The translations under genes and the position numbers were made by a program. Shown here one piece after another: positions 1 through 32,075 of a stretch of 32,075 nt of DNA. This DNA is from a virus (taxonomy: Duplodnaviria > Caudoviricetes). Numbering within the stretch: position 1 is the stretch's first letter; each line of letters begins with the position of its first letter. Below the pieces are notes generated by a model that was given only the letters and a program-made list of their open reading frames with translations, was not told the DNA's origin and did not search any database. Where the stretch lies: IMG/VR virus record IMGVR_UViG_3300038316_000066, positions 1 through 32,075 of that record; one strand, written 5' to 3'.

Positions 1-1747
1 CGTTGCCGTAATCGGTATAATAGCTTGTATACTCGTTATTGTTGTCTTTGCCGGAGCTGGAATGGGTATATGGCTGAGACAATGTAATACCAGTATCAGG
101 GCCTAATGAAATAAATTGATTGCCACTGTTAACTTCGAAGCCACGGTCTGAACCTAAAAATATTCCAGCGTTCCCAAGCTGCATAGCCGAATAGTTTGTA
201 CCGTCGGTTGTCCGTGCTATTATTTGTTCGTCCACAATATTATTGTTAGAATCATATCCTGTATAAAGGTCAATGGTGCTTTTACCGGATTTATTGGTTA
301 TTACCATATCACTGTTTTTAGGATAAGCTGACGCGCCTGTCCCCACCCATTCGTCAAAAAATATGCCGCCTAAAAGATCTGAATTTTTATAGATCGATAG
401 TCCAGTCCCCGTTTGGCTTACTCCTTGCGCTTGATAGGTGTTATCACCAATGATGGCATAATGGTCTGCACTTGCGTTGTAAATCTTCTGTACTTTCAGG
501 TTATTTGTGTCAATCCTGTCCGCGCTTATCGTCCCGGTTAGAATATTGCTGGCGTTAATAATTGTTGTGCCAGCTTGTGCAAGGTTTGCAATAGTCACAT
601 ATCCGTTTAAAGCAATCTTTGAAGCATCAACTCTTACGGTTTCTGCTGATTGATTTATTGCAGAAATGATTGTGTCTTTGCTAACCTTGCCGTTCATATC
701 AGTAGTATAAGTTGTTTGAGATACTTTGCTCTGTATGTCGTTAGCATTCTGGGAAATTTGCGATTGCGATTGCGTAAGGCCGGTAGTAAGAGTGCCTATC
801 TTATCGTTAAAATCTTTGTCTGCTTCGCAATAATCAGTAACTTTGTTTCCAAATTCAAATTTGGGGCGTGCAATGTCTATGTATGTACCGTCTGTATATG
901 TTAAGTCTTTGATGTCTATAGCACGTATAGATGTATCTTCTACCGTCGCAGTAGCGTATGCACGGTATAAACCGTTCCCTAAGTCCTTAATCGTCGCTGC
1001 GACAACATTTTGTTTGCCGTTATTGATTTCATAAAAATTGAAGCTGAATTTTAATGTCGTGCTGTCTGCCTTAAAATAAAAGCTTTCAGTATATATACCG
1101 CCGTGAATAGTATCAACATTTGTATTTTGAAGTATTTCAGCTACATTTGAATTCAGCGGTACTCTATAGAACCCATCTCCTACATCTGTAGCATCTGTGC
1201 TTGAATTTTCGCTCCAGCCGTGCAAGGTAGGCAGTGTAGCGCTATCATGCAATAGCTGTACAGCGCCTATGCTTATTCCATCAATAGAAGCTTGCACATC
1301 TTGTTCTGTCATTTTTGTGCTTAACTCATCTTTAAGAGCGTTTATTTGCACCTGTATATTATCGTTTTTTGCTGACTGATTGAGAAAAGCATAGAAAATA
1401 TCGTCGTCTACCAGCGTAACTTTGAGTGTCAATCTATCGACGTTGAAATTAGTATAAGCAGTGTTTGGAAGCGTGAATGAGCACGCATATTGTCCTGTTA
1501 CTGCTGTCATATCAGAATTAACTGTAAATTGTGCTGCACCGGAAAAAGCATCAACAACTGTGCCTTCTGCACTTGCGCCATTTGCGCCAGCGTAAAGCGT
1601 AGGAACGCAGCCGGTTAAATCAATCGGTTTCCTGTCTTTGTCGAGGAAAAATACTATGATAGTCTGAGGCCATGCGTTGCCTTGCATGGATATGACTTTT
1701 GCTATACCGCTATCCTGCATTTGTAGTATGATTGCTCCGTTCGCCAA
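1..1747 (-). CDS. Tail fibre/receptor-binding protein, N-terminal part (BppU-like N-terminus, CBM-like insert, gp58-like stalk); runs off the window edge
   Basis: Absent from the ORF track because it has no stop in the window. Hand translation from TTG at 1747 (GGGAG RBS) is open to base 1 (~582 aa): MANGAIILQMQDSG...DKDRKPIDLTGCVPTLYA...IISAINQSAETVRVDASKIALNG...ILTGTISADRIDT. Follows the baseplate genes. Confidence 0.8.
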   Translation of the reverse strand, partial: MANGAIILQMQDSGIAKVISMQGNAWPQTIIVFFLDKDRKPIDLTGCVPTLYAGANGASAEGTVVDAFSGAAQFTVNSDMTAVTGQYACSFTLPNTAYTNFNVDRLTLKVTLVDDDIFYAFLNQSAKNDNIQVQINALKDELSTKMTEQDVQASIDGISIGAVQLLHDSATLPTLHGWSENSSTDATDVGDGFYRVPLNSNVAEILQNTNVDTIHGGIYTESFYFKADSTTLKFSFNFYEINNGKQNVVAATIKDLGNGLYRAYATATVEDTSIRAIDIKDLTYTDGTYIDIARPKFEFGNKVTDYCEADKDFNDKIGTLTTGLTQSQSQISQNANDIQSKVSQTTYTTDMNGKVSKDTIISAINQSAETVRVDASKIALNGYVTIANLAQAGTTIINASNILTGTISADRIDTNNLKVQKIYNASADHYAIIGDNTYQAQGVSQTGTGLSIYKNSDLLGGIFFDEWVGTGASAYPKNSDMVITNKSGKSTIDLYTGYDSNNNIVDEQIIARTTDGTNYSAMQLGNAGIFLGSDRGFEVNSGNQFISLGPDTGITLSQPYTHSSSGKDNNNEYTSYYTDYGN

Positions 1748-1760
1748 TTATCTCACTCCC

Positions 1761-2336
1761 TCAGAAGTTGTTACGTATAGGAAGCCAATATCCATCTGAC
1801 CAACCGCTGAAAACTTCGTTGCCTAAGCCCCATGAAAACACCTTTTCGTTTGCCACATTAACAGTCATAGATACGCCCTCCGGCCGAGGGATAATCATAT
1901 CATGTTCAAGTTCATCTTTTATTAGCGATGACGTCTTGCCAAAGACTATTACTTCCATTGACATATCTTGATTATCTATAATTATGAAATATAGCCCCAT
2001 GTTACCTAACAGCGACTGTAAAAGATTCATTAAGTTCGGAATAGTACCATCAAAATGTTCTTTTATGATAGCTACTTTTAAAATCAGCCTGTAATTTTCA
2101 TCGTCCATTATTGGACTAACGCCGTTTGACGGTTGGAACGGCAGTTTGCGTGGCACACCGAGAATATCACCTAATTTGTCAAGCTGTATACCTACCACCT
2201 TGTCAATATCAAAGCGATTGTGTAAATCATTTAAACAGTTTTGGGCGCTCTGTAACGGTTTTACAGCAGCTGCAAGCCATGCCATAAATTTAGGTTGCTG
2301 CCTGTGTTCTGGAATTGCAAGTTTTGAGTAATCCAT
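1761..2336 (-). CDS. Baseplate wedge protein (DUF2612/Mu gp48-like)
   Basis: FDID..VG.QLD.LG.ILG..R and MDDENYRLILK motifs, IIPRPEGV near the C-terminus; directly downstream of baseplate J. Confidence 0.8.
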   Translation of the reverse strand: MDYSKLAIPEHRQQPKFMAWLAAAVKPLQSAQNCLNDLHNRFDIDKVVGIQLDKLGDILGVPRKLPFQPSNGVSPIMDDENYRLILKVAIIKEHFDGTIPNLMNLLQSLLGNMGLYFIIIDNQDMSMEVIVFGKTSSLIKDELEHDMIIPRPEGVSMTVNVANEKVFSWGLGNEVFSGWSDGYWLPIRNNF

Positions 2337-3509
2337 TATAATCCTCCTGTTACCGCTATAGTGCCTGCTTTCGCAACTTCATTCCATGCGATACTAAACT
2401 GTATCCCCGCCTGTTTTACCGCTCTTAGAAACGGTTATAGAGGAAATGCGGAAGGACGGTGCTTGCTGGTCGTCCATCGCTGAAAGAGCAGGATAATATA
2501 ATGAAGAAGCTTCTACAGAATTGCCGATATCCATTGTGTTCAAATATTCTTTGATGTTTGAAATAATATCGCTTTGTACGGCCGTTGTATAATTGGAAGT
2601 CAGCAAAACAACTGTAACATTAACTTCAATCTCTATTTCTGTCGGCCTTGAAAAGTTTGTACTGCCGCCAACTGAGAATTGCGACGGAAGCATAGTCTGA
2701 GTAGTGCCGTATGTTCCGCAGCCAACAGTTTTCGCTTTGGCTATTGCAGCAGCGACTTCTTCGTCTGTTCCGCCCTCAACAACAGGCGCTATTGAGTGTG
2801 ACGGTATTCCGTTCGCATCTGTAGTGTTTGTGTAGTTCTCATATACTCTTGAGCGAGAAACACCATCTATTGCACGTATAGCCGCTTGTGTTGCGTTCAA
2901 TGGCGTTTGCGCAGGCAAGTCAACGCTGATACTTTGTCGCTTCCTTAGCTGCGTATCTGTTTCAGTATCAACACCAGGCTTTGCCGCTTCTGCATTTGAT
3001 ACTGAGTACCAGCCATATTGCGGTGTATTGATAGCCTGTATCGTTCCAACACCAGCCATAATGCTTCCTGGTATTTCGCTTGTTGCAGTACATGATAATA
3101 CACCAGAAGCAGGGATTTTTACGCTGGGCGGTAAATCCCACTTTTGATTAGACGTATCTTGCACGACGCCGTTTACAATTTCTGTGCCAGGTTCTCCTAT
3201 GCAGGTTATTTGCACCGTTGAATATGTAGCAGCAGCGCGTGAAATGCCGTTTAGCTTAACAATACTATCAAGGCCTGTACCTATCGCTGTCTGTGGGGAT
3301 TGATTATTATATGCGAGTCGGCAGCACTGGAAAGCGTCATAAAGCACTTTTGAAATTGTTGCAATATATTGCATGTCTTGACTGTCATTTTCAAGATATA
3401 TGTCTTGTCCAAAAATAGACTTTGCTTTTTCTATCAAATAGTTTTGAATGTCTGGAAAGTCTGGAATGTGCAAGCCGTTTATATCTACAAAAGGTTCAAA
3501 ATAAGACAT
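2336..3509 (-). CDS. Baseplate J/Mu gp47-like wedge protein with an apparent +1 frameshift near the C-terminus
   Basis: P.TA.G..LD, G.D.ETD..LR.R and VYEN.T...D.NG.P.HSI..VVEGG motifs. The ORF stops at TAG 2394-2396, but the +1 frame continues SIAWNEVAKAGTIAVTGGL to a TAA overlapping the next ATG (TAATG at 2334-2338). Confidence 0.85.
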
Positions 3510-3856
3510 TATGTTACCTCCGCTGAAACAGTTCCAAATTCCGTATTTACAGTCGCATACATTGTGTATTTACGGTACACTGATATTTCACTCTGGAACG
3601 TTTGAATACCTGTTACATACGGCGTTTCAAGTATCCGTGCTTTTACTGCCATATCAATAGCATTTTTATCAAAAGAACCTGCCATCTTTTGAAAGAATGG
3701 CAGGCCATCGTTTAAATCTTCCCAATATTCATTTTTGAACATTTTTAGCTTCGTTTGAATAGCCTGCCTTACAGCCTCACTGTCACTTACAAAACAGGTA
3801 TTCCCAAAGCCAAAAGTGTAATCTCCTGTAGGTGAAAGCGTGCGGTATTTAATCAT
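3509..3856 (-). CDS. Baseplate sheath-initiator protein (gp25/Mu gp46-like)
   Basis: MIKYRTLS.TGDYTFG...AV.QAI.TKL.....E.W.DL..G.P pattern; ATG at 3856 follows an AAAGGA RBS (the ORF-track start 3913 overlaps the upstream gene). Confidence 0.75.
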   Translation of the reverse strand: MIKYRTLSPTGDYTFGFGNTCFVSDSEAVRQAIQTKLKMFKNEYWEDLNDGLPFFQKMAGSFDKNAIDMAVKARILETPYVTGIQTFQSEISVYRKYTMYATVNTEFGTVSAEVT

Positions 3857-3870
3857 GTATATCAGTCCTT

Positions 3871-4791
3871 TTAATGGTGCGCAAGATATTGTCCATTGCA
3901 GAACATCGCCCATTCGGCATCACGGCGGTGTACAAGGCCACCGAGCACTTTTCCATGAACGTGGCAATATTCTTCAAAGTCAACCTTTAGCTTCGCGCTG
4001 GAAGCGTGAGCGCGTATATCATGCTCAAGTGTAGAGCCTTGCAATGCGCCTGCGCCGACGTTATAACAAAAGTCTACCAGCGCATCAAACTCATTCTGCT
4101 TTAGTTTGAAATCACTGAATATTCTCTTTACAGAATTGATGTATGATGTTAAATCACTGTTTAGCAATGCTTTGCCTTGAGCTTTTGTCATCGGATTTGC
4201 GCCTGTCCACGGCTGTGTAAATGTATGTCCATATCCTATCGTCCATGTTCCACCACTGTCAGTGTATGGTACAGAGCTCCAGCCTTCATAACTGATTATA
4301 AATGCAATTAGTGCATCGCTAACGCCTGTTCCATTGTTTGCTGTAGAAGCTATAATATCGCCATATGTTGTCGATTGACTTGCTGCTGCGCCAAACCCAA
4401 CAAGCGCTACAGCATTTTTCATATCGTGCATTGTAAGTATTTCTTGATTTTGTGCTGTAGGCGTTCCTGAGGCGTTTTGGCCGCCTTGTTTTATCCACCC
4501 TGAAATATCCTTGTCACAATAGATTATCAGCACAGACTGTCCTACTTGCGGCGTTGAGCCGCTTACTGTTAAATATGGCGTGTCTGGTATCTCAGGCGGT
4601 TCTTTCCAGCTTGTTTTACCTGCACTGTCAACTATCCTGTCGCGGATAATAGGCTTGACTGTAATAAGGTTATCGTCGCCTACAGCAGTTATTACGCCAA
4701 TGTCAGCAACATGTAAATCAGCAAAAACGCTGTTTTTTAGCTCATCAAATATAGCTTGCTGAATATCACTACGCTCTGAAAGAGAAATCAT
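3871..4791 (-). CDS. Baseplate spike (Gp138/gp45-type N-terminal OB domain) fused to a GH24 phage lysozyme
   Basis: N-terminal IG.I...ITVKP.I...V.IIYCDKDI..W and MHDM.NAVALVG; C-terminal YEG...PY.DSGG.WTIGYG, QNEFDALVDFCYNVG.G and GL..RR.AE lysozyme signature. Confidence 0.8.
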   Translation of the reverse strand: MISLSERSDIQQAIFDELKNSVFADLHVADIGVITAVGDDNLITVKPIIRDRIVDSAGKTSWKEPPEIPDTPYLTVSGSTPQVGQSVLIIYCDKDISGWIKQGGQNASGTPTAQNQEILTMHDMKNAVALVGFGAAASQSTTYGDIIASTANNGTGVSDALIAFIISYEGWSSVPYTDSGGTWTIGYGHTFTQPWTGANPMTKAQGKALLNSDLTSYINSVKRIFSDFKLKQNEFDALVDFCYNVGAGALQGSTLEHDIRAHASSAKLKVDFEEYCHVHGKVLGGLVHRRDAEWAMFCNGQYLAHH

Positions 4792-4846
4792 TATATCGCC
4801 TCTTTTGGGTATAATAAAATGACGTGCTCGTACATAAGCAAAAGCA

Positions 4847-4875
4847 TTGACAAATTATAGCTAAATGCCTATAAT
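4847..4875 (+). promoter_or_regulatory. Consensus sigmaA promoter of the membrane moron
   Basis: TTGACA (4847-4852), 17 bp, TATAAT (4870-4875); GAGGTG RBS at 4883-4888; ATG at 4895. Confidence 0.85.
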
Positions 4876-4894
4876 TCTCCCTGAGGTGTTTTCT

Positions 4895-5512
4895 ATGGAA
4901 AAATATCTTGACAATAGTAAACATAAAAAGGCAGTAAAAATAATAGCCTTGTGTGCTGTGCTTTTTATAGTCGGATTTATTTTAGGCGTCATAGGCTGGC
5001 AACCTTTCTTAGTCTATATAATAGCAATTTTGGTCATAGTCGCAATAAAGTTATGTAAAAGGTGTAAGGTCGCAGCTATTATTGCTGGGATTGTTGGAGC
5101 TTTTTTTGTATATGTGCTTATTAAAGGCTCTATAAGTATGCCAATACAAAATGCGCAGGGAAATGCTGTTGCAGATACTGAGCAATATATTCAAAGCAAT
5201 TATCCGGATTTTAAAGATTGTAAGTTTGAAGATAGCACTGTTTCTGTTGATGACATGGATAACAGCGAGTATGTTGTAAACGGTGAAATGAAAGATAACG
5301 GAGGGTGGAAACATTCTGTAAAAAGTGGGGTACAAATATCGCCGAATGAGCAAAAATTTATTATGTGTTATCTTTTTATAGATGGGCAGCAATATGTTTG
5401 GAATGCGCCGAGACAAAATGTAAACAGTTCAAATCCAAACACATGTTACAATTCAAACTATGCAGATGGTGCACAAGTAACTGTCGTACCAGATACTAAT
5501 TCAGGGGATTGA
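4895..5512 (+). CDS. Moron: 3-TM membrane protein with predicted extracytoplasmic domain (candidate superinfection exclusion protein)
   Basis: Opposite strand to tail genes, with its own promoter, RBS and terminator. 205 aa with three hydrophobic segments and a basic KLCKRCK loop. C-terminal YNSNYADGAQVTVVP matches the tape measure protein. Confidence 0.8.
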   Translation: MEKYLDNSKHKKAVKIIALCAVLFIVGFILGVIGWQPFLVYIIAILVIVAIKLCKRCKVAAIIAGIVGAFFVYVLIKGSISMPIQNAQGNAVADTEQYIQSNYPDFKDCKFEDSTVSVDDMDNSEYVVNGEMKDNGGWKHSVKSGVQISPNEQKFIMCYLFIDGQQYVWNAPRQNVNSSNPNTCYNSNYADGAQVTVVPDTNSGD

Positions 5513-5532
5513 ATAATTTATCGGGATATTAT

Positions 5533-5562
5533 AAAAGCGCTGCTTAATGCAGCGCCTTTTTT
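5533..5562. terminator. Bidirectional intrinsic terminator
   Basis: AAAA-GCGCTGC-TTAAT-GCAGCGC-CTTTTTT between the convergent moron and hub genes. Confidence 0.8.
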
Positions 5563-6643
5563 AGTTTGCCGTATAGCTTGGATTTGTCAACATAGACATT
5601 ACATTACCTCCTTGGTCTACAGCGGTAATGTCAGAATACCATTCATTTCCTCTTGTATCGCCTGTAAAGGTGATAGAGCATATCCGGTATATGCCGTTCG
5701 GGTCAAGCGTATATGGGAATGTAATACCTTGTGAATAAGAGCCTATCTGCGCCATCTGCTCAGTGATATATTTGCTTGCAATATGAATGAGCCCATAAGG
5801 CGTGAGCTTTGGATTAAGCAGGCAGCGTGCCTGTACGCCATAGTTAACTTGCTGTGGATTTCCGAGAAGTCCTGTCAGCGGATTTAATTCAACAGCACTT
5901 GGTCGATTGTATGGGCTTGGCACTTTGTTCGCAGAATCAGAATAGGAAAACATATATAGCTTACCATTGTCTATAAACCATGTGCCATTGATTGTTTTTG
6001 CTATATCAGCAAGCGTCTTTTTGGGCTGTCCATATACAGCCCCGCCTTTTGACATTACGATTTTGTCGAGAGAAGGGCTTGCATATCCTAAAGATACTGG
6101 GCTTGACGCTTTATTGCATATGTTGTTTACGACCTGCCTTGCTGTCTGCCCTTTGGCATATGTGAACGAACAAAAGCCTTCATTCAAAAATTGGTCGCCG
6201 TCAATAGCGAGTATGTTTAAGACAAAATCAGTACCGTTTACCTTAGCACGTGTGTACATAATTACTGTACCATCAAATATCTGTCCGCATATGCCATTTT
6301 TGTAGCCTGCCTCAACAATAACTCTATAGCCTTCCTGAATTATTGAGTTTTCAGTTTCAGCACTAAGGTTATAAATAGAAATAACGGCTTGATTTGGATA
6401 GTACATTGCGCAACGGCGTATTTGAAATTGAACACGCAGGTCGGAAACATCAAGCACTTTATCTGTATTTTTTTCTTTTGCAAACTCTTGATAATAGCTT
6501 TGTGCGTTTTTGCTGTTTGTACTTACGGCTTGAGTATGATGATATATTTTTATCCGGTAATCACGTATCCAGTCGAGGGAAGAAGCTAATGCCTTATTTT
6601 CAGGCACATAAGTTACGTTTGTGTCTGACACATCGTTTGCCAT
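5561..6643 (-). CDS. Baseplate hub protein (Mu gp44/T4 gp27-like)
   Basis: ISIYNLS.ET, V.VEAGY...G.IFDG.V, L.AIDGD, L.P.TGL.G.P, CLLNP.L and GDTRGNEWY motifs; ATG 6643 overlaps the upstream TAA. Confidence 0.8.
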   Translation of the reverse strand: MANDVSDTNVTYVPENKALASSLDWIRDYRIKIYHHTQAVSTNSKNAQSYYQEFAKEKNTDKVLDVSDLRVQFQIRRCAMYYPNQAVISIYNLSAETENSIIQEGYRVIVEAGYKNGICGQIFDGTVIMYTRAKVNGTDFVLNILAIDGDQFLNEGFCSFTYAKGQTARQVVNNICNKASSPVSLGYASPSLDKIVMSKGGAVYGQPKKTLADIAKTINGTWFIDNGKLYMFSYSDSANKVPSPYNRPSAVELNPLTGLLGNPQQVNYGVQARCLLNPKLTPYGLIHIASKYITEQMAQIGSYSQGITFPYTLDPNGIYRICSITFTGDTRGNEWYSDITAVDQGGNVMSMLTNPSYTAN

Positions 6644-6963
6644 TATTCTAACTCCCACAATAATTTAAAATTCTGCCCTATATTGTTCGCATCAGGGTTT
6701 TCTATCGTCGGGTCGCCTATATTGATTAAGTACAGGCTTCCAATCTTCAAATATTGATACTGTTCCAGCAAATCATGCCCGCAAAGCAACGGAATGCCTA
6801 ACACAAGCGGTTCCGATTCTTGATTGTAAATGCTTATTGTCCAATAGCCGGCTTGTTCATTCCATGACTGCGTAATTATAAACGTGATATTATGATTATC
6901 TCCTGGGATTTCGAGAGAATATGTTTGATTTGGCAGATTAGTTAGAGCAATTTCATTTACCAT
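6643..6963 (-). CDS. Small baseplate (plug-type) protein
   Basis: PNQT...WNE.AGYW....PL..GIPL..G.DLL.QY.YL.IG pattern; GGAGG RBS; located between Dit-like and hub genes. Confidence 0.7.
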   Translation of the reverse strand: MVNEIALTNLPNQTYSLEIPGDNHNITFIITQSWNEQAGYWTISIYNQESEPLVLGIPLLCGHDLLEQYQYLKIGSLYLINIGDPTIENPDANNIGQNFKLLWELE

Positions 6964-6964
6964 A

Positions 6965-7711
6965 TCATTCTCCCCCTCCTCCGACATAAAGCAACTGCTG
7001 ATAATTAAGCGTCGACTTACCTAAATGAAATGTTGTAGCATTTGCTATATTGCTCGGTATTATTGGCGTAATTGTGTACTGAAATAGTGCATCGTTTTTC
7101 CCTTTGCTTGAAGAAAATTTATTGAAATAATCTTCAATCGAATATGTTTTGCCGTTGTATGTTGCTGTTCGCACAAAGTCGAAAGGAATAGTTATTTTGT
7201 GCGTTTTACTTGACGGCGTAGTCGTTTTAGCGCCTGCATTGTTTTTATTTGTCGTTTGTGCATCGGACGATTGCTTAGCTGTCACTGGAATATCTGTAGC
7301 AGCTACAGTAATGATTTCTTGGAATAGCACTGTAGCTTTCATGCCAAACATTGTGTGCTTGTCTTTCGTCACTACAAAGCTTTTAATAAGCATATTGTTA
7401 TACTGCTTAAATGACGTCGTAATAGTAAGCAGTGTAGTATTTCTCCATAATGATTCAAGCACTTCAAAAGCCGATGTACTCCTGCCGGCAGAAGAGCTAA
7501 ATTGCCCTGAAATAACGCTCCCTAAGCAATCTGACATCCCAACATCCCACATGAATGTAACGGGTTGGTGATATACATGGTCGTTAATGTTTGCGCCCTC
7601 TTGCACTGGGTTTTGAGTGATTTCATTTGTAAACGTGTGAGTCTCTTTAAAAGTAACGTCCATGTAGTAAGATATGCCATTTTGGGTGTTTGTAATAATT
7701 ACAAGCGACAT
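6965..7711 (-). CDS. Dit-like/tube-initiator baseplate protein
   Basis: E.H....IT.NPV..GA.I.DH....P and T....Y.NM.I motifs; immediately downstream of the tape measure gene (TAATG overlap). Confidence 0.75.
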   Translation of the reverse strand: MSLVIITNTQNGISYYMDVTFKETHTFTNEITQNPVQEGANINDHVYHQPVTFMWDVGMSDCLGSVISGQFSSSAGRSTSAFEVLESLWRNTTLLTITTSFKQYNNMLIKSFVVTKDKHTMFGMKATVLFQEIITVAATDIPVTAKQSSDAQTTNKNNAGAKTTTPSSKTHKITIPFDFVRTATYNGKTYSIEDYFNKFSSSKGKNDALFQYTITPIIPSNIANATTFHLGKSTLNYQQLLYVGGGGE

Positions 7712-9189
7712 TACCTTTCAAGTCCTCTCGTATTTCTAATAAGCGCACTACTATTCAAAGCCTGATTAACACCATCATAAGCAGCTTGCCCCACATCTTG
7801 AGCATTTTCTGATTTTGCCGTTATGGCTATATTCGGCGCTACAGTTATCTTTGCACCCTCAGCATAATTAGAATTATAGTAAGAATTTTGTGGAGCATAA
7901 GCGGAAGCACTATCGGATTTTTTCCCGCCTAAAGCATTAAGAATAAAATCTGTGCCTTTGTCTAAGCCTTTAAAAAGGCCGCTGAACATTCCTTTATTTA
8001 ATTCCGCTATATTTGCTTGAATAGTAGCGCCTATTTGCCCCATATCGGCTTTAAACTCATATGCCGGTGTTTGGACATCTTTTGCCCAATCTTCCGCTGC
8101 TTTAGATTCATTCTGAGTGTTATATTGCGATGTGTGCTTTTGTATTTCTTTAAACTGCTTATTTAGCGTCGGATTTAGCGCAATTTCATTAAGGCCTGCT
8201 GTAGTTTTACCCATAGCAGAAAGTGTACTGTTAAGGCCGTATGCAGCGCTATCAGTTATCCATAACTCACGCGCCATCGTTTCAATATTAGTGTTGGCAT
8301 TAGCAAAGCCGTTTGACATTCCCCAAACTGCCTTTGTCATTAAGGCAATTCCAGTAGTGATACCAGCAGCAGCACCTAAAACTCCAAATTTGCTTACGCC
8401 GGCTACTTCGCCGATATCTGCTATTGTATCGTCGGCGCCTTCGGCTGCTGCTTTGTCGCCAAAAATGCTGCTTAATGTTTTCTTAAAGCCACCGGCTTTT
8501 TTATTTGTCTTATCAAAAGAGCCGCTAAGGTTATCCATGTAAGAGTTAAAGTGCTTAGCTCCAGAAGCACCTTGCATAATAGCAGATATGAAATTACCGT
8601 TTTTAGCGTTTACCCAGGCGCGCTCTAAGTCTGAAAAAGATTTCTTGAGATTATTCAGATTTTCTATGTTAACATCGACGTCTGGCTTTTTTGATGTTGT
8701 GCTCTGCTTCTTATGCGGTGTTGCTCTTTTCTGTGTGCTCTCCTGCTTAGTTGTCTGCTCCTGTGCAGGCGCTTCTCTGCGTTTTCTGTTCTTCCGTTCA
8801 TGAGAAGAAGCAGGTGCCTTAGGCTTATGTGAAGGCGTAGGAGGGGGGTCAGCGGTTGTTGTGTGAGGCCTTTTTGGCGGTTTGGAAGGCGGGCTTCCTG
8901 CTGCTTTCTGTGGCTTCTTGCCTTCGCTGCCTTTTTGTTTGCTTTTGTTTAGCTCTTCATTTGCCTTACGAAGTTTGTCGGTACTATCGATTTCGTCTTT
9001 AGTATCTTTAATGCGCTTTTTCTGCGCTTCACTGTGCTTTTGTTCCTGCTTTAAAGTTGATTTATCAGAAACGCCGAGCTCTTTGTTCCTTTTCTCAATC
9101 TCATCTTGAATTTTAAGAAACTTTTGCGCATTTTTGTCATCAAGGTCATACCCTAATGCGATAAGATATTCGTCTATATATTTACCCAT
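7711..9189 (-). CDS. Tape measure protein (short, ~492 aa)
   Basis: IDEYLIALGY N-terminal motif, coiled-coil then K/P-rich linker, Gly/Ala hydrophobic segment; follows the tail chaperones; GGAGG RBS before ATG 9189. Confidence 0.75.
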   Translation of the reverse strand: MGKYIDEYLIALGYDLDDKNAQKFLKIQDEIEKRNKELGVSDKSTLKQEQKHSEAQKKRIKDTKDEIDSTDKLRKANEELNKSKQKGSEGKKPQKAAGSPPSKPPKRPHTTTADPPPTPSHKPKAPASSHERKNRKRREAPAQEQTTKQESTQKRATPHKKQSTTSKKPDVDVNIENLNNLKKSFSDLERAWVNAKNGNFISAIMQGASGAKHFNSYMDNLSGSFDKTNKKAGGFKKTLSSIFGDKAAAEGADDTIADIGEVAGVSKFGVLGAAAGITTGIALMTKAVWGMSNGFANANTNIETMARELWITDSAAYGLNSTLSAMGKTTAGLNEIALNPTLNKQFKEIQKHTSQYNTQNESKAAEDWAKDVQTPAYEFKADMGQIGATIQANIAELNKGMFSGLFKGLDKGTDFILNALGGKKSDSASAYAPQNSYYNSNYAEGAKITVAPNIAITAKSENAQDVGQAAYDGVNQALNSSALIRNTRGLER

Positions 9190-9437
9190 AAATGCGCCTC
9201 CGATTTTCAGCTGCTTCATAATCGCGCCATTTGTTTTCGTTCTCTACGTCCATCATTTCGAGAATATCCAACAAATCAATGAAATTATATGTGCCGTCTT
9301 TTAGCTCTTTCTGCGCCCAATAATGAGCCATTACAGGCGCAAATAAAACAGCATTTACATTTGCAGGATTAGCTACACAATACTGCGCAAGGCGAGGGGA
9401 AAAATTTAGCTTGTTTCGGCCTTCCACCAGTCGTAAA
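9182..9437 (-). CDS. Tail assembly chaperone, frameshift extension (gpT-like part)
   Basis: In the -1 frame relative to the upstream chaperone, entered at a T9 run; ELKDGTY...DLLD..E...VE.EN motif; no clear RBS of its own. Confidence 0.7.
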
Positions 9438-9753
9438 AAAAAACCATATACTGTACAGCAATATGGACTATCAATGGGGCGTCGTTTTCACCGCCTATAA
9501 TGCCTATGTTGCCGTCTTCGTCAACTACAGGAGCTTTATTCTCTGGCAAATCTTCATAGCAGTATTTTAAGCACAGCTTCATTAGCTCTGTAAGGTCTTT
9601 TGGCGGCATCACTTTTCCGCTTGGACTAAATGGTATGCCATATGAGCTAAGGAAGTTAAAAATAGCTGCCCCATCCCATGCTGTTGGTATTTTAAACCTA
9701 AATGTACGTTCTTTACCGTTCTGTTTAATTTTACAATAATCCATTTTAATCAC
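9406..9753 (-). CDS. Tail assembly chaperone (gpG-like)
   Basis: Located between tube and tape measure genes; slippery GTT TTT TTT near the 3' end; alternative ATG at 9744. Confidence 0.75.
   Translation of the reverse strand: MIKMDYCKIKQNGKERTFRFKIPTAWDGAAIFNFLSSYGIPFSPSGKVMPPKDLTELMKLCLKYCYEDLPENKAPVVDEDGNIGIIGGENDAPLIVHIAVQYMVFFYDWWKAETS
9435..9444 (-). other. Programmed -1 ribosomal frameshift site
   Basis: ATG GTT TTT TTT TAC contains a T TTT TTT heptamer; a -1 slip gives TTA CGA CTG GTG GAA GGC..., the frame of the 9182 ORF. Confidence 0.75.
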
Positions 9754-10187
9754 ATTGTTTCAATGTTAGGGCAGAAGAATACCCACGTTACTCTACCGCC
9801 ATTTGATTCATCTTTCCTGTCTGGGCGCTTCTGAATAGAAGCACGCGTTGCTGTAGTAGTCATGCCATTATCAAACTTTTCAGTAATGCGTATTGAAATG
9901 CCGAGAAATTGATTTGGGTCTGAATTATCAAGGACATTTGCTAAGTTATGTAGCCACTTATTAGCAGAAGACGCCTGCTGTAATTCCAGTGAAATTGTAC
10001 CACGATGTGAAAGCACTTCAGAAACCATAACATTTCCATCTGCGCCTAAATCACTTTCGGTATTGTTGTCCTGATATGCAATAGAAACGCTGCCTACGCC
10101 ACTGCCGTTAATGACTTTTTGCCCGACAAGCGCGTGCTGCATCGTTATATTTACTCTATTAAAGCTATATGTTGTTACCCCGTACAT
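9750..10187 (-). CDS. Tail tube protein (DUF3277-like)
   Basis: TYSF..V, GADG.V..S.....GTI.L.LQQ.S..N.WL motifs; 145 aa, follows the sheath gene. Confidence 0.75.
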   Translation of the reverse strand: MYGVTTYSFNRVNITMQHALVGQKVINGSGVGSVSIAYQDNNTESDLGADGNVMVSEVLSHRGTISLELQQASSANKWLHNLANVLDNSDPNQFLGISIRITEKFDNGMTTTATRASIQKRPDRKDESNGGRVTWVFFCPNIETM

Positions 10188-10199
10188 AATTTACCCTCC

Positions 10200-11291
10200 T
10201 TATTTAGTCACGTTCGCTGTTATGGTAAACGAACGCGCAGAATCTGCAAGAATTAAACAAACATAGATTGGAGGAGCTTTCCTTTGTGATTTCTGCGTTT
10301 CAGAAAGGTTCTCCACCGAATCTGCTTGAATAGAATAGCCATTGACAAGAGAATCACCATTTTTTAGCTGTAACACTGTTCCACCGTTCCAAACTCCAGG
10401 CTTTATAAACTGTGCCGATTTTGCTTTGTCGCATTCAATAGCAATTGCAGACGTAGCAAGGGCTATGCCGTCGTCGGAAAGCGGTATTTTCTTTCTTGAA
10501 ACAAGTACGGACATTACAGCGGCTTTAATGTTTGCTGTTAGAATATCTATACCCATAATTTCGTCGCAAGGCGTACCATCAATCATGTTGCCTGGCATAA
10601 ACAAGTCATACTGATTTTCGTAGTTGGCATAGTAGTTACAATTTTCGTTTTGCAGCACTGAAACGTCTGTAGAAGTCAAATCGTCCGTTGAAACTCCTGG
10701 CTCAGATTTGAGTGCTAAGTCAAACGCTTCTGAGCTGTCATTTTCTGCACAAGCATATCCTGCAATAGAAGCAGCTGCATTAGGATAAACTGAATACTGT
10801 ACCAGAGTACGGCTGTATTTTGAATTTTGCAGCTTAGCGCAAAGGTTGCCTGCTGCACCTGTAAAGACATCATTATCTGCTGTAGTGCAGAACATCAGGG
10901 TTGACGGCTTTGCAGATTCTACAAAGGCTGCCATTGCGATTATATCGTCTTTTGTAGCGCCAATTGGTACGCATATGTACCAGCTTGTATCTGCCGCTCT
11001 GCACGCTGTCAAAGCAGCTACGGGGCTTTCATTAGCGCCCTGTACACCTACCATAAGTTTTGCAGGCGTTGGTGTCTGTCCAAAATAAAGGTCTGCTGCT
11101 TTTACTTCTGGGCTGTTTTCAGCAAACCCCGCAGCAATAAGCTCATTTGTACTGCCAAAAGTTTTAACGCGCTCAGCAGTAGATATTATCGTGTTTTTTG
11201 AAAGAAATAACGCTAACGAAAAGTTCTCAGCTTGAGATGACTGCGCCGGCATATTCACAATGATGTTGATTATTGGGCTGAGGTCGAGCAT
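10200..11291 (-). CDS. Tail sheath protein (DUF3383-like)
   Basis: SPE.KAA..YF.Q.P.P..L.VG, K..PGV..D.L, N.NYY..Y, KIP.SD.G and R.APPI motifs. Confidence 0.8.
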   Translation of the reverse strand: MLDLSPIINIIVNMPAQSSQAENFSLALFLSKNTIISTAERVKTFGSTNELIAAGFAENSPEVKAADLYFGQTPTPAKLMVGVQGANESPVAALTACRAADTSWYICVPIGATKDDIIAMAAFVESAKPSTLMFCTTADNDVFTGAAGNLCAKLQNSKYSRTLVQYSVYPNAAASIAGYACAENDSSEAFDLALKSEPGVSTDDLTSTDVSVLQNENCNYYANYENQYDLFMPGNMIDGTPCDEIMGIDILTANIKAAVMSVLVSRKKIPLSDDGIALATSAIAIECDKAKSAQFIKPGVWNGGTVLQLKNGDSLVNGYSIQADSVENLSETQKSQRKAPPIYVCLILADSARSFTITANVTK

Positions 11292-11833
11292 TTATTCACA
11301 ACTCCTTTTTCAGTTTCAATGACGACATCTGCGCTCGCGATTGTGCTAAGCGTTGATGTATCTATTACCAGTTGATTAAAATTAGCCGATAAGTCATATC
11401 TTGAATACCACTGCATACCAATTAATTCTGGAACATACACAGGTTCCGGAATATCTGGAATAAGCGATATGTTGTTTTGTTCAAGCATATTCTGTACATC
11501 TGGCCTCATCAAGCCAATTCGTATTTTGTCGGCATTTTCCATGCCGTTATCTCCGTAAAGCTGCCAATTGAAAGTAAGGCTTCTCACATGCTTTGTTATC
11601 TGTGTAATTGTGTCTGTACCAGCGCCCTCAGTAGTAACATCTATTTGACGATTGATAGGCGCATCTCCAAACTGCGCAAGATAAAACACCATATCATTAT
11701 GCGGATTTCTTAACGCTGTTGGGTTTGGCACAGAATACAATGGCCGTATGTTTTGCGGGTTTTTACTCGCATCAATGCCTAAAATCTGACATGTTACATA
11801 AAAAACAAGGTCCATTAAGTCATGCTGCAGCAT
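11270..11833 (-). CDS. Neck/tail terminator protein
   Basis: Immediately upstream of the sheath; W..YG.....AD.IR and PEL...QW..RYDL...FN pattern. Confidence 0.65.
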   Translation of the reverse strand: MLQHDLMDLVFYVTCQILGIDASKNPQNIRPLYSVPNPTALRNPHNDMVFYLAQFGDAPINRQIDVTTEGAGTDTITQITKHVRSLTFNWQLYGDNGMENADKIRIGLMRPDVQNMLEQNNISLIPDIPEPVYVPELIGMQWYSRYDLSANFNQLVIDTSTLSTIASADVVIETEKGVVNKCSTSAQ

Positions 11834-12234
11834 TATGATGCGCCTTCCTTTTGCGCTTCGGCTTCAAACACTCCCCATTGCGAACGGTCAAGCACATCAA
11901 GTATTCTGTAGCGTGTTTCGCGCGGTGTTTTATACCCTGCAATGGCGACGTCAGAAACATTGTTTTCTGTGTCATCACCGGAAGTATTATCGCGAGTTAT
12001 ATATATCGGTGTATTAGAATCTACATATATCTTTACATAGCCTGAAACAATGTCGCCATGCTCAGTCTGAATAATTTCTTTTGTGTTTTTTGGCGCTACC
12101 ATTACGCCTTTCACTACAATAATGCTCGTATCTGCCTTATAATCAGCGCCCTCATAGTGTCCGCCTGTCGTCCGCTCTATCGTAATATTGCTTTCAAAAT
12201 CAGGGTCATGTATAGCTTCGCTCACATCAATCAT
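11833..12234 (-). CDS. Head closure/head-tail connector protein
   Basis: MIDVSE.I.DPDF...ITI.R..G.Y pattern; neck gene position. Confidence 0.6.
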   Translation of the reverse strand: MIDVSEAIHDPDFESNITIERTTGGHYEGADYKADTSIIVVKGVMVAPKNTKEIIQTEHGDIVSGYVKIYVDSNTPIYITRDNTSGDDTENNVSDVAIAGYKTPRETRYRILDVLDRSQWGVFEAEAQKEGAS

Positions 12235-12803
12235 TTTTCGTCCTCCCGAATTGCAAATGTAATTGATTTGCGCAGTTGGGCTGTATCGATTAAAGGTTTG
12301 TCTGAACCTTTTGCTTTAATAGTGCTTGACGCATTTGCCGGCCAACCGCTTTTGGGATTAGTAAACCAGTCTTTAACATCGTCTCTGGCTTCTTGTCCGA
12401 CTTCTTTTAAAGCTTCATTAACGTCTCCACCATTTGCAGCTTGCTCAGCAGCATTGCTAAGCAATTCGCTTATATCTTCTTTTGAGTTTTCAATTGCAGG
12501 TTCAATAATTGGTCGAGGTGGTACTTGATAAGCAAAACTGCCGTGCTCATGTATATACATTTGCAAGGCAGTGCTATATTTCGTACCTTTGTCAATTTCG
12601 GCCTGCATATCTTTGCGCACCTTATTTGGCCTTACGCCGTGCGTGTGGATATACACTAAGTCGGCATTGTCCACGTCTGAATTATTGCGTCCAGCAGTTC
12701 CTTTCGTTACCCCAACACAGACTTTTTGCAACGATAGCTTTTTAAGCCTGTCTATAATTGTCTGTGCACCGCCATCATGCGATATATGATATGTTTTCAC
12801 CAT
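12231..12803 (-). CDS. Neck protein (HK97 gp10-like)
   Basis: HEHGS....VPPRP.IEP and W.PNA.STI..KGSDKPLIDT.QLR.SIT-like motifs. Confidence 0.75.
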   Translation of the reverse strand: MVKTYHISHDGGAQTIIDRLKKLSLQKVCVGVTKGTAGRNNSDVDNADLVYIHTHGVRPNKVRKDMQAEIDKGTKYSTALQMYIHEHGSFAYQVPPRPIIEPAIENSKEDISELLSNAAEQAANGGDVNEALKEVGQEARDDVKDWFTNPKSGWPANASSTIKAKGSDKPLIDTAQLRKSITFAIREDEK

Positions 12804-13285
12804 ACATACGCACCGCCCATTCCCGCCATTTTCGCAAAAGTAATAAGCTGCTGGCCATATGTCGTCATTTTTAGTGAGCCAAAGCCTTTAAAATCCTCTG
12901 TTGCAGAGCCTGTATCAAAGCTTTCTGAAACGTCGCCAACACTTTTTGAAGATTGAAGCATAACCGGCTGTGCACCTGCTAATATACCTTGCGGTGTGCT
13001 GCTTCCTTTTGTAGAAGATAAAAACATTGTGCAAAAGTGTGCCATAAACAGCCCCATACAGTATCGCCATGCTTCACCATATTTTGATGATGACAAACTT
13101 GAATTTGCTATACTTAGAAACTTTTGCAACAGGGAAGAAGGAATAGTTGTGCAAACATCTTTAAACTGTGGAAAATCAGTAGTAAAGTCTGATAGCTCAT
13201 AGTCTGGATTTGAAGTACTGCCGGTATTTGCTGCTGCTGGAATTTCAGCGGCCATTTTGCCATTTGTAAAAAAAGACATGCTCAA
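12797..13285 (-). CDS. Head-tail adaptor (DUF4054)
   Basis: F..DFPQF, LF.AH, SSKSVGDVS.S.D and T.YGQQ motifs; alternative ATG at 13279. Confidence 0.75.
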   Translation of the reverse strand: MSMSFFTNGKMAAEIPAAANTGSTSNPDYELSDFTTDFPQFKDVCTTIPSSLLQKFLSIANSSLSSSKYGEAWRYCMGLFMAHFCTMFLSSTKGSSTPQGILAGAQPVMLQSSKSVGDVSESFDTGSATEDFKGFGSLKMTTYGQQLITFAKMAGMGGAYVW

Positions 13286-13301
13286 CTATCCCTCTTTCAG
13301 C

Positions 13302-13508
13302 TTATTTTTTTGCAGATTTTGCTGCGGGCTTTGTAACCGCAACTGGTGGTGCTCCAACATATGTAATCGTTTTGTCGCTTACACATGCCTTAAAATAGTC
13401 ATTGTCTTTAAGCCAATCGGGGGCTTCCCCGAGAAAATCAGGTTTTGTATCAAACGTAATGCCTTTCCCACCGCCAAAATGGCGGGCTGCTGTTGCATGA
13501 ATAAACAT
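13302..13508 (-). CDS. Small conserved phage protein downstream of the capsid gene
   Basis: GGAGG RBS before ATG 13508; EAPDW...DYF...V.D..I pattern and K-rich tail. Confidence 0.65.
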   Translation of the reverse strand: MFIHATAARHFGGGKGITFDTKPDFLGEAPDWLKDNDYFKACVSDKTITYVGAPPVAVTKPAAKSAKK

Positions 13509-13532
13509 AAGTAAATCCTCCAATTTAAATAA

Positions 13533-13565
13533 ATAAAGAAAAGGTTCGGTTTAGCGCCGAACCTT
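13533..13565 (-). terminator. Intrinsic terminator after the major capsid gene
   Basis: AAGGTTCGG-CGCTAAA-CCGAACCTT followed by TTCTTTATTT on the minus strand. Confidence 0.8.
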
Positions 13566-13579
13566 GTTTAAGCAAAATG

Positions 13580-14617
13580 TCAAATGCCGTCAAAATATCC
13601 TATCGTCGCGTAGTACATCATTTCAACTTCTGAAACGTTCGCAGCATACAGTGTATCCATAGAAAGTGCGTTTGAGTTATAAATAGTACGGCGACGCGTA
13701 AGTGGCTGGAGCTCTTCAACTGCAAGGAAGCGCGGGTTATGCACATATACGGCCATACGGTCAGTATTTTTTGCACCTGCGCCTTTAGCATAATTGCTCA
13801 TACCGAACACAAGGTTGCCGCCATTGATGTTGCAAATGTTGTTTTCCTGAATGAATGTAAGAATTGTTTTCTGCGCAAGCTCTGAAACTTTTGTAGTAGC
13901 GATATAGTTGTACTGCTTGAATGGCAGGAGGATATGATTTGGTATTGCACTCATATCATTGCCTGCACGTTCCCATACGGTATTAATTGCACCGTTTATA
14001 TCAGCAAGGATTTCATCTGCTGTCTTGTTTTCCCATGTTGTCTTACCGCTGGCGCCATTTGCAACACTCTGCGCAATAACGTTCGGGTTATTCAGAAGTC
14101 CTGTAGTGCCGTTTACACCCACAAACACATTTGCGTCCATGTGCTTTTCATATCCGAGCCGTACACCATCGGTAAGCAAGCTGTCAAGGTTACGTCCTGT
14201 AATCTTTGCGCGCTCTGCGTCAAACTCGTTAATACGAAGGAACATAGCAACGATATGCGTTTTGAATAAATCCTTGCCGATGTTGGCCTGTATTACCGGC
14301 ACAGCGTTAGAACCGTTGGCATGAACGGGGCCATTAGAAGTACCTCCGGAAAGCCCAAAGTCAATATTAAAGTTGGAAGCATATTCCGCCCAACCTCCGC
14401 CGACTTTAACCGGAATATTTTTGCTCCATGTGTATGTTGTAAGTGGCTGGCGTACCATCGGGTCGCGCTTCTCAAGCTCTGAAACAAGAAAAGCACCGGA
14501 AGTAGACGGTGAAGCATCTGTAGCAAAATCTCTTATACCCATTGGTGAGTTAAAACCGTTGGTCACATGGCCGTTACTGTCTACAGTGTATTTGGAAATA
14601 CCTATGTCTTTATACAT
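13580..14617 (-). CDS. Major capsid protein (DUF2184, HK97 fold)
   Basis: AFLVSELEKRDP...PL, GLLNNPNV, W..KT.DEIL.DIN, PNHILLP, DRM.VY and C-terminal Y.DGI. Confidence 0.9.
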   Translation of the reverse strand: MYKDIGISKYTVDSNGHVTNGFNSPMGIRDFATDASPSTSGAFLVSELEKRDPMVRQPLTTYTWSKNIPVKVGGGWAEYASNFNIDFGLSGGTSNGPVHANGSNAVPVIQANIGKDLFKTHIVAMFLRINEFDAERAKITGRNLDSLLTDGVRLGYEKHMDANVFVGVNGTTGLLNNPNVIAQSVANGASGKTTWENKTADEILADINGAINTVWERAGNDMSAIPNHILLPFKQYNYIATTKVSELAQKTILTFIQENNICNINGGNLVFGMSNYAKGAGAKNTDRMAVYVHNPRFLAVEELQPLTRRRTIYNSNALSMDTLYAANVSEVEMMYYATIGYFDGI

Positions 14618-14635
14618 TTATGTTAACCTCCATAT

Positions 14636-15152
14636 TTAAGAATTGTTGCGGGTCTTAATTACAAGCTCTGCAATGCCATTTACATCAGCTGTAGTGCCCC
14701 ATGTGGTGTTATCTATTTTTATCGTATTAGCGATCTGCGGCAGCTTCAAAGCCACCTACGGGGTTTGCAGCAGTACCATTTGCAATGCGTACATATACGT
14801 TGCCATCGATGACCGGCGGGTTTACGCCTACATTATGGACTTCTACAGATACAGCACCGCGTTCAAACACCGGCAACACCTGTTCAGGCAGATATGCACC
14901 GACAGACTGGTCAGGATAAGACAGCGCAGACTTAATAAATGAAGCAGCGACGCCTTTAAATGCAGCAGACGTCGCTGTAAGGCCTGTAGCGCCTATAGCA
15001 GCTACTCCGCTTGCTACACTAAAGACAGGCGTACCGAATGCAATACTTGTGTCTCCAGCGTTCTTAAAGGCCTTAATTACCATATCTGGCTGTTCTGCAT
15101 AATGGCCGGAAAAGCCGTTGTTAAATGATGTTTCTATTACTTTACCAGGCAT
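14636..15152 (-). CDS. Capsid decoration/cement protein with an apparent frameshift before its last 30 residues
   Basis: MPGKVI...N.GF.G....PD, V.ERG.V.V, VYVRI and VGGFEAAAD, then TAA at 14727-14729; the +1 frame continues NTIKIDNTTWGTTADVNGIAELVIKTRNNS to a stop just before the capsid RBS. Confidence 0.75.
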
Positions 15153-15153
15153 A

Positions 15154-16437
15154 TTATTTGTCCTCCTTACGCACGTGTGGGTTAAGTTTGTCATAAGCGC
15201 TTTGAGCATTTACAATATTGTGTTCGTTCATATAACTGTTTGCAGTACGTTTACGCGCTGCGTCAGCAGTTGTGCGAACGAATGCCATATATCCAGAGTT
15301 ATCACGCGGAACGCCATAAGCGTTACGAATAGCGTCTGCTGCATCTTTTGCCGCCATTTTGTAAGTATGCGGGTCTTTAATTGCCTTGCGCAGTACTTCC
15401 TGTGTAATAGCAGCGGTTGTGCTCATTTCGTCTTTTGCTTTGACAGGTTTTTCAGGTATTTTTTCTGCCGGCAATGTTACCTCAGGCTCCTGCTCTTCTG
15501 GAGATTCGTCCTCTTCTTCCTCTTTTTTGTTATCTTTGGGTTTAATGAGATTGTCTAAATCGTCTCCAGATTCTTTCGGCGCAAGCTCAGCTTTAAGACC
15601 GTCAAGCAGTTCAATTACTTTCTGCAGTAGCACAGCGGTATCAGGTGCTTCATCGTTTGTTTCTGGCTCTTTTTTCGGCTGTACTTCAGGTTTCTTTTCC
15701 GGTTCATTTTCCGGTTCTTTTTCTTGAGATACTTGCTCAGGCTTTTTGTCTGCCGGTATTTCGTCTGTATTCTCTGGCTCTTTAGCCTTTTTAGATACTT
15801 CTTCGAGTTCTTCAGGAGAAATGCTTTCGTCTTTTGCGAGCGACCTTATAATTCTGCCCCAAAAGCCTTTTTTGTTATTTGACATTGTGTTGCCCCTTTC
15901 GATAGATTTTTCGGGTTTTTCATCTTTTATTGCAACGCGGTGTCCAGCCCTGCCGGCATCAACTACGGCAATATGATTACCGCGTATGCGTCTTTGTTCA
16001 AAAATGCCGTTTTCATGCGGCAAAAGGTCATAAGTATACCCGCAACTAATTTCACGTTTGCCGTTCTCAATCTCATGAATTAACTGCGGGTCTGTAATAA
16101 AAAGGTCTGCTATCGTTGTACCTGAATCTGCGCCAACTCCTCGCCTTACATTTTGTGCATGGCCTTTTTCGTATATTTGTATATTTTCAGCGTTAATTAC
16201 TTCTGGTGGGTGTCCATCTGTGACAGGCTTGCCTTCAAAAGAAGCAAGTGCTGCTTTGTCAAAGACTTCTTCAGGCCTGCGTAATACCTTGTGCAGGTTG
16301 TTATCTCCTATACCTAATTCATCGCCTGCATATTCCTGCATTCCGACGCGGTTTATTGGTACGTCATGGCATATAAGATAGCCTTCATCAGTCTTTGTCA
16401 TATGTGGACTGATTTTAGAACCATAATATGCTTGCAA
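15154..16437 (-). CDS. Prohead protease (DUF2213) with C-terminal scaffold
   Basis: T.EGYL.C.DVPI.R.G.Q.Y, SFEGKPVT.GHP, G.REISCGY, IRGNH.A.V..GRAG; acidic E/P/K-rich C-terminal half. Confidence 0.85.
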   Translation of the reverse strand: MQAYYGSKISPHMTKTDEGYLICHDVPINRVGMQEYAGDELGIGDNNLHKVLRRPEEVFDKAALASFEGKPVTDGHPPEVINAENIQIYEKGHAQNVRRGVGADSGTTIADLFITDPQLIHEIENGKREISCGYTYDLLPHENGIFEQRRIRGNHIAVVDAGRAGHRVAIKDEKPEKSIERGNTMSNNKKGFWGRIIRSLAKDESISPEELEEVSKKAKEPENTDEIPADKKPEQVSQEKEPENEPEKKPEVQPKKEPETNDEAPDTAVLLQKVIELLDGLKAELAPKESGDDLDNLIKPKDNKKEEEEDESPEEQEPEVTLPAEKIPEKPVKAKDEMSTTAAITQEVLRKAIKDPHTYKMAAKDAADAIRNAYGVPRDNSGYMAFVRTTADAARKRTANSYMNEHNIVNAQSAYDKLNPHVRKEDK

Positions 16438-16439
16438 TT

Positions 16440-16787
16440 TTATTCACTCCCCTCAGCTGGGTCTGTCTGATAGCGCGCTAAGATTTCACTGTAAATTCTG
16501 CTATGGCCGTTCTCATCGTTTGTGATTTTCACAATCTTTTCAATATCTTCTGGCGGACATTTGGTAAGCAAGTCAAGCCCTATTGCTATTGCATTGTTCT
16601 CTTCTGTCTGTGCGTGCTGTAAGGCCTGTACATATGTAGTGCTATTAGTATCGTCCGCATCTTTATGCGCTTCACGGGCTTTAGCGTAAGCAATAGCAAC
16701 AGCTTGTTTTTCAGGCTTTCCATTTGCGCGCTCAATAGCGATATTCTTTGATATGCTCTTCTGGCTGTGTCCATTTGCTAATGGCAT
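16440..16787 (-). CDS. Small head-associated protein: basic MPL..G.S...IS.NI...QAVAIA domain plus a half ferritin-like helix pair
   Basis: N-terminal common phage motif; C-terminal EENNAI...I..DE..H pattern; GAGGTG RBS. Confidence 0.6.
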   Translation of the reverse strand: MPLANGHSQKSISKNIAIERANGKPEKQAVAIAYAKAREAHKDADDTNSTTYVQALQHAQTEENNAIAIGLDLLTKCPPEDIEKIVKITNDENGHSRIYSEILARYQTDPAEGSE

Positions 16788-16798
16788 TTTTTACACCT

Positions 16799-17641
16799 CT
16801 ATTTGATAGCTCCAAATCTGTTTTGAAACTCTTTTTTGCTCATCATAGTTATTTCTCCTCCTGCACATACTCTATGTGGCCATTCGACCTTACGCCATAA
16901 AATAACCGGCTGCGCATAACAGCGGCAGTTTGGACAATTACCTGCGTTATAACGTCCTAAGTTGGAAGATATGTTTACAAGCTTTTCTGGAGCAGGCGGG
17001 TCGCTAAAGCGGCATAAGACGCCATTCATGTTTTTGTGTGATTTTCTTACACGCTGGTCTTCCGATGTGCGCCATATATACCAATCATGGCCTGTATCTT
17101 CTGCCTGCGCCTGTACAAGTGCGCTCTGTGCTTTTGATGTTTCAGTACGTGCAATAAGCTTAGCGTGAGAATCGGATAAACCTATGACTGCTTTTTTAAA
17201 TTCTTCGTTTTCTTCCAAATTCCTTCTGCCATTGAGAGCATATTCAGACGCTAATTTCACAATCCTTTTTGAAAGTTCTTGCGGTACGCTTTGAATGTAT
17301 TTTGCATTTTCTTCAATAAGTTCATTGTACCTTTGCCCTACACGGCCTTCCATGTTATGTTCGAGGCTGTTACGTATAGATTGCCCTTGCCCCGACATTT
17401 GCGCCGCCTGCCGCCATGTGCGCGCATTTTCTTCAAGGGTATTTGTAACGAAAGTATGTGCCAAAGCGTATGCCCATTTTTTAAACGGCTTTGACGCTTG
17501 GATATTTTTGAACTTTCTTTGTATGTCCTTTAAGGCGTCATACCTTGATATTTTAGAAGCTATATATCTGCCTAACTTTCTTAAAGCATATTTGTATTTT
17601 GCTTCAATATGCTTTCTTGCTTCCCATGCTTGAAACTTCAT
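16799..17641 (-). CDS. Minor head/head morphogenesis protein (MuF, SPP1 gp7-like), short form
   Basis: A.LIARTETSKA, Y.W.TS.D.RVR.SH..M.G and G..PNCRC motifs. Confidence 0.9.
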   Translation of the reverse strand: MKFQAWEARKHIEAKYKYALRKLGRYIASKISRYDALKDIQRKFKNIQASKPFKKWAYALAHTFVTNTLEENARTWRQAAQMSGQGQSIRNSLEHNMEGRVGQRYNELIEENAKYIQSVPQELSKRIVKLASEYALNGRRNLEENEEFKKAVIGLSDSHAKLIARTETSKAQSALVQAQAEDTGHDWYIWRTSEDQRVRKSHKNMNGVLCRFSDPPAPEKLVNISSNLGRYNAGNCPNCRCYAQPVILWRKVEWPHRVCAGGEITMMSKKEFQNRFGAIK

Positions 17642-17650
17642 AGCTCTACC

Positions 17651-18531
17651 TTAATCCCACATGTGCTCCCGCGCATTTTCGGATACTTCTTTGCGCATAT
17701 CAGCAATGATTTTCTTCCAGTCATTCGGGTTATCTTCAAACCGTTCCAGCATTTTCTGGCCTATGCTTGCAAGCTCACCATTATATTTACCCACCATGTT
17801 TTTAGCTTCAATATATGCAGCTGCCTGCGGATATTTTTTCAGCAGCTCTTCTTCACTGCCTTTCGGATATTTGCCTACACCTTTGCCGCCATAATCGTTA
17901 AATGACTTGTTTAACTTATCATGCCATTTAAGCTGTGCCTCGCGCTGGCTTTCAATTCCTTTTAGTCCGCGGATAGATTCAATGTTTTTCTTTTTGCGCT
18001 CCGCTTGTGCTTTAGCTTTTGCTTACCTATCAGCAAAGTGCTCTTTTATTTTCGGTATAACCTTTATAAGGGTTTGCCTTTCGGTTAAGCTTCTCGGCGC
18101 TTTGGCAATATATGGCTTACCTTTGTTTGCACCAAACGTTACAGGAGTGATTTCGTATTTGTCGATTATATTCTTTATTTTTTGTTTCATGGCTGGGTTC
18201 TTAAGTACGGTTTGACTTTGCGCCGGCTGAGTTGTTTATTACACTTTCTGCCTTGGAACTGGAAGAGGACTTTGACGAGCTCTTCCACCATGATGTAATA
18301 GATTTCCCCTTTGCAGACTTTGGAAGCGAACCGCCTACAATATTCCCATGCTCATCAATCTTTACATGACGGCCTGTGCGTTCGCCCAAATCGTTCTCTC
18401 CCGAACCTATCGTTATCCATTTATCAGCGTCTGCAGCTAATATTGACTTCTGTGGCACGAGTGACAGAAATAAATCTTCTAAAGCGTCTATAAGCTTATA
18501 ATAGATACTCACGCCTTTTGCTGTTTATCAA
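17651..18531 (-). pseudogene. Interrupted head-associated protein (~292 aa if restored)
   Basis: D..WITI...G.HV.ID..G.I.GG motif. Pieces join via +1 shifts at TAA 18496-18498 (tentative) and TAA 18201-18203 and an in-frame TAA at 18023-18025; the last frame ends HMWD* at 17651, just before the MuF start. Confidence 0.65.
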
Positions 18532-18565
18532 AGCACATCACCTTACGTATCACCCAAAATTGGGC

Positions 18566-18592
18566 ATAAAAAAGCCGCCCTGAAAGGCGGTT
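18566..18592 (-). terminator. Intrinsic terminator after the CPCC gene
   Basis: AACCGCC-TTTCAG-GGCGGCT followed by TTTTTAT on the minus strand. Confidence 0.75.
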
Positions 18593-18603
18593 GTATATCT
18601 GGA

Positions 18604-18786
18604 CTATCTTAGCGGTTTCCCCTGCCTATATGCTTCTCGTGCTTCATTCAAACTCATCTCGTTTGCGCCGCCTTCGTAGTCGGGGTCATCTAATTGAACC
18701 CCGTCATTTTCCCAACCACATACGTCGCATACGTCAAAATCATTATCCTGTGCGAATTCATATTTACCACAAACAGGGCACTTCAT
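18604..18786 (-). CDS. Cys-rich CPCC-family protein (putative immunity/antitoxin)
   Basis: CPVCG...FDVCDVCGWENDG......GGAN.MSL.EAR signature; starts 4 bp after the portal-toxin stop. Confidence 0.85.
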   Translation of the reverse strand: MKCPVCGKYEFAQDNDFDVCDVCGWENDGVQLDDPDYEGGANEMSLNEAREAYRQGKPLR

Positions 18787-18790
18787 AAAT

Positions 18791-20647
18791 CTATCCCTTC
18801 CTTTTCTGATTCAAAAAATATTGAACGCCCATTTTAGGCTTGAACATGGTCGCTATACCAGTACTATATCTTTTTACAAAATCGTTGTTCTTTATGTCAT
18901 ATCTGACAGTTGCGCCGTCTTTTGTAGTAAATCCAAAAATATCTTTGTTATCTATTGGGCTGTTAGCTAATACAAGTGCACGATTGGCATATTGTTCACG
19001 TGTAAAAGATGGATATTGCTTGCTGTGGTCACGTTTTCCACCAATCCAATGCTTATTAAGATTCTTTTTAGTAAATCCGTTGTTCATTGTAGGGGAGCTT
19101 ATTTTATCACTGTTGCTTTCATTTGTCAACTGTTTGTTTTGTGATAAGACATCAGCATTTTGGCCTTTCCTTTTGAATTTCCCATCTGGATTGCGCGGGT
19201 GCTCACTTTCTTCGTAATCAGAATCCTGTGCTTGCTGCGGTTCTTCTGTTGGCATTGGCATATCGCCTATGTCTGGCTTGTCATCGGCATTTTTAATATC
19301 CTCGTCTGTGATATTACTAAACATGCCGGTAGTATCTTGTAGAGCATGAAGCTCTTTCATGCCGATTTTATCAGAAATAAGCCCTTCACTGTGTGCAGCA
19401 ACAATAGAATTGACTTTGCTTGAAACGATATCCGCCTTTTCTTTCTCTGTAGGTACACGTATAGGGTTAAATGCGATTTTTAAGTCGTCCGGTACTGCGC
19501 CAAACTCGCTCATGCACATAATAGGCACAAGCTGCTCCAAAGCCGACCTGATTTTGTTTTCCTGTATGCTTTCGAGCATCGTATAATAGTTATCCATATC
19601 CGAGTCGCCTGTCGCATCAAGACCGGCAGCGGAACGACCAAACAATATTGTAATCGGTATGCCGGATACAGATGACATATCATACTGGAATATCTCGAAC
19701 ACTTTATCAAGGCCTGCAAAAGAATACGGGTGATTTTGCAAATCATCGTCTTTGCCAATTACTCGCGTACCAAATGAGCTCATTAAGCGCTGCTGCGCAT
19801 GTATTGACTGAATAAAGTTTTGCTTTGCTGAATTTGGCGCCATACCTAATAGAGCGTCTATATTTTCTGTCTTTTGCGTCCATATATTAGCCTGCCAAAC
19901 AAGATTAGCAATATTACCGAGTACATTGTCATAACGCCGTAACGATTCAAATATTGTTTCGACTTTAGAAATGCCCCATTCTTGCTCCAATTGGCGTTCC
20001 CAATATGGTAGCTCATCACCTGTAAAGCGTAATATTCTGCTGTGGTGTACTGTTAACGAGGACGCAGACTGTTCATCTGCACGCACTTCATATGTATCAG
20101 GCAGTCCGAAATCAGGGTCATTAATATCATCGACAAGCGTATCAGAAGGATATATTCCGCTCCATCTGTCTACAATGTGGACGCCTTTAAAGCTATCCGG
20201 TTCAACAGTCTTTAAATCAAGCGGCTGGTCTAACTGGTCGCCCTGCCCGTCAATAATGATTAAACCTGCAGCACCACCAAATAAGTATCCCCATCTCAGG
20301 CCTTCTTCAATTTTTGCTTTGATGTTTGTTCTACGCGCTAATGTATCTAATGCATCAAGCTGCTCAGGCGAGAGCTGCGAATCTATTTTGAACCAGTGCG
20401 AGACAGCATCTTCGACAGGCTTGTTGATTATGCGCCTTAAAATTCCGCTGCTGCGGTATAAAGACAACATAAGCATATAGTTTTGTGTAAGACGCGTTAA
20501 AGGATATACAGCAGATTCAGTAAGATTTTCTGCTCCAAAACCTAAACCTGCAGCTGGATTTGAATATGCATCATTCGCCATCATGCGTATTTCATCTTCT
20601 GTGCTCATCGGCGGCACATTTTGCTGCTTTTTATTATGCTTCTTCAA
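18791..20647 (-). CDS. Portal protein (DUF1073-type) with a ~143-aa C-terminal putative toxin extension
   Basis: LYRSS...RII..P..D, VH.SR.LRF.G..LP, WG.S, IP.T.LFG.S..GL.ATG..D..NYY motifs; downstream of TerL; extension carries HPR..DGKF and RYD...N.FV...TMFKP. Confidence 0.9.
   Translation of the reverse strand: MKKHNKKQQNVPPMSTEDEIRMMANDAYSNPAAGLGFGAENLTESAVYPLTRLTQNYMLMLSLYRSSGILRRIINKPVEDAVSHWFKIDSQLSPEQLDALDTLARRTNIKAKIEEGLRWGYLFGGAAGLIIIDGQGDQLDQPLDLKTVEPDSFKGVHIVDRWSGIYPSDTLVDDINDPDFGLPDTYEVRADEQSASSLTVHHSRILRFTGDELPYWERQLEQEWGISKVETIFESLRRYDNVLGNIANLVWQANIWTQKTENIDALLGMAPNSAKQNFIQSIHAQQRLMSSFGTRVIGKDDDLQNHPYSFAGLDKVFEIFQYDMSSVSGIPITILFGRSAAGLDATGDSDMDNYYTMLESIQENKIRSALEQLVPIMCMSEFGAVPDDLKIAFNPIRVPTEKEKADIVSSKVNSIVAAHSEGLISDKIGMKELHALQDTTGMFSNITDEDIKNADDKPDIGDMPMPTEEPQQAQDSDYEESEHPRNPDGKFKRKGQNADVLSQNKQLTNESNSDKISSPTMNNGFTKKNLNKHWIGGKRDHSKQYPSFTREQYANRALVLANSPIDNKDIFGFTTKDGATVRYDIKNNDFVKRYSTGIATMFKPKMGVQYFLNQKRKG
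19101..19129 (-). promoter_or_regulatory. Internal sigmaA promoter embedded in the portal-toxin linker
   Basis: TTGACA (19129-19124), 17 bp, TAAAAT (19106-19101) with extended TGn; encodes LTNESNSDKI. Confidence 0.7.
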
Positions 20648-20730
20648 AATATGTCACCTCCAACTCAATAATTGCTTTCGCAAGCCGTCTGCCTTTTGCA
20701 AGGGCTATTTTGTAATTCATCTTTTTAGCC

Positions 20731-20940
20731 TTACTTTAGCTCATACGCTCCGCCAAGAACATCAATTGGCAGTATCGATATCGTTCCGTTAAATACTGCA
20801 AACTTTTTTATTTGATTACCAGAGCGAGTAAGTATCAAGTAGTTTCCAGTTACTTTTGAAGCGTCTATTGCTCTGTCCGGCGCAATTGTTTCTTCCTTCG
20901 GTGCAATTGGCTTTAATTCTTTATCTTTCTTTTCTTCCAT
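20731..20940 (-). CDS. Hypothetical protein, 69 aa
   Basis: AAGGAGAG RBS directly after the TerL stop. Confidence 0.6.
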   Translation of the reverse strand: MEEKKDKELKPIAPKEETIAPDRAIDASKVTGNYLILTRSGNQIKKFAVFNGTISILPIDVLGGAYELK

Positions 20941-20949
20941 ATGCTCTCC

Positions 20950-22194
20950 TTACTGCCCAGCCAAACGATAATTGGGGACAATTGTATTTACAAAATAGCG
21001 TATACTGTCCATCGCATGGTCTGATACTTTTAATGGCTTTTCTTCTCCGCGCTCACACGCTTTAGAATCCCAAACATAGCTACGCATTTCTGCAATAGTG
21101 TTTTTGCATTGCTCATTGATTTTTATTTTCCTGCGATATATCAGGTTTGCTACATTGCGTATGCCTTCCAAAACTTCATTATTAGCTTCTCTAACGGCAT
21201 ATCCGCGCCTGCGCAATTGCGCCTTAAATGACGCTGCTGACGGGTCTATCACTACGCATGTTAGCAATGGACGCTTTGAAAAGAACCTGTCAAAATCATC
21301 TGCATATTCATCATTTGCCTTGTCTTTGTTCATTTTGCGCCCGTCGTAATAATACTCGCGGTCTATCCATATCGTGTTACCGTCGTCATAGATGTCAAGA
21401 AACACGCATGGGTTTTCAGTGCCATAGTCCACTGCGCAATATCTGCATGATAGCGATTCAAGCTCAAGCTTGCGCGTACTTTCATTGTAAATGTTGTCTT
21501 TGGTAAACATGGGATAAATAAGCCCTTCTGCTTCTACCCATTCGCCGAGAATATAGCGCTGATAGAATACACCAGAAAAGTTATTTCGCGCTTTTTTCTT
21601 AGCTTCTTCCGTAAGTCCTGGATTATCGTCAAGCAAAAAGTGTATTCGTTTCGCGTTATGCTGGTCTAACTTTTGTATCCACTCAGTATAAAACCAATTT
21701 AACGGGCTTTCGGGGTTACAGTTAAACCATAGTTTTGCATTTGACGTTGAAATTGTACGTGCAATAGCTTGGTCAACAAATGATTCTGGCATAAGCGCTA
21801 CTTCATCGAAAAGTACTCCGCATAGCGTAATACCTTGTATCAGTTGATAAGAGCTTTCGTCTTTGCCGCCAAATATATAAAAATAGTTTACATGATTGCC
21901 TTTTTTTATTGTTATTAAGGATAATGAACGTAAATAGGTAATATCGTATTTTTTTGCAACACTTCTTAATTGAAGCAGTGGCATAACGATATTTCTTTCA
22001 GCAGCGCGAACCGTTTTACCGCATACACCGAAATTGCTCTCCGTGTATTCATGCATAGCCCATTCTATATATGAAACTATCATCATTATTGTTTTCCCGG
22101 TACGGATAGCGCCATCACATATAAGAGCATCATAATCTTCATGTGGGAAGCGGAATATATCAGCTTGTTTTTGCGATACTTTTTCAAACTTCAT
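20950..22194 (-). CDS. terL: Terminase large subunit (PBSX family)
   Basis: Walker A DGAIRTGKT, Walker B VLFDE, coupling motif CNP, nuclease AVDYG, IDPSA and DHAMD. Confidence 0.92.
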   Translation of the reverse strand: MKFEKVSQKQADIFRFPHEDYDALICDGAIRTGKTIMMIVSYIEWAMHEYTESNFGVCGKTVRAAERNIVMPLLQLRSVAKKYDITYLRSLSLITIKKGNHVNYFYIFGGKDESSYQLIQGITLCGVLFDEVALMPESFVDQAIARTISTSNAKLWFNCNPESPLNWFYTEWIQKLDQHNAKRIHFLLDDNPGLTEEAKKKARNNFSGVFYQRYILGEWVEAEGLIYPMFTKDNIYNESTRKLELESLSCRYCAVDYGTENPCVFLDIYDDGNTIWIDREYYYDGRKMNKDKANDEYADDFDRFFSKRPLLTCVVIDPSAASFKAQLRRRGYAVREANNEVLEGIRNVANLIYRRKIKINEQCKNTIAEMRSYVWDSKACERGEEKPLKVSDHAMDSIRYFVNTIVPNYRLAGQ

Positions 22195-22657
22195 GTTTTA
22201 CCGCGTCCTCTACTGCATTATAAAAATTATCGTCCTCTTCTTGATTGTCGCCGTGCTGCTCTGGAGGCTTATCACGCCATTTGTCTGGTCTACGATTCTT
22301 TAGCCAAAATATTTGAGCTGTTGTATCAGGAACAATTTCCTTTTGTACGACTTTTGTTGTCTTTAAGATTTCCGTACCTGTTTTTTTGTCCGTTGCAAGC
22401 TCTTTTGTCGTTTCATCGTATTTATAGCCGAGTGCGCGTTTAAGCAGAGCATTTTCAACTTCAATGTCAACAATTTCTTTGCCTTTTTTTAAGGCGTTGC
22501 ATATCTCGCCATGATTTAGCTTGTAACGATACAATGTTGCAACATTGATTCCCATGTTATGGGCTATTTGTTCATCTGTAAGGCCATCTCTTGCCCATGC
22601 TTCGAGCTTGGTTAAGCCGTCTTTAGTTATCCACTTTTGATATTTGCCTTTCGCCAC
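22184..22657 (-). CDS. terS: Terminase small subunit (HTH type)
   Basis: WARDGLTDEQIA.NMGI...TLY, VENALLKRALGY, PDTTAQIFWLKNR.P.KWRD; overlaps the terL start. Confidence 0.85.
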   Translation of the reverse strand: MAKGKYQKWITKDGLTKLEAWARDGLTDEQIAHNMGINVATLYRYKLNHGEICNALKKGKEIVDIEVENALLKRALGYKYDETTKELATDKKTGTEILKTTKVVQKEIVPDTTAQIFWLKNRRPDKWRDKPPEQHGDNQEEDDNFYNAVEDAVKHEV

Positions 22658-22700
22658 ACGGCTCACCACCAACCTTGTTAGAATTTTATTGAAAAGCCAT

Positions 22701-22998
22701 TTAATTAGCTTTTTTTACACTAATTGTAATCTCTTTTAGCTCTATATCCGGCCGATTAGCGAATTGACAGCTTCCGCCTGTTATACGGTCTGTCCAAAAA
22801 TTATCTCTAATGGCCTCTTGCGCATCTGTGAATACATTCAATTGTGAAGTACAGCCCTGTGGGTATTTATCGCATGTGCATTTAATATGCATATACGTTT
22901 GTGCATTTATTCCCATCTGTAGGGAGGGTAGCAGGACAAATAATTCTGCCATCTTTAAACCTTTGAGTAATATTGTTGAAATCTGCGCACTTATTCAT
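22701..22998 (-). pseudogene. Cys-rich hypothetical protein split by an apparent +1 frameshift
   Basis: GGGAAGGTG RBS; ATG 22998 gives MNKCADF...CTNVYAY* (TAA 22882-22884); the +1 frame continues KCTCDKYPQGC... to 22701. The ORF-track ATG 22952 lacks a clear RBS. Confidence 0.5.
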
Positions 22999-23032
22999 AA
23001 TAGAACAACACCTTCCCTCTATAAGTGCGCAT

Positions 23033-23242
23033 TTATTTATTAGAGCTGTGCCTTTCTTTTAGCTCACTTTTTAGCATGTCGTATTCCGCTAATTCATCAT
23101 TAGTGAGCGAATGCTTATTTTTATTGTGCAGCTCTATATAGCGCATCTTCAATTCATTGCACAGCTTTACACAATGTGGAAGAAAGCACGACGGAACGCT
23201 TGTTTTGTTGTAGCCACTGTTGGGGCAGTTATCGCAAATCAT
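23033..23242 (-). CDS. Small Cys-rich hypothetical protein
   Basis: GAGGTG RBS; C..C....C....C N-terminus. Confidence 0.6.
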   Translation of the reverse strand: MICDNCPNSGYNKTSVPSCFLPHCVKLCNELKMRYIELHNKNKHSLTNDELAEYDMLKSELKERHSSNK

Positions 23243-23270
23243 GCTTTCACCTCAAATTAAAAATGAGCAT

Positions 23271-23300
23271 AATAAAAGCCCTGACTATAAAGCCAGAGCC
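23271..23300 (-). terminator. Intrinsic terminator on the minus strand
   Basis: GGCTCTGGCT-TTAT-AGTCAGGGCT-TTTATT, stem with G-U pairs. Confidence 0.65.
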
Positions 23301-23333
23301 TTGAAAATATTTGAAATTATATTGGAAAAAGTA

Positions 23334-23362
23334 TTGACATACTCGTATGAGTATGCTATAAT
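23334..23362 (+). promoter_or_regulatory. Consensus sigmaA promoter with a palindromic operator in the spacer
   Basis: TTGACA (23334-23339), 17 bp, TGc-TATAAT (23357-23362); inverted repeat CATACTC-GTAT-GAGTATG at 23338-23355. Confidence 0.85.
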
Positions 23363-23385
23363 AAATACAGAAAGGAGGTAAACCG

Positions 23386-23502
23386 ATGAGGAGCAAAAAG
23401 AAAGCTCGAAAGCGTCGGTTGAAAAAGCTGAAAGAAATTCTCGAATGGATATCACTCATAACAGGAATTATTTCAGCAATTTACACAATGCTTAAGAGCT
23501 AA
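23386..23502 (+). CDS. 38-aa basic, single-TM peptide (type I toxin-like)
   Basis: AAAGGAGG RBS; MRSKKKARKRRLKKLKEILEWISLITGIISAIYTMLKS; below the ORF-track cutoff. Confidence 0.75.
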   Translation: MRSKKKARKRRLKKLKEILEWISLITGIISAIYTMLKS

Positions 23503-23509
23503 CAGGCAA

Positions 23510-23527
23510 GGGGAACAAAAGTTCCCC
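23510..23527. other. GC-rich hairpin between microgenes 1 and 2
   Basis: GGGGAAC-AAAA-GTTCCCC perfect stem, no adjacent U-tract. Confidence 0.6.
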
Positions 23528-23540
23528 AAGCTCCTCTTTT

Positions 23541-23570
23541 ATTATATCCCATCGGTATGAATATGGTCAA
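23541..23570 (-). promoter_or_regulatory. Candidate antisense sigmaA promoter
   Basis: TTGACC (23570-23565), 18 bp, TATAAT (23546-23541), pointing across the 38-aa peptide gene. Confidence 0.55.
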
Positions 23571-23733
23571 GAGATTTAAAAATGTGGCAATCCTTTGTCT
23601 TTTCCTTGCGAACCTTGCCTTGTCCGTAAAATGCGGATTTAGCGTGCTAAGCGTTATAGCACTTGTGTTGGCCGCCATCGTAATTATCTGGGATATCATT
23701 GATGCAGTCCGCAGTGGGGGGAAACGAACATGA
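23557..23733 (+). CDS. 58-aa two-TM membrane protein
   Basis: MNMVKRFKNVAILCLFLANLALSVKCGFSVLSVIALVLAAIVIIWDIIDAVRSGGKRT; ATGA overlap with the next gene; weak RBS. Confidence 0.65.
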   Translation: MNMVKRFKNVAILCLFLANLALSVKCGFSVLSVIALVLAAIVIIWDIIDAVRSGGKRT

Positions 23734-23903
23734 GTAAAACATCCACAGCGGTGAAACGGAAGTACAACGATAAAACTTATAAGCGCTGGTATGCCGATAT
23801 GAAAATCAGTGAATATGAAGAAATCGAAAAGCTTCGTGGTGATTTAAGCCGGCCGGATTTTCTCCGGCTGCTGATTGCAAAGTATAAAGCAGAGGACAAA
23901 TAA
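23730..23903 (+). CDS. 57-aa ribbon-helix-helix-like DNA-binding protein
   Basis: MSKTSTAVKRKYNDKTYKRWYADMKISEYEEIEKLRGDLSRPDFLRLLIAKYKAEDK; K.KYN.K.Y.R strand-helix-SR..F helix pattern. Confidence 0.7.
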   Translation: MSKTSTAVKRKYNDKTYKRWYADMKISEYEEIEKLRGDLSRPDFLRLLIAKYKAEDK

Positions 23904-23921
23904 TCCTCTGCTTTTTCTTTT
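23886..23921 (+). terminator. Intrinsic terminator of the microgene cassette
   Basis: AAAGCAGAGGA-CAAATAA-TCCTCTGCTTT-TTCTTTT. Confidence 0.8.
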
Positions 23922-23924
23922 GCG

Positions 23925-23950
23925 AAAAAGGACGACCCGAAGGTCGTCCT
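23925..23950 (-). terminator. Intrinsic terminator downstream of the tRNA-like element
   Basis: AGGACGACC-TTCG-GGTCGTCCT-TTTT on the minus strand (UUCG tetraloop). Confidence 0.8.
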
Positions 23951-23960
23951 GAAATAATCA

Positions 23961-24054
23961 TAGGAGTAGAGATTCTGATTTGAACCTAAACGGCGTAGTG
24001 CACTAGCCAACCGGGACGCAATCCCGTGAGTTACCCAGATTGCCCCATCTTTGC
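23961..24054 (-). tRNA. Degenerate class II (long variable arm) tRNA-like element; identity undetermined
   Basis: Acceptor GCAAAGA/TCTCTAC (5/7 pairs), D arm GGG...TGGGTAA-CTC, anticodon stem CGGGA/TCCCG with 5-nt loop TTGCG, variable arm GGCTAG-TGCA-CTACGCC, GGTTCAAATC T-loop with imperfect stem, 3' TCCTA. Confidence 0.5.
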
Positions 24055-24279
24055 ATATTACCGGTCCTTCCCAGTAACAAGTACAATTTATTTTTCTTTG
24101 TTAAAATTGTAGGTCAAGTTAATGTTTATATCTAATATGCTAATAATTTATTATTATAATTGTAAATATTTATTATTGATTTTCCGAATAATTTGATTAT
24201 AGTTGTAAGTGGAAAATGCTGAAATTAATGTAAGCCGTTAGTAGCATTGCATCAGGTAAAATTAAAGGAGGACTCAAGA

Positions 24280-24915
24280 ATGACTAAAAAGTGTAAAAAA
24301 ATTCTGTCGTTTGTTTTGTCCGCATCCTTTATTCTTGTGTGCATTCCGACCGCAAGAGTATTTGCGGCAGAAAAAAGCATCTTACCCGCAAATCGGCCCA
24401 CACATCAAGTACTATACACCAACAATTTTGAAAACAGTGAAACATATCCCATTGCTTCCAATCCATCCTATCAAATTAAATCAGTTGGGACAGGCCATGC
24501 TCTCTTCTTTACACAGCCACTAAATGAAAGCAACCAGTATGAATTATATGCTGATTTTTTAATACCTTCTTATCACGGAGATCTATACCCAGATACTACC
24601 GTCAATTTTGATGTTATACTTCCTAAGAATGCCGTAAACTTTAATGGTAATATTCTGGGCGATTTTGAGTTCTATGATAACGGATATTGGAAAAGTGCGA
24701 GTTGGAATGCTCCATCCGGATCTGTGGAAGCATCCGACTTTAAAAATCTTGGTAATGGCTATTGCAGTGCTCGTATGTCCGTCTCAATTTACGATCTCAC
24801 AAGTGCAGAAAATGCAACTCGCTTAAGGATCGCAGTTTATGGGACCGCTATGGGAAGAATAACGACCAATTATTCCGGATTAATTGGCATAGACAATATT
24901 GTGTTTACCCTTTAG
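24280..24915 (+). CDS. Moron: secreted protein with a CBM-like beta-sandwich domain
   Basis: AAAGGAGG RBS; signal peptide MTKKCKK-hydrophobic-VFA|AE; N.FE start and YSGLIGIDNIVF end, typical of galactose-binding-like CBM folds; AT-rich upstream region. Confidence 0.7.
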   Translation: MTKKCKKILSFVLSASFILVCIPTARVFAAEKSILPANRPTHQVLYTNNFENSETYPIASNPSYQIKSVGTGHALFFTQPLNESNQYELYADFLIPSYHGDLYPDTTVNFDVILPKNAVNFNGNILGDFEFYDNGYWKSASWNAPSGSVEASDFKNLGNGYCSARMSVSIYDLTSAENATRLRIAVYGTAMGRITTNYSGLIGIDNIVFTL

Positions 24916-24978
24916 AATTTTGTTGATTAAAAATTTGTACTTGAGTCTACAGTGCTACTAAAAGAATATGACTTTGTC

Positions 24979-25012
24979 AAAAGGCATTTGGTCAAACGAC
25001 CAAATGCCTTTT
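24979..25012. terminator. Bidirectional intrinsic terminator
   Basis: AAAAGGCATTTGGTC-AAAC-GACCAAATGCCTTTT perfect 15-bp inverted repeat. Confidence 0.85.
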
Positions 25013-25038
25013 CAATTTCAAACTTTGCACGCTAAGGC

Positions 25039-25069
25039 AAAAGAAAAGCGCCCGGCCATCGCCGAACGC
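25039..25069 (-). terminator. Terminator immediately downstream of the putative late promoter
   Basis: GCGTTCGGC-GATG-GCCGGGCGC-TTTTCTTTT on the minus strand. Confidence 0.7.
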
Positions 25070-25091
25070 CTTTCCGAAATTCCCTGATTAT

Positions 25092-25145
25092 ATTGTAGCA
25101 CGGATAAAAGGAGCAGAACGGACAGTTTCGTACAGAAATGTACAG
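25092..25145 (-). promoter_or_regulatory. Putative late promoter with phased activator-binding repeats
   Basis: Extended -10 TGc-TACAAT (25100-25092), no canonical -35; CTGTAC/CTGTAC/CTGTCC at exact 10-bp spacing (25145, 25135, 25125), just downstream of the regulator stop. Confidence 0.65.
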
Positions 25146-25150
25146 CTTTT

Positions 25151-25645
25151 TCAGCGCACCATTTCCGGAAAGACAATCTGGTCGGACATTATGGTTAACT
25201 GAAGAAGGACAATCCGCGCATGTTCTCTTGCCTGGCGCTCACTCAGCTCTACTTTGTCCGCAATCTCTTTCCATGTCGGCCGGCGCTGGTATTTGCGCTT
25301 CCTCGGGCCTCCCATGTATCGCAGCTCCAGTATGTAACGGTCAGTTGGGTCGAGCTTCCCGAGCGCAACACCGAGCCAATTCTGTTTTTCTTTCAAATCC
25401 GCAATTTGCTTCTGGCAGTCCATTTCTTCCTTTTCGTAGAAGCGCGCCTGGTCTTTCAGTGCCATATTGGCTGTCCTGTCTCCGGTCATGCCTTTGCCGC
25501 CCGGTAACCCCGACAGGTTGACAGGCGGCAATGTTATCTTATTTTTCTCTTCTTCGCAGTGACGGATGGTAGCCCATTCTTCGGCAACCATGGCCGGGAT
25601 GTCATAATAGGTTTTCAGCAGATTCTTCACTTCATCAACTGTCAA
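25151..25645 (-). CDS. Late transcription regulator (ArpU/RinA/sigma70-region-4-like)
   Basis: DRTA..A, L..LD...R.ILELRY, TW.EIA.....SERQ HTH; last early gene; TTG 25645 follows AAAGGA (alternative GTG 25663). Confidence 0.75.
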   Translation of the reverse strand: MTVDEVKNLLKTYYDIPAMVAEEWATIRHCEEEKNKITLPPVNLSGLPGGKGMTGDRTANMALKDQARFYEKEEMDCQKQIADLKEKQNWLGVALGKLDPTDRYILELRYMGGPRKRKYQRRPTWKEIADKVELSERQAREHARIVLLQLTIMSDQIVFPEMVR

Positions 25646-25668
25646 CGGGTACCATCCTTTCACGCGTT

Positions 25669-25968
25669 TTATTTATCTAATTCTTTGTAGTTTTCACGCG
25701 GAAGCTCAAGCTTCAGCTCTCCGACTACAACTTTATCGATATGTTCCCAGAAAATTTCATCTTTCGCAGCTTCATCCGCAAGCCTCATCATATCTCCGAG
25801 AAAGTCTGCTGTGCGGTCATGGCCGAAACCGAAACGCTCATGCAGAGCTACGATTGACAGCTTCACATACCGCATGAAGTTATCATTCTGGACACTGTCA
25901 TCATATTCTTTCACAGTGGTCTTCTCACGGCGCGTTAAACGCTTTGAAGCCGGGATATGGGCTTTCAT
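25669..25968 (-). CDS. Hypothetical phage protein
   Basis: GGAGG RBS; ALHE.FGFG..R motif common in Clostridia phages; ATGA overlap with rusA. Confidence 0.7.
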   Translation of the reverse strand: MKAHIPASKRLTRREKTTVKEYDDSVQNDNFMRYVKLSIVALHERFGFGHDRTADFLGDMMRLADEAAKDEIFWEHIDKVVVGELKLELPRENYKELDK

Positions 25969-26396
25969 TTCTTTACCTCCCACAGTCTAACTCCCGTCCG
26001 CGGTTCACCTGCATATTCTTTGGCCATCTGCACCTGGACGATCTGCGCATCGTCACGGTAGGCAATGCCATTGAGTGCATCGCAGATAATCTTCACGATG
26101 TTGTCGCAGTCCGGCTTCTTTGCAGGCTTGATGCTACCAGCCAGCATGGCCGCTTTCACGCGTTTGCTTTTGCTTTTCGGAATCGGATACCGGGCGGTAA
26201 TCGCCACGGCAATCTGCGCATCGTCGGCAAACTTAAACCCATTGGCAGCAGCCTGCCACCGTGAGCGCGTAAGTTCCTCGTAGCGAACCGTCTTGTCTGG
26301 CGTGTATGTAACGCTGGCGCCCGTTTTGATTCGTACCACCTTTGGCCTCGCCTTACCCTGCGGTGGGCCGGGAATCGTAAAATTTATCATGTTCAT
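25965..26396 (-). CDS. rusA: Holliday junction resolvase RusA
   Basis: PG.PQGK.RP and KPD.DNI.K.I.DALNG.AY.DD.QI catalytic motifs. Confidence 0.92.
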   Translation of the reverse strand: MNMINFTIPGPPQGKARPKVVRIKTGASVTYTPDKTVRYEELTRSRWQAAANGFKFADDAQIAVAITARYPIPKSKSKRVKAAMLAGSIKPAKKPDCDNIVKIICDALNGIAYRDDAQIVQVQMAKEYAGEPRTGVRLWEVKK

Positions 26397-26572
26397 GCCT
26401 GTTTCCTCCTAATTTTAACCGGCCGGACAACGGCTGGTGCCTTCTCAATCAACCGGATACACTCATCAATCGCCTTGTCCCATCCGTCGGCCCAGGAACC
26501 ACGTTCAGCGCCGCATCCGCCGATGGCATTAACCGCGTCCCACAGTTTGCGGGCATCAATCAGCTTCCTCAT
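26393..26572 (-). CDS. Small hypothetical phage protein, 59 aa
   Basis: AGGAGG RBS; MRKLIDA..L...I..AP.V pattern; ATGA overlaps on both sides. Confidence 0.7.
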   Translation of the reverse strand: MRKLIDARKLWDAVNAIGGCGAERGSWADGWDKAIDECIRLIEKAPAVVRPVKIRRKQA

Positions 26573-27351
26573 GCCTTCCGCCTCCTGTAGTCTGCGGCAG
26601 TAAGCGCCACAGCCTGGTAATGGTCGGAGCATAGCCGGCTGTACGCGCGGTCGCCGCAGGTCTGCCGCAGCTCCCCATCCGTCAGCATCAGATTGCTCGT
26701 GATGATGGTCGGCTTGTTTTCGCGGTACCGCTCGTCCAAAATGATAACCAGTTCCTTCCGGGTCCAATCGCTTGCCTTCTCTGCGCCGAGGTCATCCAGG
26801 AGCAGTACCTGCGCCATGATTGCCTTGTCAAGAATCCGCATCTGCTCGCTCTCCTCTGCATGGCCGTACATCATCAGCTCCAGCTGCTGCGGGACGTTCC
26901 AGTAAGCAGCATGGTACCCGTCTTCCAGCGCGCAGTTCAGGATTGCACAGCCGAGATGCGTTTTCCCGCATCCCACGGCGCCCATCAGGATAAGGCCTTT
27001 CCCTGCGTGCCAGTTTGCTTTACGGTTCAGCAGGTAATCTTTCACGGCCTCATATGCTTTCTCGGTTCCCGAGCGGCGTTTGTATCCTCTGAGCGTGGCG
27101 CCCTCAAACATGTACGGAATTTCCGCCCACTTGCGGCGGTGCTGCCGGGTTTTTCCCCGGTTACGTGCCTTCTTGGCTGCATCTTCAGCCTTGATTTCAG
27201 CATCCCGGCAGGCACATGGCCGCTTGAACTCAACGAGCTTGCCGCCCATCCGGATTTTGACCGCGTAGATGTGCTCGCCGCAATTCGGGCAAATTTCTCC
27301 AGTGTCGTAAACGTCTGGTCGGGATAATACTTCTTCACTCATCGTGTTCAC
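26569..27351 (-). CDS. DnaC/IstB-like AAA+ helicase loader
   Basis: CPNCG...C.C zinc motif, Walker A GAVGCGKT, Walker B LLLDDLG.E, RY....PTIITSN, sensor SRL. Confidence 0.9.
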   Translation of the reverse strand: MNTMSEEVLSRPDVYDTGEICPNCGEHIYAVKIRMGGKLVEFKRPCACRDAEIKAEDAAKKARNRGKTRQHRRKWAEIPYMFEGATLRGYKRRSGTEKAYEAVKDYLLNRKANWHAGKGLILMGAVGCGKTHLGCAILNCALEDGYHAAYWNVPQQLELMMYGHAEESEQMRILDKAIMAQVLLLDDLGAEKASDWTRKELVIILDERYRENKPTIITSNLMLTDGELRQTCGDRAYSRLCSDHYQAVALTAADYRRRKA

Positions 27352-28229
27352 TTCCCAAAATTTTTATAGCGGTTCGGGTCGGTCAGGTCAGGCCCCGTAT
27401 TCGGCGGTGCCTTGGCTTTCCGGTCCTCATTCTGCAGCACGCTGCGCACGTAGGGCGCTGACCTCCCCTGACATCGTGCCGCCTCGTCAATCGCGTCCAG
27501 GATACGCTGCACCGGATAATCCCGGTAGAGTTCCGACAGGACACTGCCGTCCTTGGCCGATGGCATCGGGTTAATCTTGGCTTCGAAAGCCTGACAGATA
27601 CATCCGAAATCCGTCCCCGCCCCGGCATCGTGTCCGGTGTCCTCTACCGTAGGAGAAGATGGGGTATTATTATCACTAAGCTTATCTTGGTTTGGTTTGG
27701 TACTGGTACTGGTTATACCCGCGCGCGGGTTACGGCTTTCTGCTCTGGACATTGTACGGACATTCCTTGGATTGTCCGCGGACTGTCCGCGGACATTTGG
27801 CGGACATCTTTCGGACACGTCCGGAGTTTTTGTCTGTTTTTCTTTGGACTGCCCGTGCTTTCTTGCCTGGCGTTTCCGTTCCGCGTCCTTCCTCTTTTCG
27901 GATAATTTGCTTGTATAGTCCGGCCAGTCATGCAGACGGTATGTACCATCATCAAGCCGATCCAGCCATCCGCACTGCACAAACGCCTGAGCTAAATCCC
28001 CCGCTTTCTTCGAGGGCCAGTCCAGCGCAAGGGCAATTCCCTCATCGCCAATGGACTTCAGGCGGCCGTCCTCATCTGCACAGCTTAGGCCCCACGTCCA
28101 CAGGTCAACCAGGATTCCGACTGCTTCCCTACGGCTGACTTTCAGCGCCTGCGCAAGGGCCAGCGTCTTCGGATGCCGAGGCATTTCCTGATGCAGTTCA
28201 ATCCATATGCTGTTTAGCAAATCATTCAC
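27348..28229 (-). CDS. Phage replication initiator (N-terminal wHTH, C-terminal DnaD-like)
   Basis: WI.L......HPK, G.L..LW.W, LHDW.DY, AERKR..R; C-terminal AI.EA.....S..YV..VL; internal iterons; upstream of the DnaC-like gene. Confidence 0.8.
   Translation of the reverse strand: MNDLLNSIWIELHQEMPRHPKTLALAQALKVSRREAVGILVDLWTWGLSCADEDGRLKSIGDEGIALALDWPSKKAGDLAQAFVQCGWLDRLDDGTYRLHDWPDYTSKLSEKRKDAERKRQARKHGQSKEKQTKTPDVSERCPPNVRGQSADNPRNVRTMSRAESRNPRAGITSTSTKPNQDKLSDNNTPSSPTVEDTGHDAGAGTDFGCICQAFEAKINPMPSAKDGSVLSELYRDYPVQRILDAIDEAARCQGRSAPYVRSVLQNEDRKAKAPPNTGPDLTDPNRYKNFGK
27746..27825. repeat. Iteron array (putative replication origin) inside the initiator gene
   Basis: GGACA/CGGACA and its complement TGTCCG repeated at ~11-bp spacing (e.g. 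27757, 27790, 27801, 27812). Confidence 0.7.
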
Positions 28230-28235
28230 CGCCTT

Positions 28236-28940
28236 TCACAGGACTTCAGCAGGCACGCCGGACGCGCGCTGAACTTCACGCTGGAATAATTTCTTGTCTC
28301 CGTTCCTACTTGACATGTGCAGAAGATAAATCCTGTCTGCTGCCGAAAGGTCTGTAACTTTCAGGAACTCAAGCAGATGCTCCAAGCTGAAATGGCTTCT
28401 CAGCAGCCGTTCCCTCTGTGATTCAGGCACAAGCCCTGACTTGATGTTTTCACGTAGAACCGGCAGGCTGTAGTTGCATTCAAGCATGAACACATTCACG
28501 CCTGAAAACCGGTATTTGATGTAATAGGTATCCGTTGCAAACAGCAGCTTTTCATTTGTCACTGTGGATTCCATCAGGAACCCTACCGGTTCTTCCGCGT
28601 CATGCTCTGTATCAAACGGCAGGACTATCCACGAACCGACAAGCAGTTGGCTCAGCGCCCTTATCGTATGAATTCGGAACGGATAGCGGATTTTCAGCAT
28701 GTGCTGCGTGCCAGCCGTCATATAAAGGTCAATCCCGCGCTCCGCTAATCCATCTGCACCCTTTGCATGGTCGCCATGCTCATGGGAGATAAGGCAGCCT
28801 GCGACGCGTGGCAGTAGGTTTAAATAACCTTCCATTATGCGCCGGGAGGGAAGTCCGGCTTCCAGGAAAAGCACGGACTCCCCATCGTCGACTGCATAGC
28901 TGTTTCCGGAACTTCCGGAACCCAATGCATAAACCTTCAT
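28236..28940 (-). CDS. MBL-fold metallo-hydrolase (YycJ-like nuclease)
   Basis: LGSGSSGN, SHEHGDH, HDA.EP.GF, ATDT, ECNY, SH.S and LLH.S motifs. Confidence 0.9.
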   Translation of the reverse strand: MKVYALGSGSSGNSYAVDDGESVLFLEAGLPSRRIMEGYLNLLPRVAGCLISHEHGDHAKGADGLAERGIDLYMTAGTQHMLKIRYPFRIHTIRALSQLLVGSWIVLPFDTEHDAEEPVGFLMESTVTNEKLLFATDTYYIKYRFSGVNVFMLECNYSLPVLRENIKSGLVPESQRERLLRSHFSLEHLLEFLKVTDLSAADRIYLLHMSSRNGDKKLFQREVQRASGVPAEVL

Positions 28941-28943
28941 AGT

Positions 28944-30077
28944 TTAGAACCCCACATCAAAAGTCTGCTGGCCGTTTTTCTCCTTCTGCTTTGCAGGCTG
29001 CGCAGCAGCTTTTTGCTTCTGCGGATGTGCCTGGGCGGAAACCGCATTTTCTTCCGCCGGCTCTTTTATTTCTCCGGTCTCCGCATTAACCGTAACGCTC
29101 CTGCGCTGTGCCGGCTTCGGCAGGGAAGCCTTTTCAGGGCTTACGTCAACATCGATATATGTGCGGTTTGCGTTTTTGTGGACTTCATTTTCCACATGGA
29201 CCTCGGCCATTCTGGATTCGCGCATTTTCATGTACTGGTAATTGTCGTCTATTTTCTTCGGGTCGCGCGGAATGTGCTTTGCACTGTAGACTTCACGTTT
29301 GATAGTCTTAAGGCACATTTCCTCGAGCCAGCCTTCCTTTTCGACCTTCTGCCTTTTGCCGTCGACCCACTCCGTGGCTTCTCCACCCCAGAAATTGGCG
29401 GACGCGTATTTTGGCTTACGCTTTTCAATGTCATGCATCGACATCATAACGAGCTCGTTTTTCTCCGGGTCGCCATACTCGATATACCCGAAGCCGCCGA
29501 TTATTTTTCCGCGGTCAAACGGGTTGTTGATGCTGAATTCATAGCTTTCTATGTGGTGCTTGCTGTCCTTTTTAATCGGACGGAATGTGTCGCTGTCATA
29601 GACAAGCTCGACAATGACATTCTTCGGAGGAGTAACGGCGTATTTTTCTGCAATGTAGCGGATTCCGTTGTAGCCTGGCATAAGGGTTATGTCATATTTT
29701 TTGGTCTTGTTGTTTTTATATGGTATCTGAAACAGGTGGTTCTCCTGCATCATGTCAAGCCCCATGCGGGCATAATGGACGATATCCAGCGCAAGGTCGT
29801 TGAGGTTCACGTTATCCCATATCACCTGCAGGTCATTATCATACTTATGGTCGCTGTTCGACTTGTTTTTCCGCTGGCGCTCGTCCTCGGCCATTTTCAG
29901 TGCACGGTCAATGGCGATAAAATAGCCCTGAATCAGCTGGCGCTGGTAATCCGTGACCTGGGGCGCGCCGACCGTGCCGCCGAATTCTTTCATGACACGC
30001 GCTGTAAAGCGCTCGCTTGCACATATCGCCTTGACATCTGGATTTTTCTGCTCCACTGGTCTAACATTTTCACTCAT
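28944..30077 (-). CDS. recT: RecT-family recombinase
   Basis: GLD......IPY, GY.G, ELVY..D.F, RG.I.GGFGYI, W.EEM..KT..R; paired with the MBL nuclease and ATPase genes. Confidence 0.85.
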   Translation of the reverse strand: MSENVRPVEQKNPDVKAICASERFTARVMKEFGGTVGAPQVTDYQRQLIQGYFIAIDRALKMAEDERQRKNKSNSDHKYDNDLQVIWDNVNLNDLALDIVHYARMGLDMMQENHLFQIPYKNNKTKKYDITLMPGYNGIRYIAEKYAVTPPKNVIVELVYDSDTFRPIKKDSKHHIESYEFSINNPFDRGKIIGGFGYIEYGDPEKNELVMMSMHDIEKRKPKYASANFWGGEATEWVDGKRQKVEKEGWLEEMCLKTIKREVYSAKHIPRDPKKIDDNYQYMKMRESRMAEVHVENEVHKNANRTYIDVDVSPEKASLPKPAQRRSVTVNAETGEIKEPAEENAVSAQAHPQKQKAAAQPAKQKEKNGQQTFDVGF

Positions 30078-30979
30078 AATGATTCATCCTCACTTTCATT
30101 TGTTCCCGGCTGCTCATCCATGGAAGGCTTGTCCTGTCCTTGTTGTCCATCCTCCTGATATTTCTCAACGACTCCGGTCTTCCCGTCCACTGTGACTGTG
30201 CCGCCGGATGTTTCATCTTCGGGCTGCATCTCATCAAAATTCATCTGGTGTTCGCGGTCGGATGGAATGACTGGATTACCCTGGGCGTCGAACTGCAGTT
30301 CCACCGCATCGCCGGTGACTTTTTGCGGCTTCATGGTTAGATTGATTTTTCCGGACACAGCCCCGCCGAAAATGTAGCTGCCGCTGTTGTCTTCAAAAGT
30401 GACCTTGATGTTGATTTCTCCGTCATGCTGTTTTTTTGCATGGAGCATGGCAACAAAGCGGTTCAGCGCGGTGTTTGCCGGGGCGATGATGTAGTCAAAT
30501 TCGTCCCCGCGCAAATCAAGCGGATCACCGGACACTTCCTCGGGCTTATTTTCCGGCCCGTCTTCGTTATCCTCACTGTCCCCGCCGGAAGCATTCCTCC
30601 AATCGCAGGTTTGCGGCGGCGGCTCTGCGCCATCGTCCGCGGAATTGTCATCATCATCCCCCTGTTCCATTTTTGGGGTAACATCCGCAGGTGGAACAGA
30701 TTCTTCATTTTTTGCCGGAATATCGGCAAATGTCTCCTGTCCCATTTCCGAGCCGCTGTCCATGGTGGAACTGGGCTCCAGTTTTCCATTTTGCCGGGCG
30801 TATGTATCCAGCGCTGCCTGAGCCGCCTCAAAAGTGCTCCCGGATGCAACCGGGGAAAAGATGCTCGGCTTTACAAACTGGTCTTCCGTATCGCGGCAAA
30901 AGGTGAAGAATTTCCCTGTTTTATCTGGCGCCACATAATAAACATAAACACCGTCCGTGTATTTAACGGCTGTAGTCAT
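30074..30979 (-). CDS. Acidic two-domain hypothetical protein
   Basis: 301-aa ORF with ATGA overlaps on both sides; D/E-rich linker and tail. Confidence 0.7.
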   Translation of the reverse strand: MTTAVKYTDGVYVYYVAPDKTGKFFTFCRDTEDQFVKPSIFSPVASGSTFEAAQAALDTYARQNGKLEPSSTMDSGSEMGQETFADIPAKNEESVPPADVTPKMEQGDDDDNSADDGAEPPPQTCDWRNASGGDSEDNEDGPENKPEEVSGDPLDLRGDEFDYIIAPANTALNRFVAMLHAKKQHDGEINIKVTFEDNSGSYIFGGAVSGKINLTMKPQKVTGDAVELQFDAQGNPVIPSDREHQMNFDEMQPEDETSGGTVTVDGKTGVVEKYQEDGQQGQDKPSMDEQPGTNESEDESL

Positions 30980-31326
30980 TGCTTTGCCTCCTGCTCGATA
31001 TGGAGCTGTTCGGTTAGCGTTGCTATAAACTCACCGTTGGTGGGATGGTCATGGCTGGCATTTGTCGTGTAGCCGAAAATCTTCTGAAGGGTATCAAGGT
31101 CACCGCGGCTCCATGCCACTTCAATCGCGTGACGGATTGTCCGTTCAACACGGGAGGCAGTCGTTTCTTCGCGCCTTGCAATATCCGGGTACAGCCGCTT
31201 AGTGACCGCATGAATATAGCTTCCGTCGCCATAGCACAGCTCCAGTGCATCTTTCAGGTAGGCATACCCTTTGATATGAGCCGGCACACCGACACGGCGG
31301 AGCAATCCAACAATTTCAGGGTTCAT
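30976..31326 (-). CDS. Stand-alone Spo0A C-terminal DNA-binding domain
   Basis: GVPAHIKGY.YL..A, TK.LYPDIA, TTASRVERTIRHAIEVAWSRG and PTN.EFIA; no receiver domain. Confidence 0.92.
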   Translation of the reverse strand: MNPEIVGLLRRVGVPAHIKGYAYLKDALELCYGDGSYIHAVTKRLYPDIARREETTASRVERTIRHAIEVAWSRGDLDTLQKIFGYTTNASHDHPTNGEFIATLTEQLHIEQEAKQ

Positions 31327-32075
31327 ACTGTTTCCTCCGTCCTCAGTGCCTTGTCTTTATCGGACACATAAAGGCTGATGGTCTGCGCTGCAATCTTCAT
31401 GGGATGGCATACGCTCTCGGCGTCATCGTGCCAGACCGGCATCACAAGGCCCATCTTCCGGCCGAGAGTATCAACAATATCGAGCCCTGCGTTTACTTTT
31501 TCAGATTTGCTGAGGCTGCCATAATCTTTGCCATCTACCTGCGCTTCGCAGCAGGCTTTCACACCGCCATTGACCTGCATCTCAAAGAGTTTCCAGCGGA
31601 CTGTATGGAAAGAACCGTTGACTTCCGCTTCCACATCTGCCGCTTTCAGCTGCACAAAAAGCTCCGCAAGGTGGATCATGCTGTCAAGCTGGGCAAGGCT
31701 GATTCCGAGTTTTTTCTGCTGCCCCTTGAGTTCCGCAATTCTGGCGTCCTGCCTTTTAATGAGTTCGGCATCTGCCTGCTCCCGCTGGATTTCATTTATT
31801 TCAGATTCAACCGGTGCGAGCTTTGCCTGAAGGCCCTGTATCTGCGCATCGGCTTCATGCCCGGCAGCGTACAGTCCTTTCTGCATTGCTTCAATTTTTG
31901 TGAGCCAATCGGCATACTCTTTTGTCTCCTCCCATGCCGGCGGCGTGACAAGCATCTTCTGCAGGCCCTTAATTTTTTGCTGCATGTGGTCAATCTCGAG
32001 TTTCACTTCTTTAATGTTCTGCTCAGCCTCATCACGGCTTTTTGTAAGCCTGCCGAGCTCCTGCACCATTTCTTT
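31323..32075 (-). CDS. SbcC/Rad50-like coiled-coil ATPase, C-terminal part (begins outside the window)
   Basis: Coiled coil followed by WKLF..Q.NGG, YGSLS.SEK.NAGLDI and PVW.DDAES (signature/Walker B-like). Confidence 0.8.
   Translation of the reverse strand, partial: KEMVQELGRLTKSRDEAEQNIKEVKLEIDHMQQKIKGLQKMLVTPPAWEETKEYADWLTKIEAMQKGLYAAGHEADAQIQGLQAKLAPVESEINEIQREQADAELIKRQDARIAELKGQQKKLGISLAQLDSMIHLAELFVQLKAADVEAEVNGSFHTVRWKLFEMQVNGGVKACCEAQVDGKDYGSLSKSEKVNAGLDIVDTLGRKMGLVMPVWHDDAESVCHPMKIAAQTISLYVSDKDKALRTEETV

Follow-up and report, generated by a model that had tools for sequence, protein, structure and literature searches.

Exclusion proteins that act on tape measure proteins (TMPs) are known from several phages. 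T4 Imm is described as binding the TMP and blocking genome entry (bioRxiv 10.64898/2026.03.06.709160), while Ltp of TP-J34, an exclusion protein exposed at the surface and encoded by a Gram-positive temperate phage, has been proposed to act on the TMP at its C-terminal end (PMC3952083, PMC10883804). The HK97 moron gp15, a tail-region add-on, encodes a predicted membrane protein whose exclusion is escaped by a swap of the tube or TMP (PMC10883804). Tab of Pseudomonas phage JBD26 prevents the intracellular assembly of tails and requires an anti-Tab (PMC10884400), and P-FimU, the product of a tail-region prophage gene, defends by molecular mimicry (PMC12952977). Exclusion by copying of the TMP sequence was not found in the literature searched, among these proteins or otherwise.

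We analysed a phage DNA stretch of 32,075 nucleotides (the window) in which a putative moron gene, oriented opposite to the late genes, lies between the genes for the baseplate hub and a lysozyme-bearing protein, taken to be the spike from its position (Table 1). The GC content of the moron gene was 35%, compared with 44% for the window, and its product matched no Pfam, PHROG or PADLOC family above cut-off. The preliminary description had called the gene independently transcribed. The signals for this, a consensus promoter and a terminator-like hairpin of its own, were present, and it is these matches that suggest transcription; RNA from one run gave short pieces over the moron and was patchy over the late genes alike. 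Of 8 loose promoter matches, this promoter alone scored 12/12 (shuffles averaged 14 loose matches), and an alternative, longer reading frame of the moron would start at 4865, within the promoter itself. No integrase match was found among the 34 window proteins scanned. The phage was found in fermentation and bioreactor metagenomes, and one relative (L005) sits within a 581-kb bacterial contig.

Table 1. Window positions of the moron cassette, the parts of its product and the neighbouring tail genes.
Feature	Position	Strand	Details
Putative spike gene carrying a phage lysozyme fusion; flanks the slot downstream	3871-4791	-	Pfam PF00959
Predicted sigma-70-type promoter of the moron	4847-4875	+	TTGACA-17-TATAAT, 12/12 consensus match
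RBS-like GAGGTG	4884-4889	+	sequence; precedes ATG 4895
Moron gene	4895-5512	+	205 aa membrane protein (predicted)
Predicted membrane anchor, about residues 16-76	4940-5122	+	hydropathy, charge, AF2 helices
Folded exported domain (predicted), residues 83-169	5141-5401	+	AF2 model, family alignment
TMP-like motif, moron residues 185-199	5447-5491	+	in predicted disordered tail
Terminator-like hairpin	5537-5555	+	sequence
Baseplate hub of the E217 gp41 type; flanks the slot upstream	5561-6643	-	PF22759 (E217_GP41), phrog_196
Genes for a plug (Pam3 gp18 type) and a Dit-like tube initiator	6643-7711	-	PF22479, PF21821
Tape measure gene	7711-9219	-	502 aa (first ATG) or 492 aa (second ATG)
Predicted terminal TMP helix, 28 residues	7720-7803	-	AF2 model; absent from moron
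TMP motif copied by the moron	7834-7878	-	40-55 residues before C-terminus

The slot between hub and spike was empty in two related loci (L003 and L005), held other genes in L001 and L002, and contained a homolog of the moron in L085, so that its content is swapped between conserved genes of related phages as expected of a moron. The L085 homolog lies reversed in the same slot behind a homologous promoter (TTGACA-17-TATTAT), and the flanks of L085 and L002 are 98.5% and 93.7% identical around different slot contents. In both the window and L085 the slot holds a single gene, with no partner gene kept beside the moron. A faint G-T-Q-V-E-I stretch in the slot lipoprotein of L002 was unranked in the TMP profile search and was not counted.

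Three hydrophobic stretches were predicted in the moron anchor, with a basic loop (KLCKRCK) before the last. The exported domain was modelled as one helix and a beta sheet (AF2 pLDDT mostly 67-90 from residue 91), while residues 171-205 were predicted to be disordered (pLDDT<50) and not to fold onto it. With the moron model as query, Foldseek retrieved one unnamed viral match and nothing from the PDB at E<=0.001, and the Atlas matches were under 0.8. The domain is common to lipoproteins and zinc-ribbon membrane proteins, and the lipoprotein-type relatives support an outside location. Together with the basic loop before the last helix in the window protein, P0002 and P0003, they uphold the earlier prediction of an external C-terminus, that is, of membrane anchoring facing the envelope.

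No family match names the TMP gene directly; we identified it by its place between chaperone-like and Dit-like genes and by the alignment of its C-terminus with those of related tails. Searched against PDB sequences, the TMP profile yielded chance rows only, and the TMP end had no match among 50,697 GenBank phages. The segment resembled by the moron (TMP residues 438-452 from the second ATG, 448-462 from the first) lies upstream of the predicted terminal helix. In this version it is specific to the window's TMP subgroup, where six TMPs were 10-14/15 identical pairwise, and it continues into a strand conserved in phages whose hosts differ widely. A second strand, the most widely conserved in the TMP, is mostly missing from the moron tail. 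Two natural variants among strains, G455S and A456T, change residues in the core of the motif. Of 4 changes across 130 codons, 2 thus lie in these 15 (P about 0.07, a post hoc count), which gives a weak hint of action on the TMP.

The likeness that the preliminary description had noticed between moron tail and TMP proved real. Moron residues 185-199 (YNSNYADGAQVTVVP) and the TMP segment (YNSNYAEGAKITVAP) were identical at 11 of 15 positions, with a Smith-Waterman score of 72 that none of 5000 global shuffles and none of 5000 local-window ones reached (Gumbel P of 7e-6 and 2e-5, respectively). Of the window's 666 gene pairs this one scored highest, the next reaching 68 and 66; given this narrow lead one window alone is moderate evidence, and it is the diverged homologs carrying the motif that make the match firm. 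The motif was also rare in IMG/VR. At the DNA level 33 of 45 bases agreed, with other codons at 6 of the 11 identical residues. Agreement at first, second and third codon positions was 13, 14 and 6 of 15, which argues that protein rather than DNA is conserved, in line with the selection claimed earlier; the third-position value was like that of TMP-TMP pairs. The window tail, 8-11/15 identical to TMPs, was as close to them as TMPs are to each other, and closer than tails are to one another (6-9/15).

The exported-domain family comprised 12 members, not counting P0013 (1760 aa, 8 short matches). Four kept the motif as had been anticipated, those members being 36-57% identical to the window protein, and 8 of the 12 were without it and carried varied other C-terminal parts, so the domain has a role without the motif. 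In the tail-bearing members a linker of variable length and sequence precedes the motif, and N-Y-A-[DE]-[GS]-A is constant. A profile built from TMPs alone ranked the four tail-bearing proteins first of the 12 (E-values 7e-9, 9e-6, 8e-5 and 6e-3; other members at least 0.12), and in a shuffle test covering 7 of 9 proteins each tail outscored all 2000 shuffles of itself. In P0003 the likeness extends further (IEIAPEI versus ITVAPNI/APTI). By itself, the L085 tail was a weak match, with E=2 among 4170 ORFs and a place outside the top 14 of 1689 comparisons. A match in P0008 (6 of 400 shuffles), in a stretch lacking the core motif, was taken as chance. The tail-bearing members were not resolved as one clade (3 changes, with 182 of 500 shuffles as low; AU p 0.227), and the domain tree neither shows nor rejects a single origin of the tail.

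Genomic context was available for two of the four tail-bearing genes (window/L084 and L085), and in these pairs the proposed tracking of the cognate TMP by the tail failed to appear. The window tail matched its own TMP and that of L002 equally (11/15 each), and the L085 tail matched its own at 8/15, the window's at 8 and that of L084 at 9. The TMP motif hardly varies, however, which leaves this comparison little power. In 55 related tail loci (a set without L074, L083 and L101) no other gene copied the end of its own TMP. Single-sequence homolog searches with the moron returned only the window's own cluster, viral scans gave no relative, and genome searches around G001 gave no true homolog (4 weak matches/401, 3/151 and 0/18, those inspected being unrelated). 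P0003 had no match among the 50,697 GenBank phages, neither P0002 nor P0003 matched Pfam above cut-off, and a final profile search added nothing to the family.

Cassette signals, a swapped slot, the motif and its protein-level conservation in four diverged versions were all observed. The explanation we prefer, from sequence evidence and at a probability somewhat short of even, is that the moron is a mimic-type superinfection-exclusion protein acting on ejected TMP. The moron would be expressed from the prophage, with its tail located outside the membrane. After contraction of an incoming phage's tail, the TMP C-terminal end would emerge first at the membrane, where the moron tail could strand-pair with the same segment of a related phage's TMP; this pairing would stall the DNA channel and block injection in lysogens. 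Since the TMP motif is nearly identical across the phage group, a single tail would serve against all of its members and not just against a cognate phage, and from its outside location the phage would need no antidote during its own cytoplasmic tail assembly. A bolder form, which we offer more tentatively, is that the displayed copy of the phage's own TMP on a membrane anchor is a dominant negative that poisons the channel through which related phages inject, joined by grafting to an unrelated exported domain, carried on a mobile cassette and already driving TMP residue changes.

Capture of a TMP piece once onto an exported protein, kept for a reason other than blocking (for example to stabilise the protein, to let it self-associate or to serve as a processing site), appears rather unlikely to us. 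It would suit a domain that exists without the tail and with other C-terminal parts, a ready donor in the TMP gene 2.3 kb away, the base agreement still seen and the lack of cognate tracking, and TMP cleavage near the C-terminus has been proposed for phiTE and A-1(L). Yet third positions are saturated while residues are kept, the tails resemble TMPs more closely than they resemble one another, which is what constraint of each tail to the TMP sequence would be expected to produce, and the tail is predicted not to pack on the domain. HK97 entry reportedly involves the TMP together with a host inner-membrane protein, a parallel for the idea that a host protein of the membrane or wall, required for entry, is the binding partner of the TMP motif and is occupied by the moron tail. 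The same sequence evidence would serve this idea as serves the ejected-TMP target, and a subgroup-specific motif might be a host-matched site, but no host partner was identified and the motif runs into the widely conserved strand, whose spread over such different hosts speaks for a structural function within the tail; we consider it improbable.

The preliminary description had also allowed for a decoy plugging the hub, tube-initiator or spike site vacated by the ejected TMP. This option was weakened, and we now judge it to be slightly more doubtful still, because in four myophages (A-1(L), Mu, phiTE and Bas63) hub and spike are contacted, in the models, by the 17-25 residues that end the TMP. 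The moron has no copy of these or of the predicted terminal helix; its copy is of residues 40-55 from the end. In E217 the tube tip keeps its hub and cap proteins after contraction, so that these could reach the membrane, and the moron gene adjoins hub and spike, but the slot also holds unrelated genes, so its position says little. A cytoplasmic tail interfering with tail assembly like Tab, which a prophage encodes on the minus strand under a promoter of its own, is very improbable: the domain is placed outside by its lipoprotein-type relatives, by zinc-ribbon-like CxxC pairs at the N-terminus and, in three homologs, by the basic loop that precedes the last helix, and the slots show no partner gene. 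To chance likeness we give almost no credence. The lead of only 4 points among the window pairs would allow it, but it is largely refuted by the three further diverged homologs that match the TMP-only profile.

With ejected TMP as the favoured target, the 15-residue look-alike offers a handle on the means by which exclusion proteins recognise the injection machine, and on the role in DNA entry of the unresolved stretch before the TMP terminal helix. The G455S and A456T variants and the tail-less relatives are ready controls, and phage resistance is of practical value in the fermentations and bioreactors where the phage occurs.

By analogy, and as far as the cited accounts extend, the known TMP-acting proteins (T4 Imm, Ltp and HK97 gp15) would count for exclusion, and by sequence or profile the moron matched none of their families. 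It resembles T4 Imm as a small, phage-encoded, predicted membrane protein of a contractile-tailed phage, without a family match between the two; Imm, however, is described as binding the helical-bundle part of the TMP, T4 is virulent, and the word 'mimic' has no hits in the main text of that report (bioRxiv 10.64898/2026.03.06.709160). Ltp differs in being a lipoprotein with repeat domains and charge-based binding; the passages cited (PMC3952083, PMC10883804) mention no TMP sequence copied in it, and the moron has no Pfam match to it. With HK97 gp15 the moron shares the nature of an add-on gene in the tail region and a predicted membrane protein, but no sequence link was found, HK97 is a siphophage of E. 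coli, and the cited passages report no TMP copy for it (PMC10883804). Like Tab, which acts via the TMP C-terminal region (PMC10884400), the moron is an opposite-strand gene with its own promoter; unlike Tab, it is predicted to act outside and without a kept partner, so that the assembly block inside the cell and counter-defence gene of the Tab/Tai type find no counterpart in its single-gene slot. P-FimU, as described, mimics a host pilus protein and so hides the receptor (PMC12952977), whereas the moron copies a virion protein of the phage itself.

Residues 185-199 of the moron, a 205-aa predicted membrane protein, repeat a 15-residue motif found in the same phage's tape measure protein (TMP), 11/15 residues and 33/45 bases being identical. 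The moron-TMP alignment score of 72 was matched by none of 5000 shuffles of each of two kinds, fell to 30 when the motif was removed, and was the highest among 666 window gene pairs, the runners-up (68 and 66) being reached by 1/600 and 5/600 shuffles, respectively. The match claimed in the preliminary description stands. Its claim of protein-level selection was likewise borne out, with agreement at codon positions 1, 2 and 3 of 13, 14 and 6 of 15, respectively, and third-position agreement of 3-8 of 15 in TMP-TMP pairs (two close pairs excepted); the likeness is old and maintained at the protein level. The GC content of the moron gene is 35% versus 44% for the window.

A hub-guided metagenome scan identified a related tail locus, L085, with a moron homolog of 245 aa in its hub-spike slot (39% identical, orientation reversed relative to the window). 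This homolog has a zinc-ribbon-like N-terminal part and a promoter homologous to that of the moron. Its tail reads YEGNYAESAIIT, then GGQIEVDP. A further two proteins with a tail came from profile and whole-library searches: P0003, whose tail reads YYGNYAESATIEIAPEI, and P0007, a fragment with the tail VNGNYADSADITVDP. The linkers preceding the motif vary in length and sequence among the homologs with a tail. The same searches gave eight relatives that lack the motif, which complete the family set of 12 (P0013 left out), namely four lipoprotein-type proteins, three zinc-ribbon membrane proteins and P0010. A profile built from five TMP segments alone ranked the four tail-bearing proteins as the top 4 of 12 (E 7e-9 to 6e-3; others at least 0.12), and each of the four tails scored above all 2000 of its own shuffles. 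Weakest of the four is the L085 tail, which by itself would go unnoticed (E=2 among 4170 ORFs, and below the best 14 in 1689 own-TMP comparisons). In a domain tree the four were neither resolved as a clade nor rejected as one. Two exact DNA patterns searched over IMG/VR gave 3 and 9 stretches, two of which were TMPs of the window phage group and none a further moron; the motif is thus not common.

The window tail is identical at 11/15 positions to its own TMP and at 11/15 to the TMP of L002, while the L085 tail shares 8/15 positions with its own TMP, 8 with the window TMP and 9 with that of L084, a near-identical strain of the window phage; because six TMPs are mutually 10-14/15 identical in the motif, this comparison has little power to detect tracking between tail and TMP, which is neither borne out nor refuted. 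The tails are mutually 6-9/15 identical, and the window tail is nearer to the TMPs than to other tails. Across 1689 own-TMP pairs over 55 distinct related tail loci (three loci with a wrongly chosen TMP frame were left out), the window (72) and L084 (66) were the only outliers, the next score being 52. Among the 40 of 94 strain variants listed, adjacent motif-core codons of the TMP carried G455S (L084, sequencing run X13) and A456T (run X12), both at positions invariant in six diverged TMPs, and no moron tail change was present among the variants listed for the four runs concerned. Of the four amino-acid changes listed for the final 130 TMP codons, these two make up half (P about 0.07, post hoc), which is a hint only.

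The window spans the whole of a 32-kb virus record, with its late genes on the minus strand and, by family matches, a contractile tail of the E217/Pam3 type, and the region was present whole or partially in 20 public runs from 6 studies, seven of these runs being possible sources of the record. A relative whose hub is 67% identical is embedded in a Ruminococcaceae bacterial contig of 581 kb, so the phage is likely temperate in hosts such as these. Neither L003 nor L005 has a gene in the slot; L001 and L086 carry an unrelated membrane gene (151 aa) there, and L002 and L006 a lipoprotein gene with a SAP-domain gene. Identity between L085 and L002 is 98.5% as far as the hub end and 93.7% beginning at the spike, yet their slot contents differ. 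The moron gene is thus a dispensable, exchanged cassette.

Coordinates of features in the window and in related tail loci
Locus	Feature	Position	Strand	Remarks
Window	Distal tail fibre region	1-502		Several runs show raised depth here, and reads with loose ends, which suggests that fibre tips vary among strains
Window	Tail fibre gene	2-1747		Score 68 against 24247-24915 (1/600 shuffles); common K-[DN]-L-G-N-G stretch
Window	Baseplate J gene	2394-3509	-	One extra base near 2396-2398 relative to L084 and runs X9, X11, X20, giving 371 aa, not 390; run X8 as window
Window	Spike gene	3871-4791		C-terminal part variable among loci; a lysozyme here
Window	Moron gene	4895-5512	+	Between hub and spike; 12/12 promoter match and hairpin
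Window	TMP	7711-9219	-	Motif at 7878-7834
Window	Other tail parts matched			DUF3383 sheath, KPP10 tube, Dit-like initiator, Pam3 gp18 plug, E217 gp41 hub
Window	Insertion site	14732		2 bases in strains X9/X11
Window	Insertion site	18609		17 bases in strain X9
Window	Second plus-strand gene	24247-24915	+	Product likely exported, no family match; perhaps shares a sugar-binding-like domain with the tail fibre
L001	Spike gene	4946-6340		C-terminal part longer, different from window
L002	Two convergent slot genes	7130-9180		320 aa, lipoprotein-like; 346 aa, SAP and Mu F-like matches
L009	Two spike-like genes	2699-4512		In tandem
L010	Two spike-like genes	6045-7858		In tandem
L085	Moron homolog tail	3174-3270		Motif seemingly in two parts; second G-Q-I-E-V-D-P stretch beyond acidic spacer

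In the window protein, P0002 and P0003, a basic stretch precedes the hydrophobic helices, and a basic loop then leads to a last helix followed by an acidic domain; lipobox-like signals (judged by eye) precede the same domain in P0006, P0008, P0009 and P0011. Both observations point to a location of the domain and tail outside the membrane, as first predicted. In the AF2 model of the moron (4 alignment rows), residues 83-169 formed a domain of helix plus sheet and the tail was of low confidence; the model had no match among solved folds at E<=0.001. For the TMP end, the last 72 residues were aligned with a selection of 31 further ends out of 58 collected, and AF2 gave a single helix across the 28 terminal residues with the motif unstructured in the monomer. 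Within this alignment, what the moron copies is an N-Y-A-E-G-A turn peculiar to the subgroup, together with the first half of a widely conserved strand-like segment.

In the available portions of the reports on A-1(L) (PMC10966104), Mu (PMC11915804), phiTE (PMC11972413) and Bas63 (PMC12609058), the TMP residues modelled against hub and spike are the last 17-25 only or a terminal helical fragment, and cleavage near the TMP C-terminus is proposed in the first and third of these. After contraction of E217 the hub and cap remain on the tube and the spike is lost (PMC10329688, whose text contains nothing on the TMP), and the Pam3 plug is located outside the lumen (PMC9942802). Because what the moron copies is not the hub/spike anchor, the most economical working model would treat it as a strand segment through which the TMP pairs with itself. 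The TMP C-terminal end would exit the tube first after contraction and reach the membrane, where the membrane-anchored look-alike on its flexible linker may pair with the emerging TMP and stall channel formation; a tail outside the cell membrane would spare the phage's own assembly.

Other readings were weighed against this self-pairing model. The most credible of them, though still unlikely, is a captured TMP relic whose protein-level maintenance is owed to some other reason. Competition of the tail for a host partner appears doubtful, and plugging of the hub or initiator slightly more so, the copied piece not being the anchor. Interference with assembly, in which Tab works via the TMP C-terminus (PMC10884400, PMC11364771), is very improbable for a tail predicted to lie outside the membrane, and likeness by chance is hardly credible. 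The moron motif is a real, selected feature.

If the proposed function holds, the moron would be a TMP-directed exclusion moron of a new form. We found no exclusion protein copying TMP sequence in the literature searched, where a report may be buried, e.g. in supplements or subscription papers. T4 Imm is a TMP-binding protein that blocks genome entry (10.64898/2026.03.06.709160), and Ltp and HK97 gp15, as cited in other papers, are known exclusion proteins (PMC3952083, PMC10883804). P-FimU is a mimic of host pilin (PMC12952977), whereas the moron tail copies the phage's own TMP.
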